Positions 1-64,000 of a DNA stretch of 64,000 nucleotides are shown here, piece after piece. How positions within the stretch are numbered: position 1 is the stretch's first letter; each line of letters begins with the position of its first letter. A program made the translations under genes and the position numbers. The DNA is taken from contig NC_043013.1 of the NCBI RefSeq assembly GCF_006345805.1, positions 5,208,001 to 5,272,000 of the forward strand, written 5' to 3'. This DNA comes from Octopus sinensis (lineage: Eukaryota). A model generated the notes under the pieces. The model did not search any database. It was not told where the DNA came from and was given only the letters and a program-made list of their open reading frames with translations.

Positions 1-299
1 ATAACAATAAAAGATCAGATAGATAATGAAAAAAAAAATTATCTTGAAAAGAAAGAGCAGAACACCTAACCACTTAGTACTTAAACCATCCATATCAGGT
101 TTCACTCTTGTACTTGTCTTATATACAAATTGACCTGTTCCAGCCTCTCACACTTACCCTACAATGTCTTCTAAAAATAAACAATCACATTGTTGAATTT
201 CCAAAACAATAAGATAATGCAGGATTAACTCAAAACAATATGAATAAATAAACTGTGAATTCGACAGAGTAGTTTGACTACCAAAGAATTAAAACTGAC

Positions 300-455
300 C
301 TTTGCTCTGAATCGATCTTCAAAATATCGAATGACTCGTTCTGCTGTTGTTTTCTTAGTGTCTGGATTCCTTGCTCCTTTGACAATATCACGTTCAAACT
401 CCATTCTTTCCTTCTTTAAATCACTCTGTTCTAATTCATATTGTTCACTTGTTGC
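300..455 (-). CDS. CCDC113: CCDC113 coding exon 3 (ATSEQYELEQSDLKKERMEFERDIVKGARNPDTKKTTAERVIRYFEDRFRAK); gene continues left of the window
   Basis: Polypyrimidine-TTTTAG acceptor at 456, AAG|GTCAGT donor at 299, 156 nt, phase 0-0. Resembles recalled CCDC113 EFEKDILK...KVMKYIED. Not in the supplied ORF track (no ATG). Confidence 0.9.
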
Positions 456-738
456 CTAAAACAGAAAAAGTTAAAATGTAAAATGCAAATATCTGTTTCT
501 TAGCAGAATATTTTTCTTTTTTTCTTTGTCACATGCAAAAGAAAATGCCTTTTTAATATTCCATACTGTTGGAAGTTAACAGTATAAAGTAGATAGATGA
601 TGTACACATAGAACACATAAACACACATTAATATATATAATGTGTGTTTATGTGTTCTATGTGTACATCATCTATCTACTTTATACTGTTAACTTCCAAC
701 AGTATGGAATATTAAAAAGGCATTTTCTTTTGCATGTG

Positions 739-769
<31 letters not shown>

Positions 770-944
770 CAAGATAAGAAAATGGAGAAATACATCTAAA
801 TCAAATATCAATTACCAGATAATACTCAATCACATACTTTATTAAACCACCACATAAGAGACTGTAGGGTTAAACATAAAAATGCAGAACAAATCAGTGT
901 ACATAAAGGAATGTACATAAAAAAGTGTACATAAAAGATATATA

Positions 945-1452
945 TATCGTAAATCCCCAAGTATAATTGGCACTTTTTCCCAAAATTTAAAGGTCAAAAT
1001 CCCTAATGCATACTATATACAAGGTTAAAAATGAAAAATATTTTCTAAGCAATGTCCGAGTCTCTATTAGCTGTCTGGCAATGTTCATTCAGATGTATTT
1101 TGTGATGTCGAGCACGAAAATACCTTAAGCTAAGCCTGAAAGCAATGAAGTCATAAAAGAATCATCCATAACTTGCAGTAAGCAACATTTATTAAAATAA
1201 AAGTATTCAGAACACAGAATAACATGTAACAAAAACAATTTGCAAACATATTTACATTCCCATATAACAGTTAAGAACATCACCATTATTGTATTACGCA
1301 TGTGCAGAAGTGTTTGTTCGACTAGGTGCTGCTGGCTTAATTACGCTCAACTCAAGTTAGAGAAGTGGTGCGTATTATACACAAGGTTTAGGTTTTTCAG
1401 AAGTACAGCCCCCTAAAAGTCCCCTGCGTATTATACTCGAGGATTTCCGGTA
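945..1452. mobile_element. Tc1/mariner-superfamily (pogo/Tc2-like) MITE
   Basis: Imperfect TIR CGTAAATCCCCAAGTATAA / TTATACTCGAGGATTTCCG with TA flanks. Confidence 0.6.
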
Positions 1453-2301
1453 TATATATATCATCTTTTTGCAGAGGGCTACATCTAGATCAACCTTCCA
1501 CTCTTACTGCTTCGTGTGCAAAAATGACTAGTGGCACTTAGTTCACACCATTTATACCAACCCCCCCATAATTAGACAATATCCTTTCAACACCAATCCA
1601 ATAGGATAAAACGCCTGTGATGGCATGACATTGTGCAATTTGCAAACATTTCCTTCCACCACCATTACCCAAATTTCAAGCACCTCCTCCGGCGTTTGAT
1701 TGTTCAACTAATAAATGCCACTTGGGAAAAATCCCTTCTTCCTCAGTGTCAATATTTTGAGTATTGTTATCACTAGCGATATCAAGATATAACTTTGTAT
1801 TTTATGTGTAGATGTATATATATATATAGATGTACATGTAATATATACACATATATATACTCATATATACATGCACTAGCACTATGACCCGGCAATGACG
1901 TAATGTCTGGTCTTTCGCATGTAGCAGGTATGTAATTGTGCATTTGTTTCCGTGTACTATGTGTTGTGTGTAAAAAACATCCTGACGAGGGGAGTGTCAA
2001 TTTTAAATATATGATATGTTTCATATTAATTGATGCATCTCTGAAATGGCCCGTAGATGAACTTTTATGTATTTTTGTAAATTTGTATATTTATCTTCTA
2101 TGCATTTTTCTCTGGAATTTTAATTCGTCTTTTTAATATGTCATTGTATGTTTTATTACCCCAAATTTTTAATTTAACAAATTTATACCAAACTAGCACT
2201 ATGACCCGGCAACACCAGGTCATAATGCTAGTATATATATATATATATACATATATATGCATATATACATGTGTATATGTACTTACTTACATCCTTACGT
2301 G

Positions 2302-2334
<33 letters not shown>

Positions 2335-3275
2335 TAACTGACTGGAATTGTAGGCCCGTCTCTTGCAATTTCGATCAATTATATCTTGTCCTCCCTCTTG
2401 TATAGAAGTGTGGCTACAATCCAGCCTACCTCTACTTCTGGGGGGACATTTTAAAGTTTTATCCGGGATGTCCTACGTCCCAGATATAAAGGTAAAAATA
2501 AAATATTTCCACTTTGCAAGGTTCGAGTCGAGTACACCCTTGCATGCTCCGTTGACTCGAACCTTGCTTCTATTGTGGCGAATTTACCGCCTCTGGTTAG
2601 ATACTTGATATCTTTCATAGTCGCACCAAGACACTTTTCGATGGTGCTTTCCTCCAGGTGTTCAAATCTTTTTTTTTCTCTACATTGTTGGCTGTTTTTC
2701 TACTCCTGTATTTTGAGTATTTAACAACAAGATACGCTTTCGATAAAACAGTTGCTCCCGTGTCACTCTCTCTCCCTCACTCTTCCTCCCTTGCTCACGT
2801 GGCTCCCATGTGACCATCCGCCATCTTTCTTCTCCTAATTTCTGTTTCTTTCTTTCTCTCAGTTGTAGCTGGATCAAGGAAGACGTGTTCTTGTCTGTCT
2901 CCTGTTCAAGCTTGACTTATGCGTTCATCACCACAACCTCGTTTAGGCTTAGCAGCCCTTTCTGTTTGTTTTCACTGTCCTGTTTGTGTTACCAATTTTG
3001 ACCCGCCGCAAAATCCCAAATTTTATTTACTTTGCTTTGTGGGAGCATATATTGTTGTTAAATGCATATATTGTTGTTAAAAGAGTATATTGTTGTTAAA
3101 TGCTTGAAATACAAGAGTAGAAAATCAGCCAACAACTGATGAAGGGTCGCTTTTTGTGTTGTTTGTCTTGTTTTCCATTTCTGTCTTTTATTACTCAAAA
3201 AAATAGTTCATATTCCATGTACTTGTACTTCTTGTTTTTTGGTGTACACTTTTCGTGGCGTCCTGTGCCCACATA

Positions 3276-3320
<45 letters not shown>

Positions 3321-4548
3321 GTATAGATGTAAGTATGTACATATACATATGTATATATACATATATATATACATTATTTATATTATTATATGATTGAATG
3401 CCATGCATACTCTTCCAAGTATGTTTTATCTTATATATATATATAATATTTTTTTAAGTGACACACAAGCACACACAGGGGAAGGCCACACTGCTGCTAA
3501 AAACTATGACACACACACACACAAACAAGGACACAAATGCATGCACACAGAAGGATACACATCTTAGAAGAACAGAATGGAGTAAGTGGAGCAAGAACAC
3601 AGACAAAAACAAAAAGTGTCAGTGAAGAGGTCGCAGATGTGTGATGAAAGATTTCCAAACAATGGACATGAGTTAAAATAATAGAATTAAGAACAGTAAT
3701 AAACGAGTTTGTGCTTCTTGCCCTACCATTTCTTGACAACCTATGTTGGTGTGTTTATGACCCTGTAACTTAATAGTTCAGCAAAAGAGACTGATAGAAT
3801 AAGTACTAGGCTTACAAAGAATAAGTCCTGAGGTCAATTTGCTCAACTAAAGGGCAGTGCTCCAGCATGGCCACTGTCAAATGCCAGAAACAAAAGACTA
3901 AAGGAATATATATATATATATATATAGATAGATAGATAGATACACAGACACATATATATATGTATATATATAATTGCTGCTGCCATTGTCGATGTCACAT
4001 AATTGGCATTCATGGCAGTGGCGCATGAAAAGCACCTTTTGAGCGTTGGGCCTCACAGAGGCAACATAGCCAATGCTGGTGTCACAGACGCAGCAATCTT
4101 TGCTGATGTCACGTAAAATGCATCTTTCAAATGCAGGGCCTCAGAGACAATGACAAATGGCTGAAACCTTTGGCAATATGCTGTGCTTGAGAAGGAAGAT
4201 CCATCAAGCTAAGTGAAATTGTAGTCACGGTAGATACTAGTGTCACACAACAGTGGCATGTAAAAGCACCCAGTGGTTGGCGTTAGCAAAGGCATCCAGC
4301 CATGGAAACCATGCTAAATCAGACTGGAGTCTGGTGCAGCCCCTCAGCTTATCAGCCCTGGTCAAAGTGTCCAACCCATGCCAGCATGAAAAACAGACAT
4401 TAAATAATGATAATGATATATATGATTAAATCAATGATTGCTGACATGATAATAAACATGGCACAAGATTGGTCAAAATGTGAATTGGTGAAATGATTAT
4501 AAATTATGTAATAAAAGAAATATTAAGGTCATTCTGCAATATTTATTT

Positions 4549-4584
<36 letters not shown>

Positions 4585-4962
4585 CATGATCACCGTGACC
4601 GACCAGGCAATCAGATGTTGCTACACATCACTGGTCACAATGCGTTTCGCATTGTTTTAACCTTTAAATGACGCCACCCCGCTGGCTAAGCGAGCAGGCC
4701 AATATATATATATATATATATGTAGGTCCCGGGTTGAGTCAGGGTTAACCACAGTAAATAAGGTGCTCAATACATAGCAGAGTAAATTAATTTATTTTAT
4801 TTTATAGAAGGAGCTTCTACAGGACTAGAACTGTTTCATTCAAAAGAAATCATCAGGAAGCTCCTGATGATTTCTTTTGAATGAAACAGTTCTAGTCCTG
4901 TAGAAGCTCCTTCTATAATATATATATATATATATAACTTTAACGGTTAAATTTATAAACAA

Positions 4963-5003
<41 letters not shown>

Positions 5004-5213
5004 TATGCAATTGAGGCAGTTATTAATTAAAATAGTCATCTATGTATCATACTGTCAATAGGCCAGTTACTGCAGTATTTGTTCTGAGATAACATCTCAG
5101 CAACCTTCTTTATTACGCAGCCATGCCTGCAGAAATTTTTTTTAAATCACTTTGCTTCACAGAAACAATTTTATAGGGAAACAGAAAATCACAAATAATC
5201 ATAACAAACTCAC

Positions 5214-5508
5214 TTTATACGTATCAACCACCTTTTCAGCTTCATCTGCAGTTTTCTTTATTTCAGTTTTCAGTTTTTCAACAGTCTTCTGTGCAATGTC
5301 ACATTTTTGGTTTGTCGTTAAGCGTAGCGTACGATCAATAGTGTTACGAACTTTACTTCGTTTTCTGCCAATTGGCCGAGAAATTTCTCCAGTTGATCCA
5401 AATGAAGACGTGTTATTTGATGCGTTTAACATCACCGAATTAAGGTCTTGCTTTTCATAAAAATCTTCAAACATTTTGGTTTCAATTTCAAGCACGACAT
5501 TTTTTTCT
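5214..5508 (-). CDS. CCDC113: CCDC113 coding exon 2 (EKNVVLEIETKMFEDFYEK...GRKRSKVRNTIDRTLRLTTNQKCDIAQK...DTYK)
   Basis: TTTTAG acceptor at 5509, AAA|GTGAGT donor at 5213, 295 nt. Translation aligns with recalled human CCDC113 segments NSALKTETEMFEKYYAK and GRRRSKSR...LTADQKLELVQK. Confidence 0.92.
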
Positions 5509-5600
5509 CTAAAATTAAAGAATGAGAATAAAATCATAATAATTTGTTTTTTTATTGTTTAATTTTACTGGACAAAATATTCAATTTGCCAGTTCATTAT

Positions 5601-6017
5601 ATAGGCGCAGGAGTGGCTGTGTGGTAAGTAGCTTGCTTACCAACCACATGGTTCCGGGTTCAGTCCCACTGCGTGGCACCTTGGGCAAGTGTCTTCCACT
5701 ATAGCCTCGGGCCGACCAAAGCCTTGTGAGTGGATTTGGTAGACGGAAACTGAAAGAAGCCCGTCGTATATATGTATATATATATATGTGTGCGTGTATG
5801 TTTGTGTGTCTGTGTTTGTCCCCCTAGCATTGCTTGACAACTGATGCTGGTGTGTTTATGTCCCCGTCACTTAGCAGTTCGGCAAAAGAGGCCGATAGAA
5901 TAAGTACTGGGCTTACAAAGAATAAGTCCCGGGGTCGAGTTGCTCGATTAAAGGCGGTGCTCCAGCATGGCCGCAGTCAACTGACTGAAACAAGTAAAAG
6001 AGTAAAAGAGAAAGAGT
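5601..6017 (+). mobile_element. Main tRNA-headed CORE-type SINE (family 1), full length
   Basis: A box TGGCTGTGTGG, B box GGTTCAGTCCC, CORE-like CACCTTGGGCAAGTGTC, central (TA/TG)n, LINE-like tail ending GACTGAAACAAGTAAAAGAG. Confidence 0.9.
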
Positions 6018-6929
6018 ATATACTTAGGCAGAAACTGAGATCAAGATTAGATGTGGTAGAATGATGGCAGTTGTCCAATGATTGAGACTTATTTGGTCAT
6101 TCTCTTTCATACGCTAAGGGATTAAACTTCATCTGTATGCATCTACTGCTATTCCTACAGCAATGAATGCAGGTAAAACATAGAAGGAAATGTTTACATG
6201 CTGGAGATGAGACCTTATAAAAAGCCTGAAATTTATAAATTTAGTTTTTTTAGTAATATTAGTTCATCTGAATACCAGTCATATATGGTGATGACCACCA
6301 CATCATTCCACTGACACATACATTTAAACAGTTTCCATTTCACAAATTCCATTCTCTCTTTCTCTTCCTCTTTTTCTACTGGGGGAGCTATGTATCCCCC
6401 CACTACTGGAACACACCTGTTTCAGCCCCTCTATCACACTTCAATCTCGTCACACCTGGCAGATAGCCACCTTCCACAGTACTACTCCCTAGCAACCTCA
6501 GTTGAAGGGATCTTGTCTTGCAAGTTTCTTGGTGAACTCAATGGTGACAGTGTCACATAAAAAGCACCCAGTTCACTCTGGGTGAAGTGGTTGATATTCG
6601 GAAATGACATCGAACTGTAGAAATCGTGCCAAAGCAGACATCAGAGCTTACTACAGTTCTCTGGTTGGCTAGCTCCTATCAAACCATACAACCCATGCCA
6701 GCATGGAAAACAGAAGTTAAATGATGATAATGATGATGGTGATGAAGAAGAATATATTGCTCAGCCTGACACTACAACAGTTGCACTGTTACATGACACA
6801 CGGACCACCATAGAGGAACATCATATTTTTTAATCATAGACACACATGACGTGCCAGGCAATGGTAGTTGTTGAATTCTTTAAACCTTCAAACTGATAAA
6901 CAAATCAAAAATGATAACCTTATCTTATT

Positions 6930-7735
6930 GTCTCGTAACATATGCACAGAGATACATAAGTGGGTGACTGTCTGTACATAACTGTGTGAACGGCTATGCT
7001 GGATGGCAGTGGAACATGGACTATGACATGCAAGGACATGCGTAGGCGTGAAAGAAATAAAGCTTGTATGCTTCGCTGGATGTGCAAAGTCAGTGTGCAT
7101 GTTCGACAGAGTGTAAGCATCTTGAGAGAAAGGTTAGGCATAAGAAGAATCAGATGTGGTGTGTAAGAGAGATGACTATGCTGGTATGGGCATGTAATAC
7201 ATATGGATGAGGACAGGTGTGTAAAGAAGTGCTGATCTCTAACTGTGGTGAGAATCTGTGGTAGAGGTAGACCCAGAAAGACATAAGACGAGGTGGTGAA
7301 GCATGATCTTCAAACTTGGGGCCACACAGAAGCAATGACTGGTGACCGAGACCTTTTGGCGATATGCTGTGCTTTAGAGGACCTGTCAAGCCAAGTGCAC
7401 CTATACTAGTGACATGTAAAGAACATCTTTTGAACGTTGGGCCTCATGGAGGGCCTTTGGCATTATGTCATGCTTGAGACAAAGACCTGTCGAGCTGAGC
7501 AAAATCACAGTCATGGCAGATACCAGTGTCACACGAATTGGTACCCATGCTGGTGGTACGTAAACACACCCCAGTGTCAAATAAATAACATGTAAAAACA
7601 CCCATTACACTTGCAGAGGGGTTGGCATTAGGAAGGGCATCCAGCCATAGAAAACCATGCTAAATCAGACTGTAGTCTGGCGCAGCCTTCCAGTATGCCA
7701 GCCCAGTCAAACCATCCAGCCGATGCCAGCATGGT
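6930..7735 (+). mobile_element. RTE-clade LINE 3' portion (decayed ORF C-terminus and 3'UTR)
   Basis: Decayed frame reads approximately MLRWMC..SV....LRERLGIR...WYGHV..MDEDR...GRGRPRKT, typical of RTE C-termini, followed by the shared 3'UTR (GGCATTAGGAAGGGCATCCAGC...GCCAGCATGG). Confidence 0.8.
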
Positions 7736-8691
7736 AGTAAAATTACTACCTGCTTTTAAGCAAGTTGATGCAGGTAGTTTATACATTGGGTCATCCCATA
7801 AATAATGTGATATTTTTCAATTGCTTGTACTAAAAGTCGGAGGGGAACAGGATAAACTACCTGCATTAACTTGCTATAAAATTTTAAAATTTCAATACCT
7901 GTGACAGCAACAGAAAAGATCTCTTTCTTTCTCTCATTTGTATATTTCTTTCATTTTCTCATGGTAAACTTTCTCATTGTATAAATGTACATTACTTGCA
8001 CTGAGTGTGTATAAGTAGTTTCATTAGGGTGACAGAGTAAGTTAAAAAAAGGTGTGCATACACACACGCACACACACACACATATGCACACATGGACTCA
8101 CTTGATGTGGATGAGGTTAAAGATTTAAATAGCAAAACGTTTTTGCTGTTGTTGCTTGCATGCCACAATGGACCACCAATGTGTTTATAGGGAGGAAAAT
8201 ATTAAGAAACATTAATACATGTCAGAGTGACATGTAGGATGACGCCAGGTGGTTGTGCGATGTGCTAGAAACAACAGCTAAGTCTCCCTTAAATCACATA
8301 CCTTTTCACCTGAAAATTGCTTTTAAATTATAAACAGAAACAAATACTGTCCATATTTTAAAATTGATTTTAAACATTTAAGTAAAAAAAGCTGAAATTT
8401 TAGGATTCGTGGTGAGTGGTTAATGAAAAAATTTTTTTTTAATTCAGTATTATTTTTAAGTTATGTTTCATTTTCTGTTGGAAAATAAGAAAACGGGTAT
8501 TGTAATGACAATTGTCAATTTCCAAAATTATTTTTTTATTATCCTTCAAGGCTTCTCCCATCGTTTCAAGTATGAAGTGCAAAAAATAATTTGGCCAAAA
8601 TCGGAAGAAGAAGCGGGTAGAAAAAATTCATAAATTTTCAAAATTTGTGTTTTATTACGGAGGCGTTCCCCATTGTTTTTATGTATGTACT

Positions 8692-8923
8692 CTCTCTCTT
8701 TACTCTTTTACTTGTTTCAGTCATTTGACTGTGGCCATGCTGGAGCACCGACTTTAATCGAGCAACTCGACCCCGGGACTTATTCTTTTGTAAGCCCAGT
8801 ACTTATTCTATTGGTCTCTTTTGCCGAACCACTAAGTAACGGGGACATAAACACACCAGCATCGGTTGTCAAGCAATGCTAGGGGGACAAATACAGACAC
8901 ACAAACACACACACGCATATATA

Positions 8924-8968
<45 letters not shown>

Positions 8969-9130
8969 TACAACGGGCTTCTTTTCAGTTTCCGTCTACC
9001 AAATCTACTTACAAGGCTTTGGTCGGCCCGAGGCTATAGTAGAAGACACTTGCCCAAGGTGCCATGCAGTGGGACTGAACCCGGAACCATGAGGTTGGTA
9101 AACAAGCTACTTACCACACAGCCACTCCTG
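8692..9130 (-). mobile_element. SINE family 1
   Basis: Reverse complement of the 5601 consensus. Confidence 0.88.
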
Positions 9131-9883
9131 TAGTGTAAAAAAAAAAATTGGACAAAATCAGTCCAGTAGGGTGAGGGGAAGATTCATAGATTTCCAAGAA
9201 TTATTTTCATAAAAAGCTTCCCCCTATCATTTGCTAGGGAGTGGTGAAAAATAATTTGAAAAATTCCCATCAAAACAGAAAGCCTAACCAGTTGTGTGGG
9301 TGTGCTATTCCAAAATCTGTCCAGGATTCTATTGTGAAAATTACCCGGCAACAACAGGATATTCAGTGAGTTTTTTATCCTTCATTTCAGTCATTCCACT
9401 GTGACCATGCTGGGGCACTGCCTGGAATGGTTCTTAGTTAAACAAATTGATCCCAGGACTTTCTTTTCTTATAAAGACAGGTTTTTTTTTTACTGAGCTG
9501 CTAAGTTATGGAGACATAAACACACCAACACCGGTTATCAATCAAGTGGGGGGGGACAAACACAGACACAAAGACATGCACACATAGATTTATACATACA
9601 TACAAACTGTATCGCTGCTCCTCCACCCCCAACACTCACCCCCTATTTTTATACCCAGATTCTACGCTCATATTCTTGTTACTTGTGAGTATACCCCAGC
9701 ACTACACCATCTCTCTTCTGCTCTCTCTTACACTTTTGCTGATTCCTACCCTCTCTCTCTTTCCCTTAGTCACTCTCTCTCTCTTATTTTCTCCTCCTCC
9801 TTCTCGTTTTCCCTCAGCCAAGGTAACCAAGTACCTCCTTTACATCAGCACACTTGTTTCTGGCCTCTTTCTTGTACAGCCCA

Positions 9884-9931
<48 letters not shown>

Positions 9932-10388
9932 GGTAACCATCCACCTCCTCTACAGCAAGACACCTATTTCTGCCTCTCTATTTCTCTGTTACACTCTAAC
10001 CTTTCATCATCTGATACTGCATCACCTCCTCTAATGACCCCCACCACCACCACCACCCTGTTGTGGCAAGACACCTGCTTCTGTCTCTCTATCACACTCT
10101 AACTTTTCATCCTCCGACACAAGTTCCTGTCCTCAAATGCCCCTGACCCTTCTCATAATTCCTTGTCTTGTGAGTTACTTGGTTACCCTGTCAGTGCTGG
10201 TGCCATGTTAAAAGCATCCAATCCCCACTTTAACGTGGTTGGCATTTGGAAGGGCATCCAGCTGTAAAAATCTTGCCAAAACTGACCTCACCTGTGCTGG
10301 TGCCACGTAAAAAGCACTGAGTACATTCTGCAGAGTGGTTGGTGTTAGGAAGGGCACCCAGCCATCAAATCCCTGCCACATCACACGA

Positions 10389-10444
<56 letters not shown>

Positions 10445-11355
10445 CATTTAGTGATCGTAGGCCCCTTCATCCCACCATATAAAAGAAATTTAATTTAAAT
10501 ACATAAAATTCTTTTATATGGTGGGATGAAGGAACCTACGATCTTTAAATGAACATATATATTTCCTCATTGAGAATAATTTGAACCCCTGTTATGCCGG
10601 AATTTTTATTCCCTAACAAATAAAATTAAATATATATATATATATATATAAAGACAGGCTTCTTTCAGTTTCCATCCACCAAATCCACTCACAAGGCTTT
10701 GGTCAGCCCAAGGTGCCAGGCAGTGGGATTGAACCTGGAACTGGAAAGCATGCTTCTTATAACACAACCATGCCTGTGCCTAAAGTACATAAAAATAAAA
10801 TAATAATAATGAAATTATTGTATACAGTGCAACACACCAACACTGTATATATATATAGCTATAAGCATACATACACACATGCACACAGTATTTGCTATCA
10901 GCACAAGCAGCTATCAGTCACCACTGCTCTCTCTTAGGCTGTCAATGGCGGTTGACAACAGCCAATACATCTGTATTACTTCTTTTGTATACAACAAGTA
11001 AAGCAATAAATTCACGGTAGTACTAACAGACACAGAGGATCTCGTTACCACAGGTAGGGGTAAAACTCTTTTTTTTTTTTAGCTCCGGGCTAGACAATGG
11101 CTTTGCATTTAACTGCTAATACCAATCAACGCAACCAAAACCCAACACCTTTCAATACATATGTGTACATGCACACACACACATATATTTATTGCTCTTA
11201 AACAAGAATATTATTCATAGTGACTTCGAAGTTGTGACTGTTGGACTGCCTGACAATGACTTAACTGGCCAAAACTTCTCTACAAAAATATACAGTAATC
11301 CATCAGATTAACGTAAAATTGTTTTTATTATAATTGAACATAAAAACAAACATTG

Positions 11356-11425
<70 letters not shown>

Positions 11426-11622
11426 TGTGTACAGTGCTCAGGTGCACTACAACTCATCTAAAGTGTATATATAATCAGGTGTAGACACTTTAGATGAGTT
11501 GTAGTGCACTTGAGCACTGTACACAATTATTATTATTATTATATCAATGTTTGTTTTTATGTTCAATTATAATAAAAACAATTTGTATATATGTGTTAAT
11601 ATATACAAATATAGATATAAAT

Positions 11623-11653
<31 letters not shown>

Positions 11654-11996
11654 CACACCCATATACATACATATATTTATACATATAAAACATTTTTTTC
11701 TTCTCTTTCTTTATTCCTCTCTTCCTGTTTTCAATTTGACCTTACTAATACATTCCCTACTTTTAGGTCACTTTAAATAAAACCCTTGATTCAATAGCAC
11801 TGTGTACAAACTTGATACTTGGAATGACCAATTTTAAATACTATTGGATTTTACTCATAAGGTACTGGAATCTTATATCTATACCATTCTGCATAAATAA
11901 TGGATCTACAAATACAATATCAATCACATCTATTTCATTCCTCCACCTCACTCTCTACCTATCAAAATTAACTATTGCTAACCATCTTCTCACACC

Positions 11997-12044
11997 GTCT
12001 CTGATGAAGGGATATGATAAATATCCTAGAAACAGCTGTAAGAC
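11997..12044 (+). ncRNA. Minimal type I hammerhead ribozyme motif in a Penelope-like fragment
   Basis: GTCT-CTGATGA-AGGGATAT(GATAA)ATATCCTA-GAAAC-AGCT-GTA^AGAC. Helix I GTCT/AGAC, palindromic helix III ACAGCTGT, predicted cut after 12040. Confidence 0.8.
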
Positions 12045-12469
12045 CTATTTGTAGATGTTCTAAAAAGGTACACAGCCTTGGTTTTTTATCTCATTACGGA
12101 AAAAAAAAAGTTTCTATACACACTGATATATGACCTACGATGGCCCCTTATTTGCATAATCACCAAACCTGAAACTCAACTATGGTCTAACCATACCACT
12201 TATTCAGCATTACGTGACACCATTACCTCTCACAACCTACATATATCTATATATATATATATATATATATATGAGAAAGAAAATGGAGATTGGCAAGTTA
12301 ATAATTGTTTATTATTAACACCAAATTAATAATCATCCCTTACAGATGTTCAATAAATACTCAGTAAATATTAATTCAATATTAAATTTATATGACCTGA
12401 GCATATCTTCAGAGGGACAAAAATATACCCTTGGATGTTTTATGTGTTTATGGATTCATTATAGTCCAC

Positions 12470-12801
12470 TATACATATATCTATATATATATATAATATA
12501 TATATATATAGATATATACATATATATATATAATATATAATATATATATATAGATATATATATATATAACATATATATATAATATATATACATATATTAT
12601 ATATATATACATATAATATATATATTATATATATATACATCTATATATATATATACCTATATATATATATATACATATATATATACATTATATATATATA
12701 TATATATATATATTATATTATATATATATATATCATATATATATATATTATATACATATATATATAATATATATACATATATATTATATATACATATATA
12801 T

Positions 12802-12846
<45 letters not shown>

Positions 12847-12853
12847 ATATACA

Positions 12854-12895
<42 letters not shown>

Positions 12896-13121
12896 GACAT
12901 AATATATATATATACTATATATATATATATTATATAATAATATATATATATTATATATATATATATATAATATTATATATATACATATATATATTATATA
13001 TATATATTATATACATAATATATATATACATATATATATATACATATATATATATACATATATATATATAATATACATATATATATTATATACATATTAT
13101 ATATATATTATATAATATATA

Positions 13122-13154
<33 letters not shown>

Positions 13155-13227
13155 ACATATATATATATAGATACATATATATATATATACTATATATATA
13201 TATATATACATATATAATATATATACA

Positions 13228-13260
<33 letters not shown>

Positions 13261-13322
13261 CATAATATATATATATATACATATATTATATATATATATA
13301 ATATATATATATATACTATATA

Positions 13323-13356
<34 letters not shown>

Positions 13357-13361
13357 CTATA

Positions 13362-13415
<54 letters not shown>

Positions 13416-13520
13416 AGTGGACTATAATGAATCCATAAACACATAAAACATCCAAGGGTATATTTTTGTCCCTCTGAAGATATGCTCAGATACATATATA
13501 TATAATACATATATATATAT

Positions 13521-13607
<87 letters not shown>

Positions 13608-13610
13608 ACA
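12470..13610. repeat. Very long degenerate (TA)n array
   Basis: Direct reading; the source of many spurious YI-rich ORFs. Confidence 0.95.
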
Positions 13611-13883
13611 ATTGCAGCGTGCAAGGTGTTTGTAAGCCATTTAGAAACACAAAAAGCCGTTCGATTCACTTCAACATTTAAGTTTAATTTGTCAAAATAT
13701 TTTCGTTGCTAAAATCCGTGACCTGTTCACTAACAAAAATCTGTGCTGCATCTCATTTTGTCAGTGAACAGGTCACGGATTTTAGCGACGAAAATATTTT
13801 GACAAATTAAACTTAAATGTTGAAGTGAATCGAACGGCTTTTGTGTGTTTCTTAAATGGCTTACAAACACCTTGCACGCTGCA

Positions 13884-13888
<5 letters not shown>
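13608..13888. repeat. Inverted pair of a Penelope-like terminal repeat (arms 13608-13738 and 13756-13888); single copy at about 59961-60170
   Basis: Near-perfect palindrome with a few substitutions/indels, (TA)n on both sides. Confidence 0.75.
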
Positions 13889-13928
<40 letters not shown>

Positions 13929-14507
13929 TATATATATTATATAAAATCTGTTCTGTCTGTCTGTGTGTGTGTCTTCTAGGATCTCGGGCATCCTCCATCC
14001 GATTGCACTCAAATTTGATATGTAGATACCAACGGTATCATGGCGTGTATAAGTCTTGAAAAAATTACAAAAATCGATTCCAGGTGAGAATGTGATTGAT
14101 AAAGCCATGGGAACGTGCATTTGTACGTGCAAGTACATCAGCTGTTGTGATCAATACTACGCATATGCGAGAAAAATGCATGTGCAGTTTGCGCAAAAAA
14201 AGCCAGCTGGCTTGAAATAATGCCACAAAATGCAGTATATTTAAGAGACCAAAAAAGTAAGATACAAAAAAGATATTTTTTTCAAACTTGGTATGAAGGA
14301 AGGAAAGATTATTTGGTTTCTCAAGAAATTTTTTTTTTGCCCTAACTTCATTTAACAAAGCCAAAAATTTTATTGAAATAAAGGCATGCTTAATTATTTT
14401 TTAATGAAAAGAAAACACTAATTGCTTTTTATTCAGCAGATGTGATTCAGCACTGTCCATTGGACGGGGGGGGGGGCATTTTGCTCCTACATATATATAT
14501 ATATATA

Positions 14508-14897
14508 TAGGCATAGGAGTGGCTGTATGGTAAGTAGCTTGCTTACGAACCACATGGTTCCAGGTTCAGTGGCATCTTGGGCAAGTGTCTTCTACTATAG
14601 CCCCAGGCCGACCAAAACCTTGTGAGTGGATTTGGTAGACAGAAACTGAAAGAAGCCTGTCATATATATATATGTATGTGTGTATGTGTTTATATGTTTG
14701 TGTGTCTGTGTTTGTCCCCGCAACATTGCTTGACAACCGATGCTGATGTGTTTACATCCCTATAACTTAGCGGTTCGGCAAAGAGACCGATAGAATAAGT
14801 ACTAAGCTTACAAAGAATAAGTGCTGGGGTCGATTTGCTCGACTAAAGGTGGTGCTCCAGCATGGCCACAGTCAAATGACTGAAACAAGTAAGACTA
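14508..14897 (+). mobile_element. SINE family 1
   Basis: Head, core and tail present, small internal deletion. Confidence 0.88.
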
Positions 14898-14992
14898 AAA
14901 GCATATATATATACATATTCACACACATATATATACATACATACATATATCTATATATAAACACACACACACACATATATATATATATACAC

Positions 14993-15039
<47 letters not shown>

Positions 15040-15243
15040 TATACAGACACATATATATACATACACATATATATACATACACATATATATAGATATATAT
15101 ATATATACATAAATTTATACATATACATACATATATACATGTATATATATATGTATATATATATATATATAAATATGTGTGTATATATATATATATACAT
15201 TTTTTCCTCCATCTTCCCTTCTCTGGATCTTTCCTTTTCCTAT

Positions 15244-15278
15244 GTTTCTGACGAAGAGCTCCGCTCGAAACGTAAAAC
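15244..15278 (+). ncRNA. Minimal hammerhead motif in a Penelope-type terminal repeat (about 15200-15380)
   Basis: GTTT-CTGACGA-AGAGC(TCC)GCTC-GAAACGTA^AAAC. Confidence 0.75.
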
Positions 15279-15418
15279 CCTCCTTTTTCCTTTCCTTCCT
15301 GAGCATCCAATAATACTATATTTGTTCCACGTCCTCGCGTTGTTGTGTTTTCTCTTTGTGTTTTCATGTTTGGATTAACTTTATAGATATATATACATAA
15401 ATAAATACATACATACAT

Positions 15419-15460
<42 letters not shown>

Positions 15461-18446
15461 CTCAGAGGACTGCTAACACTCAGTAACAGGACAAAAATCC
15501 CGTTCTTGAGAGACTTTGTTGCATGCAATCAAGCCTTATGCATAGCACTTATGGAAACACACCTGTAACCGGACGTAGCAGATGCGGAAATACACATACC
15601 ACAGTATGTTGTACTACAGACCGACAGAAAAGAAAGGAGTCATGGAGGAGTTGCTATGTACATCCACGAGGACCTCACACTCCAGGTCATTTTGTCATAC
15701 TCAAATTCGGTGTGTGACACACTAATTGTACATATAAGGCAACTTGGTGTAGTTATATGTGCTACATATCGCCCTCCAGATGCCCCAAGCCATGTAGGCA
15801 AGTTTGAAGACTGCCTTATAAAAATAGAAGTTCTAGTCACATTAGAACAACACATAAGTGTACTTCTTATGGGAGACTTCAATCTACCCAATGTCAGATG
15901 GCCCGAGGGCCTTTCTCTCCCAGGAATGACACGATGTGAACGAGGACAGGCGAGGTCCCTCCTGAACCTCATCAACACTCTGTACATGGAGCAAGTAATA
16001 CTCCAACCAACCAGGGCAGGTAACATACTGGATCTCTGCTTCACAAATAATATGGATCTCATCCATAATGTGAAAGTGACACCGACACTACTCTCGGATC
16101 ACAACATGATAGAGCTGACCATGTACGGGCAAAAGGAAAGTATGGACATGCAGCCTACAAGAAACTCTCAGAATCTTTCCAGCTTGAACTTCCATAAGGC
16201 AAACTGGAAACAAATTGAGAAAGAGATCCTCAAACAAAACTGGCCTGAATGTCTCTCCTCGCCAGACATCGACATGAAACTTCAACAATTCATGTCTGTA
16301 ATGCAAACCATATGCTACAAATGTGTCCCAGAGAGAAAGGCCACTGTACACAAGAACAAAATCCCCAGAGAGAGGAAAATTCTAATGAGACTGTGTACAA
16401 AAGTTTCAAATCGGCTAAACAAACAAATTGAAAGCAGTGAAAAGTCCCGCCTGAAAATAAAACTGTTGGAAATTGAAAAATGTCTGCAACTCTCCCATGA
16501 AAAAGAAAGAGCAGACAAAGAAGCCTGGGCTATAGACAACATAAAATCTAACCCCAGAGCTTTCTATAGGTATGCCAAAGAAACAGCTATGGTGCACTGT
16601 AGGATAGGGCCACTCCTTGAAAAGGATGGCACACTCACAGGAAATCCAATGAGGGTAAGTGAAATACTAAATGAGCAATTCAAGAGTATTTTCACTCCAC
16701 TCCTAGGGCATTTTCAAGTCAGCAATCCAACTGACTTCTTTACCACTGCAGATATAAAATCAGAGGCAGCGATGATTGATTACATCAATATAAAGGAAGA
16801 CGATGTAATAAAGGCTATAGATGAAATGAAAACAAACTCAGCTACTGGCCCCGATGGATTCCCGGCAATCCTTCTAAAAGTATGTAAGAGAGTCCTAGCA
16901 AGACCACTGCAGTTCCTCTTTCAGAGCTTCCTTGCAACTGGCAAACTTCCAAGAAAACTGAAGGAAGGTAAAATATGCCCTATTCATAAAGGAGGTAGCA
17001 GAGCGGAGGCCAAGAACTACAAACCTATCTCTCTGACCTCATACATCAGCAAGGTCATGGAACGAATAGTCAGAAGGAAACTAATCACCTTCCTTGAAGA
17101 AAATGACTTACTGCCTGACACCCAACATGGTTTCCGACCAGGAAGAAGCTGCTTAACTCAGCTCCTACAACACTATGACTGGGTGCTGAAACGACTGCTC
17201 AACCACTAAAATGTGGAAGTCATATATCTCGACTTTGCAAAGGCCTTTGATAAAGTCAATCATGGAATGATATGTCACAAACTGCGTGATCTTAGCATAG
17301 TTGGAAAACTAGGAGAATGGCTTCATGACTTTCTGAAGGATAGAAGTCAGGTGGTAGTAGCGGTGTTCCGTAAGGCACTGTTTTGGGACCACTACTGTTC
17401 ATAATGGCCCTCTCAGACATGCCCTCAGCCACGCAGAGAGCCACGATCACAAGTTAATGCAGATGATACAAAAGTTTCACAGGCAATACAGAACCCTGAA
17501 GATACTAAGCACCTGCAATGTGAGCTGGACAAAATATACAAGTGGGCTGAAAAGAATAGCATGCAGTTCAATGCTGAAAAGTTTCAAGCTTTATGCTATC
17601 AGCATGCAAAACTGAATGCAATACCCAAGGAATACACTGGACCCGGAGGGATTGCAATCCCAGAGGCACAATCAGTGCAAGACCTGGGTATTTACATGAG
17701 TAATGATGCAACCTTTCATATGCATGTTGCTAAATTGGCAATGAATTGTAGGCGGCTGACCGGATGGCTTCTTAGAACCTTTAGAACAAGAGACCAGGAA
17801 ACCATGATGGTCCTCTGGAAGACACTTGTCCTAAGCCACTTTGACTATTGCTCTCAGCTATGGTCACCATCCAGTGTCAAGTTAATCACAGAACTTGAGG
17901 CGATCCAACAAAGCTACACGAAGAAGATAGCCTCTGTGCAGCATATAAGCTACTGGGAAAGACTCAAGAGATTGAGCCTCTATTCCTTAGAGCGTAGGCG
18001 AGAAAGATATGCCATAATATACATCTGGAAGATCCTAGAAGGACTTGCCCCAAACTTTGGCATCGAGAGTTACACAAATGCTAGAACTGGGCGCCACTGC
18101 ATGGTGCCAAGGACTCCACATTTACCATCAAGATGTAGGACAAGATACTGTGATAGCCTGGGCTTCAGAGGCCCACAGCTCTTCAATATCCTCCGGAAGA
18201 ACCTAAGAGACCTGCATGGGGTGGATGCAGATGTCTTTAAAATAAAACTGGATCTCTTCCTGTCAGGTGTCCCAGACGAACCAACTTCACGGCAGGAGGT
18301 GCAGATGAGGGCAGCTGCATCGAACTCTCTCATGCACCAAATGGCAGTTGCTAAAAAGCATTTGTGAAGTAAGATCATGTAGCAACACCAAATGGCGGTG
18401 CCTCAGCATGGCCACAGCTCGTGAGCTGAAACTTGATGAAATAAAA

Positions 18447-18450
<4 letters not shown>
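15461..18450 (+). mobile_element. CR1-group LINE, nearly full ORF2 (APE endonuclease + RT), disabled
   Basis: ETHL, YRPP, GDFN, SDH endonuclease motifs. NYKPISLTS, QHGFRPGRSC, YLDFAKAFDKV RT motifs. Stops near 15570 and at 17207-17209, a deletion near 17370 relative to the second copy, a frameshift near 17455. (TA)n on both sides. Confidence 0.93.
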
Positions 18451-18482
<32 letters not shown>

Positions 18483-18874
18483 CAAGGTCAGACTTATATA
18501 AAGGTCATGGTTCAGGAATCCCTAAACATCAGGGGCTGCAATGAGTCACTAAATGTTGGAGTTAGAAATTTTAAAAAATATTTATATACCAATCAAATAT
18601 TTTGCAATACTTTAAACTTTTGTTTTAATCCAATAGAGCTCTTTTAGCATTGTTGACCCCTCTTTTAATCTATCAGGTCTTTTATGTTTAAAAAATTTGA
18701 CTGAATCCTTCTAAATCTACTTTTTTTTATTTCTTTTTAAAATTTTGGATCCTCTTCAAACTGTTTGAGGCCCCTAGATTTAGTAGAACCTTTTTTATTA
18801 TACTTTGAATTAGTTAAATCACAGGGCTCCACTAGAACTAAATCCAGCCCTCTGTGTGTGTGTGTATATATAAA

Positions 18875-19300
18875 TCATCATCATCGTTTAACGTCCGCTT
18901 TCCATGCTAGCATGGGTTGGACAGTTCAACTGTGGTCTGGGAAGCCCGAAGGCTGCACCAGGCCCAGTCTGATCTGGCAGTGTTTCTACAGCTGGATGCC
19001 CTTCCTAACGCCAACCACTCCGTGAGTGTAGTGGGTGCTTTTTACGTGCCAACGACACAGGTGCCAGACAAGGCTGGCGAACGGCCATGCTCGGATGGTG
19101 CTTTTTATGTGCCACCAGCATGGAGGCCAGGTGAGTCTGGCAACAGCCACGATCGAATGGTGTCTGTTACATGCCACTGGCACAGAGGCCAGTCAATGCA
19201 GCGCTGGCTACGGCTACGTTCGGACGGTTCTCTTACATGCCACTGGCACTGGTATCACAACTACAAATTCCATTGATGTTGATCAATCTATCATCATTGT
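18875..19300 (-). mobile_element. RTE-derived 3'UTR element (four modules)
   Basis: Same tail and modules as 34405-35285. Further copies near 3980-4420, 10200-10380, 26930-27200, 28440-28655, 42770-42965, 44840-45168, 53190-53365 and 59010-59110. Confidence 0.75.
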
Positions 19301-19339
19301 TTAATGTCCACCTTCCTTATATCTATCTATCTATCTATC

Positions 19340-20270
19340 TAGGCATAGGAGTGGCTGTGTGGTAAGTTGCTTGCTTTGATCTTCTATCTCAGGGGAGGGG
19401 CTATAGAGAATTTTATAGAAAGTTTCTTTAATGGTCGGGACCTGATAGACCCCACTTGTATTCCAGAGTGGCCTCCACAGGTGGCTGCTCTGGTACTAGA
19501 AGAAAGGAACTTCTATTATATAATGGACTCCTTCTCAAAGGAAGAGTATAGATCTTGTTTATGGGCCCCCAACTTGCGGCTGCAAGAATGCCTACAGGAG
19601 GCAAGAAAGTTGATTGGGGACTCATTTGTGTAATAGGTTTATCGCCTTATTATGTGTATTAAATTGTTTATATTTGTAATGGACTTTTTAGTCCATAAAG
19701 AGGAATAATAGTAAAATTGTAAGAGGGTTAATACCTCATTCAGTGTTTTTAAAAAGAACAATGTTTTAGAGAAGTGAAAGTCGGCGGGCGCTTTTCGTTT
19801 TCTCCCATCCTTATCATCCTTGTATCATTATCATTCATCTCATTAATGTCCACGTCCAGCCTGCAAGCTACCTTACTCTATGTACTGCCTTTATGGCAAA
19901 CTTAATAAAATAAAGTAGCTTGCTTACCAACCACATGGTTCTGGGTTCAGTCCCACTGCGTGCCACCTTGGGCAAGTGTCTTCGACTATAGCCTCAGGCC
20001 GACCAAAGCCTTGTAAGTGGATTTGGTAGACGGAAACTATATATGTGTATGTGCGTGTATATGTTTGTGTGTCTGTGTTTGTCTCCCCCAACATCGCTTG
20101 ACAACCGATGCTGGTGTGTTTACGTCCCCGTAACTTAGCAGTTCGGCAAAAGAGACCGATAGAATAAGTACTAGGCTTACAAAGAATAAGTCCTGGGGTC
20201 GATTTGCTCGACTAAAGGTGGTGCTCCAGCATGGCCACAGTCACATGACTGATACAAGTAAAAGAGTAAA
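19340..20270 (+). mobile_element. SINE family 1 interrupted between A and B boxes by the ORF1-only element
   Basis: Head 19340-19376, remainder 19913-20270. Confidence 0.88.
19377..19912 (+). mobile_element. 5'-truncated, diverged relative of the ORF1-only element, inserted at the same SINE position
   Basis: 13-bp TSD AAG(T/A)GCTTGCTT-type (19364-19376, 19913-19925; 1 mismatch). Encodes PEWPPQVAALVLEE...EARKLIG. Terminal ~170 bp homologous to 30566-30750. Confidence 0.85.
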
Positions 20271-21088
20271 CATATACAGTACAGTACTATTTCTACTTCA
20301 TGGATTTTCACCTATTGCAGTGGGGGGGGGAATGGAACAGCCACGATAGTCGAGGGATTACCATGTATATGAATATCATACATATATATAAGTTAAAAGA
20401 AAAAACTCGTACACATTAATATCCATCTTTAGACATCAGAAAGTTCAGAAATGCAACAAAAATTGAAATTCTTTAGGTAAAGTGAAAGAAGGTCGTGAAA
20501 CAATAGCACGTGATATGAAATTAACGAAACTCAGCGAAGGTAAAGAATACGCACACCTGGTGTTTAAAGTTAGGGTTACGCCAACAATGGGTTGTGTGCA
20601 TATTCTTTACCCCCGTCCGAAACTCGATCTAAAATATTTTCTATAGCTTCTTCACGAACTGCCGGAGTTCCTCTCTGACACATTTATGCACCAAGCAGTT
20701 AAAAAGAAGAAATTATTGAGATTAGTAATCATTCTGCCCCAGTTTAGACATCATTTCGGATCTTTTCACTTTCCATCATTTCTTGTAAATTGAAATATCA
20801 AATTTGACATTAGTGTGGAAAAATTTACTAGGAATCCAACAGAGAAAAGGATATTGATTGTCAGACAGCAAAAATTATCCAGATATTTTATTAGCAACCT
20901 CAATTACAATCGGGTTCAAAGTTGAAGAGAAATCTCTGGAAAACAAAAGCTACCTATCACCCGAATGTTTCAAAATCTCTCAACAACAGCTATGCTGACC
21001 AATTTCTACTCGCACAGTTGGTACAACAGTACAAAACGGTGATGCAATACTTGCAATATAACATTTTCAAACAGATAGGGAAAAAAAA

Positions 21089-21799
21089 GGATCTTTTCCT
21101 TTTGAACGGCAGTTTTCAACACAATTTCTAGTTAACTAAACACTTTAAAACTTCGTATACTGGTAGAATGTGTCAAAATAAAACATTTTTTTCTCTTGGC
21201 TTTCTTGAGAAAATCGTAATTTGTTTGTTTAATGTAGTTTAATTTTTCGAATTTTAACCAATGAATCGCCTCTATTGAGCTAAAATCATTTGCTCCATCT
21301 AAAACTGAGACAACGTTCTGTCACTGTTATGTTTACGTAAACAGCTATTTATACAGAATATACGGAAAGCGTGTGTATAGCATGTGTATAAAATTATAGA
21401 ATTAATTTAATTGTTATGCGTGTGTCTAAAATTATTCGTTTTGTTTTTGTTTTGAGTTTTTGCTTTCGTTTTTTTTTTCTTAATTGTTATCCTTAAATTA
21501 ATTTAACAATTAAGAAAAAAAAGATGAAAGGCTTAAATTTAGGGTGAGGGTTAGGGTTAGGGTTAGTGACAGGATGTTGTCTCAGTTTTAGACGCAGCAA
21601 ATGATTTTAGCTCAATAGAGGCCATCGAATGGTTAAAATTCGAAAAATTAAACTACGTTAAACTTACAAATTACAATTTTCTCAAGAAAGCCAAGAGAAA
21701 AAATGTTTTATTTTGACACATTCTACCAGTATACGAAGTTTAAAAGTGTTTAGTTACTAGAAATTGTGTTGAAAAGTGCCGTTCAAAAGGAAAAGATCC
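21089..21799. mobile_element. Long-TIR fold-back element (arms 21089-21325 and 21565-21799) with (TTAGGG)n in the spacer
   Basis: About 235-bp inverted arms starting GGATCTTTTCCTTTTGAACGGC. Confidence 0.65.
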
Positions 21800-22130
21800 G
21801 CAACCAGGTCAAAGTTGAAGAGAAATCTCTCTCCAAAAAAAACTACCTATCACCCGAATGTTTCAAAGTCTCTCAATTTCAACAACAGCTACGCTGACCA
21901 ATTTCTACTCGCACAGTTGATACAACAGTACAAAACGGTGATGCAATACTTGCAATATAACATTTTCAAACACATAGGAAAAAAAATAAAACAAGAAATC
22001 AGAAATTACCCATTTTGCCTCACCCACCCCATATGTGAAGTATGTGCACCCAATAATTTTTTTTTTCTTTTTTCTTTCACATTGAATTTCGATATAAACG
22101 GAATCGACAACATCAAAAAGATATTACCCT

Positions 22131-22477
22131 TTACTCTTTTACTTGTTTCAGTCATTTGACTGCGGCCATGCTGGAGCACTGCCTTTAGTCAAACAAATCT
22201 ACCCCGGGACTTATTCTTTGTAAGCCCAGTACTTATTCTAGCATCGGTTGTCAAGCGATGTTAGGGGGACAAACACAGACATATACACATACATATATAT
22301 ATATATACATATATACAACAGGCTTCATTCAGTTTCCGTCTACCAAATCCACTCACAAGTTTTTGGACGGCCCAAGGCTATAGTAGACACTTGCCCAAGG
22401 TGCCACGCAGTGGGACTGAACCCGGAACCATGTGGTTGGTAAGCAAGCTACTTACCACACAGCCACTCCTACACCTA
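22131..22477 (-). mobile_element. SINE family 1
   Basis: Matches consensus with an internal deletion. Confidence 0.85.
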
Positions 22478-22822
22478 TAGAAAATTTTATTAAAACAATA
22501 TAGATATTTCTGAAAGTTATGAAGTGTAGGTATGTTAATTAGGTACTACTTAAGAAGAGTGGTCCCGGTGCGCGCACTCGCGCAAGCTAGTCGTAACCAG
22601 CTGATCCTTACCTTGTGTTTTTGTTTTATTTACTTTGTTTTAAAAAAAGTTATTTGCTTTGTGTTTTTGTGTTTTATTTACTTTGCTAGGTAGTCGTTGT
22701 AGGATCGACTAGTTACGACTAGCTAGTACCGTTAATTAAATTAACATAATTAATATAAAGAGAAAGCTTAAACTGAAACATCTCAACGAAAGAAAGTGCA
22801 AAAGACAATTAAAAATTCTTAC

Positions 22823-22938
22823 TCTAAATCTTTCACTAAATTCTCCAACTGCTCTTCGGTCATTTCAAGAAGGCGCTCATCGCCCACTTCGTTAGTTGTA
22901 GCCGTGCTACAACTATACGTCTCCGAGCGGTCCACCAT
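22823..22938 (-). CDS. CCDC113: CCDC113 coding exon 1 (MVDRSETYSCSTATTNEVGDERLLEMTEEQLENLVKDL + GA)
   Basis: ATG at 22938, open frame to GA|GTAAGA donor at 22822. The phase-2 end joins the single A opening exon 2 (GA|A = Glu). L..LV.EL pattern matches the CCDC113 N-terminus as I recall it. Confidence 0.85.
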
Positions 22939-22943
22939 CTTGC

Positions 22944-22969
22944 TGTTTACATACCGTTTCTATGGCGAC
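22944..22969 (-). promoter_or_regulatory. RFX X-box (GTCGCC-AT-AGAAAC, 22956-22969) plus adjacent forkhead motif TGTTTAC (22944-22950) upstream of CCDC113
   Basis: Exact fit to X-box consensus RYYNYY-WW-RRNRAC, 17 bp upstream of the ATG of a ciliary gene. Confidence 0.75.
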
Positions 22970-23084
22970 ATGAAGCTACACCCTTTGGCCGCTCTACAGC
23001 CAAGATATCACACCCATTCCCCCACTGTATATAAATAAAGTCATACATATTTACACACACACACATATATATATATATATTTAA

Positions 23085-23310
23085 GGCGGCGAGCTGGCAG
23101 AACTGTTAGCACGCCGGGCGAAATGCGTAGCCGTATTTCGTCTGTCGTTACGTTCTGAGTTCAAATTCCGCCGAGGTCGACTTTGCCATTCATCCTTTCG
23201 GGGTCGATAAATTAAGTACCAGTTGCGCACTGGGGTCGATGTAATCGACTTAATCCCTTTGTCTGTCCTTGTTTGTCCTCTCTGTGTTTAGCCCCTTGTA
23301 GGTAGTAAAG

Positions 23311-23315
<5 letters not shown>
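23085..23315 (+). mobile_element. tRNA-headed SINE family 2 (central GTCGACTTTGCCTTTCATCCTTTCGGGGTCGATAAATTAAGTACC, Meta-domain-like)
   Basis: Repeated at about 38485, 38755, 39358, 39597, 40270, 48440, 48605, 52845 (+) and 59655-59863 (-). Confidence 0.85.
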
Positions 23316-23346
<31 letters not shown>

Positions 23347-23695
23347 GAGCGTGTGGACAAACAAAAGAAAAGGGCACTCGACGCATTTAGCAGGAGTTAC
23401 AAGTATTGAAACAGTTTGATTCGGTATTGTACTATTTCAAGTTTCGCAGGCCCCTAACGGGACCCCGCTTCCATTAGGCTTTTGGAATGCCGAATCGGTT
23501 CGAAGGAGGTGTTATATATTAATAACCGGTGTAAAATTAGTAATTTCTGATTTCTCTGCTTGAAATCATTACATTGCAAATATTGCATCGTGTTTAGAAG
23601 TAAAAATTGGTCAGCATAATTGTTGCTAAAGTTGAGAGAGTTTGGAACGTAAGTTAGGTGACAGGTACTTTTTCTTAAACTATGATTTGATTATA

Positions 23696-23947
23696 TTGGG
23701 TTGGTGTGCATAATTATTGCGGCTTTTTTTTTTTTTTCAACAAATTTTATCCAACAAAAACAATAACAACATGTAACAAAATCATTTTTAAATGATTATT
23801 TAAATTATTATTATCTTTAAATGATTATTCCCATTAGTTTGACAGACGTTCAGACCATCGTTTAATGATGTTTTCGTTAAATAATGCTATTGTTTTTGTT
23901 GAATAAAATTTGTTGAAAAAAGCCGCAATAATTATGCACTAACCCAA
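23696..23947. mobile_element. mariner-type MITE
   Basis: TA|TTGGGTTGGTGTGCATAATTATTGCGGCTTTT...AAAAGCCGCAATAATTATGCACTAACCCAA|TA. Confidence 0.8.
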
Positions 23948-26900
23948 TAATTGAGGTTGCTGTTAAAATATCTGGATAATTTGGTGTTTAATAATCAATA
24001 TTCTTTTCCCTGTTGAATTCCAAGTCAATTTTCCCCACACAAATGTTTAATTTGATATTTTTCGATTTTCAAAAAGTAACGTCTAAACTGGAGTAAAATA
24101 AATAACAACTAATTTCAATAATTCCTCCTCTTTAACTGCATGATGCATAAATATATTGCCAATTCTGGAGAATTGAAGCGGAAAATTTACCTTATTTGGT
24201 CTTATTCATTTTACCTCATCTAAATTTGTCTTTATATGCTCAAAGAGAAGAGTCAAGTGCTCCCTGCCTATATATATATATAGAGAGAGAGGTGGGGAGA
24301 TGTTCATTCTTTCACTTGTTTCAGTCATCTGACTGTGGCCATGCTGGAGCATTGCCTTTAGTCGAACAAATCGACCCCAGGACTTTGTAAGCCTAGTACT
24401 TATTCTATCGGTCTCTTTTTGCCGAACCGCTAGATTACGAGGACGTAACCATCGGTTGCCAAGCGATGGGGGGGGGACAAACACAGACACGCAAACATAT
24501 ATATATATGTGTGTGTGTGTGTGAAGGCGCATGGCTCAGTGGTTAGAGCGTCGAGCTTACGATCGTGAGGTTGTGAGTTCGAATCCCGGACCGGACTGCA
24601 TGTTGTGTTCTTGAGCAAGATACTTTATTTCACGTTGCTCCAGTTCACTCAGCTGTAGAAAAAATAAACAAATTTGGGAGAAAATTGGGAGAAAATGGGG
24701 TGGGGGACTGGCGGAAATCTTTCCAAATCCACTCAAAAGGCTTTGGTCGGCCCGGGGCTACACTAGAAGACACTTGCCCAAGGTGCTACGCAGTGGGACT
24801 GAACCCGGAACCATGTGCTTGGTAAGCAAGCTACTTACCACACACACAACCGCTTCTGTGCCTATGTTGTGAATTTTGGTTAATGTTTACATCTTGACCC
24901 GGAAATGAAAATCCAACAAAAATATTGGAATGGGTGTAAAACGATGAGTTGGAAACGAACATGAAAAAAAATGTGCCCAGAGCAAGCGGAGGGTGGGGAG
25001 AGGACCTCTGAAAATTTACAAAATCCGAGTTTTTTCCTTTTAACTTTTAGGAAAATGGAATTTTTTCAATGAAATTTTATAGAAATACCTTTCAAATGGC
25101 ATACATTACGATTATAAAGAAATTTGTGGGGAAAATCTTTTCCAGGGAAAGGGGGGGGGGACTTTGGAAAATTCACAAGATCCGAGTTTTTCCTTATAAC
25201 TGTGTGTATATATATATATGTATATATATGTGTGTTTGTGTGTGTATATATACATATGTTTGTTGACAAACATATATATACATATGTTGGTATAACAAAA
25301 CATAGCCACTGCTTATTATTTATCTACCAAATAAACTATGTCTTTCACTCAACAACTTTTTTTTAAAGCTAAAATAACCTCGATGACTACACAGGTCGCA
25401 CAATTCTGAGGTCATTTTCAGACAATATTTCAATTTGCTTCTAATGTTTCACTTTCGTCCGACGTTTCACGCGCATGCATAGAATTCTACTCGGACAAAC
25501 ATTTATGAAAATGTACACATAAATATTGTATTAAAAGACAGCCATTCCTCTATATGTTATGAGGAAATACAGTCACTCTCTCTCTCTCTCTCTCTCATAC
25601 ACAGAAAAGATGTATGCATATGTATTTATGGGCGAAAATAAAGAATACGCACACCCAATGTTTAGGGTTAGGGTTACGTCGAAATTGAGTGATGTACATA
25701 TTCTTTACATCCGTGTATTTATGTATGTGTATGTGTGAGAGAGAGTGAGTGAGTGACACATACATGCAAAAAAATTTTATGCATCACAACACACACCTTC
25801 TCTCTCTCTCTCTCTCTCTCACTCACATGTCCATTTCATATACACATACATCTTTCACTTTCTCCTCTCACTTCAAAGCAAATGTCACTTTTTTACTTTA
25901 TCCTCTCTTTCAATTTCTGCTCTATTCAAAGCATAAAGAAATTAAATTAATTTTATGGAAATTAACGAGCAATAATATGATCCCACATATGTCGAGTTGA
26001 CAACTTTGCTTCTTCAAATGAAAGAATGCTATAAAATAACTTCCTTTGATATGCACACACACACACACACACACATGCACACACACATATACACACTCTA
26101 GGTAAAACTTCTGTGCAAATTATGTTAATTCTTGCAGTGTGAACAAGCAAATTTAAAGATCACATCCAATTGAAATGATCATTTTCTATTGTATCAAACA
26201 ATAACCTTCATTATGCCATTATCTGTATATCAGTGGTGCCGATTCTGCCCATAAGAAAGGAGCAAATAATACAATGTGCCTGTAAGTCATAACACCTGGG
26301 CAACGCCAGGATGCATTGCTAGTGTATAATAAGTATGGTACTTTCAGCTATTGTAGTGTAGCGAGTAACAAGCAAGTTGTAAAAGGCGGTAATATCACGT
26401 AATGGTTATGTTGCCCGAACAAGTATAATTGTTGGTTTCCCATATTTGAATTCTAAACTTTCGTCAAAGAGAATTCTTTCACAAAATACGGTTCTTAGAA
26501 TTCAGGTATGAGCAGTTATAAAAACCCTGATTTTTGAGAAATTAATCAGTGATCGTTGGCTGTTGATAAACCCCACGACACTCACTCCTTTGAGATATTG
26601 GCTATTTTTATGCCATGTCTGTTACTTAAATCCAACACAACTTATTTGAATTGTTGTGTAAACTCTGATAGTTTAGTATGAAGGAATTAGGTAGTAATAA
26701 ATTTATGTCGTAACTCTCTTTGACAAATTGCCTTACTTCCAAATGTACTGTAAATATCAAATGTATATAAATAAACCAATGTAGTAAATATTTTCTTTTC
26801 CTTCACTTCTTCCCAACCTGTCAATGAAATTTATTTCTGCAATTATGAAACTGTTTTTCTAGCAGTGAAAAAGAACACAAACTTATCTTCAACATACATG

Positions 26901-28189
26901 TGCATACAATATGTCCTTTCAAGTGTCTTCATCATCATCGTTTAGCGTCCGCTTTCCATGGTGGCATGGGTTGGACGGTTCAACTGGGGTCTGTGAAGCC
27001 AGAAGGCTGCACCAGGCCCAGTCTGATCTGGCAGTGTTTCTACGGCTGGATGCCCTTCCTAACACCAACCACTCCATGAGTGTAGTGGCTGCTTTTTACG
27101 TGCCAGACGAGGCTGGCAAACGGCCACGATCGGATGGTGCTTTTTACGTGCCAGACGAGGCTGGCAAACGGCCACGATCGGATGGTGCTTTTTATGTGCC
27201 ATATATATATACTTTCCACTATGGCACTTATGTAGCTTGAGTGCAGATTTATGTATAGTGATAATACTTATAAGTAAGTTATAAGTGACAGGTTTATCAA
27301 TATAGATTCTTAAGAAAGAAAATATATTTATTATCTATCTCAGTAGAAACCACATAGATAAGATAATACACCACATCGTAAAAGTGGTACCCAATCAGCC
27401 GTTATAACAACCCACCGTTACAGTAGTATTGCAATTTTTATGTGAGTATGTGGCTGTTTTCAGGTTAGTGTGTTGGCACATGTTGTTGAATGCATAGTTT
27501 CAAAAGGATTGCAAAAGACAGAATTAAAACTACAGACTCTGTTTTGATTATTTTATCTTACTGCTGTTATCACCTCAAAAGTTATGAAATAGTTGATAGT
27601 CATCCTGTAGTTAATACTTTGACCTATAAAATAAACTCCCACCAGTTTATATCTTGATTTTATTTTGATTTACTTTTATTAAGATTTATTGACTTAAGCC
27701 TTTCGTTACTGTATTTATTTTGAGATGCTTTGTGTTTCATTCAATTACTTTAAATATAACAAAGAATTTAGTAAAATAACTTAGTTACCATTCAGCTTGT
27801 ATTAGGAACATAAATTGTGACTAAGGTTTGGTGGAAGATTTTGATTCAAAACTTATGAAAATAAGACATTTGTACAACAGAGCCAGAGCTGGTTTCAACT
27901 GGGTTGGTAACAACAGGGTTAAAGTCTACAGGAGATAACAATATGTGTTTAGTCTATTTACATGTAACAAGGAGACTTCTTTATGCATTCAAAAATGGTT
28001 TATTTGTTACATTAATAGGAAAGGGGTTTATGAATCACAATTAATGGAGACATTCCGATGAAACAGCATCATATGACACATACAGAAAGTCTGTCCAGAA
28101 ACTCTGCATTTGGACTAATTTTTACATATCAAATATATACACATATATATATACATAGATGCACATATACATGTATGTATCTGTATATA

Positions 28190-28340
28190 TAGGTAGAAAC
28201 TTCATAAGATGTACCCGGTGTAAGCTATGGACACATAAGAAGAGCAGCAATATCAGAGGAAGGTTAACAGGGAAAACAGCTTTTGTGTGTGGAAGATACA
28301 CAGGTAGAATAAACATATTTTCCATAGAACAAGGTCTGAA
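28190..28340 (+). mobile_element. RTE-type LINE internal fragment (Cys/His PHD-like motif)
   Basis: GRNFIRCTRCKLWTHKKSSNIRGRLTGKTAFVCGRYTG resembles the PHD-like insert of invertebrate RTE ORFs. No splice context. Confidence 0.6.
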
Positions 28341-28914
28341 GGACGCCCAGTGTAACAGCATACCTTTTATGCTCGTCTGATGAAGTGCCTCTCCAATGTC
28401 TAAAACCATAAATATTACATGATTTTTCATCCAGAATTTTTGTGTAAACCTCCTCTGGCCCCTGTGCTGGTGGCACGTAAAAAGCACCCATTACACTCTC
28501 GGAGTGGTTGGTGTTAGGAAGGGCATCCAGATGTAGAAACACTGCCAGATCAGACTGGAGCCTGCTGCAGACTCCTGGCTTCCTAGACCCCAGTTGAACC
28601 GTCCAACGCATGCCAGCATGGAAAACGGATGTTAAACAATGATGATGATGATGATGGTGTTGCGAATGGAGATGCCACAGAAACATTTGTAATTTATAAT
28701 TAAAGATGTTAAAGAATTTTCTTTGTCTTCTTTTCATTGGATTATTTACTCTTTGCCAATCCCATATATGGCAGTATAATTGTCTTGAAACTTTCATTTT
28801 GCTACACCTGAAGTATTATGGCTTTGGCTTGGATCCTGACAATGTTGATAGCCCAGTATTCAAGTCAAGTGCTTCTCTGGAAATACACAACTTCACATCC
28901 AACCTGGCCAAAGC

Positions 28915-29290
28915 TGGATGTGTGGTAAGTAGCTTGCTTACCAACCACATGGTTCTGGGTTCAGTCACATCGCGTGGCACCTTGGACAAGTGTCTTCTAT
29001 TATTTCCTCAGGCCGACCAAAGCCTTGTGAGTGGATTTGGTAGATGGAAACTGAAAGAAGCCCATCGTATGGGTATATATATATGTGCGTGTGTGTGTGT
29101 GTTTGTCCTCCCTCCCAACATCACTTGACAACCGATACTGGTGTGTTTACGTCCCCGTAACTTAGCAGTTCAGCAAAAGAGACCGATAGAATAAGTAGTA
29201 GGCTTACAAAGAATAAGTCCTGGGGTCAATTTGCTCGACTAAAGGCAGTGCTCCAGCATGACCACAGTCGAATGACTGAAACAAATACAA
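28915..29290 (+). mobile_element. SINE family 1
   Basis: Matches consensus. Confidence 0.85.
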
Positions 29291-30750
29291 GTAATCCTTA
29301 AAATCCTTAAATCCTTAAAAATGTTTTAGCCCGAAGGCCGTGGCCATGCTGGGATGAAGAAAAAATGCACATTTTGTAGAGGACATCACCAACAAGTGAA
29401 AAATATGTAAACACAATGAGGGACAAGTACAAGACAAAATACCACAAGAATATAACTCTTTATCAGTTGCTGACTTTATTACTCCCTATTTTGTGCTTTT
29501 AACAACAGTATAGGGAACATCAGAAGACAGCAGTATTTCTGTCTTCCAGATCCACTCACAAAACATTTAGTTGGCCTGGTGCTATAGTAGCAGACACTTG
29601 TCCAAGGCGCCATGTGGTGGGTCAGAACATGGGACTACATGATCAAACCTTTCATTACTGTATTTATTTTGAGATGCTCTGTGATTCTTTCAATTATTTT
29701 AAATATAATAAAGAATTTAGTAAAATAAGTTATCTTTAAGCTAGTGTTAGGAACATAAATCGTGACTAAGGTTTGGTGGAAGATTTTAATTCAAAACTTA
29801 TGAAAACAACGTATTTGTACTCAGAACCAGAGCCAGTTTCAGCCAGGTTAAGAAACCTGCTTCTTTAACCCTTTTGTTACCAACAAAAGGGTTAAAGAAG
29901 CAGGTTTCTTAACCACACCTCCATATGGTATGCCTAAAATGTCTCATTTAACCTTCCTTATTTGTCTGATGTGAATCAGTGACTCCCAATGTGTTCAGTC
30001 TTGTGAACTTCTTTTATTTTATGAATAGCAGAGAATATAAGTCATTTGACCGATTTTTCTCATGCTTTGAAAGAGCTCTCTGCTCACTGACATTTTATAA
30101 ACTAACAAAAAAACTTGTGTCCTTAGTTCCATCTCTCAATTAAAAGACCTATATGACTGAATAAGGATATATAGATCCTTCTTTGTTTTTTTTTACCTGT
30201 TTCAGTCATTTGACTGAGGTCATGCTGGTGCACTGCCTTTAGTTGGTCAAATCAACCCCAGGACTTATTCTTTGTGAGCCTAGTACTTATTCCATCGATC
30301 TCTTTTGCCAAACCGCTAACTTACAGGGACATAAACACACCAATATTGGGTGTCAAGCGATTGTGAGGGGAACAAACACAGACACACAAACATACACACA
30401 CACATACACACACACACACAAACATGACGGGCTTCATTCAGTTTCCTTCTACCAAATCCACTCACAAGGCTTTGTTCGGCCTGAGGCTATAATAGAAGGC
30501 ACTTGCCCAAGGTGTCACACAGTGGGAATGAACCCGGAACCATGTGGTTGGAAAGCAAGCTTCTTTATTTCATTAAATTTGCCACAAGGGCAGCACACAG
30601 AGAGAAGCTTGAGGGCTAGACAGAGACATTAATGGGATGAATAGTGATGATACAAGGATGATAAGGATGGGAGGAGACGAAAAGCACCCGCTGACTTTCA
30701 CTTCTCTAAAACATTGTTCTTTTTTTCTTTTTTTTTTTTAAACACAATGA

Positions 30751-31148
30751 TAGGCGCAGGAGTGGCTGTGTGGTAAGTAGCTTGCTAACCAACCACATGG
30801 TTCTGGGTTCAGTCCCACTGCGTGGCATCTTGGGCAAGTGTCTTCTGCTATAGCCCCGGGCCGACCAATGCCTTGTGAGTAGATTTGGTAGACGGAAACT
30901 GAAAGAAGCCTGTCGTATATATGTATATATATATGTGTATGTGTGTGTTTGTCCCCCTAGCATTGCTTGACAACCGATGCTAGTGTGTTTACGTCCCCGT
31001 CACTTAGCGGTTCAGCAAAAAGAGACCGATAGAATTAGTACTGGGCTTACAAAGAATAAGTCCCGGGGTCGATTTGCTCGACTAAAGGCGGTGCTCCAGC
31101 ATGGCCGCAGTCAAATGACTGAAACAAGTAAAAGAGAGTAAAAGAGTA
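30751..31148 (+). mobile_element. SINE family 1 nested in the 3'UTR of the ORF1-only element
   Basis: Full length, AATGA duplicated at 30746-30750 and 31149-31153. Confidence 0.9.
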
Positions 31149-31261
31149 AATGAGGCAATAAACCTCTTAAACAGTACAAAATTAAAAATAAAACACAAAC
31201 ACAAGGTAATAATCCTCTCACTTTTTGCATTTTTAGTCCCTTTTTGAGGTAATACACCTCT

Positions 31262-32456
31262 TCAATTTTTCCGCCCGGCCAGGCTCCTCGCTTCATCAGA
31301 GCACCTGGTCCATTCCGAACTTAAAGGTTTCAACATAAATCTGAAGGAGTCCTTCTGGAAGGAGTTCGTTATCTTCCATAAATCGTTCTCCCACATGACC
31401 TCCGCAGCCACCTGCGAAGGCCACTCAGGGTCCTCCGTGTAGGACAGAAGCCCCTCCCACCGGCACTTCCTTTCAATTTTTTTATATTTCATTTTGCAAG
31501 GTTCCTCCTTTGTGGAAGAGGACTAAAAATTTCTCCTCCAGCAGCACACCCACCAAAGGAGAATCGGGACACGCCGGCAGCGTGTCACAATCCGCTGGCA
31601 ATGTCCAGTTTTTCTTTTTTCTTTTCTTTTTCCCTTGGGCTGTGGAGGATGGTGTTCCCTTGCTGTGTCCAGTAGGTCCTCCTTTTCTCCCGCAGCTCTC
31701 GGGTTCTTCGGTGGGCAACCATTGTCGCCCACCTTTCGCTTTCGTTTTTTCAAGGAGTGGAAACCTCCTCGACATCCTCCTCCTTCTCTCCCTCCATTGA
31801 GGGAGAAGGGAGTGGTTCCTCTGTTAACTGCTCCAGGATCCTATTTTGGTCCTTGGGGCAGTTTTTCTTGATGTGGCCGGTCTCCAGGCACAGGTGACAC
31901 TTGGCGGGGGGCGTCCCTCGAGTATCACTGGATACCTAGACCCAGCCATCCTCAAAAAATCTGGGAAAACCAGACTTTCGGCTGATTGGGTCCATAGGAT
32001 CAACACAGCTTTTGACCCCTCCCAATCAGCCGTAGGCAAAATTTTTACGTTGAGCAGCTTGGTACTGCTACCACCCAGACCCTGGCGGATAGAGTCCTCT
32101 ATCCACTCGGGCTCAATTCCGGGTGGCAAGCCGCAAACCCAAGCCCTCGTTAACTTCTTTCCACAATAACTAGGAAGAAACATTATTTCCTTCCCCTCGA
32201 GGGGCCGGCTTGCAAAATCGCAAGCTTCTTTGGGGCAGTCAAATAGCAACCAGACCGTTGCAAATTTGACTCCCCGTGAAATAAATTTAATAGCTGGCAT
32301 GTATTCTGCCAGCTCTTTCAAAATTGTGGCTTTCGGGAAGACGGTTATGGTATCGAGCGACTTTGAATAAGTCCTCAACACCACCGTCTTCCTTTCGAGC
32401 TCTTTTAGCCATGATTTGGGAGGCGTTGATTTCCACACTAATATTTCCTTTGCCAT
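31262..32456 (-). pseudogene. Disrupted gag-like ORF1 (RRM-like + Cx2Cx4Hx4C knuckle + PEWPxQVAA C-terminal domain)
   Basis: ORF-track segments 31824..32483 and 31262..31492, plus the knuckle frame starting at 31902. Frameshifts and stops lie between them. Confidence 0.8.
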
Positions 32457-33040
32457 TTTTTTTTTTTTAAATAAAAAGTTCAAATACAGTTCGTCAATAC
32501 GTTTTCAAATAAAGAAAAATACACAAAAAAAGAAAGAAGACACAATAGAAGGGAAGAAAAAATTTAAATAACAGTTCAAATAAAGTTCTTTTTTTTTTAA
32601 AATAAATGATGGCTGTGAAAAGAGAGTTCAAATCCAGGCAAAGAAATAAATTTTCGGCCGAAATGTACTCCTGGCCAATCCTTTTAATCCACGTGGGCAC
32701 AAAAATTTTCAAATACAATTTCTCACTATTATGCGAGACAACACACACGTCTCCACCGCAAGGCAGACAAAAAGCTTCGAATCCAGTAAGGACTCCCTGC
32801 CTGTTCAAAAAAATAAAACCAACAGGCAACAAATCCTACCGGACTCAAAAAGCAAAAAGTCTTACCTTACAGCGTCTTTCAGTTCAACTTCCGCCAGCTG
32901 CATACCAGCGTGACGACTTCAACAGGTGCGTGAAGAACACTGTTTTTGTTCTTTTTTCGTTTTAGGAAAGAGCTCAAGTTACAATGTCCTCTCTGTTCAA
33001 CCGGAAGCAAGCTTCTTACCACACAGCCATTCCTGCACCT

Positions 33041-33910
33041 CCGGATTCCCGTTTGCGCCGTGAACAGGAATTAATCTTCTCTCTTCGCTCTTTTACGCCA
33101 TTTGGTCTCAACTCTCCCCCCTCCTCATCTAACCCTCCTCATCTAACCTCCCCCCGACCCCTACTTCTCTTCAGTCCTTCATTCTTTCACCCCTACTCCT
33201 CTTCCCTTCTTCCCTCTTTCTTCTTCCCTCTTCCCCTTCCCTCTTTCTCTCTCCTCCCTCACTCCCCTTCTCTCTCTCTCTCTCCTCCTCTCCCTCTATC
33301 CTCCCTCCTCTTCTCCTCTCCTTCCTTCTCCCCCTTCTCTCCCCTCTTCTCCTCTCCTTCCTTCTCTCCCTTCCCCTCCTCTTCTCCCCTTTCCTTCTCC
33401 CCCCTCACCCTCACCCCTCATCTCTCCTCTCTCTCCCCTTACCTCCCCCCTCTTCCCCTCTCCCCTCATCTCCTCTCTCTACACTACACCATACGACTTT
33501 ACACATCACATCATATATACATACACACGTCCAGACCTCTCATACGCACTAATACTCTCTCATACACACACACACTCTTATGTTGGGGCGAGGTCATTTA
33601 ACCCTATTATCTCCCCTAATTTCGCTCTTGCGTCTCACGTTTGATCTTTGACTTCTGGCCGAAATCAGATCGCCATGTTGATTCACTAGCCTCTGCACGC
33701 ATTTTTTTTTCTCTCCTTCTTTCTGTGTTTCTTTTCTGTGTATCTTTCTGTTGAAGAGCGTAGGCTCGAAACGTTAAAGACTTGTTTTATTTATATTTCC
33801 TGAGTGCCATACTAATACAATTGTTTGTTTGTATTCCACCTGCCTTCGTCTTTTGTTTATTTCCGTAAACCTGCCTTCGTCTTTTGTCTATTTTCATAAA
33901 GCTTCCCGTT
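33041..33910 (+). mobile_element. Penelope-like element 3' end: GIY-YIG C-terminus, pyrimidine tract, terminal repeat with degenerate hammerhead (33743-33780)
   Basis: RLRREQELIFSLRSFTPFGLN motif, then TCTTT-CTGTTGA-AGAGC(GTAG)GCTC-GAAACGTT^AAAGA. Confidence 0.75.
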
Positions 33911-33966
33911 ATATATATATATATATATATATAGGTGCAGGAATATGTATGTCTATGTGTATGTAT

Positions 33967-34366
33967 ACTCTTACTCTCTCTTTTACTCTTTTACTTGTTT
34001 CAGTCATTTGACTGCGGCCATGCTGGAGCACCGCCTTTAGTCGAGCAAATCGACCCCGGGACTTATTCTTTGTAAGCCCAGTACTTATTCTATCGGTCTC
34101 TTTTGCCGAACCGCTAAGTGACGGGGACGTAAACACACCAGCATCGGTTGTCAAGCAATGCTAGGGGGACAAACACACACACATACACACATATATACAT
34201 ATATACGACAGGCTTCTTTCAGTTTCCGTCTACCAAATCCACTCACAAGGCATTGGTCGGCCCGGGGCTATAGCAGAAGACACTTGCCCAAGATGCCACG
34301 CAGTGGGACTGAACCCGGAACCATGTGGTTGGTTAGCAACCTGCTTACCACACAGCCACTCCTGCA

Positions 34367-34370
<4 letters not shown>
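33967..34370 (-). mobile_element. SINE family 1
   Basis: Matches consensus. Confidence 0.88.
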
Positions 34371-34404
<34 letters not shown>

Positions 34405-34409
<5 letters not shown>

Positions 34410-35285
34410 TCATCATCATCATCGTCGTTTAACGTCCGTTCTCCATGCTAGCATGGGTTGGACGGTTCGACCGGGGTTCTGGGAAGCCAGAAGGCTGCAC
34501 CAGGCTCCAGTCTAATCTGGCAATGTTTCTACAGCTGGATGCCCTTCCTAACGCCAACCACTCCGTGAGTGTAGTGGGTGCTTTTTACGTGCCACCTGCA
34601 CAGGTGCCAGGCGGGGCTGGCAACGGCCACGGTCAGATTGGTGTATTTTATGTGCCACCGGGACGGAAGCCAGTCGAGGCGGTGCTGGCATCGGCCACGG
34701 GTCGGATAGTGCTTTTTACGTACCACCAGACCAGGGATCCTGGCTGGTTCAATTCGATTTCGATTTCGCTTGCCCCAACATGTCTTCACAAGCAAAGGGG
34801 GTTGGCATGGGTGCCTGTCGTACGGTCGCATTGGAGTATTTTACGTGCCACGGCCACGAGTCGGATAGTGCTTTTTACGTACCACCAGACCAGGGATCCT
34901 GGCTGGTTCAATTCGATTTCGATTTCGCTTGCCCCAACATGTCTTCACAAGCAAAGGGGGTTGGCATGGGTGCCTGTCGTACGGTCGCATTGGAGTATTT
35001 TACGTGCCACGGCCACGAGTCGGATAGTGCTTTTTACGTACCACCAGGCCAGGGATCCTGGCTGGTTCAATTCGGTTTCGATTTCGATTTCGCTTGCCCC
35101 AACATGTCTTCGCAAGCATGGGGGGTTGGCATGGGTGTCTGTCGTCGGATGAGGTTCTATATCGACTTCGCTTGCCTCAACCGGTCTTTGTGTCCAAGGG
35201 AGGAAAGGCATTCATAAGTGGGCTGGGCTCACTTGTCCTGCCTGGTCTTCTCACGTACAGAATATTTCCAAAATATATATATAGT
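34405..35285 (-). mobile_element. RTE-derived 3'UTR element with modular repeat array and (GAT)n tail
   Basis: Ends ...CGGACGTTAAACGATGATGATG on the minus strand. Contains repeated GTGCTTTTTACGTGCCACC modules and a 133-bp tandem duplication. Confidence 0.75.
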
Positions 35286-35383
35286 TAATCCAAACAAGAA
35301 AACAAAAACAAAAAAACAACAACGCAAGGACATGGAACAAATAAAGTATTATTGGACGCTCAGGAAAGAAGGGAAGAAGGAGG

Positions 35384-35418
35384 GTTTGACGTTTCGAGTG
35401 GAGCTCTTCATCGGAAAC
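35384..35418 (-). ncRNA. Hammerhead motif, same family (core U4 mutated)
   Basis: GTTT-CCGATGA-AGAGC(TCC)ACTC-GAAACGTC^AAAC within a repeat at about 35285-35480. Confidence 0.6.
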
Positions 35419-35550
35419 AAGGAGAAGGAAAGATCTCGAGAAGGGAAGACAGGGGAAAAAAATCGCTAGTGATACAGACGAGGTCACATACCACGTGAAT
35501 GTGACCTATATATATATATAGGTGCAGGAATATGTATGTCTATGTGTATG

Positions 35551-35590
<40 letters not shown>

Positions 35591-36039
35591 GACATACATA
35601 TTTACAGATGCATGCGCACACATTCTTATGTATACCTGTATAGACTTTCAAACACACACACACATATATTTATGTATATATTTTGAAAAGTTAACTATTG
35701 GCTTTACACCTACAAATCACTTATAAGTATACACAACTTGTCAAACTCAAATGGCTAACAATTTTGATGCGTCACCTATACCATTAAGTGCTTTATAGGT
35801 ATGGAACCAATGGTTACTCTGTGATTTGCAATAGCTCTTAATTTCCTAAAAAGGACATTACTGTTTTAGAGTATGTTTCTTTTTCGGAAATATGAACTAC
35901 TGACGACATATATATATATCACTGGGATCACCATGACCGACCAGGTTATCAGATGTTGCTACACATCGCTGGTCACAATGCGCTTCGCATTGTTTTAGCC
36001 TTCAAATGACGCCACCATGCTAGCTAAGCGAGTAGGTCA

Positions 36040-36092
<53 letters not shown>

Positions 36093-36093
36093 C

Positions 36094-36142
<49 letters not shown>

Positions 36143-36201
36143 CATATATATGTATACATATATATATATATATACATATATGCATATATATATATATATA
36201 A

Positions 36202-36232
<31 letters not shown>

Positions 36233-36245
36233 CATATATATATAC

Positions 36246-36280
<35 letters not shown>

Positions 36281-36308
36281 CAAACATATATATACATATA
36301 TATATATA

Positions 36309-36341
<33 letters not shown>

Positions 36342-36397
36342 CATACATATACATACATATATATATATACATATATATATATATACATATACATACA

Positions 36398-36431
<34 letters not shown>

Positions 36432-36572
36432 CATATATATATATACATATACATATATACATATACATATATATACATATACATATATATATATACATAT
36501 ATATATATACATATATATATATACATATATATATACATATACATATATATATATACATATATATATATATAC

Positions 36573-36635
<63 letters not shown>

Positions 36636-36666
36636 ACATATATATATATACATACTATATATATAT
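36040..36666. repeat. (TA/CA)n array
   Basis: Direct reading. Confidence 0.95.
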
Positions 36667-38149
36667 GATTGATTGATTGATTGATTGATTTTAGTTTCAG
36701 CTTATGAGCTGTGGCCATGCTGGGGCACCGCCATTTGGTGTTGCTACTTGGTTTCACTTCATGGAGGCTTTCTAGCAACTGCCATTTGGTGCATGAGAGA
36801 GTTCGATGCAGCTGCCCTCATCTGCACCTCCTGCCGTGAAGTTGGTTCATCTGGGACACCTGACAGGAAGAGATCCAGCTCCATTTTAAAGACATCTGTA
36901 TCCACCCCATGCAGGTCTCTCAGGTTCTTTGGGAGGATATTGAAGAGCTGTGGGCCTCGGAAGCCCAGGCTATCACAGAATCTTGTCCTACATCATGATG
37001 GCAAGTTTGGAGTCCTAGGCACCACGCAGTGGCGCCCAGTTCTGGCATTTGCGTAACTCTCGATGCCAAAGTTCAGGACACTTCCCTCCAGGATCTTCCA
37101 GATGTATATTATGGCATATCTTTCCCGCCTACGCTCCAGGGAATATAATTTTAATCTCTTGAGTCTTTCCCAGTAGCTTACATTCTGCATAGAGGCTATC
37201 TTCTTCGTGTAGCTTCGTTGGATCGCCTCAAGTTCTGTGATCAACTTGACACTGGATGGTGACCATAGCTGAGAGCAATAGTCAAAGTGGCTTAGGACAA
37301 GTGTCTTCCAGAGGACCATCATGGTTTCTTGTTCTCTTGTTCTAAAGGTTCTAAGAATCCATCCAGCCAGCCGTCTGCATTTCATTGTCAGTTTAGCAAC
37401 ATGTACATGAAAGGTCGCGTCATCACTCATGTGAATACCCAGGTCACGCACTGATTGTGCCTCTGGGATTGCAATCCCTCCGGGTCCAGTGTATTCCTTG
37501 GGTATTGCATTCAGTTTTGCATGCTGATAGTATAAAGCTTGAAACTTTTCAGCATTGAACTGCATGCTATTCTTTTCAGCCCACTTGTATATTTCGTCCA
37601 GCTCATATTGCAGGTGCTTAGTATCTTCAGGGTTCTGTATTGCCTGTGAAACTTTTGTATCATCTGCATAACTTGTGATCGTGGCTCTCCGCGTGGCTGA
37701 GGGCATGTCTGAGAGGGCCATTATGAACAGTAGTGGTCCCAAAACAGTGCCCTGTGGAACACCGCTCACTATTTAGGTGCTAATGGAATTGGCCCCATTG
37801 GCTACTACCACCTGACTTCTATTCTTCAGAAAATCGTGAAGCCATTCTCCTAGTTTTCCAACTATGCCAAGATCACGCAGTTTGTGACATATCATATCAT
37901 GATCGACTTTATCGAAGGCCTTTGCGAAGTCGAGATATATGACTTCCACATTTGAGTGGTTGAGCAGTTGTTTCAGCACCCAGTCATAGTGCTGCAGGAG
38001 CTGAGTTAAGCAGCTTCTTCCTGGTCGGAAACCATGTTGGGTGTCAGGCAGCAAGTCATTTTCTTCAAGGAAGGTGATTAGTTTCCTTCTGACTATTCGT
38101 TCCATGACCTTGCTGATGTGTGAGGTCAGAGAGATAGGTCTGTAGTTCT
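36667..38149 (-). mobile_element. Second copy of the CR1-group LINE, 5'-truncated, (AATC)n tail
   Basis: ORFs 37773..38105 and 36993..37769 (YLDFAKAFDKV, GVPQGTVLGP, YADD) are close in sequence to the 15461 copy, with internal stops. Confidence 0.93.
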
Positions 38150-38484
38150 GGAAAGCGGACGTTAAACGATGATGATGATGATGATACCTCTGCTGACGAC
38201 ATGCACAGCACTACAAACACGGGCCACACACCCACCTTCACATTCCATGACTATCATTGGGATCGATCAGATACCAGACAAGGATTCTGGATTATTTTTC
38301 CAGTTTTTTGACTTAATTCTTGAGATTGTTTGGATTCATTTTTAGTATTCTCGTTTGTGAGAGCAGTCGAGTTTATTTCAGATATTCTCATTTTAAAATA
38401 CATCTCCGGCTAATCATTGAGAGGACGTTGGGGTTGCCTTGGCAAAGGTTTGCACTCTCTGAGTGCTCTTGTTATTATTATTAT

Positions 38485-38714
38485 GGCAGCAAGCTGGCAG
38501 AATCGTTAGCATGCTGGACAAAATACTTAATGGTATTTTGTCCGTCTTTACATTCTGAGTTCAAATACCAAGGTTGACTTTGCCTTTCATCCTCTCGGGG
38601 TCAATAAATTAAGTACCAGTTACGCACTGGGATTGATATAATCGACTAGTTCCCTTCCCACAAATTTGAGGCCTTTTGCTTGTTGTAGAAAGAATTAAAT
38701 TATTATTATTATTA

Positions 38715-38753
<39 letters not shown>

Positions 38754-39314
38754 GGGCGGCGAGCTGGCAGAATCGTTAGCATGCCGGGCAAAATGCGTAG
38801 CCGTATTTCGTCTGCCGTTACGTTCTGAGTTCAAATTCTGCTGAGGTTGACTTTGCCTTTCATCCTTTCGGGGTCGATAAATTAAGTACCAGTTACACAC
38901 TGGGGTCGATGTAATCGACTTAATCCGTTTGTTTGTCCTCTCTGTGTTTAGTTCCTTGTGGGTAATAAATAAATAAATTATTATTATTATTATTATTAAT
39001 AATGATAAAAATAATGATAATAATTTCATTTATTGGCCACCAGGGCTGACATACAGGTGACAATACAGTAGACGTGGATAGTGAGGATTTTACACAAAAC
39101 AACAGGTACACAATTAAAACAATAACAATAATATCAAGCAAGAAGAATATGACAATGAAAGTTCCCCAATAGAGGGGTAACCACCTAGAGTTGGCTCAGG
39201 TACCCCACTGATCCTGAACCACTTGATGCTTCAAGGGCACCCAGGAAGGGCACTCTTCTCCCTCTCAAATTCACTAGCCTACAGGTGCATTATTAGAGTA
39301 GGTCCACTCAGATG

Positions 39315-39356
<42 letters not shown>

Positions 39357-39539
39357 AGGTGGCAAGCTGGCAGAATCGTTAGCACACCAGGCTTAGCAGT
39401 ACTTCATCAGTCTTCACGTTCTGAGTTCAAAATCCGCCGAGGTCAACTTTGCCTTTCTTCCTTTCAGGATCGATAAATTAAGTACCAGTGAAACACTGGG
39501 GTTGATGTAACTTCAGGCATTGTGCCTATAGCAGAAAGG

Positions 39540-39592
<53 letters not shown>

Positions 39593-40410
39593 TAAGGTGG
39601 TGAGTTGACAGAACCATTCGCATGCCTGGCAAAATGCTTAGCGGCATTTCGTCTGTCTTCACGTTCTGAGTTCAAAATCCACTGTGGTCGACTTTGCCTG
39701 TCATACTTCCAGGGTCAATAAAATAAATACCAGTTGACAATGTAATCGACTTCCCCCAACCTCAAAATTGCTGACCTTGTGCCAAACTTTGAAATCATTA
39801 TTTGCTATAATTGTCCTTGTTGAGATTTTTGTAACTTTTCCCAGTATCAATATTATGTTTTCCATAAATATTTTTATGATTCTTTTATCTCCAGCTCAAT
39901 TATTACTCAGCAGTTGTTGCAAGATATTGCTATGTTGCGTACGTGTGCCATTGTTCATTTGTTGTTGTGTGAACAAGTTTGTGTCAACCTGTCATTGTAC
40001 AGTACACAATTGCACTTACTGATATATAGATATGTGTGGGCAATTTCTATCACCCGGACACATTTTACAATGGCCTGCATTTAGAATCCAACTAATTCAT
40101 GTCTGTCCTACCAACCTTCGCTATAAGGACACAAAGATATGTTATCATTTTTTGCTCGCTGCAATGCAGGTCACAGACCACCTGTACCCATACTTGATTT
40201 AAAAAAATTTTTTTTCAATTCATCTTTATATTTTTTATTATCTTTACTACATTTTAAAAAATTAATATTACTCAAGTGCCACCCAGGTAGACTATGCCTT
40301 TCATCCTTTTGAGGTCCATAAAATGTATACCAGTTAAGCCCTCAGGTCAATTTAATTGACTAACCTCACCTCACACACACACTCCACAAAATTTGAAACT
40401 GTAGCTATAA
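38485..40410 (+). repeat. Cluster of five SINE family 2 copies separated by (ATT)n/(GTA)n
   Basis: All plus strand. The first four start right after a trinucleotide run. Confidence 0.8.
39024..39315 (-). mobile_element. 3' fragment of a Tx1-like LINE within simple-repeat tails
   Basis: 3' end TGTATGTCAGCCCTGGTGGCCAATAAATGAAAT resembles the ends of the two ORF1-only copies. Upstream frame weakly resembles a decayed ORF2 C-terminus. Confidence 0.5.
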
Positions 40411-40423
40411 TAGAAAGGATCAT

Positions 40424-41093
40424 GGAAAGACTTCCACCTATCCCCCCTCCCCCATTTTCTCCCAAATTTGTTGTGCATTTAAAAAATTTTTCTTGCCAAA
40501 AATTCCCATTTTCAGATATGGAGGTTCCAGAAAATTGCCAAAAATCAGCATTGTGAAAATTGCCGCCCCCCCCTTTCCCCCCTCAAACTTCTTCAAAATG
40601 ACTTTTTTCCGCAACACTAACCCTAAAACTGTAACCCTAACCCTAACCCTAAAACCCTAACCCTAAAACCTTAACCCTCAAACCCTAACCCTAAAACCCT
40701 AACCCTAACCTTAAAACCCTAACCCTAAAACCTTAACCCTAACCCTAACCCTAAAACCATAACTGTAAGTACAGAAATGTTTTGAAATTGTTGTTCGAAT
40801 CCTGATGTCTGTATTTTTCGGCATATTTACAAAAAATAAAAGTTCTTTAAAAAAAATTTTCCAAAGATTTTTGGAAATTTTTTTCAGAATCATAATCTCT
40901 GTATCATTCTGCATATTTTGAGAAAGAAAAAATTCTGAAAAAAAGTTAAAAATGAAGGAAATGTGGGTGGGTGGGGGAGTAATTTAGAAATGTCAATTTT
41001 TGCCAATTTTTTTGCAGATTCATATTATCTGTAGTCGGAAAAATAAAGTTTTAAAAGATGGCAGTTTTTGTGGGGACAGGCGGAAGTCTTGCC
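40424..41093. mobile_element. TIR element containing a telomere-like (CCCTAA/CCCTAAAA)n array at about 40616-40760
   Basis: 22-bp imperfect TIR GGAAAGACTTCCACCTATCCCC / GGGGACAGGCGGAAGTCTTGCC. A similar end occurs near 24680-24725. Confidence 0.6.
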
Positions 41094-41195
41094 AGGATTG
41101 TTATTATTGTTGTTGTTGTTGTTGCTAATATAATTATTATATGACATGTGGCCCTTATTATATGACATGTGGCCCTTATTATATGACATGAGTAA

Positions 41196-41530
41196 AGGCG
41201 TATGGCTCAGTGGTTAGAGCATCGAGCTTACGATTGTGAGATTGTGAGTTCAAATCCCGGACCGGGCTGCGTGTTGGGTTCTTGAGCAAGACACTTTATT
41301 TCATGTTGCTTCAGTTCACTCAGCTGTAGAAATGAGTTGCGACGTCCCAGGTCCCAAGCTGTATCGGCCCTTGCCTTTCCCTTGGATAACACTGGTGGCG
41401 TGGACAGGGGAGGCCGGTATGCACGGGTGACTACTGGTCTTCCATAAACAACCTTACCCAGACTTGTGCCGAGGAAGGTAAATTTCTAGGTGCAATCCCA
41501 CTGTCAATCATGACCGAAGGGGTTCTCAGC
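41196..41530 (+). mobile_element. tRNA-headed SINE family 3 (GGCGCATGGCTCAGTGGTTAGAGC...GAGTTCGAATCCC)
   Basis: A and B boxes clear. 5' part also at 24525-24660, diverged copy at about 43010-43290 (-). Flanked by ATGACATGTGGCCCT repeats. Confidence 0.8.
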
Positions 41531-42033
41531 ATGACATGTGGCCCTAAGGGCCCACTCTCCTTTTTCTTACCTTTTCTCCACCACATCACACTCCTCTCTC
41601 TCTTCCTTTTTCTTCCAGTCTATCCTCCTATAGTAACCCTACTGCTATTATTCACAAACTTATGTATACAAAGGCCTTTGTCTTTCTTCATGTCAGGTTT
41701 TGCCAAGTAATGTCAAAAAATGTGACTAGCAGCTTTTGTTGACGTGACTGAGTATTTTATGCCCATGTAACTGGTGTCTACAAATCTCACCAAACACATA
41801 ATATATATGTGTTTATATATATACAGTATAAAAAAAACATTACTTCTGACTATGTTTTCTGTGTTCCTTTTCTATATACAGCATGCAGACTTCATATTGT
41901 AGTCTATCTAGAGTTAGGAAGACTGTCTAAATACTTTGCAGATAGCAATTGAATATAGACCTGAAATTATTTGTTAATGTATTGTGCCTTTCAGCATATC
42001 TTTTCGACCATATATGAACAAAACCATATTATA

Positions 42034-42535
<502 letters not shown>

Positions 42536-43312
42536 ATATATAAAATTGTATGATATCCTTATTATCATGGCTCTAATATACTCTTAAATCCTGCAAAACA
42601 AATCTTCTGGGTTTTTTTCATCTTTGCTCTTTCTCTATTTACATCCACCACCTGTGTTTCCCCACTAAAATATTTTCTACCTGATCTTATGTGGGTGTAT
42701 GTTTGTACACACACACACACACACACATACATATATACGTATACTATATGCATTCTGCCTGACTGTCTTGTAGAAAGCACCCACTACACTCTCAGAGTGG
42801 TTGGCATTAGGAAGGGCATCTGGCTGTAGAAACCTTGCCAAATCAGATTGGAGCTTGGTGCACCCTCCTGGCTTGCCAGTTCTCAGTCCAACCGTCCAAC
42901 CCATACCAGCATAGAAAGCAGATGTTAAACAATGACGATGACGATGACGATGACGATGATGATGATGCAGCAGCAGCAGCAGCAACAACACACATTCACA
43001 CACGCACACGCAGCTCATGAAATTAACATGCATATGACTGAGCCCACTCGACGGACACACGTAACTTTGAGATGGTTCTCAGGGAGATTCAGTGTGACGC
43101 AGAATGTGACAAAGCTGACCCTTTTGTAATTACTGGTACGACTCACTTTTGCCAGCTGAGTAGACTGGAGCAATGTGAGATAAAGTGTCTTGCTCAAGAG
43201 CCCAACACACAACCAAGAATCTACGTCCTGACATTACAATTGTGAGCTGATTACCCTAACAACTAAGTCGCAGGACTTCACTTGTGTATATATGTATATA
43301 TATCCTTTTGTT

Positions 43313-43723
43313 ATTTTACTTGTTTCAATCATTTGACTGTTGCCATGCTGGAGCACTGCCTTAAGGGGTTTTGGTCGAAGAAATTGATCCTAGGACTTAT
43401 TCTTTGTAAGCCTAGAATTTATTCTGTCGGTCACTTTTGCTGAACCGCTAAGTTATGGGGAAATGAACACACCAGCATCAGTTGTCAAGTGATGGTACGG
43501 GAGGGGGCAAACACAGACACAAAGACACACATACATAAATACATACATATATATATATACATCGAGTTTCTTTCAGTTTCCGTCTACCAAATTCATTCAG
43601 AAGGTTTTGTTCAGCCTGAAGCTATAGCAGAAGACACTTGCCCAAGTTGCCACACAGCGGGACTGAACCCAGAACCATGTGGTTAGGAAGCAAGCTTCTT
43701 ACTACACAGCCATGCCTGTGCCT
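43313..43723 (-). mobile_element. SINE family 1 (diverged)
   Basis: Matches consensus. Confidence 0.8.
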
Positions 43724-43730
43724 ATATATA

Positions 43731-44126
43731 TCTTTATATATAAAAGAGAAGTTGTGTGTCTGTCTCCTACGATTTAGATTCCTAACTACTCCCACATTTT
43801 GCGGTGCAGTTTAACCAAAACTGGGTATCTTATAGTCGTGATTCATATCGAGCCCTTCTGGGTATTAGCGCACGTCTACGATGAGTCTACGATTTAAAAA
43901 AAATTTACCATCATTTTTTACCATTTTAATGCATTTTTCGCTATTATATAAGGGAAGTAACTCTCTAAAAATGTCTACGATGAGTCAACGATTTTTAAAA
44001 AAATTTACCATCATTTTTTTTCCATTTTTAATGCATTTTTTTGCTATTTTTTGGCTATAAGTCTCTAAAAATGCTTATATAGTTATTTCCCTTACAAACA
44101 CGAGCAACGCCGGGCGATACTGCTAG
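43731..44126 (+). mobile_element. Non-autonomous Helitron
   Basis: 5' TC after A, 3' hairpin (CGAGCAACGCCGGG) and CTAG|T. Inverted copy at 53580-53976, 5' part again at about 46890-47105. Confidence 0.75.
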
Positions 44127-45979
44127 TATATATATATATATATACACACACACACATATATATATACTAGCAGTATAGCCCGGCTTTGCTCGGGATTAAG
44201 TTAGGATTATTAAGCTAATCAAGCTCTTTATTTCAAACCAAACTAATTAACATCACTGACACGTGACCAGAGGGTAACTTTCTTTTCGACTGCTACCTTC
44301 AACAAGTCAACATGGCTTATCCTGTCCCTCTCATAAGCTGTCTCCTCAATGCGTTTAAAATAATTTTCCCATCGTCTTGGCTTAACAGCCCTCATCGTTT
44401 GTTTTTACTGTTTTGTTCTCTTTGCTCTGTCTTTTACTGTTTTTATTTGGATAGTTTTTACTGCCTTGTTTTGTTCTTCCTGTCCTGTTCTTGTTACCAC
44501 TTTTACCCCTCTGCAAAAAATCCCAAAATTTATTTAATTTGCTTTGCAGGAAGGACTGTTTCAACGAAGTCGCATCTTGTCCTTACCTTCGGAACGCGGT
44601 GTAGAAGAAACAGGGACAACTGAAGAAGGGGAATATTCCTTGTATTGCTTGTCTTGTACTCTGTTTTTTCGTTGTTTGAAAAAAAGTCCGTTTCCATGTT
44701 TTTGTTTTTATGTTTTCATTTCTCATTGTGTTCAACGTTTTTTTGGTGTCCTGTACCCATATATGCATGTATATATACATATAGACTAACTTAAGGTGAC
44801 CCGCTCTACGCGCGGATAAGAGTGTGGTTGTTATTTTTTGTTGCATCCTTTCGGCACGTAAAAAGCACCATCCAAACGTGGCCGGTGGCAGCGTCACCTC
44901 GACTGGCTTCTGTGCCGGTGGCACATAAAAAGCACCAACCGATCGTGGCTGCTGCCAGCGCCCCTCCCCCCGTGGCACCTGTGCCGGTGGCACGAAAAAA
45001 GCACCCATACAATCACGGATTGGTTGGCATTAGGAAGGGCATCCAGCTGTAGAAACACTGCCAGATCAGACTGGAGCCTGGTGCAGCCTCCTGGCTTCCC
45101 AGACCCTGGTCAAACTGTCCAACCCGTGCTAGCACGGAAAACGGACGTTAAACGATGATGATGATGATTCTCCTTCTTTGTTTCTCTCTCCTTACTCTCC
45201 CCCTTTCCCACTCTCTTACTCTTCCTTTCTCTCGGACTCTCCCTCGCCTTCTCTTACTCTCTATCTTTCTCTATCTATCTCTCTCCCATTTATAAACAAC
45301 AAAAGATCTTGAGTAAGTTGAGAAAGAAAGTAGTTTGAAAGATCAATCATAAATATCAGGCAGTGACAACGGAAAGGTCTGCTTCAAGGCAGAAAGCAAA
45401 ACACTAACATTTAAAAGGGACAGACGAACTTGCGAGCTGAATAAAACTAAAAAAATATTGGAAACCAAAGTTTGAAAGGATAGAATCTGAGGATAGTAGA
45501 GTCACCATGGCTGGCATTTCTTAATGACGGACAGTAACATAGTGGCAGTTTAACGGCTGGCATAAAATTTTGAACTTGATGTAAAAGAAAATTCCTAAAC
45601 ACCAAGCTTTGAAGTGATTCTTTCTCACAACAGTAGACTCACCATGGCAAGCATTTAAAACTTCTTTATCATGGACGGCAACACATTGACGATTAAAAGG
45701 CTGGCGCAAATTTTTTAGCTTGATGTAACAGAGAATTCCTAAACACCCGCTCCTGTAAATTTTAATCCCCTTCAAGCCCCATTTAGACCTCTTTTCACAT
45801 TTTGGTTAATATAACCCGATTTCATTCGGGTCTACTCGGGTCACATTTTATAGTATGAGGAATTTTGTCCTAGAGGTCACGCCTTTCATTTGAGGAAAAA
45901 AATAGTTGCCATGCAAACTCGCCAGCACTTTTAACATTGGTGTGGATATTTTCAGCACAACTGACCACATAATGCACAC

Positions 45980-46034
<55 letters not shown>

Positions 46035-46096
46035 GCATTATATATATGTGTGTGTGTGTGTACGCATTATATATACAAATTATATATATATATATA

Positions 46097-46818
46097 GAAT
46101 GTCCTGTCCGTTTTTTTGTGTCGTCTTCTAAATGTTTTGCGTTCTTGTCCCAGTTTGTGTTTTTTTACATTTATCCTTTATATGGCGGCGCCCGTACCCC
46201 CTTTTTGATATTGTATGTGAAATACATTTTTTCTCTAATACATGGTACAACTCTACAACACCGTCTCTCTCTCTCCCCCTCTCCTACATTTCTCTGCCTT
46301 TCACACTTTGCACTCCACTTTGACCTGCCTCTTTCTCTCTCTCTCTCTCCTCCTCCTTTGTTCCTTGTTCCCTTTTTTTCTCTCTTCCTCTGTCCTGCTC
46401 TTTTCACACGTGACTAACTTTGGACTGCTGTCCTGCCTTTTCGTGATACACATTTTATTTCTCTCTTCGCCTTTAGGCAATTTTTCAATGCACCTGCTCA
46501 AAGTTCACCTGTCCTGTCAAAAAGACGCCTGTCTGTAACATCCTGTTTTTGTTATTATTATTATCATTATTATTTTTACGTATTTTTGTATTCTTATTCA
46601 TTCCTGTCCTTGTTTTGTATACATTCGAGGCTTTCTTCCAAGGAATCTAATGCGCTTGGCTTAGATCTTCCTTTGGGGCTGGCCAGGTCGGAGCAATCTC
46701 AAAATTAATCAGTTTTTGACTGAAGATCGAAGGCTTCGAATGTCCCGTCCGTTTTTTTGTATCGTCTTCTAAATGTTTTTCGTTCTTGTCCCAGTTTGTG
46801 TTTTTTTACATTTATCCT
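46097..46818 (+). mobile_element. Element with ~81-bp direct terminal repeats (Penelope pseudo-LTR-like)
   Basis: 46097-46177 repeats at 46738-46818. No ORF; sits between (TA)n arrays. Confidence 0.55.
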
Positions 46819-46823
46819 ATATA

Positions 46824-46881
<58 letters not shown>

Positions 46882-47590
46882 TATATATAATATATATAAA
46901 ACTGTAGTTGTGTGAGTGTCTGTCCCCTTCGATTTAGATTCCTAACTACTCCCACATTTTGCGCTGCAGTTTAACCAAATTCGGGTATCTTATAGTCGTG
47001 ATTCATATCGAGCCCGTCTGGGTATTAGCACACGTCTACGATGAGTCTACGATTTTAAAAATAATTTAACATCATTTTTTTATTCCATTTTAATGCATAT
47101 TTTTTCGTATGTCGATGGCGGCGGAGTTGGCGTCCACGCTCACACCTGCACCTGTTTGCTTCTCCCCCTTCTTCCCTCCCTCGTGAAGCTGTGGGGAAGG
47201 GAGTGTAAGGAAATCAACGTCATAATGCGTTGTCAAGGAGACCAGCATTCTTTTAGAACGACTTCATGGCTTAAAGTCGCCAAAACAGATACATAAAAGA
47301 ATGAGAGTAGACTTGTCAAAGTGCGTTTTTGACCCTAGCAACGACACCTTTGCAGTATCTGGTCCCATATAATCCATCTACCAAATCCACTTACAAGGTT
47401 CTGATCAGACAAGTAGAAGACATTTTCCCAAAGTGCAGGACAGTGAGACTGAACCCAGAACCATGTGATTGGAGGAGTAAATTTCTTAGCCACACAACCA
47501 TACATTTAATTAAATTTTTTTTTTGTATTTATTTTTACAGCACAAATTCATATTTGGTTGTTCATTGTCAAGCTGCTACTTAATGAGAAA

Positions 47591-47725
47591 ATGGACGTTT
47601 ATCTATGGGGTGCAAAAAAACATTTATCAGAGTATTTTAAAGGTCAATACACCCTCCCCATGATTATAAAATCAACAGAAGGATATTATGGAAGTTCAGA
47701 AGAGACAACAATCGAAAAAGATCAG
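47591..47725 (+). CDS. Probable CABIT-domain protein, first coding exon (MDVYLWGAKKHLSEYFKGQYTLPMIIKSTEGYYGSSEETTIEKDQ)
   Basis: TTTTTACAG acceptor at 47540, ATG 47591, CAG|GTAAGT donor, phase 0. W...L.E....LP.I....EGYY motif resembles CABIT N-termini. Confidence 0.75.
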
Positions 47726-47906
47726 GTAAGTATTAAAAGCAAGTTTTTTATTATGTCTAGGAAGAGTCATTATGCCAATATTAATAACAAATGCATATGT
47801 GTTATAAACTCTTTGGAGACAGACCCTTATTGAAGTTCCAGCACCCTGTAGGTGGAGCCCTTTTCAGAAGCCCTACAGAGGGCATGCAGTTATTTCACCA
47901 AAAAAA

Positions 47907-48285
47907 TTAGGTGCAGGAGTGGCTGTGTGGTAAGGAGTTTGTTCACCAACCACGTTCTGGGTTCTGTTTGGCACCTTGACCAAGAGTATTCTACTATAGC
48001 CTCGAGCTGACCAAAGCCTTGCAAGTGGATTTGGTAAACAGAAACTGAAAGAAGCCTGTCGTATATATACATGTATATGTATGTGTGTGTATGCTTCCCC
48101 CCCCCCATCACTTGACAACAATTGCTGGTGTGTTTACATCCCTGTAACTTAACAGTTTAGCAAAAGAGACCGATAGATTAAGTACTAGGCTTACTATGAA
48201 TAAGTCCTGGGGTCAATTTGCCCGACTACAGGTGGTGCTCCAGCATGGCCACAATCAAATGACTGAAACAAGTAAAAGAATGACA
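47907..48285 (+). mobile_element. SINE family 1 (diverged)
   Basis: Matches consensus. Confidence 0.8.
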
Positions 48286-48859
48286 GAATGTAAGATTATA
48301 TATATTCTTGTAGGAAATAGAATGAACTAATACAGTATTCTTGATAGATTGGTCCTGTCATCTCCTCGGGGTTAATATTGGTAGTGAGTTGGGAGAATCC
48401 TCATCATATTGGGAAAAATGTCAATACATCTGTCAATACATTCTGAGTTCAAATTCCACTGAAGTCGACTTTGCCTTTCATCCTTTCAGGATCAATGAAA
48501 GAAATACTCATTGAGCACTGGAGTTGATGTAATTGAGTTACCCCGTCCCCCGAAGTTACCGGCCTTGTGCCAAAATTTGAAACCATTATTGGTGTAATGG
48601 AGGACAGTGAACTGGCAGGGTTGTTAGCAGACTGGGGAAAACCCTTAGTGGCATTTCATTCATCTCCACGTTCTGAGCTCAAATTGTGACAAGCCTTGTC
48701 CTTGCCTTTCATCCTTTTGGAGTCAGTAAAAGAAGTACCAGTGGGACACTGGGGGTTGATGTAATCTACTAACCTTCCCCTCCCCCAAACATGCTGGCCT
48801 TGTACCAAAATTTCAAACTAATATTAGCATACTGACTCTCTTTAGACACAACAAAATTT

Positions 48860-49357
48860 CAGTTCTATATTTAAGAGATGAGGAATTATGTACATTATTT
48901 ACATTTGACAGATATTTGTCCTCATCTTGTTCGTTATTAACACGTTTTGGCTGATATACCCTCCAGCCTTCATCAGGTGTCTTGGGGAAATTTCAAACCT
49001 GGGTTCTCATTCCTAAGATATTTTTTGATGTTATTATTTTTATTATTCAAGTCACTGCCTGGAATTGAACTTGGAATTTTGGGATTAGTTACCTGCACTC
49101 TTAACCACTACAGGCATATGGCATAGTGGTTAAGAGTGCAGGCTACTAACCCCAAGATTCCGAGTTTGATTCCAGGCAGTGATTTTAATAATGATAATAA
49201 TGATAATAATAATAACATTGAAAAATACCTTAAGAATGAGAACCCAGGTTCGAAATTTCCCCAAGACACCTGATGAAGGCTGGAAGGTATATCAGCTGAA
49301 ATGTTAGGTTAACAACAAACAAGGTGAGGACAAATATCCATTGAATGTAAATAATGT
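48860..49357. mobile_element. Palindromic element combining a tRNA-like head and a hammerhead-bearing Penelope-type tail
   Basis: Arms about 48889-49110 and 49124-49360. Direct repeat ACAACAAAATTT at 48848-48859 and 49358-49369. A box TAGTGGTTAAG, B box GTTTGATTCC. ACAC-CTGATGA-AGGCTG..CAGC(C/T)-GAAA at 49266-49301. Confidence 0.7.
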
Positions 49358-49676
49358 ACAACAAAATTTGTTTCAACACACAAATTCACATGAATCTTTT
49401 ATTTTACTTTTCTTTTTAACACTTTGAATCTAAGTTGACTGCATCAATCTAATCAGTCACAGAGGGGCTGAACACAGCCCCTTCTGTTTAAATCAATCAA
49501 GTTAATCTTTTGAACCTGCCCATTTTACCAGGTGCAGTTTCTTTTGATTTTACCCTCGAAGATGGGAGATTGGGTGGCCACATATTAGATATGGTCAGGA
49601 TATCTTTGAGAGCAGCAGTAATATCATTCCTGATACTCCCAATAGGGTCTCATTCAGTATTGTACTTAACCATTAA

Positions 49677-49899
49677 CCCTTTCATTACCAACCTGGCTGA
49701 AACCAGCCCTGGCTCTAAGTACAAATGTCTTGTTTTCATAAGTTTTGAATTAAAATCTTCCACCAAACCTTAGTCACAATTTATGTTCCTAACACTAGCT
49801 GAATGATAACTAAGTTATTTTACTAAATTCTTTGTTATATTTAAAATTAATTGTAAGAAACACAGAACATCTCAAAATAAAAATACAGTAACGAAAGGG
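49677..49899. mobile_element. piggyBac-type MITE
   Basis: TTAA|CCCTTTCATTAC...GTAACGAAAGGG|TTAA. Inverted copies at 27698-27918 and about 29647-29850. Confidence 0.8.
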
Positions 49900-50209
49900 T
49901 TAAATGAAGTAAGCAAGTGCTTAGGGCGTTAGGGGAACAAGAGCACCACAGAAATGGTAAATGGTGTAAGGTACAAAAAAAATCATTTTAAACTTGCTAA
50001 AATAATATTTGAAGTGGTTTATATGATTGGAAATATAATTTTGAAATGCTCTTGGTGGCATAGGGAGGATCTGATCAAGGACTTTGCAATTAAAATAAAG
50101 TTAGAGAAAACTTTTCAAATATAAATAAAGTCAACGTCCACAAAAACAAACATTATTTCCCTTTGTTTGTTTTGTTTCATTTTGAAAAATAATGATTTAT
50201 TTCATGGTT

Positions 50210-50574
50210 TATTACCTCTGCCTTAGCGAAGTTAGGGGTATTGTTTTCAGTCACATTTGTTTGTTTGTCTGTGGACAAGATATCTCAAGAACCGCTAGAT
50301 GGATTCGAATGAAACTTTCAGAGATGTTTGGCCTCATGACTGGCATGAACTGTTTAGATTTTGGGATCGATCCAGTACCGGACAAGGATTCTGGATTTTT
50401 CCAGATTTTTTACTTAATTTTTGAGAGCGGTCGAGTTCATTTTTAGTATTCTCATTTGTGAGAGCAGTCGAGTTTATTTCAGATATTCTCATTTTAAAAA
50501 TCCTCTCCGGCTAATTGTTGAGAAGATGTTGGTGTTGCTTTGGCAGAAGTTTATGCTCTCTGAGTGCTCTTGTT
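50210..50574 (+). mobile_element. Helentron-associated (DINE-1/HINE-like) non-autonomous element; partial copy at 38258-38474
   Basis: Subterminal CCTCTGCC...GGCAGAAG inverted motif, (TTTG/CTGT)n near the 5' end, GAGTGCTCTTGTT end. Confidence 0.6.
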
Positions 50575-52009
50575 ATCGTTTATATTTTGAATTGCATATA
50601 TATATGGGGACATCAAAATCTTTTAAGTGCTTAGGGCCTCTGTGGGTCTTAATCCAGACCTGGTCTCATGTGAATCTTGGACAAAGGGGATTTCATCAAT
50701 TATCCAAAATGTATTACAAGTTTGTTTATTTTCCTCTTGGCAGGAAAATAATGACATTTCTCCTATTTAGTACTCTGTAAATGTCCAACCGTGTGGCTGC
50801 CCACTTTTGCAGTTTTTAGGGGTGACATCAAACAGAATCATATTTACAAAAGAATACCCTTGGGTTCAAAGGGTTAAATGGTTTAACAGAAAGGTCTGTG
50901 CTCAGCCCGTGACCTTCACAAGCCCCTTTGAGACTGTTACATTGAGGAAGAGATAGACCCAGGTAGACATAGAATAAGATGGTGAATCAAGATATTTGAA
51001 TGTTTGGTCTCACGGAGATGATGACAAGTGATCAAGACCCTTTGTTATTCACTGTGCTTGTGAAGACTCAGCAAGCCAAGCGAAGTCATAGTCATGCCCA
51101 GTGCCAATGACACATAAAAGACACCTATGCCCATGATACGTAGAAGACACCCACTACACTCTTGGATTGGTTGGCGTTAGGAAGGCCATCCAGCCATAGA
51201 AACCAAGCTAAATCTGACTGGAACTTGGTCCCTCTACCCATATATACTGTCAAAAATGTGGTGCATGCAAGTATTCAATACAAGGCACATGCACAAAGTG
51301 GAGGCACATGGCTTAGTGATTGGGGTATTTGGCTTACGATCATAAGGGCATGAGTCTATGGGTACAGGAAAAGCATGTGTAGGGAAGGAATTCCAGGGGG
51401 ATAACGTTCAGGGGAGAAAGGAATGTGTGATTTTTGGTGCAGGATCCTGAATTGAGATGAACCCTATGGATGACCAGAATATGAGAGGCAAATAAGTTGG
51501 GGATATCTGAGTGAATGTGACATAAGACCATAAGCCCTCTGAGGGGCAGAGGCTGTTGTAGTAACCATATAAAAGCCAGAAAGAGGAGATGGTGCTTTGT
51601 TTTCAAGAGTCTGGAATGTGATGAAGAGGGACTAATTGCTCGGTCAAGAGACTAATTGAGCCATCAAGGCCTCTCATTAGATAAGGTCAAGATGTCTTCT
51701 AAACTTTTGACGAGATTAGTACAAGGTAACTTTCATTAATTACGCAAAATATAATTGTTTTTCCTTTTCACCAAAAAATTAGTAACACCTAAATATTTAT
51801 TTGTGGTTTCTCACTTGTGATAAAGATTTGAACCTGAGATCAATTTATGTTATTGTTGTAATTTCTTTAACCTTGGTTGCTGCCCCCCACTTTTTTTTTC
51901 TTGTTAAAGCCAAGAGGAACATCAGAGATCTACTTTCTTATGTGGTTTGAAGATGTATCAGGGGCTGAAATCCATCGATGGCTATTAGTAAAGTGTAGTG
52001 ATCTGAGAG

Positions 52010-52440
52010 AGATCATGTCCAGTGAGATACTGTTGTGACCTGAGGGAATCATGTCCAATGACAGACCACAGTAACTGGCAGGAGGTCATATCCAATGATG
52101 GACCACAGGGAGGTCATGTCCAGTGACAGATGACAGTAACCAGAGGGAGGTCATGTCCAGCAACAGATCACAGTAACCAGAGTGGGCTCATGTCCATGAA
52201 CTGGCCACAGTGACCGAAGGGGGGGGGGTCATATCCAGCGACAGACCACGGTAACTGGAAGGAAATTATGTCCAGTGATGGACCACAGTAACCATAGGGA
52301 GGTCATGTCCAGTGACAGACCACATTATCTGGAAGGAGATCATATCCAGTGACCAACCATAGTAACCAGAGGAAGATCATGTTTCATGATACAAGGTAAT
52401 AACCAGAAGGTGACCATGTCTAGTGACATATTATAGTGAC
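52010..52440 (+). repeat. Degenerate ~37-bp minisatellite, about 11-12 units
   Basis: Consensus approximately GTCATGTCCAGTGACAGACCACAGTAACCAGAGGGAG. Confidence 0.8.
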
Positions 52441-53022
52441 CAGACAGTCATGACTGTTTGGTTAAGAAATTCACTTCACAACCACTTGGTTTCAGGATCA
52501 ATCCTATTGTGTGGAACTTTGGCTATCTTCTAGAATAGATTTGGGCTTACTGATGCTTTGTGAGAAAAAGCCCATCATGTGTGTGTGTGTATTCTAAAGC
52601 AATTAGCTACAAGTTGTCTTTGTGATCAAAACAATGAAGTTCCTGTTCCACAATGAATGGTCAGCAAACCATGAAACACGTCAGGGGCAATCTCCTATAT
52701 TTTTCTGTGTACAAAGAGAATAACATGAATTATTTACATTAGTTTAAAGTTCATCTACAAAGACTATAGTTTAGCTAATTTTATGTTAGGTTTTCTAATA
52801 TATGTTGTAATGTGTGTAATTGTTTATTAATATAGACTTGTGCATAAAGTGGCATGCTGGCAGAATGGTTAGCATGCCAGGCAAAATGCATAGCAGCATT
52901 TTGTTTGTCTTTACGTTCCAAGTTCAGATTCCACTGAGATCAACTTTGCCTTTCATCCTTCAAGGTCAATAAAATAAGTACCTGGAATTTATGTAACAAT
53001 TGTCCCCTCCCTGCCTAACTTG

Positions 53023-53069
<47 letters not shown>

Positions 53070-53082
53070 TATATATACAGAG

Positions 53083-53132
<50 letters not shown>

Positions 53133-53146
53133 GCAGGCAGACAGAT

Positions 53147-53178
<32 letters not shown>

Positions 53179-53579
53179 GAGATTGATCATGCTGGTAGCA
53201 TGTAAAAAGCATCAGTGGTTGGTGTTAGGAAGGGCATCCGGCTGTAGAAACACTGCCAGATCAGATTGATGCCTGGTGTGATCTCCTGGCTTGCCAGTCC
53301 CCAGTCAAACTGTCCAACCCATGCCAGCATGGAAAGCGGACGTTAAGCAATGCTGATAATGATGATATATTTAATTCAAATTTATAGAAAATGAAAGATG
53401 AAGACAGGTGAAAGAACAACAAGAAGGTTTGACACTCAAGAGGAATGGAAAAGTCTTTGATGTTTCAAGCTTACACTCTTTAACAGAAAGAATTGTGATC
53501 CAAAAATTGTGTAGGGATAAACGATTCAACATGATGAAATGGCCCCCCCCCCATATATATAAAGTACAAATATAATAGA

Positions 53580-53976
53580 CTAGCAGTATCGCCCGGCGTT
53601 GCTCGGGTTTGTAAGGGAAATAACTATATAAGCATTTTTAGAGACTTATAGCCAAAAAATAGCAAAAAAATGCATTAAAAATTGAAAAAAAATTAAGGTA
53701 AATTTTTTTTTTAAATCGTTGACACATCGTAGATATTTTTAGAGAGTTACTTCCCTTATATAAAAGCGAAAAAAATGCATTAAAATGGAAAAATATGATG
53801 GTAAATTTTTTTTAAATCGTAGACTCATCGTAGACGCACGCTAATACCCAGAAGGGCTCGATATGAATCACGACTATAAGATACCCGCTTTTGGTTAAAC
53901 TGCACCGCAAAATGTGGGAGTAGTTACAAATCTAAATTGTAGGAGACAGACACACAACTTCACTCTTATATAAAGA
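53580..53976 (-). mobile_element. Non-autonomous Helitron (same family as 43731)
   Basis: Reverse-complement match with TC and CTAG termini. Confidence 0.75.
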
Positions 53977-54302
53977 TGCTTTTTTTTTTCAGTCATAGAG
54001 TTAGATTTATGAAGGTCTTCAGTAGAAAATCCTTCGAATTCTGACTCGCTGCTTGATATAATGAAATTCGTATCCATTTTTTGTCAGAATTACAAATTTT
54101 GAAAACACAATAGGAACAAATTTCAGAAAAAAATCTCCCATAATTCACGGAATTAAAATTACACTTCGATTTTTGTACAAAACTGTATTTGAAGTGTTTA
54201 CGAAGTATAATACGTGTTTTCACGAATGTACTAAAGAGATTTACTCTGATATTCTCATTTAAATATGAATAGGTAAATTCGGGCGGTTTGGTAACGAAAG
54301 GG
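53977..54302 (-). mobile_element. 5' end of a piggyBac-like transposon with the start of a putative transposase ORF, cut off by a Helitron
   Basis: Same TIR (CCCTTTCGTTACC). ATG 54077 gives MDTNFIISSSESEFEGFSTEDL, an acidic Ser-rich start typical of piggyBac transposases. Confidence 0.55.
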
Positions 54303-54987
54303 TTTATATAAGTGTCGTCTGTTTATACATAAACACTGTTTCATACTTTCAGTTTAGTCTTCCTCAAATCACTCTGTCGCTATTTACTCTCTTCCAAGAA
54401 CATTTTCACTCACTCTTATCTGTTAGCTTGCCATACATTTTACTCATGTATCTATCAGCGTGATAGACAGAAACAATATTACATCTAGTTTCACTTTATT
54501 CGTTGCACACTGTGTGTGTGCGTTTGCGTGTGCTGTAAACCAGACTAAGAAAAGCATTTGACATACACACCAGAATGTGAGTTTTCTGCAAATTTTGCTT
54601 AATTGGAGTTTAAATTTTAAAAACTGGACCTGGCAAAACCCGATGCATTCTACTCTTAAAAATGCTAGGTAAATTGTAATTGAAGAAATCCTATATTGTA
54701 GATTTCTATAACTGACAAAGGGAGGCATATAAAATCTGCCTTTTATAATAAGAGATAGACAGACAATAAGATAGGCAGGCAGGCAGGCAGGCAGACATAG
54801 ATTGACAGACAGACAAATAAATAGACAGACAGACAGACAGATAAATAGACAGACAGACAGATAAATAGACAGACAGACAGATAGATAAATAGACAGACAG
54901 ACAGACAGATAGATAGACAGACAGACAGACGGACGGACAGATAGGTATGTATCTATGTATGTATTTATAATTTCTTTCCTTTAACAG

Positions 54988-55096
54988 GTGATTGCCGTCA
55001 GGGAGATCTTTGACCAAGAAAGAGTTATCGGTTTCAATTCTGTTTGTGTTTTAACCATACCATATGAAAGTGACTGCCAATTCATGCTATCAAATG
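54988..55096 (+). CDS. Probable CABIT-domain protein, second coding exon (VIAVREIFDQERVIGFNSVCVLTIPYESDCQFMLSN+G)
   Basis: TTTCTTTCCTTTAACAG acceptor, G|GTATGT donor, 109 nt. Phase 0 to 1 bridges the neighbouring exons. Confidence 0.75.
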
Positions 55097-55819
55097 GTAT
55101 GTATTAATATTCATTTTTTCTAATTAGCCATCTTATCCTAATTAAATCATTTATGAACCATCTTTGTTAAAACCCTCCGTTTATTTCATTACATGATATA
55201 CTGTTGCCATTGTAACTAGCCACTGATTAGCTCGCACATAGACAAACAGATAAATAGACAGAAAGACAGATAGGAAGATAGACAGACAGACAGATAGATA
55301 AATAGACAGACAGACAGATAGATAAATAGACAGACAGATAGACTCATGTCCTTATGATCGTAAGCCAAATACCCCAATCACTAAGCCATGTGCCTCCACT
55401 TTGTGCATGTGCCTTGTATTGAATACTTGCATGCACCACATTTTTGACAGTATATATGGGTAGAGGGACCAGGTTCCAGTCAGATTTAGCTTGGTTTCTA
55501 TGGCTGGATGGCCTTCCTAACGCCAACCAATCCAAGAGTGTAGTGGGTGTCTTCTACGTATCATGGGCATAGGTGTCTTTTATGTGTCATTGGCACTGGG
55601 CATGACTATGACTTCGCTTGGCTTGCTGAGTCTTCACAAGCACAGTGAATAACAAAGGGTCTTGATCACTTGTCATCATCTCCGTGAGACCAAACATTCA
55701 AATATCTTGATTCACTATCTTATCCTATGTCTACCTGGGTCTATCTCTTCCTCAGGTTCCCTCTACAGTCAGAGATCAGCACTTCTTTACATAGTTGTCC
55801 TCACGTAATTAAGTTTAGA

Positions 55820-56090
55820 AATGTCAGGGATTAATGAAGATTACATAGGTCAAGCAAAGCTTACTCTAAGAAGTATACTGACCGTTCACTGACAACAGAT
55901 ATGAGACTCCTGTGCTAGACAGATTCCACTGAGTGGACACATAGACATATGTGCAAAAAATAAGTCCCCTAAATTCCAGGTCTTCATACTCTGTGTTCAG
56001 GGAATACCACAGATGAAGCATGGGTAAACAAAGAAAACACTTTCATACAAAAGTACAAATCCAGACTTAACAAACTTTAACAAAATACTT
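55820..56090 (+). pseudogene. Decayed Penelope GIY-YIG endonuclease remnant
   Basis: In-frame EDYIGQ...LTVH*QQI*D...RQIPLSGHIDIC; the stops are consistent with CGA to TGA decay. Confidence 0.65.
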
Positions 56091-57017
56091 ACACAAATAA
56101 CTATTCACACACAAAACTCATTCTACCACTTAACATGAGGAACCTACACAACTAACAACCTAAACTTTAGCCACTGGACTACATACAAACAACTCTTGTC
56201 CACTATCCCACCTGGCAGATGAAATTTGGAGTGCCTTGATTGTAACTAAACATGTTCACTCAACTGTGTCAGCCTTCATTTTAGGCTCAAAATATACTGC
56301 CACATGGCACTAATGTAGTGGGGGCGGGGAATGTACTGAAGGTTCTAAACTTAATCACATGTTCATTCTCTTCAAACACTTGACAGAAAACATTCAGAGC
56401 GTTGATTGTTTAGTACTACTGCTTGACTTGTTCAGTCAACTGTATCAGCCTTAACTTATGATACTAAACATTGTTACTTGACACTAACACACAGACAAAA
56501 GGGAAACCTACAAAAATTTCCCAGTTAAGTCATATAACTATCCTCTACCAATCAAACCTTATTCAAAACATATACTAATTTGAGACCTATAAAAAATAGG
56601 GCAAGCTTCAAACACAATCAGAAGCAAAACAGCTGTGACATAAGCCATGTCTTTCTATTTCAAATTTTTGAAAATCAGTGTAAAGTGTGAAACCGTTTAA
56701 AGCTTCAAATATATCAATAGAAATATTTTAACTATTCTCAGTGCATTTTCAACTTCTATTTTTCCTATATTTCTACCTATGTGGAATAAAATAACATCGT
56801 TTTCTGTGTGTGAGAGTGTATGTGTGTGTGTGTGTGTGTGTGCATGTGTATATGTGTGTGTGTGCGTGTGTGTGTATAAGTCTATCTCTTTAGCTATCTA
56901 TCTACATAAATTTCCATCTGTCTATCTATCTATCCGACCATCTGTCTGTCAGTCCATTCGTCTGTCTATCTATTAGCTAGCTAGCTACATATTATCTATC
57001 TATCTATATATATATAT

Positions 57018-57063
<46 letters not shown>

Positions 57064-57097
57064 ATAATATATATATATATATTATATATATATATAG

Positions 57098-58140
57098 TTA
57101 TCCGTAATAATGAAGGGTGAAATTAATTAATTTGGAAAATTATCAATTACACCAAGTAGTCTTCGGCATGTAAAAGCCTCATTCGAGGAAAATTAAGTAA
57201 TACTAAGCAATAAGGGTTTAGCAACGAGTTGCCTTACCACATACCGAATTTAGAAATAGCAGTCAAAGGGTTATAGCTATTTCTTCTACAAAATATCTAA
57301 TTCTTAATATCTAATTCTTATGCTTTCCTTAAACCTTGATTTCGAAACGTACGTCCGTGGATAACTAAAAAAATGTATGATAGATTGCAGTCAATCATTC
57401 TCTCTTACCTGTTGTGTCTGCCTTCCAAATGTTTTTACTGAGATCTCGCTTTTTTGTAGAAGAAATAGCTATAACCTTTGACTGCTATTTCTAAATTCGG
57501 TATGTGGTAAGGCAACTCGTTGCTAAACCCTTATTGCTTAGTATTACTTAAATTTTCCTCGAATGAGGCTTTTACATGCCGAGACTACTTGGTGTAATTG
57601 ATAATTTTTCCAAATTAATTAATTTCACCCTTCATTATTACGGATAACCATATTTTATCTCAGTAGATGACCACAGCATCTTGTTTTGGCTACACGCGGG
57701 TGGGAAGGGGCTGTTGACACAATCGTTTCATTCACAATTGAATTCGGTGATACCAGTTGCGGATTCTAGCTCGCTCTGATACTGAGTGGAGTTGGTGCCT
57801 TCTGGTATCTCAAAATTCAATATATAATCATTTATGATTATAGTATTCTCGCTGAAGAGAAAAGAAGTTTCGGTAAGATAGAATTATTTATTATTAATAT
57901 TTAATATCTAATTCTTATGCTTTCCTTAAAACTTGATTTCGAAACGTACGTCGTGGATAACTAAAAAAATGTATGATAGATTGCAGTCATTCATTCTCTT
58001 TACCTGTTTGTGTCTGCCTTCCAAATGCTGTTTTTCTGAGATCTCGCTTTTTTGTAGAAGAAATAGCTATAACCCTTTGACTGCTATTTCTAAATTCGGT
58101 ATGTGGTAAGGCAACTCGTTGCTAAACCCTTATGCTTAGT
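57098..58140 (+). mobile_element. Non-autonomous Penelope-type element: inverted tail + two direct terminal repeats
   Basis: 57098-57293 is the inverse of 57452-57647. About 57300-57545 repeats directly at about 57900-58140. Hammerhead with extended helix II at 57845-57958. Confidence 0.7.
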
Positions 58141-58246
58141 ATATATATATATATATATATGTATGTATATGATTTTCAAAATGTAACCACATGTGAATCG
58201 TTGGCGATTTTCTTCCTCCATCTTCCCTTCTTTCGGACTTTCCTCT

Positions 58247-58282
58247 GTTTCTGAAGAAGAGCTTTTGCTTGAAATGTTAAAC
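58247..58282 (+). ncRNA. Hammerhead motif, same family
   Basis: GTTT-CTGAAGA-AGAGC(TTTT)GCTT-GAAATGTT^AAAC. Confidence 0.6.
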
Positions 58283-58496
58283 CATCTTTCTTTCCTTTCC
58301 TGAGCATCTGCTAATACATTACATGTACCACGTCCTCACTTTGTTGTTTTTCCATGTTTGTTCTTTCTTTTTGGGGATTTACTATACATATATATATGTA
58401 TATGTGGGTGTATATATATATATATATATATTTACATATCTATCTATCTGTTTGTTTGTCTGTGTGTCTATTTATCTATTTATCTATTTATTTCAG

Positions 58497-58679
58497 ACAG
58501 ATTTAATCAGTCAGAAACAATGGCATCTGTTCTACAAAAGCATTCCATACCCTTTACTGTTAATCTGCAGTCTAAATTCCCAACTATGAAACAGCATGAT
58601 TTATTCAAATATACACGTGAAATTAAAATTACACATAAAAGATCCCTAAAATATCTTCTATGTTACGATATAATCAATG
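58497..58679 (+). CDS. Probable CABIT-domain protein, third coding exon (DRFNQSETMASVLQKHSIPFTVNL...LKYLLCYDIIN+G)
   Basis: TTTCAG acceptor at 58496, G|GTATGA donor, 183 nt, phase 1-1, open. Confidence 0.75.
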
Positions 58680-58943
58680 GTATGATACATTTTTTAATCA
58701 TTTTTAGACATTTTTATTATTTTCTATATTTTGACTCCGTAGATGCAGGCATGGCTGTGTGGTTAAGTAGCTTGTTTCCCATCTATATAGCCTCAGGTTC
58801 AGTCCCACTGTGCAGCACCTTGGGCAAGTGTCTTCTACTATAGCCCAGGCCAGTCGAGGCATTGTGAATGAATTTGAGATGGAAACTGAAAGAAGCCTAT
58901 CATATATATATTACATACATACATACATACATACAAAAATTTC

Positions 58944-58975
<32 letters not shown>

Positions 58976-59924
58976 CATTTACCATCATCATCATTATTTA
59001 TCATCCATTTGAGAGAAGCTGGCAAGCCAGAGAGCTGCACCAGGCTCCAATTGTCTGTTTTGGCTTGATTTCTACAGCTGGATGCCCTTCCTAATACCAA
59101 CCTTTTTACAGAGAGTTCTGGTCATCCTTAGGGTTACAGCTGTTTCACATCTTTCATCATGTAATAATAATTTCAGTATGTAGTAAGTTATTTTACATGT
59201 CTGCACCAACGTATGTTTACAAATCAATGCAGATAAAGAAACCTAGCTCATCAGACCACCAGAATACCATGGTTACATCAATGTGTCAGCTACCTTTATT
59301 TCTATTGATTTGCAAATATGCAATTTTATTGTATAATGCACAGTGCGCATATTGGTGCAGACATGTAAACATGATTTATTATGCATTTAAATTATTATTG
59401 CTTGATAAAGGTTGTGATATGGCCATAATCCTAAGTGAGGCAATAAATATATTCACCTTTACTACCATCTGGCTTTTTGTGGTTTATATACTCTTCGTGA
59501 AATAAATTCATTGATCAGATCTCCTGGATTGCAGCTGCACAGAACTCTGCATTATACTCCTCCATATTGAATTACTGTGTGGTCTGATGGCCAGATCCAC
59601 AAGAAGAGCTTTCTATGATAGCCATATGATTCTATGAATCTATATATTCTTTTCCACTCTAGGTACAAGGCCCAAAATTTTGGGGGAGGGGGCCCAGTTG
59701 ATTAGATTGACCCCAGCATGCAACTGGTACTTAATTTATTGGGCCCAAAAGGATGAAAGGCAAAGTCAACTGAGGCGAAATTTGAACTCAGAACATAAAA
59801 CCAGACGAAATACCGCTAAGCATTTCGCCAGGCATGCTAACATTTCTGCCAGCTCGCCGCCTTAACACATAATGGGTATACAAATCTATATATTACACTA
59901 CAAATTTATATATATGTATGTATG

Positions 59925-59963
<39 letters not shown>

Positions 59964-60168
59964 GGATGCAGCACGGACTTTGTCAGTGAACAGGTCGCGG
60001 ATTTTAGCGACGAAAATATTTTGACAAATTAAACTTAAATGTTGAAGTGAATCGAACGGCTTTTGTGTGTTTCTTAAATGGCTTATAAACACCTTCCACG
60101 CTGCAATTGTTTTCGTTTCAGCACACGATCTCAGATCAAATTACTTGCTATGCAAGTACATCTCCGTA

Positions 60169-60237
<69 letters not shown>

Positions 60238-60329
60238 TATAGTGAATTCAAACAAAGAAGAACAAACAACAACGCAAGGACGTGGTAAAGCACTGTATTA
60301 TCTGATGCTCAGGAAAGGAAGGAAAGATG

Positions 60330-60364
60330 ATTTAACGTTTCGAGCAAAGCTCTTCTTCAGAAAT
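60330..60364 (-). ncRNA. Hammerhead motif, same family
   Basis: ATTT-CTGAAGA-AGAGC(TTT)GCTC-GAAACGTT^AAAT, with a compensatory helix I change. Confidence 0.65.
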
Positions 60365-60447
60365 AGGGGAAGTCCAAAAGAAGGGAAGACAGAGGAAGAA
60401 AATCGTCAATGGTTCACATGTGGTTGCATTTTGAGTATATACATATA

Positions 60448-60850
60448 TAGGCGCAGGAGTGGCTGTGTGGTAAGTAGCTTGCTAACCAACCACATGGTTC
60501 CGGGTTCAGTCCCACTGCGTGGCATCTTGGGCAAGTGTCTTCTGCTATAGCCCCAGGCCGACCAATGCCTTGTGAGTGGATTTGGTAGACGGAAACTGAA
60601 AGAAGCCTGTCGTATATATATATATATATATATCTGTATATGTGTGTTTGTGTGTCTGTGTTTGTCCCCCTAGCATTGCTTGACAACCGATGCTGGTGTG
60701 TTTACGTCCCCGTCACTTAGCGGTTCGGCAAAAGAGACCGATAGAATAAGCACTGGGCTTACAAAGAATAAGTCCTGGGGTCGATTTGCTCGACTAAATG
60801 CGGTGCTCCAGCATGGCCGCAGTCAAAATGACTGAAACAAGTAAAAGAGT
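60448..60850 (+). mobile_element. SINE family 1
   Basis: Matches consensus. Confidence 0.88.
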
Positions 60851-61288
60851 ATATACTAGCTGGCCCCGTGCCGTCAAAAATGACCGCTAATTGTAGTATT
60901 TTATATATAAATATGGATAGTAAATCAAATTAATATGCTTATCAATGTTATCTAGTGGTTGTCTTTTGAGATGCGACATCGATCATCGTTTGTTACTGAA
61001 AGAGCACTGGTTCACATATCCAAACATCCACATACTTCCCTTGTACACGCACACACATGCAAACATATACTCACACACAGTTGAAATGCCCCCACTACCG
61101 CCCTTCCTTATTCATCTATCACCCCTTCGTTTCTCATTCATATGTTGTGACGGAAGAAAACATGAGTATTATTATAGTAGATATGTATGCATATTTGTAT
61201 GTGTGCATGTCTGTTTAAGTTCCAAATACCAACTCAATAATGACCAAATTATTCTATCAAATATATTAATTTTTGAAATAAATTAAAA

Positions 61289-61441
61289 AAGTAGCTTGCT
61301 TACGAACCACATGCTTCTGGGTTCAGTCCCACTGCGTGACATCTTGGGAAAGTATCTTCCACTATAGCCTCAGGCCGACCAAAGCCTTGTGAATGGATTT
61401 GGTAGACGGAAACTAAAAGAAGCCCATCGTATATATGTATG

Positions 61442-61487
<46 letters not shown>

Positions 61488-63163
61488 TGTATGTATGTAT
61501 GTATGCATGTGTGTTTATGTTTGTCCCCCCAACATTGCTTGACAACTGATGGTGATGTGTTTACATCCCCGTAACTTAGCAGTTCGGCAAAAGAGACTAA
61601 TAGAATAAGTACTAGGTTTACAAAGAATAAATCCTGGGATTGATTTGTTTGACTAAAGGCAGTGCTCCAGCATGGCCACAGTCAAATGACTGAAACAAGT
61701 AAAAGAGTAATATCATTATTTTCAAAATTAATTAAATTAAAATTTGCTTATTTTCAACAGAAACATAGGGTTAATAGGGCTAAACTTTCAATCTTAGCAA
61801 CCTTAGATTTGTTTCATTCTATTTTGAAAAGTTTGAACATTTTGTACTGAAAGCACTGGCTGATAGCTATGCCCCTTCTTTGCATTGTTGACTTCCAACT
61901 CAACACTTCTAACTCAGTTTCTTATCCTTTCGCTCAATGTTTCTTCTTTTGCATGAAAAGAAAAGCAGAACCAGTAAATAAATTTTTTAAAATCCTGATA
62001 TATGACCTAATGGCGTAGGAGTGGCTGTGTGGTAAGTAGCTTGCTTACAAACCACATGGTTCTGGGTTCAGTCCCACTGCGTGGCACCTTGGGCAAGTGT
62101 CTTCTACTATAGCCTAGGGCTGACCAGAGCCTTGTAAGTGGATTTGGTAGACAGAAACTGAAAGAAGCCCATTGCATATATGTATATATATATATGTGTG
62201 TGTGTGTGTGTATGTGTGTGTGTATACGTTTGTGTGTCTGTGTTGTCCCCCCAACATTGCTTGACAACTGATGGTGATGTGTTTACATCCCCGTAACTTA
62301 GCAGTTCGGCAAAAGAGACTAATAGAATAAGTACTAGGTTTACAAAGAATAAATCCTGGGATTGATTTGTTTGACTAAAGGCAGTGCTCCAGCATGGCCA
62401 CAGTCAAATGACTGAAACAAGTAAAAGAGTAATATCATTATTTTCAAAATTAATTAAATTAAAATTTGCTTATTTTCAACAGAAACATAGGGTTAATAGG
62501 GCTAAACTTTCAATCTTAGCAACCTTAGATTTGTTTCATTCTATTTTGAAAAGTTTGAACATTTTGTACTGAAAGCACTGGCTGATAGCTATGCCCCTTC
62601 TTTGCATTGTTGACTTCCAACTCAACACTTCTAACTCAGTTTCTTATCCTTTCGCTCAATGTTTCTTCTTTTGCATGAAAAGAAAAGCAGAACCAGTAAA
62701 TAAATTTTTTAAAATCCTGATATATGACCTAATGGCGTAGGAGTGGCTGTGTGGTAAGTAGCTTGCTTACAAACCACATGGTTCTGGGTTCAGTCCCACT
62801 GCGTGGCACCTTGGGCAAGTGTCTTCTACTATAGCCTAGGGCTGACCAGAGCCTTGTAAGTGGATTTGGTAGACAGAAACTGAAAGAAGCCCATTGCATA
62901 TATGTATATATATATATGTGTGTGTGTGTGTGTATGTGTGTGTGTATACGTTTGTGTGTCTGTGTTTGTCCCCCCAACATCGCTTGACAACCGATGCTGG
63001 TGTGTTTACAACTCCGTAACTTAGCAGTTCGGCAAAAGAGACTGATAGAATAAGTACTAGGCTTACAAATAATAAGTCCTGGAGTCGATTTGCTTGACTA
63101 AAGGCGATGCTCCAGCATGGCGACAGTCAGATGACTGAAACAAGTAAAAGAGAGTAAAGAGTA
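61289..63163 (+). repeat. Three SINE family 1 units (61289-61710, 62011-62432, 62733-63163) produced by a 722-bp tandem duplication
   Basis: About 61526-62247 repeats almost exactly at 62248-62969. Identical ORF-track entries are offset by 722. Confidence 0.9.
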
Positions 63164-63483
63164 ATATTTTTTAATTCTATATACTAAAATAAAGAAAATT
63201 GCTTATCAGTTCGTTAAAAGTGTATAACTTTTATTAAAAGAGAGCAATTAGTAAAGTTTACACTGCCTAGAAAATACTTAAAACTTCTGACTTTAATATA
63301 TTTTTATCAAAATGTGGTTTTCAAATTTCTTTTATTATTAAATGTTTCATCTGCACTATTCCATTAAAAATATAAAATTAATTTTTATTCACTGATTGCA
63401 TTTTATAACACTGTGAGATAGTATTTATGATAATTCTTCAAATATTATTCTCATTGTTTGTTTCATTAATTATCTTTTTTCAG

Positions 63484-63645
63484 ATTTACCTACCCGAGAA
63501 TTTATACTGCCCTTTGATTTAAACATAGATGTCGAACGTGCTTATGATGTACGTTGCTCTAGCAAATATGCTTGGCTCCCTTACTATGCAATTTTAAGGT
63601 CAAATCTGTCTTTATTACCACCATTCAACACAAGAAATTTCACAG
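63484..63645 (+). CDS. Probable CABIT-domain protein, fourth coding exon (DLPTREFILPFDLNIDVERAY...RNFT); gene probably continues beyond the window
   Basis: TTTTTTCAG acceptor, CAG|GTAAAT donor, 162 nt, phase 1-1. F.LP.DL.I.V motif resembles the CABIT C-terminal strand. Confidence 0.72.
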
Positions 63646-63942
63646 GTAAATTGCTTTCAGATTATGATAAAAAAAATACAATTTCTTTGATTACAAGGAT
63701 TGGTTATTTAATAGTAATCATTTAGCCTCAAGGCTATTCAATATTTAACATAGGCATGGCTAAGTGCAAGCATGGCTTTATGGTTAAGAAGTTCACTTCC
63801 CAACCATATGATTTCAAGTTCAGTTCCACTACATGCCTTTTACTATAGCATTGGGTTGACCTAAACCTTCTGAGTGGATTTGGTAAACTGAAAAGAAAAT
63901 CCCATTATATATATATATGTATATATATATATATTATATATA

Positions 63943-63984
<42 letters not shown>

Positions 63985-64000
63985 CAAATGCCAAATATGC

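What the first reader, a model, noticed from the sequence alone, without database searches (positions are those of the whole stretch)
30553..33040. Sequence-specific retroelement that targets the Pol III head of a SINE
Seen: two independent insertions (19377-19912 plus, 30566-33004 minus) interrupt SINE family 1 copies at the same nucleotide. Each duplicates the same 13-mer AAG(T/A)AGCTTGCTT, between the SINE's A and B boxes, and each is in the same orientation as its host. The two inserts differ in length and in protein sequence, so they are not copies of one composite. Known: Tx1-clade LINEs often target multicopy sequences (tRNA arrays, 5S, U2 snRNA, microsatellites, other transposons). Inference: this lineage uses a very high-copy SINE as a harmless landing site and silences it by separating the A box from the B box. 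I know of no description of this in cephalopods.
Basis: partly seen in the sequence, partly recalled or inferred. Interest (0 to 1): 0.9.

Follow-up and report, generated by a model that had tools for sequence, protein, structure and literature searches.

The report
Octopus LINE that lands in SINEs
Two defective copies of one octopus retrotransposon lineage sit at exactly the same nucleotide of two unrelated copies of an abundant SINE, and a third copy in Octopus sinensis starts at that nucleotide too, so the lineage very probably uses the SINE as its landing site, a new target for a known habit of such elements.

Summary
Two inserts (window 33004-30566 on the minus strand, 19377-19912 on the plus strand) split two SINE copies after SINE nucleotide 35. 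Each is flanked by a 13-bp duplication of SINE nt 23-35 (13/13 and 12/13) and lies in the host's orientation. Joining the flanks restores a gap-free SINE.

The two host SINEs are not sister copies, and the inserts are different subfamilies. They share about 40% amino-acid identity in the last ORF and about 85% DNA identity in the last 160 nt. A single SINE-plus-insert ancestor is therefore excluded.

The only close protein homologue in the databases is in Octopus sinensis (locus L001). Its 5' end abuts the same SINE head at the same nucleotide.

The long insert carries a LINE-type ORF1 (two RRM-like folds and one CCHC knuckle, frameshifted), a remnant of the last ORF, and a 3'UTR with a nested SINE. 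No endonuclease or reverse transcriptase was found, so assignment to the Tx1 clade is untested. The genome-wide flank census could not be run, because no octopus DNA is in the searchable collections.

Verdict: a target-specific non-LTR retrotransposon lineage with a new target class. This is a new member of a known kind and moderately interesting.

The parts
33005..33039 (-). Host SINE A, head (SINE nt 1-35) with the A-box-like motif. Its last 13 nt (33017-33005, AAGAAGCTTGCTT) are the upstream copy of the target-site duplication.
30566..33004 (-). Insert A (2439 bp), a defective and probably 5'-complete copy of the LINE-like element. It comprises a 5'UTR, ORF1, a remnant of the last ORF and a 3'UTR.
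32457..33004 (-). 5'UTR of insert A (548 nt). It starts with CC directly after the SINE head, as the O. sinensis copy does. It holds T5-T7 runs from nt 147 on, which are Pol III terminator-like.
31605..32456 (-). ORF1 of insert A: two RRM-like domains plus one CCHC zinc knuckle. It is broken by a frameshift near 31899-31911 and by a premature stop and a second frame change after 31753. It is 71% identical in protein to the intact O. sinensis homologue P0001. The 3' limit is approximate.
31262..31522 (-). Last ORF of insert A (86 codons plus stop). It is 40% identical in protein to the ORF at the 5' end of insert B. I interpret it as the C-terminal remnant of an ORF2 left by an internal deletion. 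The homology of insert A to the O. sinensis copy ends at about insert nt 1500, roughly window 31505.
30750..31148 (+). Nested SINE of a young subfamily inside the 3'UTR of insert A, in the opposite orientation and flanked by a CATT duplication. It is not part of the element.
30566..30724 (-). Conserved 3' terminal module of the element in insert A. It is 85% identical to 19751-19912 and ends ...AATGAAATAA.
30553..30565 (-). Downstream copy of the 13-bp target-site duplication of insert A (AAGAAGCTTGCTT). It carries the same host-specific variant base (A at position 4) as the upstream copy.
30191..30552 (-). Host SINE A, remainder (SINE nt 36 to the 3' tail), including the B-box-like motif.
19342..19376 (+). 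Host SINE B, head (SINE nt 1-35). Its last 13 nt (19364-19376, AAGTTGCTTGCTT) are the upstream copy of the duplication.
19377..19912 (+). Insert B (536 bp), a 5'-truncated copy of a different subfamily. It holds an ORF open from the 5' end (19379-19630 plus stop), a 3'UTR and the conserved 3' module (19751-19912), and ends ...AATAAAATAA.
19913..19925 (+). Downstream copy of the target-site duplication of insert B (AAGTAGCTTGCTT), 12/13 identical to the upstream copy.
19926..20330 (+). Host SINE B, remainder, including the B-box-like motif.

Best explanation
Inserts A and B are dead copies of one lineage of non-LTR (LINE-like) retrotransposon, from two diverged subfamilies. The lineage integrates sequence-specifically into the 5' region of an abundant octopus SINE.

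Inferred mechanism, by analogy with target-primed reverse transcription:
1. An element-encoded endonuclease, not seen here, recognises the SINE sequence around GGTAAGTAGCTTGCTTACC.
2. It nicks the bottom strand opposite the T|AAG step, between SINE nt 22 and 23.
3. The exposed 3' end ...CTACTT can pair with the RNA's terminal ...AUAA and primes reverse transcription of the element RNA.
4. The top strand is cut 13 nt downstream, after GCTT at nt 35.
5. Repair gives the fixed 13-bp duplication, a constant orientation and a constant 3' end. The 5' end is variable: complete in insert A and the O. sinensis copy, truncated in insert B.

The last roughly 160-190 nt of the 3'UTR is far better conserved between subfamilies than the coding sequence. 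It is therefore the likely RNA module recognised by the reverse transcriptase.

Insert A is non-autonomous. It has an ORF1 with two RRM-like folds and a CCHC knuckle, now frameshifted, joined by an internal deletion to the last ~75 codons of a second ORF.

Landing in a SINE that makes up a large share of the genome offers many neutral sites. Splitting the A-box-like motif from the B-box-like motif would incidentally disable that SINE copy as a Pol III template. The element cannot itself be a Pol III transcript, because T5-T7 runs start at nt 147.

Shown here: the junctions, the duplications, the independence of the hosts, the relatedness of the inserts, the ORF1 fold and the third junction in O. 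sinensis.
Inferred: the endonuclease, the nick positions, the role of the 3' module, genome-wide specificity and the clade.
For: - Exact junctions and duplications of 13/13 and 12/13 nt.
- Joined flanks align gap-free to 13 intact SINE copies.
- Host A carries a subfamily variant (AAGAAGC, also in the SINE at 43700) in both copies of the repeat. A duplication of host sequence predicts exactly this.
- The host SINEs are not sisters: 83% identity against a mean of 88%, ranks 14 and 10 of 14, and one shared non-majority base.
- The inserts share 40% protein identity in the last ORF (E about 4e-9) and 85% DNA identity over the last 160 nt. The rest is 35-55% identical in DNA.
- The only close ORF1 homologue among 5.8 billion proteins is O. 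sinensis P0001. At locus L001 its element starts right after GGCTGAGGCATGGCTGTGTGGTAAGTAGCTTGCTT, a 35-nt SINE head with its own unique upstream flank.
- ORF1 is modelled as two RRM-like domains (pLDDT 81.6; best PDB matches are tandem-RRM proteins) plus a CCHC knuckle. This is the Type I LINE ORF1p layout (PMC5203782).
- There are no other copies of the element's 3' module in the window or in L001, so no counter-example with a non-SINE flank exists.
- Target-specific LINEs that land in other transposons, tRNA genes and microsatellites are established (PMC4494074, PMC4640811).
- L1-Tx1 families are recently active in O. vulgaris (PMC13282606).
Against: - The sample is only three 5' junctions and two 3' junctions. 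The two in the window were noticed because they lie in SINEs.
- No copy with an endonuclease or reverse transcriptase was found. The element class rests on ORF1, the duplications, the 5' truncation and the absence of terminal repeats.
- The O. sinensis copy has no 3' part and no SINE body within 10 kb, so its 3' junction is unknown.
- The SINE head is not recognised as a tRNA, so 'Pol III head' rests on motif resemblance.
- The genome-wide census could not be done.
Confidence: 0.8

Rival explanations
1. One ancestral 'SINE plus insert' composite was copied, by segmental duplication, by retrotransposition of the whole composite through the SINE tail, or by gene conversion between SINE copies. 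The copies then diverged by deletion.
For: The junction on the SINE side is identical in all copies. The last 160 nt of the two inserts are 85% identical.
Against: - The host SINEs are each other's near-worst match among 15 copies, share one non-majority base, and have unrelated flanks outside the SINE.
- The coding parts of the inserts are only 40% identical in protein, far more diverged than their hosts at 83% DNA identity.
- Insert B keeps the complete SINE head but lacks the element's 5' 1.9 kb. This would need a deletion ending exactly at the head boundary.
- The host-specific variant base is present in both repeat copies of host A.
Confidence: 0.03
2. The element is an ordinary LINE with loose target preference, for example for TT|AA-like nicks. 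The coincidence reflects a hot spot in a very abundant repeat plus ascertainment bias, not true sequence specificity.
For: SINE copies fill about 10% of the window. The inferred bottom-strand nick (..ACTT|ACC) resembles the T-rich sites used by L1-type endonucleases (established knowledge). Only three copies are known.
Against: - The same nucleotide, the same orientation and the same 13-bp stagger occur three times, in two diverged subfamilies. One copy was found without reference to its flanks.
- At random the expected rate is about 1e-4 per event (from the counts).
- The top-strand cut is also fixed, after GCTT, in full-length and truncated copies alike.
Confidence: 0.1
3. The SINE head and body are the element's own termini. 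The SINE family would then be an internal-deletion derivative of this LINE, produced by recombination between two 13-bp direct repeats, so nothing was 'inserted'.
For: SINEs commonly share sequence with LINEs. Direct repeats at deletion ends are a known route to short derivatives (established knowledge).
Against: - The flanking SINE parts of A and B are as close to random SINE copies as those copies are to each other (83-91%), while the internal parts of A and B are barely alignable. One co-evolving unit would not show this.
- Both 13-mers of host A carry the same host-specific variant.
- Insert B has a complete head next to a 5'-truncated interior.
- The SINE's 3' tail does not resemble the element's 3' end.
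Confidence: 0.03
4. The structures are chimeras made by template switching of a reverse transcriptase from LINE RNA to SINE RNA, as in U6-L1 chimeras, and not insertions into SINE DNA.
For: The 5' side reads SINE nt 1-35 followed by LINE sequence from a variable point. That is the layout template switching gives.
Against: - The switch point in the SINE would have to be nt 35 three times.
- The 3' side continues with SINE nt 23 to the end, with a 13-nt overlap. Switching does not explain this.
- The joined flanks make one intact SINE.
Confidence: 0.02

Closest known systems
Tx1-clade target-specific LINEs that land in other transposons (Tx1L in the piggyBac-type Tx1D of Xenopus; Tx1-Mar in Mariner-N4_AMi of crocodilians; relatives in LTR and Harbinger elements) - PMC4494074
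   Same: Repeated insertion at one position of a dispersed multicopy mobile element, with fixed orientation and a target-site duplication of fixed length (16 bp for the SINEU-3/Tx1-Mar target). A Type I-like ORF1 (RRM plus CCHC) is reported as consistent with the Tx1 clade (PMC5203782). L1-Tx1 families are present and recently active in octopus (PMC13282606, PMC8967140).
   Different: The target here is a SINE, at a site between its A- and B-box-like motifs. No RT or APE sequence of the element is available, so clade membership is untested. The copies seen are all defective.
LINEs specific for small RNA genes: Dewa (tRNA arrays), Keno/Utopia (U2 snRNA), Mutsu (5S rRNA), NeSL-1_TV and planarian LIN families (tRNA genes) - PMC4640811, PMC4494074, PMC5340908
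   Same: The target is a short Pol III/snRNA-type multicopy sequence, and the insertion lies inside the transcribed, promoter-bearing part in a fixed orientation.
   Different: The target is a retroposed, dispersed SINE with a very high copy number, not a functional gene family. The head is too diverged to be called a tRNA. Whether real tRNA genes are also hit is unknown.
R1-clade site-specific LINEs (R1 in 28S rDNA with a 14-bp duplication; TRAS/SART, Waldo, Mino)
   Same: A precise staggered cut gives a duplication of fixed length in the 13-14 bp range. The clade is APE-type with two ORFs (from my knowledge of the family).
   Different: From my knowledge, the R1 clade is essentially arthropod and its ORF1 has several CCHC knuckles. 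Here there is a single knuckle after two RRM-like domains, and the host is a mollusc. RT was not available for a test.

Membership tests
Target-specific non-LTR retrotransposon (general kind) | Independent copies occupy the same nucleotide position of the same target sequence | tested here: met
   All three 5' junctions lie after SINE nt 35 (window A, window B, O. sinensis L001). Both 3' junctions lie before SINE nt 23. The hosts are independent.
Target-specific non-LTR retrotransposon (general kind) | Constant orientation relative to the target, and a target-site duplication of fixed length | tested here: met
   All three copies have the orientation of the SINE. The duplication is 13 bp in both complete cases, 13/13 and 12/13.
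Target-specific non-LTR retrotransposon (general kind) | Common 3' end with variable 5' truncation, and no terminal repeats | tested here: met
   The last 160 nt are shared at 85%. Insert B begins about 1.9 kb into the unit defined by insert A. No LTR or TIR appears in the sequence.
Target-specific non-LTR retrotransposon (general kind) | The great majority of genomic copies lie in the target | not testable with these tools
   No octopus DNA is in the metagenome, GTDB-genome or viral collections. Only one extra locus was reachable through a protein.
Target-specific non-LTR retrotransposon (general kind) | Encodes a reverse transcriptase and an endonuclease (autonomous master copies exist) | tested here: inconclusive
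   No RT or EN is present in insert A, insert B or L001. The C-terminal ORF found no relatives. ORF1 relatives carry only zf-CCHC.
Tx1 clade (L1 group) | The RT domain groups with Tx1 in phylogeny, and the endonuclease is APE-type | not testable with these tools
   No RT or APE sequence of this lineage was recovered.
Tx1 clade (L1 group) | ORF1 of Type I layout (RRM(s) plus CCHC knuckle) | tested here: met
   The AlphaFold model of P0001 has pLDDT 81.6, two RRM-like beta-alpha-beta units, and top PDB matches to tandem-RRM proteins. Pfam finds zf-CCHC. This is not diagnostic, because Jockey-superfamily LINEs show all ORF1 types (PMC5203782, citing Metcalfe and Casane).
RLE-type site-specific LINEs (R2, NeSL/Utopia, Dong-R4) | Restriction-like endonuclease downstream of RT, usually in a single ORF | not testable with these tools
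   No ORF2 is available. A separate RRM-CCHC ORF1 and a 13-bp duplication fit APE-type elements better. This is inference from established knowledge, not a test.
tRNA-derived SINE (the host) | Internal Pol III promoter: A and B boxes at tRNA-like spacing | tested here: met
   TGGCTGTGTGG lies at nt 11-21 and GGTTCAGTCC at nt 54-63 in the aligned copies. This is motif resemblance only.
tRNA-derived SINE (the host) | The head is recognisable as a tRNA (cloverleaf) | tested here: not met
   ARAGORN finds no tRNA in the window. Rfam finds no tRNA match in an intact copy even at E <= 10.

The most novel reading that the evidence does not exclude
An undescribed lineage of site-specific LINEs has kept a SINE's promoter region as its exclusive landing site through subfamily diversification, and probably across octopod species. 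The target is itself a mobile, evolving, hundred-thousand-copy element, which would make this a long-lived parasite-on-parasite relationship in SINE-dominated octopus genomes. If its endonuclease is as precise as the three junctions suggest, it would be a natural enzyme addressing a defined 13-bp-staggered site present at very high copy number.
Probability: 0.55. Interest if true: 0.6.

Novelty: new member of a known kind. Interest (0 to 1): 0.5.

Why it matters
Target-specific LINEs are the natural models for programmable, RNA-mediated gene insertion (R2, R1, Tx1), and each new specificity widens the set of endonuclease-target pairs.

A SINE as target would be the most copy-rich safe harbour known for such an element. 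It would show that the nesting habit seen for DNA transposons in frogs and crocodilians also operates on SINEs in molluscs.

It also matters for repeat annotation in cephalopods. SINE copies split by this element will be counted as separate fragments. ORF1-only remnants such as LOC115225585 are currently annotated as host genes.

If the census fails, the finding reduces to a local curiosity.

Tried and rejected
1. The C-terminal ORF alignment (A1) against 5.8 billion proteins gave no hit.
2. The ORF1 profile against 1.84 billion representatives gave 62 distant ORF1-like proteins. Those with names are cephalopod. None has EN or RT domains.
3. The last word-indexed search, with the 20-sequence ORF1 alignment, returned only two proteins because low-complexity words swamped the candidate list. 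The octopus loci of the distant relatives therefore could not be fetched.
4. Scans of the metagenome, GTDB-genome and viral collections for the 3'UTR core, the 3' junction and the intact SINE all gave zero hits.
5. Exact look-up of window ORFs to identify the source genome found nothing on record.
6. Rfam on the locus found no ribozyme or other known RNA at the 5' end or elsewhere.
7. RNAalifold on the conserved 3' module is uninformative with two sequences.
8. The body-only SINE at 61289 was tested as a third insertion. The 437 bp upstream show no similarity above shuffled controls and no ORF, so it was not counted.
9. I tested whether the LINE at 15656-18479 plus the following repeat and host SINE B form a larger composite. 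This was rejected, because the second LINE copy and its neighbouring repeats have a different arrangement.
10. A search for the missing 3' half of the O. sinensis copy found no SINE body and no C-terminal ORF within 10 kb.
Full report
**What is in the sequence**

The window is AT-rich (37% G+C) and carries about 20 copies of a roughly 400-bp SINE. The sequence context and protein relatives place it in an octopod genome.

Sixteen copies contain the segment GGCTGTGTGGTAAG(N)AGCTTGCTT(N)CCAACCACATGG. Shuffled controls expect none. Only two SINE heads lack the sequence that should follow them, at 33039-33005 (minus strand) and 19342-19376 (plus strand).

Each orphan head is followed by foreign DNA: 2439 bp in insert A (33004-30566) and 536 bp in insert B (19377-19912). 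After the foreign DNA the SINE resumes, repeating the last 13 nt of the head.
- In A the repeat is AAGAAGCTTGCTT on both sides (13/13).
- In B it is AAGTTGCTTGCTT upstream and AAGTAGCTTGCTT downstream (12/13).

Removing insert A or B together with one repeat copy gives a sequence colinear with 13 intact SINE copies, with no gap at the joint.

**Are the two events independent?**

The evidence says yes.
- Over the 140 nt after the insertion point, host A and host B are 83% identical, while the mean over all 15 copies is 88%.
- Host B is the least similar copy to host A (rank 14 of 14), and host A ranks 10 of 14 for host B.
- They share one non-majority base, which a third copy also has.
- The DNA outside the SINEs is unrelated: GA-rich upstream of A, (TATC)n upstream of B.
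- Host A carries a subfamily variant (AAGAAGC rather than AAGTAGC) that another SINE at 43700 also has. The variant is present in both copies of A's 13-mer. A duplication of the host's own sequence at integration would produce exactly this. The alternative idea, that the two 13-mers are old internal repeats of a larger element, does not predict it.

**Are the two inserts related?**

They are related but distant.
- The last 160 nt are 85% identical. A global alignment shows 74-92% identity over the last ~150 aligned columns, against 35-58% upstream.
- Upstream, the similarity is visible only in protein. The 84-codon ORF that runs from the first bases of insert B to its stop matches the last ORF of insert A at 40% identity (tblastn E about 4e-9).

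A and B therefore represent two subfamilies with different 5' end points and the same 3' module. This is the pattern of 5'-truncated LINE copies.

**Anatomy of insert A**
- A 548-nt 5'UTR.
- ORF1 starting at 32456. It is interrupted by a frameshift near 31899-31911 and by a premature stop with a further frame change after 31753.
- A short spacer.
- An 86-codon ORF (31522-31265).
- A 3'UTR that contains a complete SINE of a young subfamily in the opposite orientation (30750-31148, flanked by CATT).
- The conserved terminal module, which ends AATGAAATAA.

No endonuclease or reverse transcriptase is present in A or B.

**A third, independently ascertained copy**

ORF1 of insert A was searched against 5.8 billion proteins. 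It found a single relative, the 281-aa Octopus sinensis protein LOC115225585 (P0001; 71% identity, full coverage). Its locus was fetched as L001.

The ORF there is intact, and the DNA upstream is homologous to the 5'UTR of insert A, though diverged. The element begins directly after GGCTGAGGCATGGCTGTGTGGTAAGTAGCTTGCTT. This is a 35-nt SINE head with its own unique upstream flank, and it ends at the same nucleotide as the heads in the window.

Both this copy and insert A start with CC. This suggests, but does not prove, that both are 5'-complete.

This copy was found without any reference to its flanks, so it is the one unbiased test available, and it agrees with the hypothesis.

Its 3' part is missing. 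Homology to insert A stops at about L001 10975, which corresponds to insert A nt ~1500. That is the same point at which insert A switches to the C-terminal ORF remnant. No SINE body, 3' module or C-terminal ORF lies within the next 10 kb. The coincidence of the two breakpoints is unexplained. It could mean that an ORF1-only non-autonomous form is older than both copies.

**What kind of element is it?**

- An AlphaFold model of P0001, built on 20 homologues (mean pLDDT 81.6), shows two beta-alpha-beta-beta-alpha-beta units. Its best PDB matches are tandem-RRM proteins such as SFPQ/NONO, HuR and hnRNP A1 UP1.
- Pfam and PDB sequence searches find only the CCHC knuckle.
- RRM(s) plus a CCHC knuckle is the Type I LINE ORF1p layout. 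It is reported in non-mammalian animals as consistent with the Tx1 clade, but it is also seen in other LINE groups (PMC5203782).

Taken together, the duplications, the 5' truncation, the shared 3' end and the absence of terminal repeats identify a non-LTR retrotransposon. Its clade cannot be decided without an RT.

A profile search of 1.84 billion representative proteins found 62 distant ORF1 relatives. Those with names come from O. sinensis, O. bimaculoides, O. vulgaris and Argonauta hians, and none has EN or RT domains.

**Mechanism (inferred)**

The geometry fits target-primed reverse transcription with two fixed nicks 13 nt apart.
- The bottom-strand nick lies opposite the T|AAG step (SINE nt 22/23). 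It leaves ...CTACTT-3', which can pair with the terminal ..AUAA of the RNA.
- The top-strand nick follows GCTT (nt 35).
- Because the element ends in AA and the duplication starts with AA, the true duplication could be 11-13 bp.

The 5' junction is identical in complete and truncated copies. This argues that top-strand cleavage is sequence-determined rather than set by microhomology.

The strong conservation of the 3' terminal module across subfamilies suggests that it is the RNA feature the reverse transcriptase recognises. With two sequences no structure could be tested.

The insertion lies between an A-box-like and a B-box-like motif, so the host SINE copy is presumably dead as a Pol III unit. 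That is a consequence of the insertion and not evidence of a function.

The element itself cannot be a Pol III product of the SINE head, because T5-T7 runs begin 147 nt into insert A and 111 nt into the O. sinensis copy. No ribozyme or other Rfam family was found at the 5' end.

**Comparison with what is known**

[quoted passage not shown] Their targets include rRNA, snRNA and tRNA genes, microsatellites, telomeres and other transposons (PMC4640811).

Within the Tx1 clade, known targets include a piggyBac-type element (Tx1D), a Mariner family (Mariner-N4_AMi, with a 16-bp duplication), LTR elements and Harbinger elements (PMC4494074).

L1-Tx1 families are part of the coleoid repeat complement, and 13 families are recently active in O. 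vulgaris (PMC8967140, PMC13282606). SINEs make up about 40% of octopus repeat content (PMC8967140).

A LINE that lands in a SINE therefore fits a known strategy with a new class of target. I found no paper describing it, but I could not consult Repbase.

**Limits**
- The decisive census of flanks could not be run, because none of the searchable DNA collections contains octopus sequence.
- The protein route yielded only one extra locus.
- The autonomous partner, the clade and the genome-wide specificity therefore remain open.

**Verdict**

Site-specific integration is the best explanation (about 0.8). Tx1 membership is plausible but untested. Novelty: a new member of a known kind. Interest: 0.5.

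Noticed in passing
window 61289-61710 (+), with 60852-61288 upstream: A SINE copy begins exactly at the first base of the same 13-mer (AAGTAGCTTGCTT), with no head upstream. It is preceded by ...TTTTTGAAATAAATTAAAA. The 437 bp upstream show no similarity to inserts A or B above shuffled controls and have no ORF. It could be a chance 5' truncation, or the 3' junction of an unrelated or very diverged element that uses the same site.
   Followed up: partly
L001 10001-10846 (Octopus sinensis CM016886.1): The ORF1 homologue is intact (281 aa) and annotated as a host gene (LOC115225585), although it is the 5' part of a SINE-inserted LINE remnant with no ORF2. Its homology to insert A ends at the same point (about insert A nt 1500) where insert A has its internal deletion.
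   Followed up: partly
window 15656-18479 (+) and 38149-36639 (-): An unrelated LINE with Exo_endo_phos_2 and RVT_1 domains (ORFs 15656-17209 and 17561-18367), plus a 90%-identical partial second copy. It ends about 0.9 kb upstream of host SINE B and is not connected with insert B.
   Followed up: partly
window 18874-19243, 34415-34726, 45165-44853, 28649-28454, 26929-27201, 42941-42770, 53370-53214, 4423-4272 and others: A second short interspersed repeat family (~150-300 bp, 77-89% identical). It gives the recurrent pseudo-ORF motif ...LQSDLAVFLQLDALPNANHS.SVVGAFYVPP... and often lies next to copies of the main SINE.
   Followed up: no
window 62012-62432 and 62734-63152: Two SINE copies with identical heads and identical upstream flanks, 722 bp apart. 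This is a local tandem duplication rather than two insertions.
   Followed up: no
window 30750-31148 (+), 33978-34378 (-), 60444-60851 (+): These three SINE copies are 96-98% identical to each other, far closer than the family mean of 88%, so they belong to a young subfamily. One of them is the copy nested in the 3'UTR of insert A, so SINE activity continued after insert A arrived.
   Followed up: partly
window 2418-2699 (-): A degraded fragment of a distantly related LINE ORF1 (37% protein identity to insert A ORF1 residues 42-119, E 5e-13), with no recognisable downstream ORF.
   Followed up: partly
window 33060-33600: A long GA-rich low-complexity tract lies immediately upstream of host SINE A. 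It gives a spurious 205-aa ORF on the plus strand.
   Followed up: no
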